A DNA stretch of 52,409 nt from a virus (taxonomy: Duplodnaviria; Caudoviricetes): the IMG/VR virus record IMGVR_UViG_3300028588_000383, positions 1-52,409 of that record; one strand, 5' to 3'. Shown here piece by piece: positions 1 to 52,409 of this stretch. The stretch's first letter is position 1, and each line of letters begins with the position of its first letter. Under the pieces are notes generated by a model, which searched no databases, was not told the DNA's origin, and was given only the letters and a program-made list of their open reading frames with translations. Made by a program: the position numbers and the translations under genes.

Positions 1-102
1 GCGGATGCAGCCAGCGTCCTGACCGGTTTCAGCGAAAGCGCCGAGAACCAGGCGCAGCTCATCGGGAAGATGCAGACGGGTTATGAGTTCGTGATCGGCT
101 GA
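1..102 (+). CDS. 3' end of host DUF4214-domain (S-layer-like) protein, partial
   Basis: Frame 1 reads ADAASVLTGFSESAENQAQLIGKMQTGYEFVIG*. VLxGFSESxENQ is the typical C-terminus of DUF4214 domains in Oxalobacteraceae. Lies outside the att site. Confidence 0.7.
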   Translation, partial: ADAASVLTGFSESAENQAQLIGKMQTGYEFVIG

Positions 103-163
103 GCGCCAGTCGCTGGCGCGCCGGCGATGCCGAATGCGACGCTCGACGATGTGACTGGGGAAA

Positions 164-222
164 TGGCCTGCCCAGTAGGAATCGAACCTACGACCCTCAG
201 CTTAGAAGTCAGACGCTCTATC
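164..222 (-). pseudogene. tRNA-Arg(TCT) 3' fragment = prophage att junction
   Basis: Reverse complement is GATAGAGCGTCTGA-CTTCTAA-GCTGAGGGTCGTAGGTTCGATTCCTACTGGGCAGGCCA. T-arm, acceptor 3' strand and CCA are intact. The anticodon stem halves (TCTGA/GCTGA) do not pair and there is no 5' acceptor strand. Confidence 0.85.
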
Positions 223-239
223 GGCTTTTTCGGCAATCC

Positions 240-338
240 AATCAAACCCTTGCAGCGAGCGCCCTGCGCTATTCATTCACTGCTTGTGCCGCGATAAGTG
301 CTTGATTCGATTGATTCGGAAAAGCTTGAATAGCGCAG
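240..338. promoter_or_regulatory. att arm: two IHF sites and a 12-bp inverted repeat (candidate integrase arm sites)
   Basis: AATCAAACCCTTG (240-252) and reverse-complement AATCAAGCACTTA (295-307) match WATCAANNNNTTR. CTGCGCTATTCA (264-275) and TGAATAGCGCAG (327-338) form a perfect inverted repeat. Confidence 0.6.
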
Positions 339-497
339 CAAATCGGGGACATCGGCAGTTTTCAAGACTACGGCCAAACCCTTTTCTCTCAATAACTTAT
401 CGAGCAATCGTCTCCGCCGGCAGGCTTTTGAATGGTGTTTTTTGCCTCAGATGATCGTGACAGGTATGCTATTCCGAATACGATTTCGGAGCGATTG

Positions 498-1064
498 ATG
501 AGCAAGTCTGAACGTAATTTTATTGAAGCTGCCATGGAGGCGGGCGAAGCAGGAATCGACCTTCTCACTGACAATGAAGCGGTCAAAGCAGTGCCAGTGG
601 TTGGACTGGCCTTCAAGCTGTTGAAAGGACTTGACGATCTTCGCTCGCGAATCCTCATGGCGAAGCTGAAAAAGTTTATTACCGAGCCAAACCTTGTCCG
701 CTCACTAGAAGCGAACCGCGTCCGGGCGCAACTTGACAGGGACAAGGATCGCGAGCTGATCGGTGAAGTGTTATTTTTGACCTTGGACAAGGTTACGGAC
801 CTTCGGAAGCCAGAGCTACTCGGGCGAGTATTTTCCGGATATCTCGACGAGATCATTGGCAGCGAAACCCTTCTGCTGTTGGCCCACGCAATCGATTCGG
901 CATTCGTCGGCGACTTGGAATTCTTTTTAGGACATAGTGAGGAACATGTAAGAAAAGGGAATCCAGCGGCGTTTCGCCTTCTTTCCGCTGGGCTGGTCGA
1001 GTACTCTGATTTTCGAGACACCCCGCTCGGGAAAGCACTGAGGACAGTTGCGGGCACGCGTTAG
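498..1064 (+). CDS. hypothetical accessory (moron) protein at prophage end
   Basis: Lower-GC ORF opposite to the late operon. Likely start is ATG 498 (MSKSERNF..) with GGAG upstream; ORF track start is 432. Predicted all-helical. Confidence 0.7.
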   Translation: MSKSERNFIEAAMEAGEAGIDLLTDNEAVKAVPVVGLAFKLLKGLDDLRSRILMAKLKKFITEPNLVRSLEANRVRAQLDRDKDRELIGEVLFLTLDKVTDLRKPELLGRVFSGYLDEIIGSETLLLLAHAIDSAFVGDLEFFLGHSEEHVRKGNPAAFRLLSAGLVEYSDFRDTPLGKALRTVAGTR

Positions 1065-1235
1065 CGATAGATTCCACAGGATAGGCTATGAATCTATCCA
1101 TGCTTCGGCAAAATCCCGTTGCGTGTCAAATGCTTACCAGCCCTGCCCTGTACTATCAAACCGCCACAGCGGACGCTGTAAGCCCTTGTTTTGATTCAAG
1201 TCGAGTCGGTTGAATAGTACAGTGGCGGGACGTCT

Positions 1236-1940
1236 TCAGGCATGCTCGGCCGCAGTGTCAGCATAACGCTCGTGCGCCGGCGCCAGGTCGCGCTGCGGCT
1301 GGAATCGGTGTGCCCCGCTGACCTGCATCGGCAGAAATAGCCGCTCGTCGCGCGCCGGGCCGCGGCGCTTGACGAACTCGACATCGAGGCCGCCGGGCTG
1401 AGGGCGCAACGCCAGGCGCAGCTGCGCCGGCGACGGGTCCTGCGCCGCTGCCAGCGGCCGGACCATGAAGAACAGGGTTTCGCCCGCCTGCGCGGCGAGC
1501 GACAGGCGCCGCTGGCTGTCGGCCCGGATCTGCGGCGCCCAGAAGATGAGCGCGCCGACGCTACCGCTCTTGAGCACCTGTTCGGCGGCCCACATCGAAT
1601 CGGCCGTGGTTTTGCTGCGTACCCACAGCGCGCCGGCCGGGTCAACGCCCAGCGAGGCCAGGCCCAGCGCTTGGGGCGCATGCGGCGGCTGCAGCAGCAC
1701 GTAATTGCGCTCTGCCACGGCGGCCAGCGCCGGCGCCAGCAACCGCACCTCGCCTATCCCGGGCTGCTGCACATGCAGGTCGACCATTCCGCCCGCTGGC
1801 CAGCCGCCACCAGGCAGGAGTCGCGACAGCGCCGGAAACCCTGTGTCCTCGCAACGGCCGTAACTGCGCGCGAGCTGTGACGCACGCCAGAGCGCTGGAT
1901 GGAGCTGTTCCGGGTTGACGGCTGAGGCTGGGCTGGACAT
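1236..1940 (-). CDS. imuA: translesion synthesis-associated protein ImuA (RecA/SulA-like fold)
   Basis: Signature LHPALWRASQL..TGFPALSRLLPGGGWP..PGIGEVRLLAPAL..WAAEQVLKSG..RRLSLAAQ..SPAQLRL. ATG at 1940. Confidence 0.9.
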   Translation of the reverse strand: MSSPASAVNPEQLHPALWRASQLARSYGRCEDTGFPALSRLLPGGGWPAGGMVDLHVQQPGIGEVRLLAPALAAVAERNYVLLQPPHAPQALGLASLGVDPAGALWVRSKTTADSMWAAEQVLKSGSVGALIFWAPQIRADSQRRLSLAAQAGETLFFMVRPLAAAQDPSPAQLRLALRPQPGGLDVEFVKRRGPARDERLFLPMQVSGAHRFQPQRDLAPAHERYADTAAEHA

Positions 1941-1957
1941 GTTGAACTCCTGCAATA

Positions 1958-1973
1958 CTGTGTTTTTATACAG
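1958..1973. promoter_or_regulatory. LexA (SOS) box upstream of imuA
   Basis: TA-CTGT GTTTTTAT ACAG-TA matches CTGT-N8-ACAG, 17 bp upstream of the imuA ATG. Confidence 0.9.
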
Positions 1974-2038
1974 TATAGCAGCTTGCCAATTTGACCTTGC
2001 GCAAGCCTGCTGCCACAGGCGGGCAATACGCTTGATTC

Positions 2039-2275
2039 ATGGAAACCCGAACCGATCGCGCCACCGCAGTCCATGTCGACCTGGCCATTAACATTGCCGC
2101 TTCGCACGGCACTGCCGCTGGCGCGCGGGCGATCCGCAATCTATGCCGGCCGATCGAACTGGCGCTCCGGGTGCTGCTGCATCCGGACCAGCGCCGACGC
2201 CCTACTTCGGCCAGGCCTGAACCGTCTTCGAATGACGCGCCGCGCATTCAGCATACTGGCGCAGCAGGTCGATAG
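2039..2275 (+). CDS. small hypothetical protein (HGTxxxAR..IExAL motif), divergent from imuA
   Basis: 78-aa ORF whose motif recurs in ORF 44603-44869. Confidence 0.6.
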   Translation: METRTDRATAVHVDLAINIAASHGTAAGARAIRNLCRPIELALRVLLHPDQRRRPTSARPEPSSNDAPRIQHTGAAGR

Positions 2276-2444
2276 CCCAGGCCTGCCAGGCGTCGAAGTC
2301 GTCGGCGGACGGGCGGTCGACCGGCGGGCACGACGACGCCAGCGCGCTATCGAGGGATGGCCTGGTTGGCGGCGTCGATTGCGGCGTCGAGGTTGCGCAC
2401 CCGGACAGGATCAGGGCGACAATCAGCGGGGAGAGGCTTCGCAT
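2202..2444 (-). CDS. o-spanin (Rz1-like) lipoprotein
   Basis: Lipobox LILSG-C, Pro-rich, overlaps the 3' end of the i-spanin gene downstream of the endolysin. Confidence 0.8.
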   Translation of the reverse strand: MRSLSPLIVALILSGCATSTPQSTPPTRPSLDSALASSCPPVDRPSADDFDAWQAWAIDLLRQYAECAARHSKTVQAWPK

Positions 2445-2700
2445 TGCGCAGCTCCTTGGTGAGCGCCGACATGCGCGGCGCCAGGGTGGATTGGATGGTG
2501 CCGAACTCGGTGGCGGCCGTGCGGATCACGTCGGCGCTGGCCTGCACGTCGCGGAGCGTGGCCTCGGACAGCGCGGCGCGGTATTCGGCGTGCGCGCGGC
2601 GCAGCTCGGCAGTCTCGGCGTCGTGGCGCCAGCCGCTGGTGAACCAGCCGGCGACGCCCGCCAGCAGCATGCCGGCCAGGGCAAGCTGGGGCGGGATCAT
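2347..2700 (-). CDS. i-spanin (Rz-like)
   Basis: N-terminal TM segment, coiled-coil, C-terminal Cys. Directly follows the endolysin with ATGA overlap. Confidence 0.8.
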   Translation of the reverse strand: MIPPQLALAGMLLAGVAGWFTSGWRHDAETAELRRAHAEYRAALSEATLRDVQASADVIRTAATEFGTIQSTLAPRMSALTKELRNAKPLPADCRPDPVRVRNLDAAIDAANQAIPR

Positions 2701-3362
2701 GGGATCACCTTCAGCGCCTCGATCGTCAGGAACCGGCGCTCGGTGTAGCCGATGGCGTCGCCCACCTTCTCCGTCTTGCGGCCCATGTTCACGCCGTCCG
2801 ACACGCCGTCGATGTCATCCAGGTCGGCGTAGCGGTTCAGGTTTGCACGCTGCCAGAACCAGCCGGCCGACAGCGCGGCGCCGGTGTCGGTTGCAAGCCA
2901 GGCGCCGACGCTCTCGCGCGGGATGTCGAAGAAGTCGGCGCAGGCGTTGTGGTTGTCGGTGCCGGTCAGCTGGATCCAGCCGGCGCCGCGCGTGCGCCAG
3001 CCATCGCCGCTGGTGGCCGGGCCATTCCCCATGCGGTTCGCGTATGCGATGTTGGCGATCGCCTGCTGGTCGGCCGCATGCGCCGCCGTGCGGCCAAGGC
3101 GCTGGGCGTCGGCTGGCGTGAAGCGCGTCACCTTCGCGGTGTTGAAGGTGGCCAGGATGGCGGGCGGCGTGTAGTTCAGGTTCTCGCGCTTGCGCACGAA
3201 CCCGCCGCTCTCGTGCGCCACCTGGGCCAGAAAGTGCGCCAGGCGGCGGCGCGTGGTGATCCCGAATCGGTCGATGGCGGGCTGCAGCGCGGCGGCGACG
3301 GCCGCGGCGTTGGAGCCGCACTGCGGCGCGATGCGGCGGATGATCTCGACGGTGATCTTCAT
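2697..3362 (-). CDS. glycoside hydrolase family 19 endolysin
   Basis: AHFLAQVAHESGG, ENLNY, YANRMGNG, GDGWRTRGAGWIQLTG motifs. True start is MKITVE at 3362, overlapping the holin stop. Confidence 0.92.
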   Translation of the reverse strand: MKITVEIIRRIAPQCGSNAAAVAAALQPAIDRFGITTRRRLAHFLAQVAHESGGFVRKRENLNYTPPAILATFNTAKVTRFTPADAQRLGRTAAHAADQQAIANIAYANRMGNGPATSGDGWRTRGAGWIQLTGTDNHNACADFFDIPRESVGAWLATDTGAALSAGWFWQRANLNRYADLDDIDGVSDGVNMGRKTEKVGDAIGYTERRFLTIEALKVIP

Positions 3363-3739
3363 CGCCCACCCCGCACGTCGCGCGCCACGTCGGCAATGGT
3401 GGCCGAACGATTCTTTTCGATGTAGTTGAAGAGCCAGCGCACGATGGCCCAGCCCGGCAGTCCGCACGCGAACACCAGGCCCAGCATTGCGACCAGGCCG
3501 ATCGGCGTGTGCGCCCAGGCGTCGAGGCCGTAGTGCTGCACCACCATGGCGCCGCCGCCGATCGAGAACACGATGGTCGAGATCAGGCCGACGGCCCACT
3601 CGCGCGGACTGCGCGGCGTCATTGCGCACATCACCACGACGGAGGCCAGGCCGGCGCCGATCGCGCCGATGCCGGCCAGGCCGCCCAACAGCTTCCAGCC
3701 GGCGGCGCCGGCGGCTGCGCCGGAAATTGGTTCACTCAT
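3359..3739 (-). CDS. putative holin
   Basis: MSEPISG.. 126 aa with about three hydrophobic segments and a basic C-terminus, immediately upstream of the endolysin. Confidence 0.7.
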   Translation of the reverse strand: MSEPISGAAAGAAGWKLLGGLAGIGAIGAGLASVVVMCAMTPRSPREWAVGLISTIVFSIGGGAMVVQHYGLDAWAHTPIGLVAMLGLVFACGLPGWAIVRWLFNYIEKNRSATIADVARDVRGGR

Positions 3740-3767
3740 AAGGGTTTCTTTCATTGGACGTGCACAA

Positions 3768-3791
3768 GAAAAAGCCCGCGCGCGGCGGGCT
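3768..3791 (-). terminator. intrinsic terminator after beta-helix gene
   Basis: AGCCCGC..GCGGGCT stem followed by TTTTCTT on the minus strand. Confidence 0.6.
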
Positions 3792-3795
3792 GGGA

Positions 3796-5499
3796 TTACG
3801 CGTTGGTGACGCGGTATGGAACGGTGGTCCAGGGCACCGCGCGCGACAGCAGCGGCGAGCCTGCCAGCGGCAGGTACCGGTCTGTGTCGAGCATCGGGTC
3901 GATGGTCTGGCACGTTGGCGAGCCGGCGGACAGCAGCGCCGGCGCCGGCGAGTTGCTCCCGTTCAGCGCCAGGGTGCCGATATTGCGCGGGATCCCGGGC
4001 GCGTAGATCTCGCGCTCGATGCCGGTCATGTTCGGCGCGGCGTGCGCGTAGCTCTCCTGGCCGATGAACACGTTGCCGTAGCGCGAGACGTTGGAGCAAT
4101 CAGCGGCCATGCGCACGCCGCCGAAACTGCCGATGACCAGGTTGTACGAGAACGTCGTTCTGCTACCCTTCGTGCCGGATAGCGAAACGTTGCAGGCACC
4201 GCCGGTGCGCACCGTGCCGCCCGAGCGGCGATTCCAAATCGCGGCCGTGCCGTTCTCGATGAACCAGTTCCCGGTGATCAGGTTGCCGCCCGTGTCCGCC
4301 GGCGGTGCGAAGCCGCCGTACGTCTGCAGGCCCTGCCCTTCGTTCTGGAAGCAGAAATTCCCGTAGACGAAGCAGAAGCTGGCAGCATCATCGAGGCCGA
4401 TTCCCACGCCTTCGGTACCGTTGTCGCCCGGCCCGCCCCAGTTGTAGTTGTAGGAGCAGTCGTTGAAGCGGATGATGTGGCCGGTGCAGGCATGCTGCGC
4501 TCCACCGCCCGACACCTCGATGCCGCGGCCGTACCACGGCGCGACGTTGCGGCCATTGCGCCGGCAAATGTTCCACTCGATGACATTGCGCGCCGTCGGG
4601 TTCGCCGCAGTGCCCGTGCTGTGCAGCCCGAACGAGTTGTTCAGGTTGAGTTTGTTGTGGTGAATCCAGGCGTTGGATACGCTCGACGTGAACACGCCGT
4701 CGACCAGGTCCTCAACGTCGACGTTCGAAATCTCGATCGTCGAAATCGACTCCGTGCCGCCCAAGATCGTCTGCCCGACCGCGTTCGAAAGGAACACGCC
4801 CGCTTTGTTCACGTGCGTCGTCGGCTGGCCAGAGATCGTGCGGACCCTGATGTCCTTGAGCGTCAGGTCGGTGATGGGCACCGAGCCGCCGATCTTGATG
4901 GCGTGGGCGTTCGACGGCCCGCCGTCTCCGATCAGGACGTCCAGGCCCTGGATGTCGTGGCCGGTAAGCGCGACCGAGCCAGCGAGCACCAGCGCATTCA
5001 TAGCGGCGATGGCTGAAACCGCCTTGGCCGCCGTGATTTTCAGGCCTCGGATCTTGAGACCCGTCCGGTTCTCGCCGTAGAGCGCCGTCAGGTTGGTCTC
5101 CAGTTCGGTGCCCTCGAACTCGACATTGTCGCCAAGCCACATCATGGGCGTATCCGACGTCACTGCCGCGCGGTCGTTCTTGATGATCACCCGCCCGAAC
5201 TTGATGCCGGACTTCGGCGATGCGAGAGTGCCAGGTAGCATCCGGTCGCCGATATCGATCACCGGTGCCGGCAGCGCGGGGTTATCGGATCCGTCTGCAT
5301 TCGCATATGCGCCGATCACCGTCTTGTTCGAGGCCGTGCCGCCGGTCAGGTTGGGGAATGCTCCGGCCCACTTGGTACCGACCATCTGCAGGTACGTGTG
5401 CACGCCCGAGGTTGGCACGCTCGCCCAGGTGTTGAACGGACTGGCCGCCGTACCGGTGCCGTTGACCAGTGCCGCAGGATTGATGTGGTATGTGGCCAT
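3796..5499 (-). CDS. right-handed parallel beta-helix protein (candidate depolymerase/tailspike)
   Basis: N-terminal YHINP..GTGTAASPFNT motif and repeated N-x-I/V-x-x-N-x-x-x-x-N beta-helix rungs (NAWIHHNKLNLN, NVIEWNICRRN, NLITGNWFIEN). Confidence 0.7.
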   Translation of the reverse strand: MATYHINPAALVNGTGTAASPFNTWASVPTSGVHTYLQMVGTKWAGAFPNLTGGTASNKTVIGAYANADGSDNPALPAPVIDIGDRMLPGTLASPKSGIKFGRVIIKNDRAAVTSDTPMMWLGDNVEFEGTELETNLTALYGENRTGLKIRGLKITAAKAVSAIAAMNALVLAGSVALTGHDIQGLDVLIGDGGPSNAHAIKIGGSVPITDLTLKDIRVRTISGQPTTHVNKAGVFLSNAVGQTILGGTESISTIEISNVDVEDLVDGVFTSSVSNAWIHHNKLNLNNSFGLHSTGTAANPTARNVIEWNICRRNGRNVAPWYGRGIEVSGGGAQHACTGHIIRFNDCSYNYNWGGPGDNGTEGVGIGLDDAASFCFVYGNFCFQNEGQGLQTYGGFAPPADTGGNLITGNWFIENGTAAIWNRRSGGTVRTGGACNVSLSGTKGSRTTFSYNLVIGSFGGVRMAADCSNVSRYGNVFIGQESYAHAAPNMTGIEREIYAPGIPRNIGTLALNGSNSPAPALLSAGSPTCQTIDPMLDTDRYLPLAGSPLLSRAVPWTTVPYRVTNA

Positions 5500-5510
5500 C
5501 GGCGCCTATC

Positions 5511-5966
5511 TCAGGTCGAAAAAAAACCCGCCGGAGCGGGTTTGTTCAGGAGGGTCAGCGCGCTGGCCAGCGTGCCGGGCGAGTATCGCCAGGGGTCGGG
5601 GATGCCCAGCGCCGCGGCGATCGCCTCGGAGCAGAACCAGCGGCCGGCGCTGTGCGGTACCGGCGAGATCACGAACTGCAGGTTGCCCAGCAGGTCGTAG
5701 CCGGCGTCGCGATGCGACTTGAACCAGGCCTCGGCGGCATGCTCGAGGTGCGCAGGAATATCGACCAGCACCCAGTTCTTCGCGTCGAACTCGATCAGCT
5801 TCGAGCGCACGCCGCCATCCTCGAACGAGGCCGACCAGGCGCGGCCCGACGGCAGCACCAGTTCGGCATGCGAGTACGGCGATTTCGTCCACCACCGCAC
5901 CATGCGGTTGTAGATTCCGGCCAAGCCGGGCCGCGTGCCCCGGTAGAACGCAACTTGCAGTGCCAT
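5511..5966 (-). CDS. permuted papain-like (YiiX/YebB-type NlpC/P60) protein
   Basis: His motif YSHAEL precedes YD and Cys motif WFCSE (permuted order). Start MALQVAFY at 5966. Confidence 0.7.
   Translation of the reverse strand: MALQVAFYRGTRPGLAGIYNRMVRWWTKSPYSHAELVLPSGRAWSASFEDGGVRSKLIEFDAKNWVLVDIPAHLEHAAEAWFKSHRDAGYDLLGNLQFVISPVPHSAGRWFCSEAIAAALGIPDPWRYSPGTLASALTLLNKPAPAGFFST
5519..5545 (-). terminator. intrinsic terminator at end of tail operon
   Basis: AAACCCGC TCCG GCGGGTTT followed by a T-run on the minus strand. Confidence 0.65.
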
Positions 5967-5988
5967 TCGATTTCCTTTCGGTGGTTGA

Positions 5989-6381
5989 TCAGCCGTTGTA
6001 GCGCTCGTGCGCCTGGATCGGTGCGTCGAGGATCTCCAGCGCCCGGCCGGCGGCGTCGAGCAGGTCCATGTCCTCGAATGCCAGAACATCGGCGCGCGTG
6101 TCGTCGCGGTCGACGTCGACATAGGTTGCAGCGGCCAGGTCGGCCTGGCCGACACGGACCGTCGCGGCCTGCGCTCGCTCATCCGGCGTGCCGGCCGGGT
6201 TGTCGATCGCCGCCAGCTCGATGCGGACTTTCTCGGTGCGCGTGAACCGGTTGCGGAATGCCAGGACGGTCAGGTGGCGCGTCGGCATCGGCACAGGCTC
6301 GTTTCCGCGCGCCTCGATCTCGGCGATTTCCTCGGGGGTGGCGTCGCGCACGACGCCGTCTTCCATTACCTGAATAGTCAT
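5989..6381 (-). CDS. putative tail fibre assembly/chaperone protein
   Basis: RDATPEEIAEIEA N-terminus and FRNRFT motif, common in small genes downstream of fibres. Confidence 0.55.
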   Translation of the reverse strand: MTIQVMEDGVVRDATPEEIAEIEARGNEPVPMPTRHLTVLAFRNRFTRTEKVRIELAAIDNPAGTPDERAQAATVRVGQADLAAATYVDVDRDDTRADVLAFEDMDLLDAAGRALEILDAPIQAHERYNG

Positions 6382-6387
6382 AGTGGA

Positions 6388-7206
6388 TTAGATGTTCCTA
6401 TGTCCGAAAATGCGGATAGTGCCTGCGGTTATAGTTCCGGAACCGGCAATAATGCGGAAGCCGCTTGCAGCCCCCGCCACTGAAATGCCTGCTTCATAGT
6501 AGCGAAATGACCCGTCGAACCCACGGGATCCAAGACTTTTGTAGCTACCGTTCGCGTTTCTGATTTCGACTGTCCCAGTAAATTGCAAGTTGATTATTAT
6601 CGGGAGGCCAGATGACGTAGTCCCGCCGCTCCCGCCAGCATAGTCCGCGCTGTAACCACTGGTGGCAACCACACCGCCAAATGCCAGTTGAACCATGGAA
6701 GTCTGGCCACTAACTGATTTCACTAAGCCCTGGAGTTCGATCGTGTACTTATCAAATTCAGAACTGAAAATATTCAGGAAGTCCACGTTTGCTACCGCGG
6801 CGCTGATAGTCGCCGTAGCCAGGACCGTAGATTCGTACGAAAGCCCCGCCCAGTTCACACGGTCCAGCGATGGGTCGACCGTCCCCGCGCCCGCCGTCAA
6901 CCGACGATAACTGCGGCCGGTCGCCGGACTCCACGCGACCGCGCCTTTCGCGTAGGTCGTCCCGCTCACCCATTGAGTGGCGCCGGATGTGTAGGTCGCG
7001 GCCTCCGCCGCCGCTGCCGCCGCGCTGGCCGACGCTGCTGCAGCGACTGCATTCTGGTACGCGCTGACACACGCCGCGCCGACCTTACTCATCTGCGTGG
7101 CGAACCAGGTAATGCATGCATCGAGGCGCTTTGCGAACGTCTGACGGTCGCCCCGCTGCGGTGCCGGATTCGGAAATGCGTCAAATTCTTCTGGCACGTT
7201 TGCCAT
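6388..7206 (-). CDS. tail fibre / receptor-binding-like protein with CBM5/12-like motif
   Basis: Ala-rich linker, WVSGTTYAKGAVAW motif, beta-rich lower-GC C-terminal head ending GTIRIFG. Start MANVPE at 7206. Confidence 0.6.
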   Translation of the reverse strand: MANVPEEFDAFPNPAPQRGDRQTFAKRLDACITWFATQMSKVGAACVSAYQNAVAAAASASAAAAAAEAATYTSGATQWVSGTTYAKGAVAWSPATGRSYRRLTAGAGTVDPSLDRVNWAGLSYESTVLATATISAAVANVDFLNIFSSEFDKYTIELQGLVKSVSGQTSMVQLAFGGVVATSGYSADYAGGSGGTTSSGLPIIINLQFTGTVEIRNANGSYKSLGSRGFDGSFRYYEAGISVAGAASGFRIIAGSGTITAGTIRIFGHRNI

Positions 7207-7214
7207 GTTTTTCC

Positions 7215-8147
7215 TTATTGCGATGAAGTTGAGATGACGCCCATTACGTCCAGACTGAGCTGGCACTGGTTCGGGTTGGGGTAAGTGACCTCGCCGCTTC
7301 CAAGCCCCAGAACGCGCAAGCTCCCGTACTTCGGTAGGTCCGTTCCAATCCAGAGCGCGACAACATCAAGCAGATCCTGAATGATCTTCACCACCCGGTC
7401 GGCATCGTCCAGGTCGACCGAGGCAGTAAGCGAAAGGTCCGTGGTAGCCTTACGCCGGACAATACTTGTCACGCCAAAATCGTTGGTCTTGATGTAGCTG
7501 TAACTCCTCGGCTTTACCTTCGCACCGTAGAGCGACTTTCCGATCTCGCGACGCGATCCGGTGAGGAGCATTCCGCACTTGATGACGCCCGGGCTGGTGA
7601 GCGTTATCGTTACTTCGGCCGACGAATACTGCTCGACGCCACCGATCAGGATGTCCGTCAGCGGCTCGAAAGGATCCCAGAAATATTCGTCGTAGTCCGC
7701 AGGCTGACTACCCTCGAGCGGAGCCGTGTATCTGAAAATTTCCACCCCACCCGGGGCATCCCTCACCGTCACCGTGACTTCATTCGCCTCCAGTCCAGCC
7801 AGATACACGTCGGTGAAGAGGCCAGGTGTCAGCACAACCGTCAGGGGCGACGCCACAACGGTCTGTGTGCTGACCTCACTGTCGAACATAGCCCACCTGT
7901 TTGTGGGTCCGATGTCCAGCCAGTAGACAGTTGAGCCCGACCGATTTTTGACGTCAGTCGGATCCTTGCCTGAGTTCCCGGCTTGCATGCTCTGGTACAC
8001 ACGGTGCGTCGCAGGGCTGATAACGAATGCATCCTTTGCATAGGTGGTGCCAGCAACCCATGCTGGATAGTCATTCTCCGGCACGCTGCTGCTGATCAAA
8101 TTGCTCGCGGCGACCACATTTGGAACGACGACACTCAGGTTACTCAT
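7215..8147 (-). CDS. tail tip / distal tail-like protein with N-terminal CBM5/12-like motif
   Basis: Directly after the tape measure. YPAWVAGTTYAKD..HRVYQS and GPTNRWAMFD motifs. Confidence 0.6.
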   Translation of the reverse strand: MSNLSVVVPNVVAASNLISSSVPENDYPAWVAGTTYAKDAFVISPATHRVYQSMQAGNSGKDPTDVKNRSGSTVYWLDIGPTNRWAMFDSEVSTQTVVASPLTVVLTPGLFTDVYLAGLEANEVTVTVRDAPGGVEIFRYTAPLEGSQPADYDEYFWDPFEPLTDILIGGVEQYSSAEVTITLTSPGVIKCGMLLTGSRREIGKSLYGAKVKPRSYSYIKTNDFGVTSIVRRKATTDLSLTASVDLDDADRVVKIIQDLLDVVALWIGTDLPKYGSLRVLGLGSGEVTYPNPNQCQLSLDVMGVISTSSQ

Positions 8148-11100
8148 GTGATCTCCACCATCATCGGCCCACCTCCTAAAGTTGCTTTATCCAGAACCTC
8201 GGCAGTTGCGACCGCCCCGTCCGCACCACGCGAAACTTCGCTGCGCAGAAGCTCAAGCTCGGTACGTACAGCACGAAGCTCCGTAACCAAAGCAGCGTTG
8301 TCATTGCGTGGAGGGTTGCGCAGGGCGTCCATCAGCGACTGCGTGCTGTGAATCCGCGATGGACCAGTGGCCTCAATCTCGACGCCCACCTCACCCACCG
8401 CGCGGATGCCGCCGGCGAAGTCGCCCCCGTTCGCGAAGCCCGGGATTTTCTTGGCTGCGGCATCCTTCTGCGCCGCTTTCATCCAATCCGCCTTCTCGGC
8501 CTCGCTCATGGTCGGCCCGTAGGCGTCCTTCCAGAATGCGAGCCCCTCGGCGTCTGGCTCACGCCCCAGCACGCTCTGGTAGAGCTTTCTGAGGTCCGCC
8601 TCGGTCGAGCTGGCGATGCCGCCCACGATCGTGCCGATCGGCGTGCCGCCGGCGGCAGCGTTCTGCCACCACTCGAAACCAGCCGCATCGGGCGCACGGC
8701 CCAGGTGCTGCTGGTAGGCGTTGTTGATCGCAGCGCCGGCCGACACGACCGGGTTGGTGTTCGCTGCCGCGACGGCGCCGTGCAGCGCCCGGATTCCCTG
8801 CTCGATCGACAGCAGCGTGGTCGACTGCCCCTTCGTCTCGTCGATCAGCGCCTGGGCGTTCTTCAGCACTCCATCGAGCGTTTCCAGCTGGTCCTGCGCA
8901 GCCTTCAACGCCTTCTCCTCGACCGACAACTGGCTGTCGGTAATGCCGGCCAGCTCGCCGATGTCGTTCTGCGTCTTGTACAGGTCGCGCAGGTAGTCGG
9001 TGTATGAGCTGAACTGGCTCGATGCATCCTGCTGAACAGCAGCAAGTGCATTCTTCAGCGAGTCCGCAGCCGGAAGCGGGCCGCCGGCCTGCGCAATCGC
9101 CAGTGCGGCGCGCAGTTGGGCCTGGCCCTCTGCTCGAGCACCCAGCTTCTGCTCCGGCGACTGCATGCTGTCGAGCGTGCTGCGCAGGGACTGGGACAAC
9201 GACTGCAGCTTCGTCACGGATGCCGTGTGTGCATCGACGCTGGACTGGACTGCTGCTTTCTCACGCGCCACCACATTCTGGAGTGCGGAGAATGCACCAT
9301 CTACGCCACCCAGCAGCACCGATGCGGCAGCCTTGACCTGCTCGGTTGCCTTGGCGGCGGCCTGCAGGTCCCACAGCTGCTGCGTGGCGCCGCGCAGCGC
9401 CGGGTCGAGCGCCGCCAGAGCTGCCGCATGCTGCTGCGCCAGAACCGATGCAGCGCCGGCCTTATCGCCGGTCAGCTCATAAATCTGAGCCTGCAGTTCG
9501 AGCATCGCAGCCGCCGTCTGCAGCGCTGATGCCGTTTTGTCGATCTCAGGGTAGACCTGGGCGAACCCCTCCTGCACCTTCATCAGCGCTGCGTACCGCT
9601 TCGCACCCTCTTCGGTGGTCAGCGCGCCGCTGTTGACCAAGTCGAGCACCGCGTCCTTGAACTCCTCGCGCGTGTCTACGCTGGCCAGGCCGAGCGCCGC
9701 CATCTGCTCGGTGACCGCCTTCATCACCGGCGCATTCCGCTCCGCTTCGGAGAGGAAGTTCTGGTGGAAGAAGGCGGTGCTGGTGGCGAACGCCTCTACG
9801 CCGCCGGCAGCCGCCAGGAACTGCTCACGCGCGCCCAGCGACGACACGCCGGCCGCGCCGAACGTGACGCCGATGGCCGTGAATGCCTCGTCGATGGTCG
9901 CGTAATCCGACACCAGGCGCTGCAAGGTCGCGCTCACGCTCTCGCCGGCGGCAGAGAACGACGCCACCGACGGCAGGATCAGCAGCGACAGGTCGTCGCC
10001 GATCTCGCCGAACAGCGTGGCGATCGCTTCCTTGTTCTTCTCCTCGTCAGCACCGAGCTGCAGCTTGATCTGCTTGTTGTAGCCGTCGATGACGTTCGCC
10101 TCGATGCCCAGCGTCGACGCGAAGCCGCGCGCCGCGTCCATCAGGGCCTTCGTGCTGTCGGAGAATCCGCTCTGCTGCTCGGCGCTCAGCTCGCTGGTCT
10201 GCGTATAGCGCTTGTCGCTGCGGAACCAGCCACCCTTTTCCAGGATCTTCGCGTAGTTCTCGCCAGCGAAGCCGCTCGCGCTCACCAAGCCGCGCACGCC
10301 GCCCTCCTCGATTTCAGGATTCTTGCGCCCGAACAGCTTCGAGATCGGCCCCATGCCGGCGAAAATGTTGGCCGCCGAGTCGCTCAGGCCGATCCCCTTG
10401 AGGATGTTGTTGGCCAAGAACATCGGCGCGTTCACCACCTTGCCCAGCGAATTCACCGTCCCGTTGTTGGCGTCCCAGCCCTGCTTGTACAGATTGTTCG
10501 ACAGGGCCATGCCGGCGGCGATCCAACCAGCGATCGGAATGGCGTAGGTGCCGGCGCTCATGCCGGCAGAAGCGCCGGCGGCCAGGTTCCCGGAGGTCTG
10601 GGCCGACGCATACATCGCCGCCATGCCGGTGTTGCCACCGGCGGCCGACAGGCCGGCGCCGAAGGATGACATGGCGGACGAGCCGAACGCGGTACCTGCG
10701 GACGACGCCCAGCCACCAAGGGTGCTCGCGATCCCCCCGGTGAAACCGGAATAGATCGTTTTGCCCATGCTGACCAGGTTCGATGCGTTGCTGAAGATGC
10801 TGCCAGCACCGCCGCTGCCGCCTTCGGCGCCGCCCAAGAGTCCGCCCAACTGGCCCAGGCCGCCCTGGCTGCTCGTCTGGGCGCTGATGTTGATGATCCA
10901 CTTCTTCAGCGTCATCTGGTACAGCCAGTCGAAGAACGTATTCTTCGCGGCGTCCTTCATCCGCTGGAACATGTTCTTGCTGCCATCCTGGATCGACACG
11001 AACGTATCGTGCGCGGTCTTTTCGATGTCGGTCCAGAAATCCTTCGTTTTTTCCAACTCAGCCCGGCTCGCAACTGCATTGGCGCTGCGCTCTTTTAGGT

Positions 11101-13390
11101 CGATTACGCGTTGCAAGTCTTCGATTTCTTCAGCGCTCAGCTCCCGGCCGAGGCGCTGTGTTTCTTGCTCCATTAAACGAGCGGCCTGCAGCCGAATGAT
11201 TGCCGCCTCCGTCATGCCGAAGGTCTGCACCAATTTCTCGTTTTGATCGGCCTCAGCTCGTGCCGAATCAATCAGCTTGTATCGCTCTTGCGCAAGATCA
11301 GTTGCATTATCAGTTAGCTTCTGCTGAAGTTTCTCCCATTCGCGATTGGAGGCGGCCAAGCGTTCATTAGCGCTCGCTTCGTTAATAAGTGAGCGCGCAT
11401 TTTGTTCTTGGGTTTGCGTCAATTTAATCTTGCCGCGCGCCAGATCATTTGTGAGATCCAGGTGCGCTTTTTCGGCCGATGTCAGATCTTTCAGCCCCAA
11501 AGCTTCCCGCGCCGTGGATTCAACTCGATCGCTAAGTTGAAAAACCAAGTCGCGATAAGCGTTGGCCTGCTTTTCTGCTTCGTCTGCGGCCTCCTTCGCC
11601 GAGGCAGCTAATTTCTTGTTCTGCTCTTCCGCAGCCTTCCCGGCCTCGGACGACTTGTACGTCTCTCTTGCTAGTTTCGACACCAGGTCGGTGTATTCAG
11701 CCTGCCCGATTGCGCCTTTATTCAAGGCCGCTTGAAGCAGGCCAAGGTCCTTGAGATAGTTTCCATTCACTCCGTTCAAACGCTCGCGTATATCGACGAG
11801 CGCTTTTGCGGCCTGCCCGTTGGCTTGCTCCTGACGCTTCAACTCAAGGTTATCCGTCATCTCCTTATTCAGCCCGTTATAAAGGCCTTGCAAGCTGATC
11901 AAGCGAATCTGATCCGATGCGTCGAGATTTGCGCCGCGTGCCTTGAGTTCGTTGATATCTCTCAGCGTTTCGGCAAGCTGGTCTGTGCCAGTTCCGCCCT
12001 GGAGCAATTCGTCACTAGCTCCGGCCTGCTGCTGCAATTTGAGGCGCTCTCGCAGTTTCTCATTTTGCTTTTCCAGACTTGCAGTCACTTCTGCGGTGCT
12101 CGCCTTAGTGTCCGCAGCGGCACGCTCGTTTGCCTCTTCCTGCTTCTGTTGGTAATAACTCCAGCCGGTTGCCGCAAGGCCGAGCGCGGTAATTACAACA
12201 CCTATCGGCCCACCCAAAAATGCAGTGGCAGCCTTCAATCTGTTTGCCCCTACTGCAGCTGCGGCCTGCGCGACGACGAGACCATTCATCGCTCGCGTGT
12301 GAGCCGCCGCTGCGACCGTGGCTGCCGTTTGGGCAGGGATCAGCCCGTTAGTCGTCAACGCCAAGCGAATATTGCTATCTGCCGCAATCGTCGCCGCGCG
12401 AATCTCAGCGAGCCGCGCATTCGCGAGCAGTGATGCCTGCGCCGTCGCCGTGGCGTTGGCCTGAGCTGTCGCCAGATTGGAGGCAACGAGCATTCGATTG
12501 GACTGTGCTTGCTGAGCCGTGCGCGTAATGAGTGTGTCGAAGAAACTTACGATTTTAACCGCAGCTACTGTCACCAGCGCCCCGGCCACCAAGGTCAGAT
12601 TATTTGCCAGTGTCGACAGCGCAGTACTGATCGCAGACACTGCACCAGACGATTGCGCCGTGGACCCGACGAATTCGATGACGTTGTTTTTGAGGACGGT
12701 AAACGAGCCGGAAATGGTCTGAATGTTCTTCGCTTCTTCGCGCAGTTTGTCCAGAGCTTTCGGCAACACGCTGGCCATGATTTCCGAAGTAATTTGACCC
12801 TCTTCCGCCATCTTCTTGAGGGCTCCGACTGGCACGCCTATTCCATCTGCCAACGCCAGCATCACTCGCGGAGCGGCTTCGTTCACCGCATTGAATTCCT
12901 CGCCACGCAGCGTGCCCGAGGCGAATGCCTGCGAAAGCTGCAGCTGCGCGGAGGCGGCTTCAGACGCAGTTGCGCCCGAGACCAGCAGAGACAGGTTCAC
13001 CGTCTCGGTGATCGCCGCCACCTGTTTCTGAGAGACGCCGAGCTCGCGAACTCCGTTTGAGATCCGCGCATAGAGCACGCCAGTTTCTTGAAGCCCCTGC
13101 GTTGCCTGGGACGAAATGCGTTTGACGTCAGCGTAGGCTGCGTTGTATTCGCGCTGGGACTGCGTAGCCAGCTTGAGCTGTGAGGTGAATTTCACGTATT
13201 CGTCAACCATGCCAGCGAACTGCTGCACACCGAAACCAGCAGCGATACCAGCCAGCGCAGCCTTCGCGGCGGTGGCCGCACGCTCCATGCCTGCCGTGGC
13301 GTTGCCAACGACCTGGCGCGCCGAGTCCATGTCGCGCTGCAGGCGCGCGATGTCTGCGCGCAGCCGGATTTCCATGTCGCCGATGATCAT
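8144..13390 (-). CDS. tail tape measure protein with C-terminal DUF4214-like domains
   Basis: Tape-measure domain (QLSQAFASGTLRGEEFNAVNE), long Ala-rich helical body, GFANGGDFAGGIRAVGEVGVE end. Start MIIGDM at 13390. Confidence 0.92.
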   Translation of the reverse strand: MIIGDMEIRLRADIARLQRDMDSARQVVGNATAGMERAATAAKAALAGIAAGFGVQQFAGMVDEYVKFTSQLKLATQSQREYNAAYADVKRISSQATQGLQETGVLYARISNGVRELGVSQKQVAAITETVNLSLLVSGATASEAASAQLQLSQAFASGTLRGEEFNAVNEAAPRVMLALADGIGVPVGALKKMAEEGQITSEIMASVLPKALDKLREEAKNIQTISGSFTVLKNNVIEFVGSTAQSSGAVSAISTALSTLANNLTLVAGALVTVAAVKIVSFFDTLITRTAQQAQSNRMLVASNLATAQANATATAQASLLANARLAEIRAATIAADSNIRLALTTNGLIPAQTAATVAAAAHTRAMNGLVVAQAAAAVGANRLKAATAFLGGPIGVVITALGLAATGWSYYQQKQEEANERAAADTKASTAEVTASLEKQNEKLRERLKLQQQAGASDELLQGGTGTDQLAETLRDINELKARGANLDASDQIRLISLQGLYNGLNKEMTDNLELKRQEQANGQAAKALVDIRERLNGVNGNYLKDLGLLQAALNKGAIGQAEYTDLVSKLARETYKSSEAGKAAEEQNKKLAASAKEAADEAEKQANAYRDLVFQLSDRVESTAREALGLKDLTSAEKAHLDLTNDLARGKIKLTQTQEQNARSLINEASANERLAASNREWEKLQQKLTDNATDLAQERYKLIDSARAEADQNEKLVQTFGMTEAAIIRLQAARLMEQETQRLGRELSAEEIEDLQRVIDLKERSANAVASRAELEKTKDFWTDIEKTAHDTFVSIQDGSKNMFQRMKDAAKNTFFDWLYQMTLKKWIINISAQTSSQGGLGQLGGLLGGAEGGSGGAGSIFSNASNLVSMGKTIYSGFTGGIASTLGGWASSAGTAFGSSAMSSFGAGLSAAGGNTGMAAMYASAQTSGNLAAGASAGMSAGTYAIPIAGWIAAGMALSNNLYKQGWDANNGTVNSLGKVVNAPMFLANNILKGIGLSDSAANIFAGMGPISKLFGRKNPEIEEGGVRGLVSASGFAGENYAKILEKGGWFRSDKRYTQTSELSAEQQSGFSDSTKALMDAARGFASTLGIEANVIDGYNKQIKLQLGADEEKNKEAIATLFGEIGDDLSLLILPSVASFSAAGESVSATLQRLVSDYATIDEAFTAIGVTFGAAGVSSLGAREQFLAAAGGVEAFATSTAFFHQNFLSEAERNAPVMKAVTEQMAALGLASVDTREEFKDAVLDLVNSGALTTEEGAKRYAALMKVQEGFAQVYPEIDKTASALQTAAAMLELQAQIYELTGDKAGAASVLAQQHAAALAALDPALRGATQQLWDLQAAAKATEQVKAAASVLLGGVDGAFSALQNVVAREKAAVQSSVDAHTASVTKLQSLSQSLRSTLDSMQSPEQKLGARAEGQAQLRAALAIAQAGGPLPAADSLKNALAAVQQDASSQFSSYTDYLRDLYKTQNDIGELAGITDSQLSVEEKALKAAQDQLETLDGVLKNAQALIDETKGQSTTLLSIEQGIRALHGAVAAANTNPVVSAGAAINNAYQQHLGRAPDAAGFEWWQNAAAGGTPIGTIVGGIASSTEADLRKLYQSVLGREPDAEGLAFWKDAYGPTMSEAEKADWMKAAQKDAAAKKIPGFANGGDFAGGIRAVGEVGVEIEATGPSRIHSTQSLMDALRNPPRNDNAALVTELRAVRTELELLRSEVSRGADGAVATAEVLDKATLGGGPMMVEIT

Positions 13391-13461
13391 CTTGGACTCC
13401 AAAACAACGAGCCGCACGCGGCGGCCCTGGTTCACAAATAAATGCCTGGTGCGCAAAGCGC

Positions 13462-13824
13462 TCAGGCGATACTGCTTTGCTGCTGGATCGCCTCAAGGGC
13501 AACCTGATCGAAGGCCTCGATAACGTCCAGCTCCCATGCAGAGAAACGCACTCGGTGCAGCTGCTGAAAGGCCAAGATGTTTTCGGGCAAGATCGGGCCT
13601 GGCCCATTGACTGTCATCGAGCGCCCGATGCCGCGAAACGCGTCCCACAGGGGGCGGCCGATGCGCGGCCAGTCGACGTTCAGGCGCGGATCTGGCACGC
13701 CTGTATTCGTGGCCGCGCGCTGCAGATGCGTGCGCAGCGTGGCGCCGTCACCCTGGCGCGCGGCCAGTTCATACTCGGCTCGCGCGCAGGCCGTCAGGCT
13801 TTCGGCGAGGCGACGATAAAAAGC
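13462..13824 (-). CDS. tail assembly chaperone extension (gpT-like, expressed by -1 frameshift)
   Basis: Open frame overlapping the end of the gpG-like gene with no good start of its own. LW..F..I..R..NGPGPI..W..WELDVI..D motif. Confidence 0.7.
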   Translation of the reverse strand, partial: AFYRRLAESLTACARAEYELAARQGDGATLRTHLQRAATNTGVPDPRLNVDWPRIGRPLWDAFRGIGRSMTVNGPGPILPENILAFQQLHRVRFSAWELDVIEAFDQVALEAIQQQSSIA

Positions 13825-14246
13825 TCGGTCTTCTGGATGCCGGCGCGCACCTGGCCGCGCAGCCATTGTTTGGTCGGATCGGTCAGCGCGGCGCGCACGT
13901 TCGCCGGCGAGAATTCCAGCGGCTGGCCGCCCTTGGTCAGGTTCCAGCTGAGGCACGATGCCACCAGGTATTCGGTCTCGTCCTCGATGTCTTCCAGCGG
14001 ATCGGACGACGCGATCTTGCCGTTGGCCGAGAATTCGGCGCGCAGCTTGCGGGTGCGTGCCAGGTCGATGCGCTTGCGGGCGCCGTGCTCCGGGCTGGCC
14101 AGCTCGATGAAGGTGCTGGTCGGCTCCTTCGTTTTCGGGTTCACGAGGAACAGCTTGCCACTCAGGATGTCGTCGAAGGCGTCGATGTCGAGCGAGTCGA
14201 CCAGTTTGTTCAGCAGTTCGGATGGTTGTGCGGTGATTGCGTTCAT
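13794..14246 (-). CDS. tail assembly chaperone (gpG-like)
   Basis: Between tail tube and tape measure; acidic, with SWNL..G..LEFSPANV..W motif. Confidence 0.75.
   Translation of the reverse strand: MNAITAQPSELLNKLVDSLDIDAFDDILSGKLFLVNPKTKEPTSTFIELASPEHGARKRIDLARTRKLRAEFSANGKIASSDPLEDIEDETEYLVASCLSWNLTKGGQPLEFSPANVRAALTDPTKQWLRGQVRAGIQKTELFIVASPKA
13817..13824 (-). other. candidate -1 programmed frameshift site G CTT TTT A
   Basis: Zero frame reads ..TELFIVASPKA*; -1 frame reads ..FYRRLAESLTA. Canonical position between tail tube and tape measure. Confidence 0.6.
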
Positions 14247-14354
14247 GGTTTTCTCTTTCGCGGAGGTGATAAATGCCCGTGCCGCCTGCCGCGCCCGCGA
14301 AAGGCGACGGCAGTCGGTCGGTGCCTGGGTTGCCGCACGGTGGCGGCGAAGGGG

Positions 14355-15575
14355 TTACGCCGCGCTGTCCTGCACGGTGATGGTGGTCATTTCGGTGGCC
14401 TTGCCGGCGCCGCCGGTGCCGTCAAGCAGCGCCTGGAACGGGATCGTCTGGATCAGCACCTTCTCGCCGTCGTCCTTTGCCGCGCCATTGAGCTTGATGC
14501 GGCTCATGGTGAAGCCGACGAAGTCGGACGCGGCCGAGTTGTCGGCGGTGAAGACCAGGGAGGCGCCGACTTCGGTCTCGTTCACGAACGCATCGCGCAG
14601 CGCGGTCGAGTCGAATTTCGCAGTGATCTGGCCGGTGACGATCACGCGGCCGGTGGCCACCTGGTCGGCGGTGTTCGAACCGATGCCCGGCTCGCTCGAC
14701 TGCGCCGCGGTGATTTCGATGCTCGCACTGGTGATCGTGCCGCCGATAGCTGAACCGACCTTCACGACGCCGTTCACCGCCGCCATGGTGCCGGTAACGG
14801 TCACCGGGGTCGGGTTGGTGAAGTACTGCGCCGTGCCCGGGGTCATGTCCTTGCCGGTGAACTCCACCGCCACGGTCGCCATGCCGGTGGCCGGCAGCGT
14901 GTAGCTCACCTTCGAAACCTTGCAGCCGGTGAAGACTTCGCTCGCGCCGGTCGCGCCGGCGTCCGGATACCAGTGCTCGATCGCGAACGACTTGTCGATG
15001 TGCCCGGCCTGCGGGGTGAACGACTTCTTGCCGGCTACCACCAGGGTTGCGCTCGCGATCGGGCCCTGCGCCACCAGCGCCGACGCGTTCAGCACGATGC
15101 CAGTCATGACGGTCGCCGTCAGCGCGGTCACCAGGATGTTTTTGTCCAGGTTAGCCGGGTTGAAGGCGCCGGCGGTCAGGCGGACCACGTCGCCGGTCTT
15201 GACGCCATCGGTCAGCCAGGAGCCGGCCGCGCGCGTGAGCGTCCACGCGCCGGCAGCGCCGGCGATGGTGATCGAGGCGTTAGCGACCGAGACGCCGGCC
15301 ACGAAGTCCTTCTTCAGGACGGCAGCCACGAAGTCGCCGTAGGTCTTGGCCGACAGCTCACCGCTGATCGAGCCGCCCACCTTGCGCAGGCCGTGGCGGA
15401 AGTCGCCAACCTGGAAGTCAGGGCGGATCTCGGCCGACTGATAGGTGTCCTTCGTCAGGTCCAGCGACGAGGTGGTGCGGCGCATCGCCTGCGCGGCGCC
15501 GGCGGGCGGCATGACGCCGTAGGTGGTCTCTACCTTGTAGGTGACCTGCTTGAATACTCCGCTTGCGGTTCCCAT
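14355..15575 (-). CDS. major tail tube protein
   Basis: ETTYG, YQSAEIRPD, GGSISGELS, SFAIEH, FTGCKV motifs; position after tail terminator. Confidence 0.85.
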   Translation of the reverse strand: MGTASGVFKQVTYKVETTYGVMPPAGAAQAMRRTTSSLDLTKDTYQSAEIRPDFQVGDFRHGLRKVGGSISGELSAKTYGDFVAAVLKKDFVAGVSVANASITIAGAAGAWTLTRAAGSWLTDGVKTGDVVRLTAGAFNPANLDKNILVTALTATVMTGIVLNASALVAQGPIASATLVVAGKKSFTPQAGHIDKSFAIEHWYPDAGATGASEVFTGCKVSKVSYTLPATGMATVAVEFTGKDMTPGTAQYFTNPTPVTVTGTMAAVNGVVKVGSAIGGTITSASIEITAAQSSEPGIGSNTADQVATGRVIVTGQITAKFDSTALRDAFVNETEVGASLVFTADNSAASDFVGFTMSRIKLNGAAKDDGEKVLIQTIPFQALLDGTGGAGKATEMTTITVQDSAA

Positions 15576-15593
15576 GGTTCTCCTTTGGGCATG

Positions 15594-15626
15594 AAAAAAG
15601 CCCGCAAGCGGATGCTGTGCGGGCCC
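15594..15626 (-). terminator. hairpin/terminator before tail tube gene
   Basis: GCCCGCA..TGCGGGC stem followed by TTTTTT on the minus strand. Confidence 0.5.
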
Positions 15627-15647
15627 GGGTTGAATGCGGTGTTGCTG

Positions 15648-16049
15648 CTAGTTCTGTTCGTGGTACGTGACCTTGAAGTCGATGCTCTTGACCGGGTTTC
15701 CGGCCGCGTCCTCCAGATCGGGGCCGACCGTGTCGCGCAGCACGCTGACGACGTCGACGCCAGCGATTTTGCCGCGCTGGAAATTGCAGGCGCGCCGGAC
15801 CAGGCCGAGCACCGCCTGCACCTCCGGATATTCCTTCGCCGCCACCGTCACCTGCACGCGGCTCGTGACGAGCGAGTACGCGGACTGCGCATCGATCGCG
15901 CCGATCGGTACCAGGCCCACCTCGGTGACGCCGATCGCTGGCAGGCTGGCGTCAGCCTCCACGTCGCCGGCGGCGATGCTGTCGACCTGGACGCGCGCCA
16001 GCACGGCGGCGTCGGCGAGCAGCAGCGCGCGGATGGCTTTCACGCTCAT
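15648..16049 (-). CDS. tail terminator/completion protein (DUF3168-like)
   Basis: AIRALLLAD..LPAI..SRVQVTV motifs; neck gene order. Confidence 0.75.
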   Translation of the reverse strand: MSVKAIRALLLADAAVLARVQVDSIAAGDVEADASLPAIGVTEVGLVPIGAIDAQSAYSLVTSRVQVTVAAKEYPEVQAVLGLVRRACNFQRGKIAGVDVVSVLRDTVGPDLEDAAGNPVKSIDFKVTYHEQN

Positions 16050-16528
16050 GATCCCTCCGGTGCTGGCACGTTGATGTTTTCCTTCGTCAGGCGTTCACGG
16101 ATCTTGGCGCCGACTGCCGCGACCGCCGGCGTCGCGCCGGCGTCGAACGCAGGGCGTGCAAACGGGTGCGCCTTCGCGCCTGGGTGATCGACCTCGCGGA
16201 CTGCATTGCCGTTGACGACCAGCGCGCTGCCCTTCTTTGCCCGGATCTTGTGCGCCGCCGTGCCGAACTCGACCAGGTGCGCATGCGGAGCCCGGCGCCC
16301 GCCGATCTTGACCGCGGCGTAGACCGTGCCCTTCTTCGTTCGAGTCGTCACGCGGATACTGCGGCGCAAGTCGCCCTCGTCGACTGGCACCCTGGCCTGC
16401 GCCGGCTTCTTGAATTCGTTGGCGCCGGCCCGGAGCGCCGAGCGCAAAATGTTCTTCTCGACTTTCACCGGCAGCGCCTGCAGGAATGCGTCGAGCTCGC
16501 GCCCACCAATAATCGATTCGTCAGCCAT
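16046..16528 (-). CDS. HK97 gp10-family neck protein
   Basis: PVDEGDLRRSI, HLVEFGT, HPFARPAFD. Start MADESI at 16528. Confidence 0.88.
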   Translation of the reverse strand: MADESIIGGRELDAFLQALPVKVEKNILRSALRAGANEFKKPAQARVPVDEGDLRRSIRVTTRTKKGTVYAAVKIGGRRAPHAHLVEFGTAAHKIRAKKGSALVVNGNAVREVDHPGAKAHPFARPAFDAGATPAVAAVGAKIRERLTKENINVPAPEGS

Positions 16529-16868
16529 GTGAATAACCCTCCAGCATGAATTCGACGTGCCGGCGGTCGTCCAGGAGAGCCGGGCCAGCAATGATCTGCA
16601 TGATGCGATCGCCCTTGCCGTGCAGGACGACGCGCATGGCGGCAGTGATCCGGTCATCGATCTGGATCCGCAGACGGGTGCGCGTCACCGACGTGGCCAC
16701 GCCGTTCGCCGAGGATTCGGCGCGGCTGGGCAGCTGGTCCTGCGCATTGGCCCAGACGTGGTCCGCGACTGGAACCCATGCCTCGATCTCGGTGCCGTAA
16801 TCGGGATCCCGCGCTACCGTGCGCCGCTCGATGGTTGCCTGTTCGTCGAGCCGGAACGGCGCCGTCAT
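16521..16868 (-). CDS. head closure / head-tail adaptor protein
   Basis: D.YG..IEAW..VWA, ITAAMRV motifs; gene order. Confidence 0.8.
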   Translation of the reverse strand: MTAPFRLDEQATIERRTVARDPDYGTEIEAWVPVADHVWANAQDQLPSRAESSANGVATSVTRTRLRIQIDDRITAAMRVVLHGKGDRIMQIIAGPALLDDRRHVEFMLEGYSHG

Positions 16869-17413
16869 CCGTACACCATGAAACGGTCAAGCCGGCGCGC
16901 CAGGTGCTGCACGTTTGGATTTGGGTAGTAGTGGTTCTCGATCATGCCCAGGATGTATTCCTTGATTGCCGGCGGCACGTCCGCTTCGGTCGGCCCGTAG
17001 CCGCATACGTACTGGATCTCGACTGCGTTGACGCGCTGTGCCTGCGTGGCCGGCCAGGCGCAGCCGGGCGCCGGCAGTAGCCAGCCCGGTGCGCTCTTCG
17101 TGTCGACCAGGTAATCGTCCGGATGCAGCGTCTGCAGCACGCCGTCGACGTCGTGGAACTTCACTTGGCCGACCGCCAGCAGGCCTGCCGGCGGCAGCTT
17201 GATCGCGCCAGCGCGCGGGAACTCGTTGAGCGACATCTCCCAGGTCTGCTCGATCAGCGCCCGGCCGATCTTGTGCTCGACTTCTTCAGTGATGCCACGC
17301 ACCCTGTCCTCGAGCTCGGCATCGAGCGCGGTGCCGCTGGCGCGTGCGGCGCGGCGTGCCGCCTCAATCAGCACCGCCAGTCTGGCCGGTGGAATGACCA
17401 GGCGCCGCTTCAT
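16865..17413 (-). CDS. head-tail connector protein (HK97 gp6-like)
   Basis: GRALIEQTW..FP, WP.T..RVNAVEIQYVCGYG, VPPAIK motifs. Confidence 0.85.
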   Translation of the reverse strand: MKRRLVIPPARLAVLIEAARRAARASGTALDAELEDRVRGITEEVEHKIGRALIEQTWEMSLNEFPRAGAIKLPPAGLLAVGQVKFHDVDGVLQTLHPDDYLVDTKSAPGWLLPAPGCAWPATQAQRVNAVEIQYVCGYGPTEADVPPAIKEYILGMIENHYYPNPNVQHLARRLDRFMVYG

Positions 17414-17562
17414 CGGACCGGCCCTTTCGTGGCGCCGCCAGTGACCGGCGCGCGGGCGTACTCGCCGCGCGCCGGCACTGGTTCCGGCCGGCTCTGAGTC
17501 TTCGTCGCGATGTCGCGCTCGAGCTGGGCGCGGACGGCTGGGAGTTTCGATACGTCGATCAT
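17410..17562 (-). CDS. small hypothetical protein (50 aa, MIDVSKLPAVR..)
   Basis: Translated by hand. Start and stop overlap both neighbouring genes. Confidence 0.55.
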   Translation of the reverse strand: MIDVSKLPAVRAQLERDIATKTQSRPEPVPARGEYARAPVTGGATKGPVR

Positions 17563-17897
17563 CAGGGGTCTACCTCATTGAACCAGGTTGTTTTGTCGAA
17601 CCGCTCGCCGTTGGCGCAGGTGACGCGCGCCACCCACCGCCAGTCAGGCGGCGGCGCTTCCGCGACCGGCCCCAAAAGGGCCACCACGTAGGTGCGCTGC
17701 GCGTCGCCCAGGGTCACCACCTCAATGCGTGGCTCTTCAACCTGCGCCACACCGACCAGGACCAGCACCACCGACTTCGCGGTGGTGGCCCGGTCGATCA
17801 GCTCCTGGGTGATGTCGGCGAGGTAGTGGCTGATTTCGTCGACGTCGCGGTCGACCGTCCACTTCTCGCCGATCTTAATTGGCTCTTTCGTGCTCAT
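17562..17897 (-). CDS. putative fibre adaptor/virion protein
   Basis: D.DE..Y..DI..EL N-terminus and RVTCANGERFDKT C-terminus, typical of Ig-like fibre adaptors. Confidence 0.55.
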   Translation of the reverse strand: MSTKEPIKIGEKWTVDRDVDEISHYLADITQELIDRATTAKSVVLVLVGVAQVEEPRIEVVTLGDAQRTYVVALLGPVAEAPPPDWRWVARVTCANGERFDKTTWFNEVDP

Positions 17898-19399
17898 TCG
17901 AACCTCGTCAATCTGTTGCCGCTGCCCTCGAAGGGCGTGACCCGGCTCCCGCTGCCCTCGAACGGGATGACGCGCGAGCCGCTGCCGTCGAACACGGTGA
18001 CGCGGCTCCCGCTTCCCTCGAAGACGACGATTCGGGCCGGGTGAATCTTTGAAATGTCGAACGGCGGCGATTCGGCAGAGAACCGCAGCGTCACGCCCCG
18101 GCCGACCAGCTCAAGGCGCGCTGGCGACACCAGCAGCCGACGGCCAACCAGCACGCGGACGGCGCCGCTGACCAGGCCGAGCCGGGCCGGCGCCACCGCC
18201 AGGCGGCGCGACACGCGCATGCGCACATCGCCGCCACCCAGGATCACCGCTGCGGCGGACACCGGCAAGGTGTAGCCGCCCGGGAGTTCCTTGTGGGCGT
18301 ACATCATTTCGACCTGGCCAGCGGTCAGCACCAGCGAGGCCGGCGCCACCTGCAGCCGGCGCGCGGCGCGCATGCCGATACCGCCGCCAACCAGCTGCAG
18401 CGCGGTCGGCTGAATGCCCAAGCGCCGGGCCGCCAGCATGGAGAGCTGACCGGGCGCGAGCGTGAACGCCGCGCGGTCGACCTGCAGCCGCCGTGCCGCG
18501 CGCATCGCTACCTGGCCAGCGACAACCGACAAGCTGGCCGGCGCCACCGCGAGGCGGCGGGACACGGCCATACGGACCTGCCCACCGGTCAGCGCAAGCG
18601 CGGCAGCCGCAATCGCCAGCACACGTTGAACTGCCGTCGCCGGTAAATCATCGGTCTCGTCCGATGACCTGAAAAGCTGCCATGGATTGGCGGACAGCGA
18701 TGCAATTTCGTCGGCGCTCAGCCGCCTGTCCCATGTTCCCGAACCAAGGACGCTGAACGGGCCAAGCGTGTCGCTCTGCGCCACCACAATGCCACCACCC
18801 TGAATTGTGGATAAGTCGAGAGGCTTGTCTGGCCCCGCCATGGTAGTGACAACCTGGCCATTCAGATACAACTCGCAGGTGCCGTTGCGCTGATAGGTCG
18901 CAATCGCAATCCCGACCATTCCGCGCACAAGTACGGTGTTGGCGGACATGCTGATAGTGCTGTAGCCGGTGACCCTCCAGGAAGCGCGTAATCCGCGCTG
19001 ACTGGTGTAGTTGGGAACGATGATCGCGTGCCCGTATTGCATCACGTTGCTGCCAGCGACGCCGCCATATGAAACCAGGGTGTGACTTCGGGTGTCTGCA
19101 GCGCCTACCGTTTCCGTCACAACAAAGGCCACCATCATGGTGGCCTCATCAATTCCAAACAGGTCTTCGGAGGGGTCGGTCATGCCGCGCCAACCAGCCG
19201 CGCCGACCGAAGACCAGCCTACGCCCTGGGAGTTCGGCTCGACCACGCTGACCTTGCCAGCCAGGGCGGTGAACTCGCGACCGTTGACGATGTTGCGATG
19301 CCCTGTACCGGCACTAGTTGCAATTCGAAGTCCGCGCGTAATCGGATTTAGGCGGTCGATCTGCGCCGCGCCCTGCGGCTGATAGCGCATCCCAGCCAT
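17894..19399 (-). CDS. LamG/ConA-like lectin domain plus repeat-rich stalk; candidate head fibre
   Basis: ATY..GTCELYLNGQ and WDRRLSADEIASL LamG motifs, followed by ~22-aa RRLxVAPAxL repeats. Confidence 0.65.
   Translation of the reverse strand: MAGMRYQPQGAAQIDRLNPITRGLRIATSAGTGHRNIVNGREFTALAGKVSVVEPNSQGVGWSSVGAAGWRGMTDPSEDLFGIDEATMMVAFVVTETVGAADTRSHTLVSYGGVAGSNVMQYGHAIIVPNYTSQRGLRASWRVTGYSTISMSANTVLVRGMVGIAIATYQRNGTCELYLNGQVVTTMAGPDKPLDLSTIQGGGIVVAQSDTLGPFSVLGSGTWDRRLSADEIASLSANPWQLFRSSDETDDLPATAVQRVLAIAAAALALTGGQVRMAVSRRLAVAPASLSVVAGQVAMRAARRLQVDRAAFTLAPGQLSMLAARRLGIQPTALQLVGGGIGMRAARRLQVAPASLVLTAGQVEMMYAHKELPGGYTLPVSAAAVILGGGDVRMRVSRRLAVAPARLGLVSGAVRVLVGRRLLVSPARLELVGRGVTLRFSAESPPFDISKIHPARIVVFEGSGSRVTVFDGSGSRVIPFEGSGSRVTPFEGSGNRLTRFE
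17897..18035 (-). repeat. 4-5 tandem 30-bp coding repeats (RVxxFEGSGS)
   Basis: RIVVFEGSGS RVTVFDGSGS RVIPFEGSGS RVTPFEGSGN RLTRFE; visible in the DNA at 30-bp period. Confidence 0.85.
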
Positions 19400-19770
19400 T
19401 ACAGAGCCGTGATCGCGTGCAGTTCGACAGTGACGGTGACCGGTGCGACGGTATTGCCGTACGCGATGGCACGCGCGTACATGGCGCCACGCGGCAGGTC
19501 TACCGCATTGCTGTACGAGCTACTTGCCACGGCATCGCCGCCGACCGTCCACAGGTCGCGCCAGTTCGCGCCGTCAGTCGCCACCTGGAGCGTCAGCGTC
19601 AGGGCGACGGTCGGCGCGCTGGTGCCGTTGTTGATCGAGTAGGTCAGCAGTCCGCCGTAGTGGCCGCGGCAGTCGATCGCGTCGCTGGCGCGGCCCGGCG
19701 CCGCCTTGGTCGACCCGGGCGCGACAGCGCCGGCCGCCAGCAGCGTGATCGAGGTTTTCGTGATCGCCAT
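19399..19770 (-). CDS. hypothetical virion protein (beta-sandwich)
   Basis: 123-aa beta-rich ORF coupled to its neighbours. Confidence 0.65.
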   Translation of the reverse strand: MAITKTSITLLAAGAVAPGSTKAAPGRASDAIDCRGHYGGLLTYSINNGTSAPTVALTLTLQVATDGANWRDLWTVGGDAVASSSYSNAVDLPRGAMYARAIAYGNTVAPVTVTVELHAITAL

Positions 19771-20193
19771 CTATTTTTCGCTTCCATCGGGATTGAACAG
19801 GGCTACGCCGACCTGCTGGGCAGTCAGCGGATCAGGCTGCTGGCCCAACTCGCACAGCTTGTCGGCGTCGGCCGGCGTGATCACCTCGGCGCCGAACTGG
19901 CGCAGTGTGGTTTGCACCAGCGCAGAGCCGATCCGCAGCCGGCCCTGATCGAGCATCGGGACGACGTGGCGCATGGCTGGCGCGGCCTGGATGTGGTCGA
20001 TCAGGCGGTTGCCGGCGTCGATCCCGATCGTTTCGAGGATTGTGCCGTAGCCGATCTCGCGCTCGTTGCCGCAGGTGCGGCCATCAGACAGGATCTGGGC
20101 CAGGGTGGCGCAGTCGCGCGCCGCCAGCGCCGCCGCGCAGGCCGGATCGGCGTGCGCGCGGGTGCGCAGCTCAGCCTGTTGTTCTGGCGTCAT
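19771..20193 (-). CDS. hypothetical phage protein
   Basis: 140-aa ORF coupled to its neighbours. Confidence 0.65.
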   Translation of the reverse strand: MTPEQQAELRTRAHADPACAAALAARDCATLAQILSDGRTCGNEREIGYGTILETIGIDAGNRLIDHIQAAPAMRHVVPMLDQGRLRIGSALVQTTLRQFGAEVITPADADKLCELGQQPDPLTAQQVGVALFNPDGSEK

Positions 20194-20195
20194 GA

Positions 20196-20612
20196 TCAGC
20201 TCAGCGTCAGAACACCAGCGGCCTGGTCGAAATCGACCGTCAGGGCTTCGCCGTCGTTGAGGGTGATGCTCGAGCCGTAATCGCAGTAGCCGACCAACGG
20301 CTTGCCTGCGGCGGTGTCGTTGTACACCACGGCGAAGCGCAGCGGGCCGACCGTGCCGCCGGCGGCGGTGATCACCTCGTCGGCGATCGTCACCTTGGCA
20401 ATGCCGCCGGTTTCGGCCAGCACGACCGCGTCGAGCTGGTAGCCGCCGGCCGTGTACGCGCCGCCGGTCACCTGGGTGACGTCAGCCAGGACAGCCGCGC
20501 TCGCGGCCGGCGCGGCGTTGGTCAGCGCGACCTTGAACGTGTGCGATCCGAAGTTGTGGACGCCACGCAGCACCTGCTCGGCGAAATCGGGGATCTTCTG
20601 CAGTGCTGGCAT
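20196..20612 (-). CDS. putative head decoration / fibre-base protein
   Basis: TFKVALT, GAYTAGG, AVVYNDT, LVGYCDYG, GVLTL motifs seen in virion proteins. Start MPALQK at 20612. Confidence 0.6.
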   Translation of the reverse strand: MPALQKIPDFAEQVLRGVHNFGSHTFKVALTNAAPAASAAVLADVTQVTGGAYTAGGYQLDAVVLAETGGIAKVTIADEVITAAGGTVGPLRFAVVYNDTAAGKPLVGYCDYGSSITLNDGEALTVDFDQAAGVLTLS

Positions 20613-20625
20613 GTGCCGCGACCTT

Positions 20626-20817
20626 TCATGGTTCAGCGAGCCGCGCGCGGAAAAGCGCCAGCAGCTCGGCGTCGGTCTTGCCGACAAATTCGTCTTGGAA
20701 GATGACCGCCCGGGCCGGTCGACCGCGCACGGTGCCGGAAATCGGGATCATCAGGGAGCCCGGCGCCGCCGCCTCGGCGCGCAGGTTGGCGAGCCAGGCG
20801 GCGGTGTCGGGGCTCAT
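20626..20817 (-). CDS. small hypothetical protein
   Basis: MSPDTAAWLANLR.. 63 aa, in operon. Confidence 0.5.
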   Translation of the reverse strand: MSPDTAAWLANLRAEAAAPGSLMIPISGTVRGRPARAVIFQDEFVGKTDAELLALFRARLAEP

Positions 20818-20821
20818 GGGG

Positions 20822-21103
20822 TTACTGCTTGGTTCGACCGCGGCGCGGTGCGGCCGACGGCTCGATGGGATCGGCCTCGGCGTCGACGGCCACTGGCACG
20901 CTGTCGGCTTCCGTGGGAGCAGCTTCATCGGCCGGCAGGGTCGCGACGGGCGGAGGCGCGTCATGGGCCGTGGTCCAGCCCTCACCCGTCGACACCGAGA
21001 TCAAGTCCTGATCATCGGTCTCGAACTCTTGGCCAACTGGATAGTGCTGTAACTGGATGCCGCGATGCGCCCAGGCAAAGGCTTGAATTACGGACAATTT
21101 CAT
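20822..21103 (-). CDS. small protein after capsid gene (packaging-chaperone-like position)
   Basis: MKLSVIQAFAWAHRG..G.EFE with low-complexity tail ending RRGR. Confidence 0.6.
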   Translation of the reverse strand: MKLSVIQAFAWAHRGIQLQHYPVGQEFETDDQDLISVSTGEGWTTAHDAPPPVATLPADEAAPTEADSVPVAVDAEADPIEPSAAPRRGRTKQ

Positions 21104-21156
21104 GGTTACTCCAGGTGTGAGCAAGCACCCGCGGGTACTTGCTCCGAGTTGCCGAC

Positions 21157-22386
21157 TTAGGTCGCTGCGATCTTCAGCTTGCGACCGGCTTCCGCCTGGC
21201 GCACGCCACCACCCACGCGGCGGCGCGCACGGAACACCACCAGGCCGTCGTCGGCGCCGGTCGTGTAGTCGGCCTGCAGCGCGACGTTCACACGGTCGAC
21301 GATGACGTACAGCTTCTTGAAGTCGGCGAACACCACCGGGAACGCATTGGCAGCGACATTCGGCATGTCGGCCATTTCGGCGTAGGCAGCGCCCAGGATG
21401 GTGTTCGGCGCACCATTAGCGATGCCAGGCGCCCACAGATACTGGCCGGTGCTGTCCTTCAGCTTGCGAACCTTGCCCAGCGTGTTGCGGTTCAGGCCCC
21501 ACATCGCGTTGCGCGCGTGCGCGGTCTTCAGATCGTGGAACAGCGAGATCATGCCGTCGGCGGTGATGTCGGCGGCGGTGCCGCTGATGGTGAAGCCGAT
21601 GTCGGTACTCGTCAGGATGCCTTGCATTTGGGCCGAACCACCGGTGCCGGTGATCGACTCCTGGCCTTCACGCACTGCGAACTGTTCCGATGCATCTTCA
21701 CGAAGCTCAGCGAACAGGTCATAGTCCGAATCTTCCAGCATCTGCTGCGAGACTTCGATCCGCGCGAACATCTCAGGGGCGAAGAACTCCAGCATGCCGT
21801 ATGCAGGATCGCCGGTGTTCGCACGCTTGGCGGTCTCGCCGACGCGCAGAGCAGCGCCGTTGCCGGTCTTCTTCGGCATTTTCAGACTGCCGACACCGAT
21901 GGTGCGCACGGTCGCCAGCGCGCGGATAGGCGTCAGCTCGATCACGTTCTTGATGATCTCTTTCTGCATTTCCGGCGGCGCCAGCAGGTAGCCAGCGCTC
22001 GCGTCGTCGCTCTTGATCAGGGCCGCGGAGCGCTCGCGCAGCAGCGTCACGTCGGCCGGATCGCGGTCGCCAGCAGCGCGGCGCATGGAGCGATCGAACG
22101 CGTCCATGTACTCTTGTGCGGCTTTCGCCTGCGGGTCGGCAGCGCCACCCAGGCCGGCGCGGTTGGCGATCTTTTCGATCGAATCCAGCTGGTCTTGCAT
22201 GGCCTTGTTCTGCTTCTCGATCAGGGCCAGCTGTTGGTTCTGGGTCTCGTGCTTGTCGAGGACAGCACTGATTTTGTCGAGCTTCGCGTCGAGGTCCGCG
22301 CTGCGCTTCGTTTGGTTCGCGTCGTTCGTTTTCTTGAACTCGGTGAACGCTTCCATTACTTCTTGAACGGCGTCTTTGTCTGCCAT
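21157..22386 (-). CDS. HK97-family major capsid protein
   Basis: Coiled-coil delta domain, AGYLLAPPE, VSQQMLEDS, LKDSTGQYLW, RRRVGG. Confidence 0.95.
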   Translation of the reverse strand: MADKDAVQEVMEAFTEFKKTNDANQTKRSADLDAKLDKISAVLDKHETQNQQLALIEKQNKAMQDQLDSIEKIANRAGLGGAADPQAKAAQEYMDAFDRSMRRAAGDRDPADVTLLRERSAALIKSDDASAGYLLAPPEMQKEIIKNVIELTPIRALATVRTIGVGSLKMPKKTGNGAALRVGETAKRANTGDPAYGMLEFFAPEMFARIEVSQQMLEDSDYDLFAELREDASEQFAVREGQESITGTGGSAQMQGILTSTDIGFTISGTAADITADGMISLFHDLKTAHARNAMWGLNRNTLGKVRKLKDSTGQYLWAPGIANGAPNTILGAAYAEMADMPNVAANAFPVVFADFKKLYVIVDRVNVALQADYTTGADDGLVVFRARRRVGGGVRQAEAGRKLKIAAT

Positions 22387-22388
22387 GG

Positions 22389-23402
22389 TCATTCCTTGAT
22401 GGTGGAGGTAAGTTGTTTGATGCCCTGCGCCAGGCGGCGGGCCGCCGAGCGCTGCTCATCCGCAGGGTCCCCACCATCACGGAGGGGCTGTACTGACGGG
22501 TTCGGCGAATCGTCGCGATTCGCCTTCGGCACCGCTGACGCGATGCGCTTTGCTTGTGCGTGCGACATCCCCTCTGCATCGCGCAGATAGGCTTCGAACT
22601 CACGAATTTCGGGGCCGCCAGCGGATGCCAGCAGGTTCTGAGGGGTTTTCTTGAAGAGGTTCAGCATTGCCGAGTTGGCGGCCTTCTTCTTTTTGGCATG
22701 GACCAGCACGTCGGCAAAGCCGGCGTCGACGGCCTGCTGCCCGAGGAACCAGGTTTCTGCGTTGACCCAGGCTTCCAGGTCTGCGCGCTTCGCATCGGTG
22801 CGGGCCTCGTAGATGTTGATCAACCCAGCCTGCAGCTGGTCGAGGATATCCGCCTCCTTGCGCATCGCGTCGGCATCGCCCCACATGCCGGACCACGGCT
22901 TGTGGATCATCAGGTTGGCGCCCTCGCTGATGCGAATCTCGTCGCCAGCCATTGCGATGACGCTCGCGATTGAGGCCGCGATGCTGTCGATATGGACGAT
23001 GATTTTGGCGTCATGACGGGCGAATGCCTGGTAGATGGCCAGGCCTTCGAATACCAGGCCGCCGCCGCTGTTGATGCGGACATGGATCTCGTCGACGTCC
23101 AGTGCAGCAATCTGGTTCGAGATCGACTCGCCGGTGATGCCTTCGTCGTACCAGCCGCCGCCGATGTCACCGTAGATCAGTACCTCGGCAGGACTGTCGC
23201 CGGAGGCTGCATTGATTCGAACCTGCCCTGGCTTCAGCGCCATGCGATTGACGTAACGGAAAGAGCCAGCGTCCGCCGGATCTTCCTGGGCCAGTTGCGA
23301 GAGGACGGAATCGAGGCTGTCCCGCGCCTCGCGCAGCGCGCGCTCATTTGCTGCGGACAGCACTCGTCCTGCAGCGAGTGGCTGCATATTCAGTTTGGAC
23401 AT
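22389..23402 (-). CDS. ClpP-type (S14) prohead maturation protease
   Basis: INSGGG, AASIASVIAMAG, LMIHKPW, ETWF motifs. Confidence 0.92.
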   Translation of the reverse strand: MSKLNMQPLAAGRVLSAANERALREARDSLDSVLSQLAQEDPADAGSFRYVNRMALKPGQVRINAASGDSPAEVLIYGDIGGGWYDEGITGESISNQIAALDVDEIHVRINSGGGLVFEGLAIYQAFARHDAKIIVHIDSIAASIASVIAMAGDEIRISEGANLMIHKPWSGMWGDADAMRKEADILDQLQAGLINIYEARTDAKRADLEAWVNAETWFLGQQAVDAGFADVLVHAKKKKAANSAMLNLFKKTPQNLLASAGGPEIREFEAYLRDAEGMSHAQAKRIASAVPKANRDDSPNPSVQPLRDGGDPADEQRSAARRLAQGIKQLTSTIKE

Positions 23403-23408
23403 ACGGGA

Positions 23409-24641
23409 TTACTCCTGGGGAGCTGGTGTTTCAGGCTCGGCGGGCTTTTGCTCGCCGACGATGTTTGCGGGGATGCGCAGCAGGTTGCTGGCAGGGTCGT
23501 CGTCAGGGTTCCGGTCGAGCAGGCCTCGCCCTTCGTTTGGCGTCAAGATGCCGCCGTTTACGTAGCCCAGAATGATGTCCTTCGTATCCTTGGCGGACCC
23601 GCGCAGCATCCCCTCTTCGGTGAAGTTCGTGTAATACCCTTCTTCGATCTCCGCCTCGGAAAGGAGGTTGATCACGGCAGACTGCTCGAACGCTTCCCAT
23701 CGCGGCGCCAGGCAATCCTCCCGGTGTGCGCGGTTCATCTCCTCAGCACTAGCGAAGGTCGCGGTTTTATCCGAGAAGCCGACCTTGATCGGCAAGACGC
23801 CGAAAAACGAGCAGATCTGCTCGATCTGCAACTTGCGCGTTTCATTCGCCTGGGCGTCGACGCTGCTCATGGACGTGTTCAGGAATTTGGCGTTGCGGTC
23901 GAGGATCATCGGCCGGCCGGCGTTCTGAGCGCCAGCGAATTGCTTGATCACCCATGCGCTCAGCTTCTCGTGCTGGTCCTTGTCCAACGTACCTTCGACC
24001 GAGTAGATGCCCGAATTCCGTATCCCATTTTTGTGCAGTTGGGCTGCGGTTTCCTCAGTCGCCAGCGCCAGGCCGATTGCCTCGCGCGCAAGCTTGATGA
24101 CCTCCAGCCCCTCGATGCCATCCATCGTCGGCCCGCGCAGATGCCAGATATGCTTTCGCGTGAATGTCTTGAAGGTTCCATCGGCCCCGTAGACGTCATA
24201 GAAAATCTCCAGCGTCTGCGCATCGCGGCGCACCAGAACCTGCCCCGGCGCGAACGGAATCAATTCGAGGATTTTCCCCGTCATGCTCAGGCTCTTGAAA
24301 ACGAAGGCTTGGCCGCACAGTTCGATGTGCCATGACAGCATCTGCCGAAATTCGAAGCTCGTCTGCCAGTCATTCGGCTTCAGCGACAGCATCCGGTAGA
24401 GCTTGTGCCACTTCGCGGGCAAACGGCGGCCGCGCACTTCCTGCATCAGCTTGAATGGAACTTGCGCCATGCCGTTGCCGATCACGCGGCAGCAGGAAAA
24501 TACCGTAGCCACTTGGATCGCCGTACGCACATTCACCGCGCGACCTGTAGCCGACGAGAGCCACCCCGCCATCTCCTGCCAGAATGGCTCCTTGAACGCC
24601 TCGTTTCGCCGGCCGACGCCGGCTCGGACAAAAATCGACAT
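23409..24641 (-). CDS. HK97-family portal protein
   Basis: KPNDWQTSFEF, IWHLRG..DGIEG, ICSFFGV, LTPNEGR motifs. Confidence 0.93.
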   Translation of the reverse strand: MSIFVRAGVGRRNEAFKEPFWQEMAGWLSSATGRAVNVRTAIQVATVFSCCRVIGNGMAQVPFKLMQEVRGRRLPAKWHKLYRMLSLKPNDWQTSFEFRQMLSWHIELCGQAFVFKSLSMTGKILELIPFAPGQVLVRRDAQTLEIFYDVYGADGTFKTFTRKHIWHLRGPTMDGIEGLEVIKLAREAIGLALATEETAAQLHKNGIRNSGIYSVEGTLDKDQHEKLSAWVIKQFAGAQNAGRPMILDRNAKFLNTSMSSVDAQANETRKLQIEQICSFFGVLPIKVGFSDKTATFASAEEMNRAHREDCLAPRWEAFEQSAVINLLSEAEIEEGYYTNFTEEGMLRGSAKDTKDIILGYVNGGILTPNEGRGLLDRNPDDDPASNLLRIPANIVGEQKPAEPETPAPQE

Positions 24642-24817
24642 CAGTCCTCCACCTTGGCACGCGCGGCATTCACGCTCGCCAGCACGCCGCCGACCATCAT
24701 CAAGACGCCGGCGGCGATGCAGCCGGCCGCAGGATGTAACAGGCCGACGCCGAACGCAAACGCCGTGGCGCCGAAGGTGATCAGTGCATCAGGGGCAAAT
24801 TTGATCAGTTTGTTCAT
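24641..24817 (-). CDS. small two-TM membrane protein between terminase and portal
   Basis: MNKLIKFAPDALITFGA.. hydrophobic 58 aa at a position conserved in HK97-like phages. Confidence 0.65.
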   Translation of the reverse strand: MNKLIKFAPDALITFGATAFAFGVGLLHPAAGCIAAGVLMMVGGVLASVNAARAKVED

Positions 24818-24819
24818 TC

Positions 24820-26532
24820 TTATTCCCAGAAGGATTTTGCTTCCGACGCAACCTTGCTCACTAGGCCCGCAGCCATAACCGCCGCAATGATCAAGTCGAT
24901 GCGGCCGGTTGCCTTCTCCTTGTCGAGCTTGCGGCTTCCTGTTCCGTCCTGGACCGTCACCGCGTTGCCGGCGCACATCGTCAGCACCTTGTGCCCGTTG
25001 TGCGCCAGCTCGCCGTTCAGCAGCATTGTTTCGAACCGCTCGATGGCGGGACTCATATCTTTGTAACCTTGGCCAAACGCCTCCATTGGCGGCAGGCTAA
25101 TGCCATCGTCCGACGCCATCTGCTGCAGGTCTTCGATGCGCCAGCGGTCATATCCGCATATGGTGAGATCGAAGAAATCGCACATCGCCGACAGCTTTTG
25201 CAGGATGATTCGCTTACTGATGGCTCGGCCCGGGGTCGTATCGAGCAGACCTTCCGCCTTCCATTCGACGTACGGGACCATGTCCTGCTGCGCACGCCGC
25301 GCGAGGTCGGCATCTGGGAGCCATGCGTATGGAACCAACTTCCAAGGCTCGCCCGGCTCTACCGGCTGGACGAGAAACACCAAGCCTGTAAGGTCAGTGG
25401 TACTGGACAGGTCCAGCGCGGCCACAGCGCGCCGTCCGCGGAGCGACTCGACGTCGTAGTCGAGCTTCGCGCCCTTCCAGATTTCGTGACTGATCCAGGG
25501 CGACTCGGCGTCCGTCCATTGGCAGAAGTTCAGCCGGCGGACAAGCGATTCCTTCGACGGCATACCCCGCGCTTCCGTCACCTGCTCGCGGATGTACTTG
25601 TACCCAGGCAGGTTCGCGTCCTGCAGGCTGGGATTCGCCTTCGGCCAGCATTCTTCGCTTTCGAACGGGTCGTCGCCCTCGTCGAGAGCGCAGATGTACG
25701 GGAAGAAGGCGTCGTCTACCAGCTCGCCGGATGCAATCTTGGCGCCGTATTCGTGCGAGTTCCAGCACGGCGACTTGCGACTCGCGCCTGCGTTGGTGAT
25801 CACGAAGATCAGCGCCTGGCGCCGGCTCTTCGTACCAGCGCGCAGCATCTCCAGCACGGTCGCCGTCTTGTGTTCGTGATATTCGTCCACGAGCGCGACG
25901 TGCGGTCGCGGACCGGACTGGCCGTCGTCGCTACTGATCGGGCGGAAGAACGAACCGGTTTGCAGGAACGCCAAGTTCCACGCTTTTTCGCCAGTACCGC
26001 TCTTCGTCAGCCGCTTCTTCAACTCTGGCGACTGATCGTGCATCGCGACCGCGTCACGGAACAGGATCATCGCCTGGTCCTTCTTGGTCGCCGCCGAATA
26101 AATCTCCGCGCGCGGCTCGCCATCGGCGACCAGGCCTTTCATGCCGACGCCGGCGGCCAGTGGCGATTTGCCACTTCCCTTCGCTGTTTCAACGTACACG
26201 ACGCGGAAACGACGGTAGCCATCGTCGCTCTTCCATCCGAAAATGCTGCCCACTACGAACTTCTGCCACGGCAGCAACATGAAGGGCAAGCCCTCGAAGT
26301 CGCCTCCGTTTAGCTTCAGCACATCCTGGTAAAACCCAATTGCCTTGTGCGCGGCATCCACGTCCCATACTAGGCCTCGTGCGCCGCCCTCCTCCAGATC
26401 GCGCAGGTGGCGCGCGCATTGGTCGCGCACGTGCGGTCCGGCGATCTGGGTACCGGCGACGACTTCGAGGGCGTATGTAGTAACAGGGTCAGCCGAAGTA
26501 TCCGGCGAGCGGGTCTTTTTTCTCGTCGCCAT
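24820..26532 (-). CDS. terL: terminase large subunit
   Basis: LLPWQKF, Walker A AKGSGKS, VDEYHEH, ITNAG, DLSSTTDLT, GRID. Confidence 0.96.
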   Translation of the reverse strand: MATRKKTRSPDTSADPVTTYALEVVAGTQIAGPHVRDQCARHLRDLEEGGARGLVWDVDAAHKAIGFYQDVLKLNGGDFEGLPFMLLPWQKFVVGSIFGWKSDDGYRRFRVVYVETAKGSGKSPLAAGVGMKGLVADGEPRAEIYSAATKKDQAMILFRDAVAMHDQSPELKKRLTKSGTGEKAWNLAFLQTGSFFRPISSDDGQSGPRPHVALVDEYHEHKTATVLEMLRAGTKSRRQALIFVITNAGASRKSPCWNSHEYGAKIASGELVDDAFFPYICALDEGDDPFESEECWPKANPSLQDANLPGYKYIREQVTEARGMPSKESLVRRLNFCQWTDAESPWISHEIWKGAKLDYDVESLRGRRAVAALDLSSTTDLTGLVFLVQPVEPGEPWKLVPYAWLPDADLARRAQQDMVPYVEWKAEGLLDTTPGRAISKRIILQKLSAMCDFFDLTICGYDRWRIEDLQQMASDDGISLPPMEAFGQGYKDMSPAIERFETMLLNGELAHNGHKVLTMCAGNAVTVQDGTGSRKLDKEKATGRIDLIIAAVMAAGLVSKVASEAKSFWE

Positions 26533-26962
26533 CCGGGAGGTCCACGTTCACTTTCGATCGCGCGGCCGGCGTTAGGCCGAACTCCACCAGGTAGCTTTTG
26601 AATTGCGCATCGGCGGCGCGCAGCTGGTTGACCGCGGGATTGTTCTTGATGAGGGTGTTTTCGTTTTGATCGACCGTCGTGTAGGTTCGACCGTCACGCT
26701 CGATCAGCTCGCGACACGCCAGGATGTCGGCGTAGCAGTCGCACAGCCGCTCGAGGGCCAGTCCGTCGGCCTCGGTCATCACCCCCATTCGCCGGAGCAG
26801 CGTGCACAGCTTTTTCCACACCGCCTTGCCTTTCGCATCCAGGTGCGGCGGGCAAACCGGTGCTTTTGTGCGCGGTTTTGGCTCTTTTTTGTTCAGTGGC
26901 CGCTTGCCCGGATTGCCCGTGACCAGCTTGAGCGCACTGGGTATCGGGCGCCTTCCGGCCAT
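26489..26962 (-). CDS. terS: terminase small subunit, P27 family
   Basis: GRRPIP..LK..GNPGKRPLN, NPAV, EFGLTPAARSK. Confidence 0.93.
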   Translation of the reverse strand: MAGRRPIPSALKLVTGNPGKRPLNKKEPKPRTKAPVCPPHLDAKGKAVWKKLCTLLRRMGVMTEADGLALERLCDCYADILACRELIERDGRTYTTVDQNENTLIKNNPAVNQLRAADAQFKSYLVEFGLTPAARSKVNVDLPDGDEKKDPLAGYFG

Positions 26963-26989
26963 GATTTCAGTCCCAGAAAAAAAGTTTCA

Positions 26990-27065
26990 TTTCGCGGTTC
27001 TGCGCAAAGAGGGGGGAGGCGGTCCCCTTGGGCGAAGGTCCCGGAGATTTGATGCCCCCCGGCAC
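26990..27065 (-). other. probable cos packaging region
   Basis: Between HNH genes and terS. GGGGGGCATCAAATCTC..ACCGCCTCCCCCCTC..CGCGAAATGAAA resembles cos regions of HK97-like phages; exact nick site not determinable. Confidence 0.4.
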
Positions 27066-27115
27066 TATTTCACGCGAGAAAGATATTATTGAAGAAAAAT
27101 GTTTCCCTTGGTGCA

Positions 27116-27250
27116 TCAAATCGGCCATCCATCCGGCCCTGCGGCGCGCCTCACGCGCTTCGTCTTCCTCTGCTCGGCCTCGGTCTTTTGACCGCGCGGA
27201 GAGATCGCACAATGCCGCCAGAAACTCGTTGTGAACTTACGGAGGGGCAG
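27116..27250 (-). pseudogene. remnant 3' end of a terminase-associated HNH gene
   Basis: Frame ends KTEAEQRKTKRVRRAAGPDGWPI*, matching ITAEQQGRLKRPRKVIGPDGWPCE* of the gene at 28253-28558. Confidence 0.5.
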
Positions 27251-27251
27251 G

Positions 27252-28142
27252 CTAAAAGAGTGCGACTTGCCCAGATGACGGTAGCGGAAGTCCGTTGGAC
27301 CCAGCCTCGACCACTTCTCGCGCACCCTTGCGGCAGTTGCACCTGAGGTGGGCGAGTCTGATGTTGCTGTAGCTATGCATCCCACCGCGAACCAGAGGCA
27401 CGACGTGATCCAAAGTAGCAAAGCCTCGATCAGGCCACTTGAGCTGCAGATCAACCGACTCTCCGCAGAGCCAGCAAATTCCCTTGTCGCGTTTAAACAC
27501 TACCTGCAGATCAACATGTTCAACGTATGCATTTGCGCGCAGCGCCTTCCGCTTGTACTCGTTGGTACGGTTCTGCTGCTTTATTTCAGGGCGGTGGCGC
27601 GCCTGGGCGTACCACGCTCGCGCTTGGATGCGGATTAGCTTGTGCGAACACTCTTCTGAGCAGCAAACGTTCTTATTGATCGGCCTGAACTCGGTTTTGC
27701 AGATTCGGCATTCCGATACGAGCGGTGTGCCACGCTCATGGCGAGAACGGCACGCGGCGTCGCAGAATTTTCGCCCATTTGCCGGTGTGCTGCAGTAGGC
27801 GCACTTTTCATAATGCGATGTGTCGACCAGGGTTTCGATAGTGCCTCGCCTGCGAAGCCGATAGTAATGGACCTCGCAGTACTCGGCACGCCCGGACCGC
27901 AGCGGACTGGTGCATCCATCGATCGCACACTGGGTTGCTCGAGGTCGAGAAGTCCAAATCTTTACGCCGGCAGCATCAAGAGCGTTCGCAAAACTTCCGA
28001 ACAGTTTCTTTGCCATTGTGGTGCACGACATGCCAACGTCGGTAGACTTGCAATAGCCATCCTTTGCGTTCGCTCGAATCAAGTTAATAATCGATTCTTT
28101 GGTCCACTTGTGAGTGGACTGGGTATAATCTTTCGAAATCAC
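27252..28142 (-). CDS. HNH endonuclease with N-terminal repeat domain and zinc fingers
   Basis: RDKGICWLCG..TLDHVVPLVRGGMHSYSNIRLAHLRCNCRKG; multiple CxxC; WTKE..FGSFANALDAAG repeat. GTG start with GAGAGG RBS. Confidence 0.88.
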   Translation of the reverse strand: MISKDYTQSTHKWTKESIINLIRANAKDGYCKSTDVGMSCTTMAKKLFGSFANALDAAGVKIWTSRPRATQCAIDGCTSPLRSGRAEYCEVHYYRLRRRGTIETLVDTSHYEKCAYCSTPANGRKFCDAACRSRHERGTPLVSECRICKTEFRPINKNVCCSEECSHKLIRIQARAWYAQARHRPEIKQQNRTNEYKRKALRANAYVEHVDLQVVFKRDKGICWLCGESVDLQLKWPDRGFATLDHVVPLVRGGMHSYSNIRLAHLRCNCRKGAREVVEAGSNGLPLPSSGQVALF

Positions 28143-28217
28143 TACGATCCTCTCAACGGATTGATGTGATGAGAAGCCCGGATGGTGTTAGCGCACCTAC
28201 CGGGCTTTGTTGTTTCT
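28136..28217 (+). ncRNA. predicted ~80-nt cis-antisense sRNA to the HNH leader
   Basis: Perfect TATAAT at 28124-28129 inside the HNH gene. Hairpin AAGCCCGG..CCGGGCTT (28174-28207) followed by TGTTGTTT. The -35 element is weak. Confidence 0.45.
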
Positions 28218-28231
28218 ATTGTATTTCAGAG

Positions 28232-28247
28232 CTGTACAAATATACAG
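28232..28247. promoter_or_regulatory. LexA box overlapping -35 of HNH promoter
   Basis: CTGT ACAAATAT ACAG, with minus-strand -10 TACAAT at 28218-28223. Confidence 0.8.
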
Positions 28248-28252
28248 TGCTT

Positions 28253-28558
28253 TCATTCGCACGGCCAGCCATCGGGACCAATTACCTTACGCGGGCGCTT
28301 CAGCCTTCCTTGTTGCTCAGCCGTGATTCGCTTGTGGCACTCGGTCGAGACGGCCCGTAGGTTGCCTGGGTCATCCGTCCCCTTCTGCGCCTTCGGGATA
28401 ATGTGGTCGACTTCCTGCGCAAGCGTCACTCTAATGACGCCTCCCTTGCATTGATCGCACTGACACAGCCCGCAATCACGCTCGAGTATCTGGCGGCGCA
28501 GCTTTACCCATGCTGACCCGTAGCCGCGCTCGTGGCGGCTCTTCGTGCCCCACACCAT
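28253..28558 (-). CDS. terminase-associated HNH endonuclease (HK97 gp74-like)
   Basis: RGYGSAW.KLR..ILERD.GLCQ..C, EVDHIIPK..GTDD..NL..CH..T. Confidence 0.88.
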   Translation of the reverse strand: MVWGTKSRHERGYGSAWVKLRRQILERDCGLCQCDQCKGGVIRVTLAQEVDHIIPKAQKGTDDPGNLRAVSTECHKRITAEQQGRLKRPRKVIGPDGWPCE

Positions 28559-28710
28559 CAGCTAGGACCCAAATCGATCTTGACGCCGTGGTCGACGGCG
28601 GCGTTGATCACCATGCTGGACAGATGTCCCAAAGCCATTGCGATCGCCACAGCAGGCCGGAACCACCATGAAAAGCGCGTCCGGACCTTCAGCGTGACTA
28701 CATTGCTCAT
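28558..28710 (-). CDS. small hypothetical protein (50 aa, MSNVVTLKVR..)
   Basis: Translated by hand; coupled to both neighbours. Confidence 0.5.
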   Translation of the reverse strand: MSNVVTLKVRTRFSWWFRPAVAIAMALGHLSSMVINAAVDHGVKIDLGPS

Positions 28711-28970
28711 CGCTTCTTCCTCAGATGGGTGAACAGGTTCGCTGCCATCTGCCGCGCATCGCCAGGTACGCTGCGCGCCACGTCGACGACCGACATGCCG
28801 GCGGCGCCGTGACCATTCGCGCGCAGGATCTCCTGTGCATCGTGGCAGTCGGCCAGGTGCTGGGAGATCTGGTTGAGCCGCGCCAGGTCAGCCGCTTGCG
28901 CTGGCTGGGCACCAGGCCCGAGCACCGCGCGCATGATCTCCGCGCGGTAGATGCGTGCCATGTTGTTCAT
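28707..28970 (-). CDS. hypothetical protein
   Basis: 87-aa ORF in late operon orientation. Confidence 0.55.
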   Translation of the reverse strand: MNNMARIYRAEIMRAVLGPGAQPAQAADLARLNQISQHLADCHDAQEILRANGHGAAGMSVVDVARSVPGDARQMAANLFTHLRKKR

Positions 28971-29060
28971 GCTGCCGCCTGAGCCTGATCGATCACAGCC
29001 TGTTCGCGCATCACCTGAATAATGAAGCGCAGCCAGGACACTTCCGCCTCGACGCTCACG

Positions 29061-29273
29061 CTACTTCTCCCCGAAGCCAGGGACGTCGCGCTCGCTGGTC
29101 GTGCGCAGGCAGTAGACCCACGCGACGGCGATTATGGTGACGACGGTTCCCAGCACACCATAGGCCCAGCCCGGCGCGTCAAGGCGGTCAAGCAGCAACC
29201 ACCACAGGATGGCAAACGGGACTGGTGAACGCATAGGGAGCGACGACGATTTGATGGCGACCTTGCGCTTCAT
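29061..29273 (-). CDS. small two-TM membrane protein
   Basis: GAGG RBS; two hydrophobic segments. Confidence 0.6.
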   Translation of the reverse strand: MKRKVAIKSSSLPMRSPVPFAILWWLLLDRLDAPGWAYGVLGTVVTIIAVAWVYCLRTTSERDVPGFGEK

Positions 29274-29355
29274 GCGATACCTCGAAAAAGAAAAGCCGCC
29301 GGCGCATTGCTGCGACAGGCGGCGAAGTCCCCGGTTTTGCCGGGGCTGGAGACAC

Positions 29356-29431
29356 TGGAGCGGGTGGCCGGGCTCGAACCGGCGGCATCATGCTTGGAAG
29401 GCGTGCGCTCTACCAGCTGAGCTACACCCGC
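29356..29431 (-). tRNA. tRNA-Gly(TCC)
   Basis: GCGGGTGTAGCTCAGCTGGTAGAGCGCACGCCTTCCAAGCATGATGCCGCCGGTTCGAGCCCGGCCACCCGCTCCA: 76-nt cloverleaf with CCA end and one C-A mismatch in the anticodon stem. Confidence 0.9.
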
Positions 29432-29499
29432 ATTGATCGGTTGGCCCGTACGTGGGCCAGGCGGCGTGCCCCAGATCTATCTGATAAGTAGGCCGCAAT

Positions 29500-29533
29500 C
29501 AAAAAAGGCCCACCGCGAAGGGTGAGCCTTTTT
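29500..29533 (-). terminator. tR'-like terminator downstream of late promoter
   Basis: AAAAAGGCTCACC CTTCGC GGTGGGCCTTTTTT; can work in both directions. Confidence 0.75.
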
Positions 29534-29637
29534 CTAGGCGAGCGCCGGCTTTACTGCTGGCCGGACTGCTCGACTGCCTCGGGTGACGTTGGCGCCGAAG
29601 CGCGCATTACGTGGATCGAGGGATATGTGAAGGCTGT

Positions 29638-29669
29638 AGTTTACGCCCGTTTCCTGTGCAACACAACAG
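29638..29669 (-). promoter_or_regulatory. late promoter (pR'-like) with overlapping LexA box
   Basis: Minus strand TTGTGT-17-TAAACT. CTGT-N8-ACAG at 29654-29669 covers the -35. Lies downstream of the Q-like gene and upstream of tR'. Confidence 0.6.
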
Positions 29670-29764
29670 TATTTCAAATGTCATTTACCTAGTGCGGAAA
29701 GTGACTTTACGCACTGACCACACGAGCCGGAGCGCACATGCTGAGGCTTTCCATAGGAGGCCAT

Positions 29765-29941
29765 ATGTCCGACGATCCTACTAAGCGCGGCACACCCGAT
29801 CGAAATCTCATCAGCCTGAAAGAGCCCCACGAAGTCAGCTATTGGACCGATGCGCTCGGCGTCAGCAAGGAAGAGCTGGAGCGCCTGGTATCCGAAGTCG
29901 GCCACAGCGCATCGGCTGTTCGTGAACGATTGAAGAAGTAA
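29765..29941 (+). CDS. DUF3606 domain protein
   Basis: MSDD..RG..DR..I...E..EV.YW...LGVS.EEL...V..VG.S..AVR signature; AGGAGG RBS. Confidence 0.85.
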   Translation: MSDDPTKRGTPDRNLISLKEPHEVSYWTDALGVSKEELERLVSEVGHSASAVRERLKK

Positions 29942-29953
29942 CCTGCTGCCCGG

Positions 29954-30532
29954 TCAGGCGCAGGCCATGACCTGACTTGGGCGCGCCTCCCTGCGCATCT
30001 TGGCGCCGGCGCGCGCGCTGTGCGCCTGGTACATGCCCTCCAGCTCCGACACCATGTCAGCGATGCGCTCGCGCTCGAGTGTGCCACCCTGGATCGGTTC
30101 GCGGCCAGGCGACGCGGCGCAATGCGTGCACGCGCGACCGGCGCTGACCTTGGTGCCGTTGCACGCGCTGCATTCGCCGCCCAGCCAGTGCGCCAGCGAG
30201 TGCACCGCGATCTTCTTGTAGATGCCGTACGCCGCGCCGATGTCCCACTCGTGCTTGATGTTGATCCACTTGCGTGCGAAACCACGGCGCGCCACCTCGC
30301 CGGTCCAGATGCGCAGCAGCACGGCCAGGTCATGAGCCGAGCTTTCGACAGCTTGGCGCGGCACGCCGGCGATATGGGCGCGCAACAGCATCGTGCCGAA
30401 CAGCTCTCCCGGTCCTCCTGACAGATCGGCCAGCGCCGCAGCGACGAGCGGCTCCGTCTGGTGGTGTTGGTCGTCGTCCTGCATGTTGGAAGCACTCAAT
30501 GCCTGGACGTATCGGTCTGCAAAATTAAACAT
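29954..30532 (-). CDS. antitermination protein Q-like
   Basis: CSACNGT..CTHC zinc finger; last early gene before the late promoter and terminator. Confidence 0.6.
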   Translation of the reverse strand: MFNFADRYVQALSASNMQDDDQHHQTEPLVAAALADLSGGPGELFGTMLLRAHIAGVPRQAVESSAHDLAVLLRIWTGEVARRGFARKWINIKHEWDIGAAYGIYKKIAVHSLAHWLGGECSACNGTKVSAGRACTHCAASPGREPIQGGTLERERIADMVSELEGMYQAHSARAGAKMRREARPSQVMACA

Positions 30533-30670
30533 GACTTTCCCCTTGCCAATGCATTAGAGTAACAAATTCGCAGGTAGGGGGGTTAGCTGCCCGAGATTTT
30601 CCAAATTGCAACGTGGTCTTGTTTGAAGTGAACATCACCACGAATATGAGCTGTTCACTGAGAATACATT

Positions 30671-31780
30671 ATGAAAAACAAGATTGGACGCAATGACCCA
30701 TGCTGGTGCCCATCGGGGAAGAAATACAAACATTGTCACCTTGGACGCGAAAACGCGCCGAAACTGGCACGCCAAGATTTTGAGGCTCACAGCAAAAAAA
30801 TGGGAGCAATAAAAAAGTGCTCAGCGAAGGGAATAATTGATGAATGCCATGGAAACATAGTTAAAGCCCATTCTATATCTAAAAGTGGGTCGCTTAAGAA
30901 AATTGCAGTCGCTGGCCACGTAATGGGCACGAAGGCAAATCTTAGTGAACTGCATAAGAACAATGGGAATGTAACCTTAGGTAGCGTAGGAATTAACACC
31001 GCATCCACCTTCACCGGCTTCTGCGCTCATCACGATAAGACTTTGTTTTCGCCGCTCGAAGATAAACCTATTATCCTAGATGACACTCAGCTTTTTTTGT
31101 TAGCTTACCGGGCAATCGCTAGAGAGTTATTTGCCAAAGAGCTAAATAGCGAAACTGCAGACTTCATGCGCAGTGCAGATAAGGGATTTGAGCCGATGGT
31201 CCAAATCTTAATGCAGCATATTGCTTCCGAGTTTTCGGCCGGTGTTAATTTAGCCTTGAACGAACTTAAGCTTATCAAGGCGAAAATGGATGACATGCTA
31301 GCATCACAAAATTACACCAAACTGAAACATTTTGTTGTGAGTTTTTCTGAAACACCAGAAATTTTGGTTGGAGGCACTACCCAACCAGATTTTGATTTCG
31401 ACGGCACCGAACTTCAGGAATTCGGCAATCCGGATGCTATGATGAGCCACATAATATTTAATTCAATTACTTTCGATAATCGCGGCTGCTTTGTTTTCTC
31501 TTGGATTGACGAGCACGACGAAATATGCAGGAAATTTATAGACTCACTTGCAAGGCTCGAAAAACAAGAAATGGAGAATGCTCTAATCCGCTTCTCATAC
31601 TCCTATTCTGAAAACACTTGGGCATCTCCAAGCTGGTGGGAATCCGCAGATGCAAGTGTTAAAAAGGATGTGTCGGAAAGGCTTCAGCATGGCTTATCAA
31701 TAGCAGCCAAGGGAAGCTTCCTACGCCCAAATTCGATCGAATTTAAAGCATGTGTAATCGATTCCTATGAGTACCGCTAA
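30671..31780 (+). CDS. SEC-C motif protein with putative His/Cys nuclease-like domain (low-GC moron)
   Basis: KIGRNDPCWCPSGKKYKHCH N-terminus; AHSISK and FTGFCAHHD motifs; AT-rich and antisense to its flanks. Confidence 0.8.
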   Translation: MKNKIGRNDPCWCPSGKKYKHCHLGRENAPKLARQDFEAHSKKMGAIKKCSAKGIIDECHGNIVKAHSISKSGSLKKIAVAGHVMGTKANLSELHKNNGNVTLGSVGINTASTFTGFCAHHDKTLFSPLEDKPIILDDTQLFLLAYRAIARELFAKELNSETADFMRSADKGFEPMVQILMQHIASEFSAGVNLALNELKLIKAKMDDMLASQNYTKLKHFVVSFSETPEILVGGTTQPDFDFDGTELQEFGNPDAMMSHIIFNSITFDNRGCFVFSWIDEHDEICRKFIDSLARLEKQEMENALIRFSYSYSENTWASPSWWESADASVKKDVSERLQHGLSIAAKGSFLRPNSIEFKACVIDSYEYR

Positions 31781-32151
31781 AAAATCTCTACTTGCCATCC
31801 GCCGCCATCTTTTTTAGATCTAGCTTTTACTGCTAGGAAGCGAACTGGATATAGGTCAGCAGCGATTTTTATCTTTGCCCGAGCATCGTCCAGCCAGTAA
31901 CCCTTGACCTCATGCATCTCCAGAGCTCCGTTGGCCAGCATGACGGCGAAGTCTGGGGTGTAGAAAGTGTTGTCGGCCAGCCGCAGCTTGATCCCCTCGA
32001 ACTTGAACCATGCCACTTCGCCGGCGTGGCGCCGCGCGTCCAGCGTGGCGGCATACGCGGCCTCGGTCTTGTTCATGGTGCCGGTCTTGAGCCGGCCCAG
32101 CGCCTGGAGCGCGCGCGTGGCGCCGGTCCGATTTGTTGCCTGACTACTCAT
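31777..32151 (-). CDS. PD-(D/E)XK nuclease-like protein (DUF1064/VRR-NUC-like)
   Basis: MNKTE..Y, YTPDF, HEVKG motifs. Confidence 0.75.
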   Translation of the reverse strand: MSSQATNRTGATRALQALGRLKTGTMNKTEAAYAATLDARRHAGEVAWFKFEGIKLRLADNTFYTPDFAVMLANGALEMHEVKGYWLDDARAKIKIAADLYPVRFLAVKARSKKDGGGWQVEIF

Positions 32152-32152
32152 G

Positions 32153-32407
32153 TCATCCTTTCGATTTGGGTTGTGCTACATCGTTGTTTTGCTGCGCTGT
32201 TTGGCGCTTTTCGACCCAGGCGGCGCGCTCGGCCATGTTCCTCGCCGGTGCGTACCGGTCGCACGCGGCTCGGCTCCAGGGCAGGAACGGCTTAACTTGG
32301 TCGAATCGGCCGGCCGCGCCGACGCAGCGACCGACTCCGACCCGGGCGTGCTCCGGGTATTCCTTCATCTTGAAATTGCCGCACGTGGCGCAGATCTCGG
32401 CGTTCAC
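32153..32407 (-). CDS. small Cys-containing hypothetical protein
   Basis: CATC..GRC..C pattern; ATGA-coupled. Confidence 0.6.
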   Translation of the reverse strand: MNAEICATCGNFKMKEYPEHARVGVGRCVGAAGRFDQVKPFLPWSRAACDRYAPARNMAERAAWVEKRQTAQQNNDVAQPKSKG

Positions 32408-33087
32408 GCTGCCCTCGCTGGCGGCGGCTCGCGGCGCACCAGGTCTTTCAGCGAGCCGATCCCCTCAGGCTTGCGCGTGCGCTGCTCTGGCTCGACCAGC
32501 AGCGGCGTGGCGATCGGGCGGATCGGTGAAACGGTCGCGGGCGGCGTGCTGGCCGGGTCCAGCGCGGCCTCGATGCGCGCCTTGAACTGGCCCATGTACT
32601 CGCCCGACCGCGGCGACAGGCCCAGCTCAGCCCCCTTCGCCAAGATCGTCGCGTCGCTCGCCCACCAGGCGGCGCCGGCGGCAGGCTTCTTCTGCACCTC
32701 GGGCGGCGTCCAGTCGGCGGCGTACCGCTCGCTGGGCCCGAAGAAGGTCGCGGACTGCAGGATGTACATCGGCTCGGTCTTCATCGCCTTGACGAACGCG
32801 GCGTAGGCCAGGGCGCCGGCCAGCATCTCGGCGACCGTGGCGCCGGCGACCAGGCGCGCGGCCCAGGCCTTGTGCGCCGCTTTCTTGCTGTCGCCCGGGC
32901 GTGCGGGGTAGACCTCCCAGACTGCTTCGAAGTCTGCCGGGTAGTCGTTACGCTTCATCTTGCGCGGCGTGGCGGCGCCGGCGCGCAGGCGGTCGAGTTC
33001 ATCCAGCAGCTCGATGACAGTCGACGATTTCAGGTGCACAGTCGGGGCGCCGGCGGCCAGGCCGCGCAGTGGAGAGTAGTCACGCAT
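32404..33087 (-). CDS. phage replication-associated protein (initiator C-terminal-like domain)
   Basis: FEAVWEVYP..SKKAA.KAW and YI..ATFFGP..Y motifs typical of initiator C-termini. Start MRDYS at 33087. Confidence 0.6.
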   Translation of the reverse strand: MRDYSPLRGLAAGAPTVHLKSSTVIELLDELDRLRAGAATPRKMKRNDYPADFEAVWEVYPARPGDSKKAAHKAWAARLVAGATVAEMLAGALAYAAFVKAMKTEPMYILQSATFFGPSERYAADWTPPEVQKKPAAGAAWWASDATILAKGAELGLSPRSGEYMGQFKARIEAALDPASTPPATVSPIRPIATPLLVEPEQRTRKPEGIGSLKDLVRREPPPARAA

Positions 33088-33805
33088 GGGCAGTCTCCTG
33101 CTGGCGTTGCGCCACCTGATGCTTCGCCCACTCGCCGGCGATCCAGGTGACACCTTTCGGCGTAAAGCGCGCCGCGTTGTAAGCGTGCCCGTTGCCGCGC
33201 GCGGTACCGGCCTTGACGCAGAAGCGGCCCGCGTCGATGTGCTGGGCATGTGGCGTCAGCACGCCGCCCAGGCGATACACGATCTTGTGGTGGACCAGGA
33301 ACTCACGGAACAGGTTCTCGTTCACACCCAGCAGCTTGGCCACCTCGCGGAATCCCTTCGTGCCGGTCGAATCGGCGTATCGCTCGACGAACTCGACGGC
33401 CGGCGCCGCCGCGGCAAGCTGGGCTGCCTGGGCATCGATTACGTCCTGCTGTTCGGCGGCCAGGCGCAGCGCCGCGGCGAATGACTGCGGCACGGCCGGC
33501 GCCGGCGCCGCGGCTTCGAGCTCCATCCAGCGGTCGACCAGCCGGCCAGTGAACTCCGGCGACAAGCGGGCGATCAGGACGAGCGAGTCTCGTTTGTTGA
33601 GTCGGAACTCGGTGAATTCGCGCCCTCCCGCTAAGTTATTGATTACGCGGCATTCCTCAATCTGAGGAGTGACGCCGGTCGCCCTCAGCTCACGGCAAAC
33701 CCGCAACACGTTGTCGTGCCGCTTGTTGGCCATATCGGCGATCTCGCGGCTCGACATCGTGACGTCGGCGCCGCCGGTTGATTGCAGTGTCAGCATGCTT
33801 CCCAT
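33080..33805 (-). CDS. Rha-N / ANT(KilAC) antirepressor
   Basis: MSSREIA..KRHDNV, LVDRW.ELE, PQSFAAALRLAA, FTPKGV.W motifs. Confidence 0.88.
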   Translation of the reverse strand: MGSMLTLQSTGGADVTMSSREIADMANKRHDNVLRVCRELRATGVTPQIEECRVINNLAGGREFTEFRLNKRDSLVLIARLSPEFTGRLVDRWMELEAAAPAPAVPQSFAAALRLAAEQQDVIDAQAAQLAAAAPAVEFVERYADSTGTKGFREVAKLLGVNENLFREFLVHHKIVYRLGGVLTPHAQHIDAGRFCVKAGTARGNGHAYNAARFTPKGVTWIAGEWAKHQVAQRQQETAHA

Positions 33806-33834
33806 GTCGTTTCCTTTCTTCGTCTCGTGCTGCG

Positions 33835-34326
33835 TCAGGCGGCTTCCCTGGCCAGCTCGCGCACGACGCTGGTCGAGTTGATGTGGTGGCGCACCCGGCG
33901 GTCGACCTCGCGGCAGGCCCGCTCGACGTCGATGGCCCGGACGTTCTCCAACTGCGCGTCATGGCACTCCAGCGCCTCACGGATCGCATTGAGCTCGTCA
34001 CCCTTCATGATCACGCGGTCAAGCGTCACGATGCGCTTGCCGACGGCCAGCAGCGCATCGCGCGCCGCGATCGTGACCGGCCGGAACTCGTCGCCGATGC
34101 CCTGCTCGCACATCACGTTCGCCATGTTGATCGCGCCGACGAGCAGGTCCCACCCTTCCCGGGTGCCGGCGCCCTGCGCCATGTCGGCCAGGGCCTTGTG
34201 GCTGCGGATTTGGATCAGGCGCAAGTGCTCGATGTGGTCGCCGCTCATTCCGCCGAATACCGTGGTGAGGACATTGCGGGCGACGTACTTCGGCCCCTGG
34301 TATTTCTTGTTGCGCGGCTTTTTCAT
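33835..34326 (-). CDS. conserved phage hypothetical protein
   Basis: MKKPRNKKY.. start at 34326, coupled to the upstream gene. Confidence 0.7.
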   Translation of the reverse strand: MKKPRNKKYQGPKYVARNVLTTVFGGMSGDHIEHLRLIQIRSHKALADMAQGAGTREGWDLLVGAINMANVMCEQGIGDEFRPVTIAARDALLAVGKRIVTLDRVIMKGDELNAIREALECHDAQLENVRAIDVERACREVDRRVRHHINSTSVVRELAREAA

Positions 34327-36938
34327 GCTGCCTCCTGCTCTGGCTGCGCCGCGTCGACCACTTCGAAGTCGAACAGCGTTGGCATGCTGACCTCGCGCTC
34401 CATCGCGCGGCAGTAGTGCACCTGGTCGGCGAAGTACGCGGGGTTCAACTCCGACCCGGCGCCGCGGCGGCCCAACTTCATGGCGCGCACCGGTACCGTG
34501 CCCAGGCCGCAGAACGGGTCGTAGACGACTTCGCCCGGGTTGCTGTAGCGGTTGATCAGGCGGTCCACGATGTCGATCTGGAACGGGCATACGTGCTTCT
34601 CGACCGCCCGGGCCGACTGATCGCCGTTCAGGGTGCGCATGCGCACGATGTCGTGCCAGACCATTGGATCGGCGCTGCCTGGCGCCAGGCTCAGGTAGTC
34701 GGCCGGCAGCGCCTTGTTGGACAGCATCTGCTCGCCGACCGCGACATGCAGCTCGTAGTTGTAGACGTTGGCCAAGCTCATGTCGGTGAACATCTTGGCC
34801 AGCTTGGCCGGGCCGTAGGCGGCGATCTCCTCCGCGCCCAGCATCCGGTCGCCGCTCGATCGCCAGAAGGCGTGCGCATCAACCTGCCAGCGCGCCACGC
34901 TGTACCCGGTACCGGGCAACGGCGCGAGGCGGCGGTCGAAGTCCACCGGCTCTCCGTCGTCGTTCTGGCACAGCGGCTTCGCCTTCGTCACCGGGACGTC
35001 GGCGTAGCCGCGGCTGCGGTCGGTCTGCGGCTTGTGGAACAGCAGGATGTATTCCGGGCTGCCGACGCCCATCTTCGTGCCGTCCTTGCACACCTCGGAA
35101 TAGCCCAGGCGGTAGGTCTGGTTGTTCTCGCGCACCACGTCGGTGACAACCGTGATCATGCCCAGGTAGTCGAAGCCGTGCTTCATGCCATGGAACAGCG
35201 CCTCGGCGTGGAACGGGCTGACCGTCGGGATGCCGGCGCCGGTCACGTTGCCGAAGTTGATCCGGTCCTTCACGTGGCAGGCGTAGATGCGACCAGGCTG
35301 CAGGATCCGGTACAGCTGCGGCGTCAGGAAATCCATCTGCGCCCAGAAGTGGGCGTTGTCCTGGGTGTGGCCGAAATCGTTGTAGCTCGGCGTGTACTCG
35401 TAGTGGTTCGCGAATGGCACGCTGGTGACGATCAGGCCGACCGAGTTCTCCGGACGCTCGAGCGCCTCCAGCACGCAGTCGTTGTTGGCGACGGTGAAGC
35501 GCTCGCCGGCGACGACATGCCGCTCGACGCCGATCGTGCGCGCCAGGCTGTCCTGCATCGACAGCTGGTCCAGGCCGTAGGTGCGGATGATCTCACCCAT
35601 CGTTTCCTGCATCTCGTCGTGCCGGCGCCACTTCTCCTGCAGCTCGGCCAGCACCGCGCGCTCGACCTCGGTGTGGATGATGTCGAGCCGGACCGGGCGC
35701 GACTGCTGGAAGCGCTGGATACGGTGGATTGCCTGGATGAAGTCGTTGAACTTGAATCCAATGCCGGCGAAGATCGCACGGTGGCAGTGCACCTGGAAGT
35801 TGCAGCCCGAGCCGGCGATGATGGGCTTGGTTGACAGGATGGGGAACTTGCCGTCGCTGAAGTCGGCGATGCGCTGCTCGCGCTCTTCCAGATCCTGCGT
35901 GCCCCACACGCTCATGGCATTCGGCAGCGCCGCCTGGATGGCGTGGCGCTCATCCTCCAGGTCGTGCCAGATCACGAAGTGGTCAGCCGGATCCGCCCCG
36001 ACGATCTCAGCGACCTTGGCCACCCGCGCGCCCAGGCTCTGCCGCTTCTCGCCGGCGGCAGCCGACAGGCCCATGGCCGGGTTTGGGATCAGCATGCCCT
36101 GGCCGTTCTTCTCGGCGCCGGCCGCCTCGTAATCGCTCGGCACCTCGTGGTAGCGCACCTCGAGCGGCGGGAGGTCGTAACCCTCATCCGAATGACCCAG
36201 GTCGCTTGGCCGGCGGATGAAGCACGCCCAGCTCGCCACCCACAGCCAGAATTCGGTTTCCTTGTGCGGGTAGAGGGTCAGGTTGCCCGCCTTCTCGCTG
36301 TCGCGCTGGAAGAAGCGGGTCAGCGCCTGGCCGGTGTCCATCACGCCCAGGAAGCCGGCGTAGTGGATCAGCTCCTTGAAGCGATTCGGGCTCGGCGTCG
36401 CCGTGAACACGAACTTGAACTCGACCTGGTCGAACAGCGGCAGGAACTCCTGATAGGTCTTGCTGCCGTAGCTGCGCAGGATGCTCGCTTCGTCCAGCGA
36501 CGCGGCGCCGAAGCGGCGGACGTCGATCTTCCCGTCGCGCACGCTCTCGTAGTTCGTCATGTACAGCGTGTCCGGGCCTTCGATCTCGGCATCCGTGCGG
36601 ATGAATCGCAGGTCGACGGCGTGCTCGCCGGTGAAGCGCTTCGCCACCTCGCGGGTGAACTCCTGGCGCACACCCAGCGGAAGCACGATCAGGCGCAGGC
36701 ACGGCCGGTGGATGCCGATCTGGCGCATCACCTCGAGGTTTGTGCTGGTCTTGTGCAGGCCAAACGACGCGAACACAGCGCGCTGGCCGCCCTGCAGCGC
36801 CCATCGGACGATGTCGCGGGTGTGCGGCTTGAGGTTCGGATTGATCTTCTCGAGCGGGACGTCGAAGCCTTGGCGCGGTGCCAGCTTGATTTTGGCGCGG
36901 AGAAAATCGTTGTAATCGCTTAAAATATTGGCAGACAT
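34323..36938 (-). CDS. SNF2-like helicase fused to N4/N6 DNA methyltransferase
   Basis: GLHKT, LDEAS, TATPSPN, QAIHRIQRFQQ helicase motifs; TSVPF, KHVCPFQ, DPFCGLGT, GSEL methylase motifs. Confidence 0.88.
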   Translation of the reverse strand: MSANILSDYNDFLRAKIKLAPRQGFDVPLEKINPNLKPHTRDIVRWALQGGQRAVFASFGLHKTSTNLEVMRQIGIHRPCLRLIVLPLGVRQEFTREVAKRFTGEHAVDLRFIRTDAEIEGPDTLYMTNYESVRDGKIDVRRFGAASLDEASILRSYGSKTYQEFLPLFDQVEFKFVFTATPSPNRFKELIHYAGFLGVMDTGQALTRFFQRDSEKAGNLTLYPHKETEFWLWVASWACFIRRPSDLGHSDEGYDLPPLEVRYHEVPSDYEAAGAEKNGQGMLIPNPAMGLSAAAGEKRQSLGARVAKVAEIVGADPADHFVIWHDLEDERHAIQAALPNAMSVWGTQDLEEREQRIADFSDGKFPILSTKPIIAGSGCNFQVHCHRAIFAGIGFKFNDFIQAIHRIQRFQQSRPVRLDIIHTEVERAVLAELQEKWRRHDEMQETMGEIIRTYGLDQLSMQDSLARTIGVERHVVAGERFTVANNDCVLEALERPENSVGLIVTSVPFANHYEYTPSYNDFGHTQDNAHFWAQMDFLTPQLYRILQPGRIYACHVKDRINFGNVTGAGIPTVSPFHAEALFHGMKHGFDYLGMITVVTDVVRENNQTYRLGYSEVCKDGTKMGVGSPEYILLFHKPQTDRSRGYADVPVTKAKPLCQNDDGEPVDFDRRLAPLPGTGYSVARWQVDAHAFWRSSGDRMLGAEEIAAYGPAKLAKMFTDMSLANVYNYELHVAVGEQMLSNKALPADYLSLAPGSADPMVWHDIVRMRTLNGDQSARAVEKHVCPFQIDIVDRLINRYSNPGEVVYDPFCGLGTVPVRAMKLGRRGAGSELNPAYFADQVHYCRAMEREVSMPTLFDFEVVDAAQPEQEAA

Positions 36939-36940
36939 AT

Positions 36941-37483
36941 TTACTCCACAGTGATTTGTTCAGAGGCCGCGCCGGGTGCAACCGTCGCGGTCTCGCTATT
37001 TCTGATCAGGGTCAGGCACTCGGCCAGCAGCTCGCGCTCTGTCCCGTAGATCGCCTGGAAGGTCGCCTTGCGGCCGTGCACGCTGATGCGCCCGCGCAGG
37101 TCCGTGTCGTCCTGCTGGTGGTGTGGGCCGCACAGGGGTAGCACGAGGAGGTGCGCGCCTGGCTTCGTCCTGCCGTCGATGTGATGGATGCTCACGATCG
37201 CGTTGTGCCAGCCATCCTTGCGGCACGCAATACAACCCAGGGCGGCAATGCGGGTCATGAACTGCGCTTCGGCGGTGGTAGGCGGGCGTCCCTTCATGCC
37301 CCGCGACTTCATCAGCTTCGGCGGCTTCGATTCCCGCTTGCGCGGGAATGTGGCCTTGGCCTGCACCGCGGCGACACGCAGCAGGCCTGCGCCGGCGGCT
37401 GGCGTCTTGAAGCCGGTACCGCGCGCCATCGGCGACTTGCGAGCAAGCGGCTTGCCCTGCTTGAAGGGTGAGCGGCGCATCAT
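36941..37483 (-). CDS. Ref-family recombination enhancement nuclease
   Basis: Basic N-terminus, LGCIACR, IHHI.GR, LPLC..HH, YGTE.ELL. Confidence 0.85.
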   Translation of the reverse strand: MMRRSPFKQGKPLARKSPMARGTGFKTPAAGAGLLRVAAVQAKATFPRKRESKPPKLMKSRGMKGRPPTTAEAQFMTRIAALGCIACRKDGWHNAIVSIHHIDGRTKPGAHLLVLPLCGPHHQQDDTDLRGRISVHGRKATFQAIYGTERELLAECLTLIRNSETATVAPGAASEQITVE

Positions 37484-37518
37484 GCTACGATCCTCGTCTC
37501 GACACCGAAGGAGCAACT

Positions 37519-37764
37519 ATGAACACGGAACCGCCGCAGGAATACGGCAACTACCTCATCGTGGCCGGCGCCCTTCCCGCGCCCGAAAACCGCTATTTCA
37601 GCGTGTTTTCGATTCATCGACGTACCGACCCCGGCGTAATCGGCGAGTCGGAACTCGTCCATCGCGAGAGCATCAAGGACGGGTTTGTTTGCGAGACGGC
37701 GGACGAAGCAAAACGAGATGCCTCTGTTCGTGCGCACGAATGGATTGACTCGCATCTTGAATAA
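37519..37764 (+). CDS. small hypothetical moron
   Basis: AAGGAG RBS, ATG at 37519, antisense to its flanks. Confidence 0.6.
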   Translation: MNTEPPQEYGNYLIVAGALPAPENRYFSVFSIHRRTDPGVIGESELVHRESIKDGFVCETADEAKRDASVRAHEWIDSHLE

Positions 37765-37778
37765 GATCGCACCCATCG

Positions 37779-38192
37779 TCAGGCCTTCGTATGAAATGAC
37801 GCGCCGGTGCGCACCGACCACTCCGGGATGTCCTGGCGAGTGCCGCGCGGGTTCGGGATGTACTTCTTGCTCAGGCCCGGGCTGGCGAACACGTTCGACG
37901 TGCGCGCCGCAGCGATCTGGCCGACCGGCTGCACAGGCTCGATGCCGGCCAGCGCGTCGAAGTGGGCGCGAGCATGAGAGCTGATGTCGATCTTGTCGCC
38001 ACGCACGACCAGCCATCCGTAGCTCAGAACGTGCTGAAGCGCCTCTTCGTCTGGTAGGTTCTTCCCGCCGAACTGCACGACAGCGAACAGCTGGCGCGCC
38101 AGCTTCGGGCCGTTCTTGTACAGGTATTCGCCGGCGGCGTACGCCGGGCTGTTGTGCTGTGCCAGGCGCGGCTGGCTAATTTGCTTGGCCAT
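37779..38192 (-). CDS. hypothetical protein
   Basis: GGAGG RBS, start MAKQIS at 38192. Confidence 0.6.
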   Translation of the reverse strand: MAKQISQPRLAQHNSPAYAAGEYLYKNGPKLARQLFAVVQFGGKNLPDEEALQHVLSYGWLVVRGDKIDISSHARAHFDALAGIEPVQPVGQIAAARTSNVFASPGLSKKYIPNPRGTRQDIPEWSVRTGASFHTKA

Positions 38193-38311
38193 GGTCGGCC
38201 CTCCGAATAGTGAATTTTGCGAAAGCGCAGTCGGTTGCGTGGGCAGGACCCTCGCGCCCGCCGCAGCCAACGCACGATGGCGCACGTGCATACAGCAAGA
38301 ATGTTGCTGGA

Positions 38312-38340
38312 TTGACATCTTTAGCATGCTTGAGTAAAGT
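38312..38340 (+). promoter_or_regulatory. sigma70 promoter
   Basis: TTGACA-17-TAAAGT upstream of ORF 38368-38544. Confidence 0.65.
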
Positions 38341-38367
38341 CCACTCATTACCTTTTATGGAGCAGCT

Positions 38368-38544
38368 ATGAGCACAAACACCGTTGACCTGAATGGCCGG
38401 ATTTTTCAATTCGAGACCGCCGTGCGTGCCGATGAAGCACGGCAGTGGATCGCTCAAAACCTTGGAGACACATCGCGATTTCTTGACGTATTCGGCGACG
38501 CTGACCGCGTGACTTCCTCGCACCTCGGGGGCACGGCGAGCTAA
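38368..38544 (+). CDS. 58-aa hypothetical moron (MSTNTVDLNGRIFQFET..)
   Basis: Translated by hand; GGAG RBS and own promoter; below the ORF-track length cut-off. Confidence 0.5.
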   Translation: MSTNTVDLNGRIFQFETAVRADEARQWIAQNLGDTSRFLDVFGDADRVTSSHLGGTAS

Positions 38545-38558
38545 GGCTGAAGATCTGA

Positions 38559-40715
38559 TCACGCTGCCACCCCGACAATCTCGCGCTCGTGGGCGAAGTT
38601 CGCGCGGATCAGCGCCTCCGACAGCGGCGGGCAAACGCTATTGCCGCACATGCGCACCTGGGCCGATTTCGTCAGCGGGATGCGCGGGAGCGACAGCGGG
38701 TCGCCGTCGACCTGCTCGCCGCCCACGAACAGCAGTTCCGGGTCCGGGATCTCGTCGATGACGTAGCCGGCCGGGAATCCTTGCGCGCGGTACAGTTCGT
38801 GCGGCGCCAGCATGCGCAAGCCGATGTCGACAATTTCGTAGTCTTGGCCGTGGATCGTGACCAGGCCGAAGCGGTCGCGGCTGGTGACCGTCGCCAGCGG
38901 CGAGTCGGGCGCCTGGTCCTGATCGGTCCCGTAATAGGCCAGCAGGAATGCGCGTACCTCCGCGTGATGCTGGCCGCCGGCGCTGATCGTGTGCAGTGGC
39001 TCGTCGGCGCCCGCCGCCGTGCTGGTGCCGCGCAGCTTGACCAGGCTGCTTGCGACCAGAGCGGACTTGCCTCCGCCGCCGGCAGTAACCGTGCCGAGCG
39101 GCGCGCCGGCGGCGTGGCCAATGCTCTTGCCCATGTCGCGCTGGATGTGCGCGGTGACGATGCCCAGGGCGTGCGGCGCGCCGGCCGGGTTCTCCTTCGG
39201 GCCCGCGGTGATGGTCGGTACCGGCTCGGCCAGGTCACTGCCGGTCGAGCCAGTGCGGAACTTGGTCAAGTGCGCAGTCACAAGGCTGTGATGGTCCGTG
39301 CTGGTGACGGTGCCGATCGGCTGCTCAAGCTCCGATCCGACGACGCCGGTGTAGTGCTTGGCCAGGAATGCAGTCGCAATCGCGGTGTCGCCCTTGGCGG
39401 TGATCGTCGCAGTCGGCTCGTCGGCGCCGCGCGGGCGGCTGTCGCCGGCACGCCCGCCCACGCCGACCAGCGCTGCCGACACCAGGCCGAAGTGGCCGCC
39501 CTTGACCTGGGCGCAGACCGTACGCAGCGGCGCGTCGGCCGGCATCACGTGCTGGTTACTGGCGTTGGCGTGCTCGTTCAGGAAGGCGGTGACGAGCGCC
39601 TGGTTGCCGGCCGAGGTTACGGTCGGCACCGGACTGTCGACATCGGCGCCAGGGTGGCCGGTAGTGTTGGTCATGACAAACGGACGCAGGGTTGCACTGG
39701 CCAGCGCCTTCTCGCCTCGCTGCGCGCCAGTGATCGTGCGGAACGGCTCGTGCACGGATTCGCTGCGATCGCTGCCCTGGTGCGTTACTGGGACGATGCT
39801 CGGCACAACCACGGCACGGTGGTTCTCGGTGGTGAGCGTGCCGAACGGCTGACGCGCGGTTACCGGCTTGCCGGCGTAGATCGGCCCACCCTGCCCCACG
39901 ATGAACGGATCCGCCGCGTCGACGACGTAGCGCATGATGCCCTTGGCGATGCGGCGCAACGTGGCCTCGGCCAGCGGGCGCTTGCGGGTGAAGATGCTCG
40001 GGCACTCCAGCGACCAGTCGATGCACTCTGCCGCGGTGCGGTACGGCGCGAGCTTGCCGGCGCGGACGCCCGGGGAGTCCGGCGCGCCGTTGGTCGGCGC
40101 CGGCCATTGGATCGGCAGCCCGTCGCGGCGCGCCACCAGGAAGAATCGTTTCCGGATCGTTGGGGTGTCGTAGTCGCTTGCGCGCAGCTCGCGGTGGTCG
40201 ACCTTGTAGCCCTGGGCCTCCAGCTGGCGTACGAACGACTCGAACGTCTTGCCGCGCTTGGCCGGGTCTGGCTTCCAGTGACCGTGGTCGTCCTGGATCA
40301 GCGGGCCCCACGTTTTGAACTCTTCAACGTTTTCGAGCATGATCACGCGCGGCCGGCACTTGGCGGCCCAGCGCAGCGTCACCCAAGCCAGGCCGCGAAT
40401 CTTCTTCTCGACAGGCTTGCCGCCCTTGGCCTTGCTGAAGTGTTTGCAGTCCGGGCTGAGCCAGACCAAGGCCACGGGCTGGTTGCCGGTCACCTCGATC
40501 GGGTCGATATCCCACACGCTCTCGCACAGGTGCTTCGTGTGCGGGTGGTTGATGGCGTGCATGGCCAGCGCCTCGGGATCGTGATTGATCGCGATGTCGA
40601 CCGGGCGTCCGAATGCTGCCTCCAGGCCGGTGCTGGTCCCGCCGCCCCCGGCGAAGTTGTCGATGATGAGTTCGTGGCCCAGGTCGAGCTGGAGGCTGAT
40701 GAGATCGCGCTTCAT
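38559..40715 (-). CDS. C5-cytosine DNA methyltransferase with repeat-expanded variable region
   Basis: FAGGGG, SPDC, ENV, R.R motifs and GNSV; many EPxxT(I/V)T repeats. Confidence 0.92.
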   Translation of the reverse strand: MKRDLISLQLDLGHELIIDNFAGGGGTSTGLEAAFGRPVDIAINHDPEALAMHAINHPHTKHLCESVWDIDPIEVTGNQPVALVWLSPDCKHFSKAKGGKPVEKKIRGLAWVTLRWAAKCRPRVIMLENVEEFKTWGPLIQDDHGHWKPDPAKRGKTFESFVRQLEAQGYKVDHRELRASDYDTPTIRKRFFLVARRDGLPIQWPAPTNGAPDSPGVRAGKLAPYRTAAECIDWSLECPSIFTRKRPLAEATLRRIAKGIMRYVVDAADPFIVGQGGPIYAGKPVTARQPFGTLTTENHRAVVVPSIVPVTHQGSDRSESVHEPFRTITGAQRGEKALASATLRPFVMTNTTGHPGADVDSPVPTVTSAGNQALVTAFLNEHANASNQHVMPADAPLRTVCAQVKGGHFGLVSAALVGVGGRAGDSRPRGADEPTATITAKGDTAIATAFLAKHYTGVVGSELEQPIGTVTSTDHHSLVTAHLTKFRTGSTGSDLAEPVPTITAGPKENPAGAPHALGIVTAHIQRDMGKSIGHAAGAPLGTVTAGGGGKSALVASSLVKLRGTSTAAGADEPLHTISAGGQHHAEVRAFLLAYYGTDQDQAPDSPLATVTSRDRFGLVTIHGQDYEIVDIGLRMLAPHELYRAQGFPAGYVIDEIPDPELLFVGGEQVDGDPLSLPRIPLTKSAQVRMCGNSVCPPLSEALIRANFAHEREIVGVAA

Positions 40716-41158
40716 GGGCGCACCTCCGCGCGCGCACCGAACAGGGCCGCGACCAGTGGATCTCGCGCCGGCGGCGCCGTATGCAGGCGAACCGAGAAAT
40801 GCTCGTCGTCCTGCATCACGTGGATATGGCGGTCAGCGCCGATCGATGCGCTGCCGCGCGCGCGGCGCGGTATGCCAACAGGGCGCGACACCGGCGCCGC
40901 GGCGAGCTGCGCCAGATAGGACTGCATCTGCTCCGGCGTCATGGCCAGGAAGTAGACCGGTCCACCCTCGGCGCGCACGATCGAAACGCGTGCTCCCAGG
41001 TCGGCGATGTACTTGCGCACACCCGATGGCCCCATCTGCAGCAGGTTGCCAATCTCGGCGCGCGTCATCGAATTGACAGCGAGAGCCGCGACCAGGCGGC
41101 GGATGTTGGCGATGCGAGCCGCGGTCTGGCCGGGCAAGACGTAGCTGGCGCGGGTCAT
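40712..41158 (-). CDS. winged-HTH-like hypothetical protein
   Basis: MTRAEIGNLLQMGPSGVRKYIADL HTH; RDPLVAALFG C-terminal motif. Confidence 0.65.
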   Translation of the reverse strand: MTRASYVLPGQTAARIANIRRLVAALAVNSMTRAEIGNLLQMGPSGVRKYIADLGARVSIVRAEGGPVYFLAMTPEQMQSYLAQLAAAPVSRPVGIPRRARGSASIGADRHIHVMQDDEHFSVRLHTAPPARDPLVAALFGARAEVRP

Positions 41159-41871
41159 GCTGGCACCTCTTCGGCGACCGGCTGTGCAGCGGTCTTCGTC
41201 ATGGATGCAAGATCGTCTTCGACCGGCAGTGCAGCGACCCAAGCTGGGGCCGCCGGCAGACGGGTGTCATCGCGCATGCCCATCAACACGCCGACGAAGT
41301 CGGGTACGCAATGAAGTCGGAAGACTGCCGGGGAATTTGCGTCATCTTTCTTGGTAAAGAACGTCATCCCGACGGCGCCGTGCGATCGCTTCTGCAGTGC
41401 ACGCCCTGCCGCGTCCGCTGCCTTTTGAGCCAGAGCCATGACCGGGGCGCCGAACGTCCCAGGCAGGCCTGGCTGCAGGCTCTCCAGCTTCGGGATCACG
41501 CGCTCGTATCGCGGGTAATTCGCCTCGATTTCTGGATCGCCTGGTTGGATGTAGACCTCTGCATATCCGTGCTCGACGACTGCGAGCCGATCTCCGATCA
41601 TCACGACGCACCGGTCGTTCGCCAGACCGCTGGCGCAGGCCTGCTGCATGCGGCCGTCGAAGCGCAGGATCACCTCGTGCTCACATACCGCGTCGGGATC
41701 GTAGATGGCGCCGAGCGCATGGCCATTCGTTGCGCAGATCACTGCGCCGCCATCCTTATGCGGGCGAACGTTGATCGCGTTCAGGTAATAGCGAATGTCT
41801 GCCTTCGCGATGAAGGGAGCAACGATCGGCAGCAGCTTCGCCGTGAGGCTCAGTTTGGCGTGCTTGGTCAT
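41155..41871 (-). CDS. DNA polymerase III beta-clamp-like protein
   Basis: DIRYYLNAI, ATNGHAL, YPRYERVIP motifs of DnaN middle domain; shorter than DnaN. Confidence 0.75.
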   Translation of the reverse strand: MTKHAKLSLTAKLLPIVAPFIAKADIRYYLNAINVRPHKDGGAVICATNGHALGAIYDPDAVCEHEVILRFDGRMQQACASGLANDRCVVMIGDRLAVVEHGYAEVYIQPGDPEIEANYPRYERVIPKLESLQPGLPGTFGAPVMALAQKAADAAGRALQKRSHGAVGMTFFTKKDDANSPAVFRLHCVPDFVGVLMGMRDDTRLPAAPAWVAALPVEDDLASMTKTAAQPVAEEVPA

Positions 41872-42131
41872 GCTTCACCGCCGATCACGGCGCGCGCCGC
41901 TGCATTCAGGTCGTCATCCGTCAGGACGTGGCGGCGGATCTCAGCGACGTAGACCGCATCGCCGGCGCGCATCGCGAAGCCGATCTGCACGTTCTGGCGG
42001 ACCAGGTCGGCGACCGACTTTGCCTCGTATTCCGGGTGACCGGTGAACCAGTATTGTGCTGGTGCGCCAGCGGCCGGCGAAGACCGATCTTCACCAGCGT
42101 GCACCGCCGGTGGATTTGATTGTGCTAACAT
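41868..42131 (-). CDS. hypothetical protein
   Basis: GAGG RBS; ATGA overlap with the clamp-like gene. Confidence 0.55.
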   Translation of the reverse strand: MLAQSNPPAVHAGEDRSSPAAGAPAQYWFTGHPEYEAKSVADLVRQNVQIGFAMRAGDAVYVAEIRRHVLTDDDLNAAARAVIGGEA

Positions 42132-42368
42132 TTGGTTTCCTCTCAAGGGAGTTGCGTTACGGGACCCGGCGGCAACCGGGTCTTTTCACATCTGCTGCTC
42201 TGCGAGCATCTGCTCGTATTTCTCGCGGCTCATCACGTGGCCCGGCTCAACTTCCTCCGGCTGCGCTGCCTCGTTTTCCTGCTGTTGATCCATCTACTTT
42301 CCTTCTGTGATCCGGCTCAGGCCTGCGGCCCGGCGCCGGGGTATCGTGGTATTGCTGGGGAGCTGCGC

Positions 42369-42569
42369 CTACTTCGCCAACTCGCGGATTTCCTTCACCG
42401 ACACACCCAGGTGCTCGTGAATGCTCAGGATCGTCGGCGCGCCGATCCGCGCCCCCTTGCGCAACTTGCTGATCGTGCTCGGCGTCGTCGCCAGCTCGCG
42501 CGCCAGCGCCGCGTCGTTCTTGATGTTGAAGCGCTCGCGCAGCGTGTCGAGCAAGATCGCAGTGGTCAT
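42369..42569 (-). CDS. small XRE-type HTH protein
   Basis: NDAALARELATTPSTISKLRKG HTH. Confidence 0.75.
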   Translation of the reverse strand: MTTAILLDTLRERFNIKNDAALARELATTPSTISKLRKGARIGAPTILSIHEHLGVSVKEIRELAK

Positions 42570-42625
42570 CGGGTCAGGTCCTTCGTGTGAATTGGTGACG
42601 GCATCCCCTGCCGCCTGGGTGCTGC

Positions 42626-42823
42626 TTACGTCGACTGTTGTCGGAAGCCCTTCTCGAGCTTCTCGACCGCTTCTGCCAGTTCGTTCCCGTCCTGGCGGTG
42701 GCGAGATTGCGCGCGCTCCCGGTCGGGCCCGGTGGCGGCGGCCTTCGCGCGCCGGCTCGACGCCCAGTTGCGCGCCTTCGCTACCACCTTGTCCCGCTCT
42801 TTCTGATCTTTCTGCTCATCCAT
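42626..42823 (-). CDS. small hypothetical protein
   Basis: 65-aa charged ORF with purine-rich RBS. Confidence 0.55.
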   Translation of the reverse strand: MDEQKDQKERDKVVAKARNWASSRRAKAAATGPDRERAQSRHRQDGNELAEAVEKLEKGFRQQST

Positions 42824-42874
42824 GCCTTCCCCTCTTGTTATTCGCTTTTCGATGCGCCCAAAACCCGAAATCCT

Positions 42875-43159
42875 TTAAACCCGCATTGGCGGCTTGGGTG
42901 CGCCACCGCGGCCCCGGCGCGCAGTCGACAGCGGCCACACACGCTGTAGGCCCGATTTGGGCATACGCCCCGCTTCAGCTCTGCGGGTACGATGTGCTGG
43001 GTCGAGTTCGCGGATGGATGCCGACAACTGCTGCAGGCTCAAGCCGATCGCGGCGCTCATCGACAGCCCCACCGGCTCGAACACGGACTTCAAGTCCAGG
43101 TAGATGTCTGCCGACAGATAGCCCTTGACGGGGATGGTTTTGGCGTTTGGGTTGCTCAT
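42875..43159 (-). CDS. hypothetical protein at cII position (possible ribbon-helix-helix)
   Basis: AGGAG RBS; alternating IPVKGYL strand followed by helices; first gene after cro. Confidence 0.55.
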   Translation of the reverse strand: MSNPNAKTIPVKGYLSADIYLDLKSVFEPVGLSMSAAIGLSLQQLSASIRELDPAHRTRRAEAGRMPKSGLQRVWPLSTARRGRGGAPKPPMRV

Positions 43160-43226
43160 GGTTTTCTCCTAGTGATGCGGGTTACAGGATTGGGTGAAGC
43201 GCGGCGTATCTCGGTTGCACTTCGAT

Positions 43227-43457
43227 TTACGAGGGCAGTGGCGGAATGTCGGTGGCGCGCCGGCGCAGAGCGTCTGGGCCGCAACGCTCAGCGTGAAGGA
43301 ACTCCAGCCGATCGCCGATCTGCTTCGACGGCCGGGCACCACGGGCGCCTGACAGGTAAGCCGCGCTAGTCGACTGACCGCACGGCACGAGAGCAGCAAG
43401 CTCCTGCTGGGTCAGGCCGGAAGCCAGAAGCTCGGAAGTGATTTTTTGGGTGTCCAT
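43227..43457 (-). CDS. cro: Cro-like HTH repressor
   Basis: GLTQQELAALVPCGQST..YLSG HTH, divergent from cI. Confidence 0.8.
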   Translation of the reverse strand: MDTQKITSELLASGLTQQELAALVPCGQSTSAAYLSGARGARPSKQIGDRLEFLHAERCGPDALRRRATDIPPLPS

Positions 43458-43468
43458 GACTGGACGAT

Positions 43469-43529
43469 ATCACGTTCGTGTTTATGCGGTCAACACCAAC
43501 GTGATTAAATTGTTTATTACAATCGTGAT
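43469..43529. promoter_or_regulatory. three OR-like operators (ATCAC-N4-GTGAT consensus) with divergent promoters
   Basis: ATCACGTTCGTGTT (43469-82), AACACCAACGTGAT (43492-505), ATTACAATCGTGAT (43516-29), spaced 23-24 bp. TACAAT lies 8 nt before the cI ATG. Confidence 0.75.
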
Positions 43530-43531
43530 AT

Positions 43532-44221
43532 ATGAAAACGTTAGCAGAACGACTAGCTTGGGCGCGTGCGCAAAAGTCGCTTACTCAAGCAGAGCTGGGC
43601 AAGCTGGCTGGCGTATCCCAAGGCACTATTGGAAATCTAGAATCCGGACTGCGGACAGACGCTCGCAGGCTCCTCCATATTGCTGCTGCGCTTGGCGTGG
43701 AGCCGATGTGGCTGGCTGAAGGAATGGCAAAAGAGGTTAATGGCGAAGCGGCACCCCCTCCCCAATTCGATGAGAACGTTTCCCTGGCGCGCCTCGGTGG
43801 CCGCCCAATCCCTGTGATCTCCGCCGTGCAAGCTGGCGCGCTCAAGGACATGGAAACGCCGTACTCACCAGGCGCTGGCTTCGCCGTTGAGTACACGGAC
43901 GATGAGAATCTTTCCCGCTGGGCGTTCAGCCTCGAGGTCGAGGGTGAATCGATGACGCCGGATTTCCGCCCTGGTGACCGTGTGATTATCGACCCGGACC
44001 TGGCACCGAACCCAGGCGACTTCGTGGTCGCAAAAAACGGCGGTGAGCAAGCAACGTTCAAGAAGTACCGCCCTCGTGGTATGGACATAAACGGCAATAT
44101 GGTGTTCGAGCTGGTGCCGCTGAACCAGGACTACGCGACGCTGCGCAGCGACATCGACCACTTGGTCGTGATCGGAGTGATGGTGGAGCATCGCAAGCGG
44201 TACCGCCGCTCGCGTTCATGA
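43532..44221 (+). CDS. cI: CI-like repressor (HTH + S24 autopeptidase)
   Basis: LTQAELGKLAGVSQGTIGNLESG HTH; VQAG cleavage site; GESM catalytic Ser; TFKKY catalytic Lys. Confidence 0.93.
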   Translation: MKTLAERLAWARAQKSLTQAELGKLAGVSQGTIGNLESGLRTDARRLLHIAAALGVEPMWLAEGMAKEVNGEAAPPPQFDENVSLARLGGRPIPVISAVQAGALKDMETPYSPGAGFAVEYTDDENLSRWAFSLEVEGESMTPDFRPGDRVIIDPDLAPNPGDFVVAKNGGEQATFKKYRPRGMDINGNMVFELVPLNQDYATLRSDIDHLVVIGVMVEHRKRYRRSRS

Positions 44222-44682
44222 TTTGGGCGCAAGCGCAACCAGACGTCATCAACCAGATAGATTCGGTTCCAGTTCGCGCAGTGAAGCTGCGGCTCCGAGC
44301 CGGCATCTCCGGTTACGAAGTCGAACAAGAGATTCTTGGCGCGAAACACGTACAGGTGCCGGTGCCAGCGATGCGGGCGCTGGGAGCCGACGCATCGAAG
44401 CTGCTTGCACTGCAGGTCGCGGATCGCGGCCTTGAGCCCTTGGCGTTTGAGGATGACTGGGTGGTTATTGACACCGCCGATACGGCGAAGCGAAATCGCG
44501 CGGTGTACGCAGTGAACTGGAACGGCGAGGCAGTGGTGGCGCAGCTGGACCATCGTGGTGGCCAGTGGTATCTGAACTTCTTACACCCAGATTTCAACCC
44601 AATTAACGTCCGCAGTGGGCAGTTGAATGTGGTGGGCCGCGTGGTATATCAGCCTGGCCGGATGCTGACCGGGCGCCTGTAA
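44218..44682 (+). CDS. stand-alone S24-fold protein lacking HTH and catalytic residues
   Basis: LRAG, V-ADRGLEP (normally GDSMEP), D.VVID, VVAQL (normally VKRL), VVGRVV. ATGA-coupled to cI. Confidence 0.75.
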   Translation: MIWAQAQPDVINQIDSVPVRAVKLRLRAGISGYEVEQEILGAKHVQVPVPAMRALGADASKLLALQVADRGLEPLAFEDDWVVIDTADTAKRNRAVYAVNWNGEAVVAQLDHRGGQWYLNFLHPDFNPINVRSGQLNVVGRVVYQPGRMLTGRL

Positions 44683-44869
44683 TTCGACCAGCGAACCTAG
44701 GTTTCCGCTTCCCGTTAAAACTCCCGAGCAACTCAAGCGCCACCTCGATATCGACACCAGCATCTCGCAGGTACCGCGCGGCAGACACTGTTCCATGAGT
44801 TCGCGACAGCACGAGCGCCATGGCTAGGTGCGACGGGGTGGATTTTTTTTCGGTAGCATTGATTTCCAT
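44603..44869 (-). CDS. small hypothetical protein, paralogue of 2039-2275
   Basis: LAMALVLSRTHGTVSAARYLRDAGVDIEVALELL; divergent from the recombinases; start uncertain. Confidence 0.5.
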   Translation of the reverse strand: MEINATEKKSTPSHLAMALVLSRTHGTVSAARYLRDAGVDIEVALELLGSFNGKRKPRFAGRITGARSASGQADIPRGPPHSTAHCGR

Positions 44870-44930
44870 CCTCGTATAGTCTCGCAGCTGCATTGTCTGG
44901 TATTGATTCACCTCAATCGCTGGAGGTCGC

Positions 44931-46451
44931 ATGGTTCCACCTGCGTCGAACGCAGTGGCGTATGTCCGAATGTCGACCGAGAGCCAGGATTATTCGACCG
45001 ACCACCAGCGCGCCGCCATAAGTCAGTATGCCGCGGCGCGCGGACTTCCGATCATCCGCGAGTACGTCGACGACGGAAAAAGCGGCTTAGACATCAAGCG
45101 CCGAGCTGGCCTGCTCTCCCTCATGCGCGACGTTCAGGCGCCCTGCCCCGACTTCACGCACATTCTGGTATTCGACATCAGCCGCTGGGGCCGGTTCCAG
45201 GATATCGACGAGGCTGCGTATCACGAGCACACTTGCAGGCGCGCCGGCATCCAGGTCGTGTACTGCGGGGAGCGCTTCCATGATGATGGAGGTCCGTATG
45301 CGTTCCTGCTCAAGAGCATGAAGCGCGTTATGGCTGCCGAGTACAGCCGCGATCTGTCCGATAAGGTTTTCGCTGCCCAAGCAAGATTCATTGTCATGGG
45401 ATTCAAGCAAGGCGGCCACGCCGGGTATGGCCTGCGTCGACTGGCGCTCAAGGCGGATGGGACGCCGCGGGCAGTACTCGAGTATGGCGAATCGAAGATC
45501 TCCGCGACGGACCGGGTCGTGCTCATAAAAGGACCCGACGCTGAGGTCGCGATCGTGCGTCGCATCTACGACTTGTACCTGCATGAGAGCCTGAGCGAAG
45601 CGGCGCTGGCGCGCCTCCTGAACCGCGAGCAGGTCACCAGCGAATTCCAGCGACCATGGACCCAGGCGATGATCAACTCGGTCCTGACGAACGTGAAGTA
45701 TTGCGGCACCCTCGCGTACAACCGGCGCTCGAGCAAGCTCTCGAATGCGAGAACCCGCAACGCAAGGGAGATCTGGATTACCAACGCAACGGCCGTCGCC
45801 CCGCTGATCCCCTCTACCGAATTCGCATTGGTGCAGCAAGAGCGCGCGCGGCGTCAGCGGCGCTACACGGCTGCCGAGCTTATCCCCATGCTGCAGGCAT
45901 GTCATGAGCGGCATGGCAGGGTTAATGCACAGATCATCGCCGCAGACGACGCAATGCCGGATCCGCAGTTATACGTCCGGGCGTTCGGCTCACTGATTCG
46001 AGCCTACGATGCCGCCGGTCTGCCACGCCTGCTCACGTACGCATTCGTCGAAACGAAGTCACGGATGTCGGCGCTGCGAGCCCAGCTGGAGCTTGAGGTG
46101 CGAGCACTTGTTCGAGCAGCTGGAAAGACTGCAGAACCAGCGCCGGTCCAGGGTCATCTGGACATAGAAGGCCGGACCGTGCGTCTCACAGTGGCCGCAC
46201 CGCGCAATCCAGCACGTGGCGCAGAGAACTGGCGAATAGCTGGGACGCCTGGCGTAGATTTCACCATCGTCGCACGGCTTGAGTCGGCCGCAGGGGCGAT
46301 CGTCGATTACTTCCTGCTCGCCGCCGCAGACCTGGCCGGCGGTCCAATCTACCTCAAGGCATCCAACCTGGAGCGTTACAGATCGATCAGGTACCTTGTC
46401 CTGCGAGAGATGTTCGGCCCTGTCGGCGCGCCGGTGGCAGAACCATGCTGA
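44931..46451 (+). CDS. large serine recombinase 1 (resolvase + recombinase domains)
   Basis: YVRMST catalytic Ser, YVDDGKSG, DISRWGRFQD, GYG, L.N.KY.G; GGAGG RBS. Confidence 0.9.
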   Translation: MVPPASNAVAYVRMSTESQDYSTDHQRAAISQYAAARGLPIIREYVDDGKSGLDIKRRAGLLSLMRDVQAPCPDFTHILVFDISRWGRFQDIDEAAYHEHTCRRAGIQVVYCGERFHDDGGPYAFLLKSMKRVMAAEYSRDLSDKVFAAQARFIVMGFKQGGHAGYGLRRLALKADGTPRAVLEYGESKISATDRVVLIKGPDAEVAIVRRIYDLYLHESLSEAALARLLNREQVTSEFQRPWTQAMINSVLTNVKYCGTLAYNRRSSKLSNARTRNAREIWITNATAVAPLIPSTEFALVQQERARRQRRYTAAELIPMLQACHERHGRVNAQIIAADDAMPDPQLYVRAFGSLIRAYDAAGLPRLLTYAFVETKSRMSALRAQLELEVRALVRAAGKTAEPAPVQGHLDIEGRTVRLTVAAPRNPARGAENWRIAGTPGVDFTIVARLESAAGAIVDYFLLAAADLAGGPIYLKASNLERYRSIRYLVLREMFGPVGAPVAEPC

Positions 46452-47947
46452 AGGCTTATTCCGACCGGGCCGCTCTCTACGTACGGGCTTCGACCGAACA
46501 CCAGAACTATTCGACCGATCATCAGGAAGCCGCACTGCAGGAGTACGCTGCTTCTCACGGGTTCACGATCGCGCAGGTCTACCGGGACAAGGGACGGAGC
46601 GGCCTTACCCTAGATGGGCGCGCTGGCCTGCTGCAGCTCCTTACCGACATCCAGTCCAGCCGGGCCGAGTTCAGCGCCGTTCTGGTCTACGACGTCAGCC
46701 GCTGGGGTCGCTTCCAGGACGTCGACGAGAGCGCCTACTACGAGTATGCCTGTCGGCGCGCCGGCATCGCCGTGGCCTACTGCGCCGAGCCTTTCACCAA
46801 CGATGGCTCGCCGCTCGCGGCAGTGCTCAAGGGCCTCAAGCGCGCTATGGCTGCAGAGTACAGCCGCGAGTTGTCGGCGAAGGTGTTTCGGGCCCAGTGC
46901 CGACTCACCGAGGCAGGATTCAAGCAAGGCGGACTAGCCGGTTACGGCCTGCGTCGCATCGCGATCTCAGCCAGCGGCCAGGCGAAAGGCGTGCTGGGCG
47001 CCGGCGAGCGCAAGAGCATGCCGACTGACCGCGTCACCTACACCATCGGGCCGGATGCCGAGGTCGCAGTTGTCCGTCGCATCTACGATATGTACCTGGG
47101 TGCGGCGATGTCCGACACGGGCATCGCACGCCGCCTCAATAGCGAAGGTGTCGAAAACGAATTCGGCCGGCCCTGGTCGCCCTACCACGTCAGGCAGGTG
47201 CTGACGAACGACAAGTACGCCGGCACCCTGGTCTTCAACCGCAGCACCCAACACCTCAAAAGCACGCGCCGGCCGAACGCGCCGGACTCGTGGGTCAGGG
47301 TCGAGGACGCTTTCGTAGCGATTGTGCCTCGCCAGCAGCTTGAGGCCGCTCGCGCAGAGCGCAACCGGCGACGGCGCCAGTGGTCCGACGACGAGATGCT
47401 TGAATCCCTGCGTGAGATCTTCGTCGAGCACGGCAAGGTGACGCCCGACCTGATCGACTCGAGCGGCGGCCCATCGGTAAAGTCGTATGCGTTCCGGTTC
47501 AACGGCATCACATCTGCCCTTGGGCTTGCCGGGGTGTCGTGGCCCTCACTGACGCGCAGCGCGATCACCAGGTACCGGATGCGCTGCATCACTCGTGATA
47601 TGACGATCGAGCTCGAGCGTTGCGCGGCAAAGGCGAAGGCTCAAGTCGAGAGACTCAGCCCTCGAACATATCGCCTGAATGGAGTGTCAGCACGCCTGCT
47701 CTGCACGCGCTGCCGGTTCGAACGCAGCCACCCCTGCTGGAAGGTCGCGCTCGTGCACGAGCCCGCTGTCGACTTCGTCATCTGGGTGCGGGCAGATCCA
47801 GCGAACGAGAAGGTCGAGGCCATGTACCTGATCCCGGTTGCTGATTTTCCGGACCACATTTACATCTGGCCCTCATCGCGCACACTGGCTAAGTACGAGC
47901 AGTATGCTCACGCTTCGCTCGCCGACATGTTCGGGCTGACCACTTGA
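46445..47947 (+). CDS. large serine recombinase 2
   Basis: YVRAST, YRDKGRSG, DVSRWGRFQD, MAAEYSRELS, LTNDKYAG; overlaps recombinase 1 by 7 nt. Confidence 0.9.
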   Translation: MLKAYSDRAALYVRASTEHQNYSTDHQEAALQEYAASHGFTIAQVYRDKGRSGLTLDGRAGLLQLLTDIQSSRAEFSAVLVYDVSRWGRFQDVDESAYYEYACRRAGIAVAYCAEPFTNDGSPLAAVLKGLKRAMAAEYSRELSAKVFRAQCRLTEAGFKQGGLAGYGLRRIAISASGQAKGVLGAGERKSMPTDRVTYTIGPDAEVAVVRRIYDMYLGAAMSDTGIARRLNSEGVENEFGRPWSPYHVRQVLTNDKYAGTLVFNRSTQHLKSTRRPNAPDSWVRVEDAFVAIVPRQQLEAARAERNRRRRQWSDDEMLESLREIFVEHGKVTPDLIDSSGGPSVKSYAFRFNGITSALGLAGVSWPSLTRSAITRYRMRCITRDMTIELERCAAKAKAQVERLSPRTYRLNGVSARLLCTRCRFERSHPCWKVALVHEPAVDFVIWVRADPANEKVEAMYLIPVADFPDHIYIWPSSRTLAKYEQYAHASLADMFGLTT

Positions 47948-48131
47948 CCACCTGGCGGCGGGACTCATTGAGCCAGCGCGACGTTCCGCTGCGGATGTTC
48001 GAGATCGACTAAGGGTATGCGCTCATCATTATCTATTCGGTTGTGATTTTTGGCGAGTCTGCTGTATTAACGCATGACTAAAATTCCCGTAGCGAGGCGA
48101 CGCATGGTGTCGCCAGTTCTGGAGCCATCTC

Positions 48132-48677
48132 ATGCCGAGCATTACGTGTCCTGGTTGCGGCGCCTCTCTCCTAGTCGAGAAGAGGTACGTCAATTGCCCG
48201 TGGTGTGGAGTGCCGCTGGCAAGCGCGTACGCCGAGCGCGCTGAGCAAACAATTACCGATCGCCGCGCCTGGTTATCCAAGCCCGAGCTGCTTGCCGTCA
48301 GCACCGTGGCGGCAGCGGGGCTGTTGCTGATCGTGCTCGGGTCCGGGTGGTCGGCGCCTCCCCTTGCCAAGGATCGAGAGCAATTCCGAATCCTCACCGG
48401 CCTCTCAATCTGCCAGCAGCGCCTGGTACGCCACTCCCGTTCTGGCAGAATGGACGTCCCTCCCCGCGTTTCCAACCAAGGCGGCGCTGCGGAATTTTTT
48501 TACGAGTGGCCTGAGGGTGCATTCTATTTCGAGCGGGCCGACGGCTTGCCGGTTCCGATGCGAGCCACGTGCCGCGGACGCATCGCAACTGGACGACTTA
48601 CCGAGTTGACGCTAAACGGGGACGACATACTTGCTTCAGCGGCTAGCCTGAAGTCGCCTGATGCAGGCCTTCCATAG
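48132..48677 (+). CDS. zinc-ribbon + single-TM hypothetical protein
   Basis: CPGC..CPWC, hydrophobic segment, Cys-containing C-terminal domain; GGAG RBS. Confidence 0.65.
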   Translation: MPSITCPGCGASLLVEKRYVNCPWCGVPLASAYAERAEQTITDRRAWLSKPELLAVSTVAAAGLLLIVLGSGWSAPPLAKDREQFRILTGLSICQQRLVRHSRSGRMDVPPRVSNQGGAAEFFYEWPEGAFYFERADGLPVPMRATCRGRIATGRLTELTLNGDDILASAASLKSPDAGLP

Positions 48678-48818
48678 TCACAGCTGATTGCTAGAACGCA
48701 CGCCGGTTTCCATGGTCATGGCACTATTGGCGCAACAATTTGTGAGTTTCTGGCAACTGCTCAGCGGCTATACTCGCCGGGCGAAACGGCACGCTTAGAT
48801 GCCAAAACTCATATTGAC

Positions 48819-49601
48819 GTGAAGAAATTACTCATCATCCTTACCAGCATTGCAATCCTATCGGGCTGCGCCGCACAAACCTATCGAGACGCCCGAGCGA
48901 ACGCAAACCAGGTTAAAAATGGGATGACTGTTACGCAGGCTAGTCAAATTCTCGGCATGCCACCGACCGATACCTCGAGCGTTCTCGTTCAATGGCGCCG
49001 TGGAAATGCCCAAGAATACAATGGCACGCCAGCAGGAGCAATCGAGTTCCATGTTTTAAACGACCGAATAGTAGATGTGCCCGAAGGGGGTATTTTCTCT
49101 CCCGCTGCTTTGGCGAAAATTAATGCTGATTGGCTCAGAAAGCGACAAAAATCAGACGCGGAGCTCGAAAAGTTAGGCGCGGAACAGCTGGAAATCGCCC
49201 GATTGGCTGCTGAGGCTCGACGAAAACAGGAAAAACAAGAAGAGGAGGAGGCCCTCAAGAGTATCGCTGCCGAACTGAAAGCTAAGGAAAACGCGATTGT
49301 GATCTGTAAGGATAAGGCCACTTGTAGCAAGGTGTTTGCGCTAGCGCAGATCTACGTTCAGCAGAATGCTGACCAGAAAATTCAAGTTGCGACAGACACT
49401 ATCATCGAAACGTACAACCCCACAGAGGGTGGAAAAGCTGCCATCACCGTCATAAAAATGCCTCGTTCCGGATCGACGGAAATGGTCCAAATTACACCCT
49501 CTTGCAAAGCCGATAAATACTTCGAGAAGATCTGTCAGATGAAACGGATTACTATTTATCAGGGCTTTAAGCCGTTCATCGAGGACTCGTTGTCCAGATA
49601 G
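48819..49601 (+). CDS. putative lipoprotein
   Basis: MKKLLIILTSIAILSG-C lipobox; VKNGMT..ILGMP SmpA/OmlA-like motif; coiled-coil; lower GC. Confidence 0.75.
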   Translation: MKKLLIILTSIAILSGCAAQTYRDARANANQVKNGMTVTQASQILGMPPTDTSSVLVQWRRGNAQEYNGTPAGAIEFHVLNDRIVDVPEGGIFSPAALAKINADWLRKRQKSDAELEKLGAEQLEIARLAAEARRKQEKQEEEEALKSIAAELKAKENAIVICKDKATCSKVFALAQIYVQQNADQKIQVATDTIIETYNPTEGGKAAITVIKMPRSGSTEMVQITPSCKADKYFEKICQMKRITIYQGFKPFIEDSLSR

Positions 49602-49794
49602 ATAAAGTGGCATCGGGGCAAACAAGTCCACATACGCCGCTGCGCATTCTCGCCAACTTGAGAGCCTCGCGCACAGGGGCTCAGCGCGGCCTGCAACAGC
49701 GTGAGTATTGGCTAGATTTCGACGTCAGTAGCGCAGCTATACTCGCGTAAACGCAATGGACTTTTTACAACATGCTGACCGTCCGGGAGATGCA

Positions 49795-50028
49795 ATGAGT
49801 TTTAGTAGCGACATCAAGAAATTCGCCGACAAGGTAAAAGACCAGAATCGCCAAGCTCAAGAGCAAGCGAAGCAGAATCTACGTGGCCGCTTGGAAGAGG
49901 TACTTGGCCCGGATGCTCAATTAGTCAAAGGCATCACGTTAGATACCGACGTTGGCAAGATTGCGGAAATCGACGCCCCCCCGGATGTCGTAGATCGCCT
50001 GCGGGCGGTTGGACTTATGAAAGATTGA
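49795..50028 (+). CDS. small hypothetical protein
   Basis: GGGAG RBS before MSFSSDIKKFADK. Confidence 0.55.
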   Translation: MSFSSDIKKFADKVKDQNRQAQEQAKQNLRGRLEEVLGPDAQLVKGITLDTDVGKIAEIDAPPDVVDRLRAVGLMKD

Positions 50029-50057
50029 TCTTCGATTTGTTTCTAGAGGGTAATGAT

Positions 50058-50429
50058 ATGAAGTTTTTCGGCATCCTCATCCTCTTGGCAGGCCTGGCCC
50101 TGGGCATCTTCGCGCTGAACATGAAGGTCAGCGTCGATGTGGAGTCGCGCGACTTCGGCTATGGCATCCGCACGCCGGCCACCAGCGTAGCAAACGTGAA
50201 CCTCATGGAGCAGCGGCAGAACCTGCTGATCTTCTCCGGGCTGCTGGCGGTTGTGGGCGCGATCCTGACCGGGTTCGCCTCGATGCGCCCGGCGGCGCCA
50301 GCGCCTACGCCAGTTGCACTGAAAGATGGCGAGGGCCTGCTCGACTTTTTGAACGAGCAGCCGCCAGCGAGCGCCGCCGCCCCGGCCGGCGAAACGCAGC
50401 ACCCGACATTGAGTAGCAAGGACATATAG
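50058..50429 (+). CDS. two-TM membrane protein
   Basis: GAGG RBS; two TM segments flanking the V.N..LM..RQN motif seen in prophage immunity-region proteins. Confidence 0.65.
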   Translation: MKFFGILILLAGLALGIFALNMKVSVDVESRDFGYGIRTPATSVANVNLMEQRQNLLIFSGLLAVVGAILTGFASMRPAAPAPTPVALKDGEGLLDFLNEQPPASAAAPAGETQHPTLSSKDI

Positions 50430-50431
50430 CA

Positions 50432-50734
50432 ATGCGCCGGGCGCCAGAAATCCTCGATGGCGGCTACACCGTCCTCATCAAGGACCGTCTGCAGGCGAAC
50501 GAAGAGACCGATCCCGCCAAGTGGGCGCTCTGGAAAATCATCTGGGACTGCTCTTCGTTCGAGGAGCTGGCCCAGCGCGCGTCGGCGCCAGTCAATACCA
50601 CTAGGACTGGCCGGCGCATCACCTGGCGTACTGAGGTGCGATGGGCATTGAAGCAAGGATGGATTCGAAAATTGGCTCCGGCTGGCACCAATAACGCTAT
50701 CGAGCTACCGGAAATTCTGCTTTCGAAAGAATAA
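50432..50734 (+). CDS. hypothetical protein
   Basis: 100-aa ORF 2 nt after the previous stop. Confidence 0.5.
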   Translation: MRRAPEILDGGYTVLIKDRLQANEETDPAKWALWKIIWDCSSFEELAQRASAPVNTTRTGRRITWRTEVRWALKQGWIRKLAPAGTNNAIELPEILLSKE

Positions 50735-50805
50735 TAAATCGAAACCCAAAAAAATCAGCAGTTAATTGTCCGACAAACTAAAAATTGCTGGTAGTATACC
50801 CAGTG

Positions 50806-50912
50806 AAAACAAAAAGCCCTGATGCTCACGCATAGGGCTATTGCTTTCATTCGCGGGTAGATAACGCCGTTCTTCGTGGGACACTTCGTTATTTACCATT
50901 TGGTAAAACTGT
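50806..50912 (-). ncRNA. predicted ~105-nt antisense sRNA in the KilA-N leader
   Basis: Minus-strand promoter TTGCGT(50947-42)-17-TATACT(50924-19). Hairpin AGCCCT..AGGGCT followed by TTTTGTTTT on the minus strand at ~50806-50843. Confidence 0.5.
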
Positions 50913-50993
50913 TAAGGAAGTATAAGCCGCATAAGAATTTTACGCAAGTTAAAGCTTGTGGCAAGTGCTTTCTTGGCCTCACATGGAGGACAC

Positions 50994-51779
50994 ATGTCTT
51001 CATTCAATGATTCAGAGCATCAACAACTAAGTTTCGATCTGATCCCGCATCAGGTCGACGACGGAAATGTCATTAATCAGCGTGCCGCTGATGGCTACAT
51101 TCACGCCACCGCCCTGTGCAGGGCTGTGGGACGCGAATGGAACCACTATTGGGATACTGACCGCACCCAGGCTTTTATTGCAGAACTTGCTATCGATACA
51201 CAATTGGAGCCCGCGACGCTGGTTCACGTGATCCGTGGCGGCCGGTCTCCTGGCACTTGGGTCCATCCGCAGGTGGCAGTAAATCTGGCTCAATGGCTCT
51301 CGCCACGATTTGCGGTACAGGTAAGTAAATGGGTGCATGAATGGATGAAAGGCGGCGCCCCAGTCAGGGCGCCTATGCCAGTACACCTGCAGCGCTACGT
51401 GATGAACCAGAGCGCGGTGCCTGTTACGCATTTCTCGATGCTCAACGAGCTCATTTTTGGCCTGATTGCTCCCCTAGAGGCGGCCGGATATACGCTCCCA
51501 GAGCGCATGATGCCCGACATTTCCGAGGGTCGAATGTTCTCGGACTGGATTCGCAAGCATAAGAACGTGGATCCCTGCACTTTCCCGACATACCCTCACC
51601 GGTTCCAAGATGGACGCGTGGTGCAAGCGAGGCTCTATCCGAACGAGTATCTTGCGGAATTCCGTGCCCACTTCAACACAGTTTGGCTTCCCCAAAAGGC
51701 CACCGCCTACTTTGCCGAGCGCGACCCCATAGCGCTGACGCACCTCCCTAGACTGCTTGGCGGACCACGCAATACCTAA
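50994..51779 (+). CDS. KilA-N domain protein
   Basis: QRAADGYIHATALC, GTWVHPQVAVNLAQWLSP.FAVQV..W; GGAGG RBS before ATG 50994. Confidence 0.9.
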   Translation: MSSFNDSEHQQLSFDLIPHQVDDGNVINQRAADGYIHATALCRAVGREWNHYWDTDRTQAFIAELAIDTQLEPATLVHVIRGGRSPGTWVHPQVAVNLAQWLSPRFAVQVSKWVHEWMKGGAPVRAPMPVHLQRYVMNQSAVPVTHFSMLNELIFGLIAPLEAAGYTLPERMMPDISEGRMFSDWIRKHKNVDPCTFPTYPHRFQDGRVVQARLYPNEYLAEFRAHFNTVWLPQKATAYFAERDPIALTHLPRLLGGPRNT

Positions 51780-51810
51780 ATTCTGATCCCCGGTTTCGCG
51801 GGGTTGAGAG

Positions 51811-51836
51811 TAAGCCCGCGCAAGCGGGCTTTTTTA
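51811..51836 (+). terminator. intrinsic terminator after KilA-N
   Basis: AAGCCCGC GCAA GCGGGCTT TTTT. Confidence 0.8.
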
Positions 51837-52409
51837 CGCCCATGGTGCGGGTCGGCGCACGCAGGATCGCCGAGGGCGGCGCAGCACGAATCCATGGACC
51901 GTGCGCACCGGCCCGGGCTTCTCGACCAAGCTCGCTGCCACCGGGGGTGACACGTCCAGCGTCTGCCGTGCCGGCTCGTTCTTCCCTACAGCATCCAGAC
52001 CACGGCGCGCCTTGTCCGCCGTCGACCGCTTGGCACTCGCGACGCGGGTCGTCAGGTCCTGGAGCATCGCAGCTGTGATCTCGACGGTGCCGTAGCGCGC
52101 TGGCCAGCCCGATACCAGCGGGTACGGCACGCCGAAGGCCTCGGCCTCTATTCGGGTCAGCGACTTCACCTCACCTCTCCCTTCGAGGTAGCGCGCCAGC
52201 GTCAATTTTTGCGACATTTTCGGGCCTTTTTTGCTACGCACCCTGTAAAGGTACTGTTCAGGTTCTGTTCTTGGCTGTTCAGGTAGGTCTTCAGGTGTTA
52301 CGGGCTTCGTTTTATCCCAGCAGAGCCTCGGTTCCAGAGCGTAACCCTCCCTAGAGCGGTCGACCAAAATCGACCTTTCGTGGAGGGCTACCGCATCCCA
52401 TGCTTTCGC
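51834..52409 (-). CDS. hypothetical protein, frame open to window edge (alternative start ATG 52217)
   Basis: No stop from 52409 to 51834. LT..EAEAFGVPYPL..GW motif in the C-terminal part. Confidence 0.55.
   Translation of the reverse strand, partial: AKAWDAVALHERSILVDRSREGYALEPRLCWDKTKPVTPEDLPEQPRTEPEQYLYRVRSKKGPKMSQKLTLARYLEGRGEVKSLTRIEAEAFGVPYPLVSGWPARYGTVEITAAMLQDLTTRVASAKRSTADKARRGLDAVGKNEPARQTLDVSPPVAASLVEKPGPVRTVHGFVLRRPRRSCVRRPAPWA

Follow-up and report, generated by a model that had tools for sequence, protein, structure and literature searches.

A predicted SymR/sar-type antisense RNA gene at the head of an inserted HNH endonuclease gene in a phage genome

The HNH endonuclease gene and its surroundings

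The DNA analysed here is the whole 52,409-nt stretch of the Caudoviricetes record IMGVR_UViG_3300028588_000383, which we term the window. The region of interest contains, in order along its minus strand, a small HNH gene, a larger HNH gene of 296 aa, and the genes for TerS (Terminase_4) and TerL. The small HNH gene (28253..28558) encodes a 101-aa protein that matches PF01844, and is the usual neighbor of terS in related genomes. The 296-aa gene (27252..28142) encodes a free-standing HNH endonuclease, with a GTG start codon at 28142..28140 and the sequence GAGAGG at 28154..28149 as its ribosome-binding site; this gene is the putative target of the antisense RNA discussed below. Its downstream neighbor is the terminase small subunit gene (26489..26962), identified by a Terminase_4 match. 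Between the two, at 27116..27222 and also on the minus strand, lies what appears to be left of the 3′ end of a previous small HNH gene, i.e. an insertion scar.

The PF01844 HNH domain is found at residues 223-275 of the 296-aa protein (E 5.8e-8), and the protein is also matched by PHROG families annotated as HNH endonuclease. HNH and HNH_5 are the only Pfam domains detected, and no SymE domain was found by Pfam. There is a weak match to the homing-endonuclease repeat PF18780 at the N-terminus (E 0.001, with 19.8 bits against a cut-off of 26). The protein has 18 matches in the protein database, and scans of viral, metagenome and genome contigs revealed no locus exceeding 55% identity over part of it. 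A blastn comparison of the 2.6-kb region with phages returned only terS and tRNA similarities.

The organization of the locus was compared with that in 40 close relatives, whose terS genes are 85-98% identical and in 37 of which the small HNH gene is visible. At all of these 37 loci the small HNH gene lies upstream of terS and the 296-aa gene is absent. The gap between the small HNH gene and terS is ∼110-170 bp in most of them and larger in ∼15, and in the window it is 1290 bp, to which is added the scar. The scar can be aligned to the small HNH gene of the relative L239, at the 3′ end of that gene, and the stretch 27222..26700 is 90% identical. Judged by this comparison, the 296-aa HNH gene has evidently been inserted between the small HNH gene and terS. 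We note that at the same genomic site two other loci (L274 and L083) carry different HNH genes that are associated with the same kind of antisense cassette. The earlier note on this DNA had offered two possible roles for the nuclease, as part of a type I toxin-antitoxin-like system or as a tightly leashed homing endonuclease. The existence of relatives without the insert fits the latter, while the former gained nothing from the analysis.

The predicted antisense RNA and its family

The LexA-type box, both −10 sequences including the internal TATAAT, the GTG, the GAGAGG and the terminator hairpin that were described in the earlier note are all present in the sequence. The predicted product of the plus strand is a cis-antisense RNA of ∼80 nt of the sar/SymR type, at 28137..28216, assigned from covariance-model matches and from its fold. 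The −10 box of its putative promoter is TATAAT at 28124..28129, formed on the plus strand within HNH codons 5-7 (D-Y-T). This hexamer stops 7 nt short of the +1 position that the covariance model predicts at 28137, and the HNH GTG is located at positions 4-6 of the RNA. This is the sole perfect TATAAT on either strand of the 52-kb window, although the motif is not enriched there (1 seen compared with 2.4 expected).

Two hairpins are predicted in the RNA. Stem-loop 1 (28138..28170), whose helices 1 and 2 show covariation among family members, presents the anti-Shine-Dalgarno sequence CCUCUC (28149-28154) in the top of the stem and the loop, while the complement of the GTG start is held in its outer stem. 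The terminator hairpin (28173..28208), with the apex GTGTTAGCGCAC, is followed directly by a U-rich tail at 28209-28216. An 85-nt plus-strand RNA folds into two hairpins with a free energy of −35.1 kcal/mol (z = −4.98), and none of 200 shuffled sequences was as stable. Two other roles for the terminator hairpin were rejected: that it terminates a plus-strand gene, the credible genes here all being on the minus strand, and that it is a bidirectional terminator of the upstream small HNH gene, the minus strand having no U-run after the hairpin. A simple consensus scan of 26500-30000 called no sigma-70 promoters, and its terminator rule did not list the hairpin at 28173-28208. The proposed −35 hexamers of the antisense and sense promoters, read from the sequence, each match the consensus at no more than three of six positions, and both −35 regions are poor. 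A search of sequencing runs for this DNA listed nine, all DNA or of unknown type, one of them containing 0.83 of the sampled words, and no RNA run was among them.

A covariance model (R1) was constructed from 15 relatives with the window excluded, and run with filters off over the whole window. It matched 28137-28216 with 65.9 bits and an E value of 1.4e-14, over model positions 1-79, i.e. the full length. In control sequences R1 gave one match in 426 kb of terS loci and three in 380 kb of HNH loci. Of these control matches, those in L274 and L083 were inspected and are antisense cassettes at the 5′ ends of HNH genes, and that in L064 is likewise placed by its coordinates. The Rfam model of symR (RF01809) matched 28137-28211 on the expected plus strand and in the expected place at 24.9 bits, again over the full length (model positions 1-77), with E values of 0.095 on 3 kb and 0.008 on 251 nt. 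This score does not reach the symR gathering score of 61, and weak symR matches are common, 10 of 14 control genomes having them at E ≤ 10. A symR search of the whole record did not list 28137-28216, its best match lying elsewhere (15052-15111, 14.2 bits). Because both cmscan and R1 find the site, we read this omission as a miss by the first-look filter. The Rfam sar model (RF00262) gave no match within 27000-30000 at E ≤ 10. The architecture and the symR and R1 matches thus agree with the earlier claim of a cis-antisense RNA of the SymR kind, with its promoter in the nuclease gene and covering both ribosome-binding site and start codon. On these criteria of sequence and placement, the element at 28137-28216 can be counted as a genuine member of a family of cis-antisense RNA cassettes with a wide distribution.

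At least 119 viral contigs contain the hairpin pattern, and 340 of 5426 E. coli genomes have hairpins with which the apex of the terminator hairpin shares 82% identity over 55 nt. Because members were sampled by means of the exact hairpin pattern, the invariance of the apex is in part a product of the sampling. The build of the cassette comprises a −10 box in the first codons of the target gene, a hairpin presenting the anti-Shine-Dalgarno sequence, and a terminator hairpin. It is found antisense to the 5′ ends of genes for HNH, HNH_3, endonuclease VII and GIY-YIG/NUMOD homing endonucleases, and also of P22-type antirepressors, Icd-like genes, one serine recombinase and E. coli symE. High-GC members also occur in the family, at the head of HNH_3 and endonuclease VII genes.

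Each of the 32 non-redundant members folds into a first hairpin on the 5′ side and then a terminator hairpin. In an alignment fitted to the model, 94.9% of cells are pairing, compared with 74.7% in shuffles and 36-50% when the partners are slid; counted in the same model-fitted alignment, 21 of 23 pairs exhibit changes on both sides. All of the 32 members have TAnnnT in antisense orientation over the first codons, compared with 568 of 5400 random windows (10.5%) and 66 of 400 other ORF starts. Among eight full-length homologs of the HNH protein, seven have [D/N]-Y-T at residues 5-7 and the eighth has D-Y-P, the N-termini being otherwise variable; it is the codons of these residues that spell the antisense −10. 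The corresponding residues in the HNH protein of L083 are Q-Y-T.

Matches to symR were obtained in relatives at 42.5, 41.8, 39.4, 33.6, 33.3 and 29.3 bits, all full length and in the expected place. No Rfam family was matched at E ≤ 1 by five of ten family loci tested, nor was any matched by the copy in a Pasteurella phage. Antirepressor-linked copies that have the hairpin apex of the window match Rfam sar instead of symR, with 30.1 bits for L132 and 28.6 bits for L126 (the sar gathering score of 43 not being reached), and R1 detects the annotated sar of P22 at 26.2 bits (E 7e-4). SymR and sar are separate Rfam families with no common clan. From the sar matches of the antirepressor copies and the detection of P22 sar by R1, the two look like opposite ends of one family. 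A classification as a C4/CI-type immunity RNA was rejected; symR was the sole Rfam match given by the E. coli Icd-like loci.

The LexA-type box and the proposed control of the HNH gene

The 296-aa HNH gene appears to have a private promoter on the sense strand, with the −10 sequence TACAAT at 28218..28223 on the minus strand. The LexA-type box CTGTACAAATATACAG (CTGT-N8-ACAG, 28232..28247) is located at the expected position of the −35, in agreement with the minus-strand promoter proposed in the earlier note. The box has all eight core positions exact and an AT-rich spacer, and lies 8 nt upstream of TACAAT inside a spacer of 110 nt, the small HNH gene ending 5 nt before the box. The pattern CTGT-N8-ACAG was found three times in the window where 0.44 would be expected, and three or more were found in none of 100 shuffles. 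Another of these boxes lies directly upstream of host imuA (box at 1956-1975), a gene identified in the window by NF033429 with 211.9 bits. The host box type was taken from imuA in the window, and the imuA box and that at the HNH promoter are of the same type. Over the loci examined the pattern occurs 10 times in 252,848 bases, i.e. about once per 25 kb.

Among 15 endonuclease-linked members of the family, 11 have a sense-strand TAnnnT no more than 30 nt past the hairpin. A LexA-type box is found at one of 84 family loci, i.e. the window itself, and none is present in the L274 and L083 cassettes, which occupy the same genomic site. In view of this single occurrence, SOS control of the HNH gene is something that we infer. 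LexA may bind at the HNH promoter and the promoter may be induced by SOS, a proposal for which the good box is the evidence.

We consider it likely that the element is an antisense RNA gene of the SymR/sar family that heads an inserted HNH homing endonuclease and damps it, with the endonuclease gene having its own promoter under LexA/SOS control. We infer that the RNA is transcribed and represses translation at the HNH locus in the following manner. Transcription would start ∼7 nt after the TATAAT, three bases inside the HNH coding sequence, and end at the hairpin and U-tail ∼80 nt further on. The RNA would then be an exact complement of the start codon, the ribosome-binding site and nearly the entire leader of the HNH mRNA. 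Stem-loop 1 would offer the anti-Shine-Dalgarno bases, and pairing between RNA and leader would block ribosome binding, with the duplex probably marked for cleavage. In this way the level of the nuclease should be kept low whichever the source of the mRNA, late-operon read-through or its own promoter. That promoter, with its −10 TACAAT, would lie just outside the terminator of the RNA, with the LexA-type box in place of a −35. Given the position of the box, the HNH promoter is probably closed as long as the lysogen is undamaged, and the SOS response would open it.

The hairpins might act on the other strand, with no antisense RNA, i.e. in cis on the leader of the sense mRNA, where they could hide the ribosome-binding site or stabilize the 5′ end. 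A 129-nt stretch of the minus strand does fold (−36.7 kcal/mol, z −2.98), and the Shine-Dalgarno sequence would fall within a sense-strand hairpin. However, in 30 of 32 members it is the antisense strand that folds more stably (summed free energies of −1110 kcal/mol, against −873 kcal/mol for the complement), and the G-U pairs that are frequent on the RNA strand would become A-C mismatches on the sense strand. Moreover, the U-tail follows the hairpin on the plus strand only. A sense leader requires no −10 in the first codons of the gene, yet this is kept in every one of the 32 members, across genes for unrelated proteins, and both of the relatives that have been studied experimentally, SymR (excerpted text of PMC1891008) and sar, are antisense RNAs. 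We regard control by the sense leader as unlikely.

There is a greater probability, albeit one well below that of the reading we prefer, that the antisense RNA is real and the LexA-type box a palindrome that arose by chance. In that case expression of the HNH gene would come solely from late-operon read-through, damped by the RNA, without involvement of SOS. This would account for the rarity of the box among the family loci, and its absence from the cassettes of L274 and L083 at the same site. It would also be consistent with the poor −35 of the sense promoter, which was not called by the scan, and with the reading of ant, the target of P22 sar, from an upstream promoter. On the other hand, chance would have to place a pattern that occurs about once per 25 kb within the 110-nt spacer, exact in its core, AT-rich in its spacer and 8 nt upstream of TACAAT. 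The same box type is used by host imuA in the window, and according to the excerpted text of PMC1891008 a LexA site is paired with SymR in E. coli symE. That the locus is a type I toxin-antitoxin module for addiction or abortive infection, with no function in the control of a homing endonuclease, is likewise improbable in our judgment. The architecture does equal that of symE/SymR, a pair classified as type I toxin-antitoxin (Rfam; PMC1891008 in its excerpted text), and a nuclease could be toxic. But the protein is HNH only, with no SymE domain and with the weak match to a homing-endonuclease repeat, and the insertion is variably present among relatives, at a hot spot of other cassette-bearing HNH genes. 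Moreover, other members of the family have the cassette at the start of HNH, HNH_3, endonuclease VII and GIY-YIG/NUMOD genes.

Genomes that carry free-standing homing endonucleases must be protected from harm by them. To our knowledge, the way in which this is achieved is not known for most of these enzymes. If the window contains a homing endonuclease damped by its antisense RNA, as we prefer, it points to a portable solution to this problem, in which an RNA of the SymR/sar type travels with the first codons of the gene. If the LexA box is functional a homing endonuclease would be tied to the SOS response. The R1 model could also be used to annotate many small RNA genes that are currently unannotated in phage and prophage genomes.

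A broader interpretation is put forward more tentatively, at a little short of an even chance. The cassette may be ancient and portable, and repeatedly fused to the first codons of selfish or dangerous genes, with SymR and sar as members, symE/symR as a domesticated form, and a LexA operator captured in the present case. Such a capture would restrict the activity of the endonuclease to SOS, when the prophage and any co-resident phages replicate. A shared origin of SymR and sar is suggested, with symE/symR deriving from a phage regulatory cassette. The carriers in such a scheme are phages of Proteobacteria and of high-GC Gram-positives.

Comparison with known antisense RNAs

SymR and sar are listed separately in a review (PMC5415839), P22 is not mentioned in the excerpted text of PMC1891008, and no statement of a common origin of the two RNAs was found in the literature searched. 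The sar/ant system of phage P22 (RF00262, NC_002371.2) resembles the window in that a short antisense RNA, with its promoter right where the target gene begins, overlies the ribosome-binding site and has a closing hairpin of the same build. The apices of the two hairpins differ by compensating changes. The sar RNA starts just outside the start codon, whereas that of the window would start 3 nt inside the coding sequence. Its target ant encodes an antirepressor, and is transcribed from an upstream operon promoter.

Two further phage RNAs may be likened to that of the window, by their descriptions and not by sequence. A homolog of Sar in a Mycobacterium mucogenicum prophage is expressed on Northern blots, and its function was left open by the authors in the excerpted text (PMC6582537); it is a distant relative of sar carried by a prophage. 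The CfrI antisense RNA of cyanophage S-PM2 overlaps the homing endonuclease F-CphI (Millard et al. 2010, as cited in the excerpted text of PMC5931967), so that here too an antisense RNA of a phage lies over a free-standing homing-endonuclease gene. CfrI differs in being a longer RNA on the 3′ side of psbA, where it links psbA to the endonuclease gene, as described in the same excerpt.

The remaining comparison is with symE/SymR of E. coli. The excerpted text of Kawano et al. 2007 (PMC1891008) reports that SymR represses symE and that mutation of the −10 abolishes the RNA, and the LexA site of symE is combined there with SymR. Both RNAs are cis-antisense, 77-80 nt in length and formed of two hairpins, and in both the promoter of the RNA lies within the first codons of the target. 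The register in K-12 symR is the same as in the window, with the start codon at RNA positions 4-6 and the −10 ending 7 nt before +1. The SymE/SymR-like architecture proposed in the earlier note holds for the RNA; it does not extend to the protein, which is not SymE. SymE is a 113-aa protein with an AbrB fold, whereas the target in the window is a 296-aa HNH endonuclease in the late region of a phage. The terminator apices are near-identical, differing at one base of 12. A U-tail is present in the window RNA and absent from K-12 SymR. Both loci have a LexA-type box on the promoter side of the target. In the window this starts 16 nt past the end of the RNA, and in K-12 a LexA-type box with one mismatch starts at the RNA 3′ end.

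The predicted antisense RNA and its locus

The window (52,409 bases) is one entire IMG/VR virus record. By gene calls and domain matches, all the credible genes around the finding lie on the minus strand, in the order 101-aa HNH protein (28558..28253), 296-aa protein whose HNH domain is C-terminal (28142..27252), the Terminase_4-family TerS (26962..26489) and TerL (26532..24820). The elements listed in the earlier note all fall in the 110 nt that separate the HNH genes or in the opening codons of the 296-aa gene, and each was confirmed on reading the sequence. There is a LexA-type box (CTGTACAAATATACAG) at 28232-28247. The minus strand carries the sense -10 TACAAT (28223..28218), the ribosome-binding site GAGAGG (28154..28149) and the GTG start of the 296-aa HNH gene (28142..28140), while the plus strand carries the antisense -10 TATAAT (28124-28129) and a hairpin (28173-28208) that is followed by a U-rich tail to 28216. 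The TATAAT is the sole copy on either strand of the window, where 2.4 would be expected, so the count represents no enrichment. By our own reading the -35 regions of both promoters are poor; a simple consensus scan of 26500-30000 called no sigma-70 promoter, and the terminator-like sites that it found there did not include the 28173-28208 hairpin. Its list does contain a 7-bp hairpin at 28102-28119 (+), within HNH codons 8-14 and directly upstream of the antisense -10. For an 85-nt RNA of the plus strand the predicted fold is a pair of hairpins with -35.1 kcal/mol (z -4.98), equalled by none of 200 shuffles. The RNA is fully complementary to the start codon, ribosome-binding site and leader of the inserted HNH gene.

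The sole match at the site besides tRNA in an Rfam-wide scan of 27000-30000 was symR, at 28137-28211 (+), covering model positions 1-77 of 77 with 24.9 bits (E 0.095, or 0.008 when restricted to 251 nt). This coincides with the stretch and strand that had been predicted. The symR gathering score is 61 bits; 10 of 14 control genomes also contain symR matches at E≤10, and the site is absent from the list returned by a whole-record symR search. Alone, the symR match is weak evidence. The tRNA is a tRNA-Gly(UCC) gene (29356-29431, minus strand) that lies inside the phage between the packaging genes and early-region genes that encode methylases and a RecA-dependent nuclease (33-41 kb), and is ~80% identical to tRNA-Gly genes of Pseudomonas phages.

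A blastn search with 28090-28270 found the hairpin, ~82% identical, in E. coli genomes, Pseudomonas phage PS-1 and a Pasteurella phage. In each there is a gene on the strand opposite the hairpin, with its start codon 36-42 nt before the hairpin. In E. coli, 340 of 5426 genomes have it; there it lies antisense to 'Icd-like' genes in integrated islands, a short way upstream of them. The PS-1 target lies immediately upstream of terS, and its 253-aa product matches the PHROG annotated as endonuclease VII; the Pasteurella phage target is a NUMOD4 + HNH_3 endonuclease. Rfam symR scored 39.4 bits on the PS-1 copy and 33.6 and 33.3 bits on E. coli copies, with no match at E≤1 on the Pasteurella phage copy. 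By eye, hairpins equivalent in place to that at 28102-28119 are present in the E. coli Icd-type and Pasteurella phage copies. In K-12 symR itself the symE ATG corresponds to RNA positions 4-6 and a TAGAAT ends 7 nt before +1; its terminator apex differs from that of the window by 1 base in 12.

An antisense RNA family with conserved fold and promoter

The earlier note had suggested a covariance-model search. We built a model of the cassette family (R1) from 15 family sequences, with K-12 symR included and the window left out. Over the whole window with filters off, R1 matched 28137-28216 (+) at full length with 65.9 bits (E 1.4e-14). The SymR-like reading is therefore supported by independent models, since both R1 and Rfam symR match the proposed stretch. 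Control searches gave one match in 426 kb of terS loci and three in 380 kb of loci fetched as HNH relatives. Those in loci L274 and L083 are cassettes antisense to the starts of other HNH genes, between a small HNH gene and terS; that in L064 lies, by coordinates, at the start of its HNH match, and that in L039 scores 26 bits. P22 sar lacks the hairpin search pattern, yet R1 recovered it at 614-691 of its locus (annotated 620-689) with 26.2 bits (E 7e-4 in 166 kb).

A second, weaker R1 match in the window, at 36933-37002 (+), scores 27.8 bits (E 9e-5). TAAAAT lies 6 nt upstream of it, its positions 4-6 are complementary to the start ATG of a gene for an 871-aa N6/N4 DNA methylase (34323-36938, minus), and it has an anti-Shine-Dalgarno CUCC in the first hairpin and a different terminator apex. 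The match also takes in the final ~20 codons of the gene upstream, for a RecA-dependent nuclease (36941-37516).

The exact hairpin-core pattern was found in at least 119 viral contigs, 80 of which were fetched and examined with the window and three annotated loci (84 loci). An opposite-strand ORF starts 21-63 nt before the hairpin in 80 of these, 74 with a Shine-Dalgarno-like sequence; four loci have no such ORF. The 80 target proteins clustered as Icd-like (27), Bro-N/P22_AR_C antirepressors (12), P22_AR_N antirepressors (4), proteins grouped with the window's HNH protein (11), HNH_3/endonuclease VII proteins of high-GC contigs (7), further HNH proteins (3), serine recombinases (3) and singletons (13). 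Pfam found a nuclease domain (HNH, HNH_3, Endonuclease_7, GIY-YIG or NUMOD3) in 18 of 21 nuclease-cluster representatives tested, and agrees with the antirepressor and recombinase labels. Of ten family loci put through Rfam, three matched symR (42.5, 41.8 and 29.3 bits), two antirepressor-linked ones matched sar (30.1 and 28.6 bits) and five matched nothing at E≤1. Pseudomonas phage PS-1 and a related viral contig also contain matches to the Rfam abiF RNA below its gathering score of 37, at L118:3493-3531 (30.6 bits) and L131:754-816 (29.5 bits).

All 32 non-redundant members fold as a 5′ hairpin followed by a terminator hairpin, with anti-Shine-Dalgarno bases in the loop or upper stem of the former; one has an additional outer helix around both. 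For 30 of the 32, the RNA strand folds more stably than its reverse complement does (summed -1110 vs -873 kcal/mol). RNAalifold recovered both hairpins, with compensatory changes in 12 of 24 and 11 of 23 pairs. In an alignment of 38 matches, which is biased toward the model to which it was fitted, 94.9% of pairing cells are paired vs 74.7% for shuffles and 36-50% for slid partners, and both partners vary in 21 of 23 pairs. G-U predominates at several positions; on the sense strand these would be mismatches. The hairpin apex is nearly invariant, partly by construction because the sample was drawn with the apex pattern; P22 sar, L274 and the second weak match in the window show variation there.

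TAnnnT is present in the antisense of the first six codons in all 32 members; among controls it occurs in 568 of 5400 random windows of 18 nt, and in 66 of 400 starts of other ORFs from these loci. In the window's HNH protein family, residues 5-7 are [D/N]-Y-T in seven of eight full-length homologues and D-Y-P in the eighth, in an otherwise variable N-terminus; the L083 HNH protein has Q-Y-T at this position. The codons concerned are those that spell the antisense -10, and we infer that the retained residues are a protein-level footprint of the antisense promoter. By computation, the window element belongs to the family: its embedded promoter is conserved, the two hairpins on its antisense strand covary and its terminator is strand-specific.

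The inserted HNH gene and the LexA-type box

Besides its HNH domain, the 296-aa protein has matches among PHROG families annotated as HNH endonuclease; its N-terminus matches a homing-endonuclease-associated repeat weakly (E 0.001, under the cut-off). Among 40 relatives with terS 85-98% identical, a small HNH gene is seen at the locus in 37, and in all of these it is upstream of terS without the 296-aa gene. The gap from the small HNH gene to terS is ~110-170 bp in most and larger in ~15; in the window it is 1290 bp. Directly after the 296-aa gene lies a remnant of ~100 nt of a small-HNH 3′ end (27116-27222, minus). It shares ~90% identity with its counterpart in relative L239; the intact upstream small HNH is a divergent allele, with ~52% protein identity. 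The gene and cassette therefore arrived as an insertion, together with a replaced small-HNH allele, and the remnant looks like a scar left by an insertion that also replaced flanking sequence. This is the trace expected of a free-standing homing endonuclease.

Family cassettes at L274:1214-1289 (39.8 bits) and L083:2804-2880 (57.5 bits) head 325-aa and 265-aa HNH genes, different genes at the same small-HNH/terS place in two other phage lineages. The junction therefore looks like an insertion hot spot. In several further relatives the gap at this junction spans 400-1000 bp and has other content.

CTGT-N8-ACAG occurs three times in the window against 0.44 expected, a count reached in none of 100 shuffles. 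In the 28232-28247 box the core positions are all exact and the spacer is AT-rich; it lies 8 nt upstream of TACAAT, at the expected place of the -35. A strong box of the same type (1956-1975) is immediately upstream of the start of a host imuA gene (1236-1975; NF033429, 211.9 bits vs a cut-off of 150) at the left end, and is the only site within three mismatches of the 20-nt consensus. The host LexA evidently uses this type of box and, with a host-type imuA there, the left end of the record seems to include host flank. The third match (29654-29669) has a GC-richer spacer and may be due to chance; its position is just past the tRNA-Gly gene, ~70-110 nt before a small ORF on the plus strand (29738-29941).

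A private sense -10 just past the terminator is found in 11 of 15 endonuclease-linked cassettes, 1 of 6 antirepressor-linked and 2 of 5 Icd-linked. Within the 84 family loci the LexA-type box occurs in the window alone, and it is absent from the L274 and L083 cassettes. SOS control is thus argued from how good a single site is and where it lies, together with the precedent of symE, which has a LexA site in its promoter (PMC1891008). LexA control of the HNH gene's own promoter is possible, and is put forward tentatively.

Mechanism and relation to symE/SymR and ant/sar

We consider it likely that an antisense RNA gene of the sar/SymR family is present and restrains the HNH gene. By analogy with SymR on symE and sar on ant, the RNA would be made constitutively and would pair with the HNH leader to block translation. 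The gene's own promoter may be gated by LexA, and interference from face-to-face transcription may be an added effect. SymR pairs with the leader and blocks symE translation (PMC1891008), and the action of sar on ant is given by the annotation of the P22 record.

PMC1891008 does not mention P22, a review (PMC5415839) gives SymR and sar as separate entries, and Rfam places neither in a clan. We found no paper tying symR to sar, or describing such RNAs on HNH homing endonucleases. Precedents are a Sar homologue expressed from a Mycobacterium prophage (PMC6582537) and CfrI, an unrelated antisense RNA that overlies a homing-endonuclease gene in a cyanophage (cited in PMC5931967). This analysis adds the links to SymR and sar, the register shared with K-12 and the LexA box.

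The window cassette probably works like symE/SymR and ant/sar. Its target protein is not SymE, and the element scores under the thresholds of both Rfam symR and sar and hence is a member of neither by those. It clearly belongs to a wider family, which forms a bridge between them.
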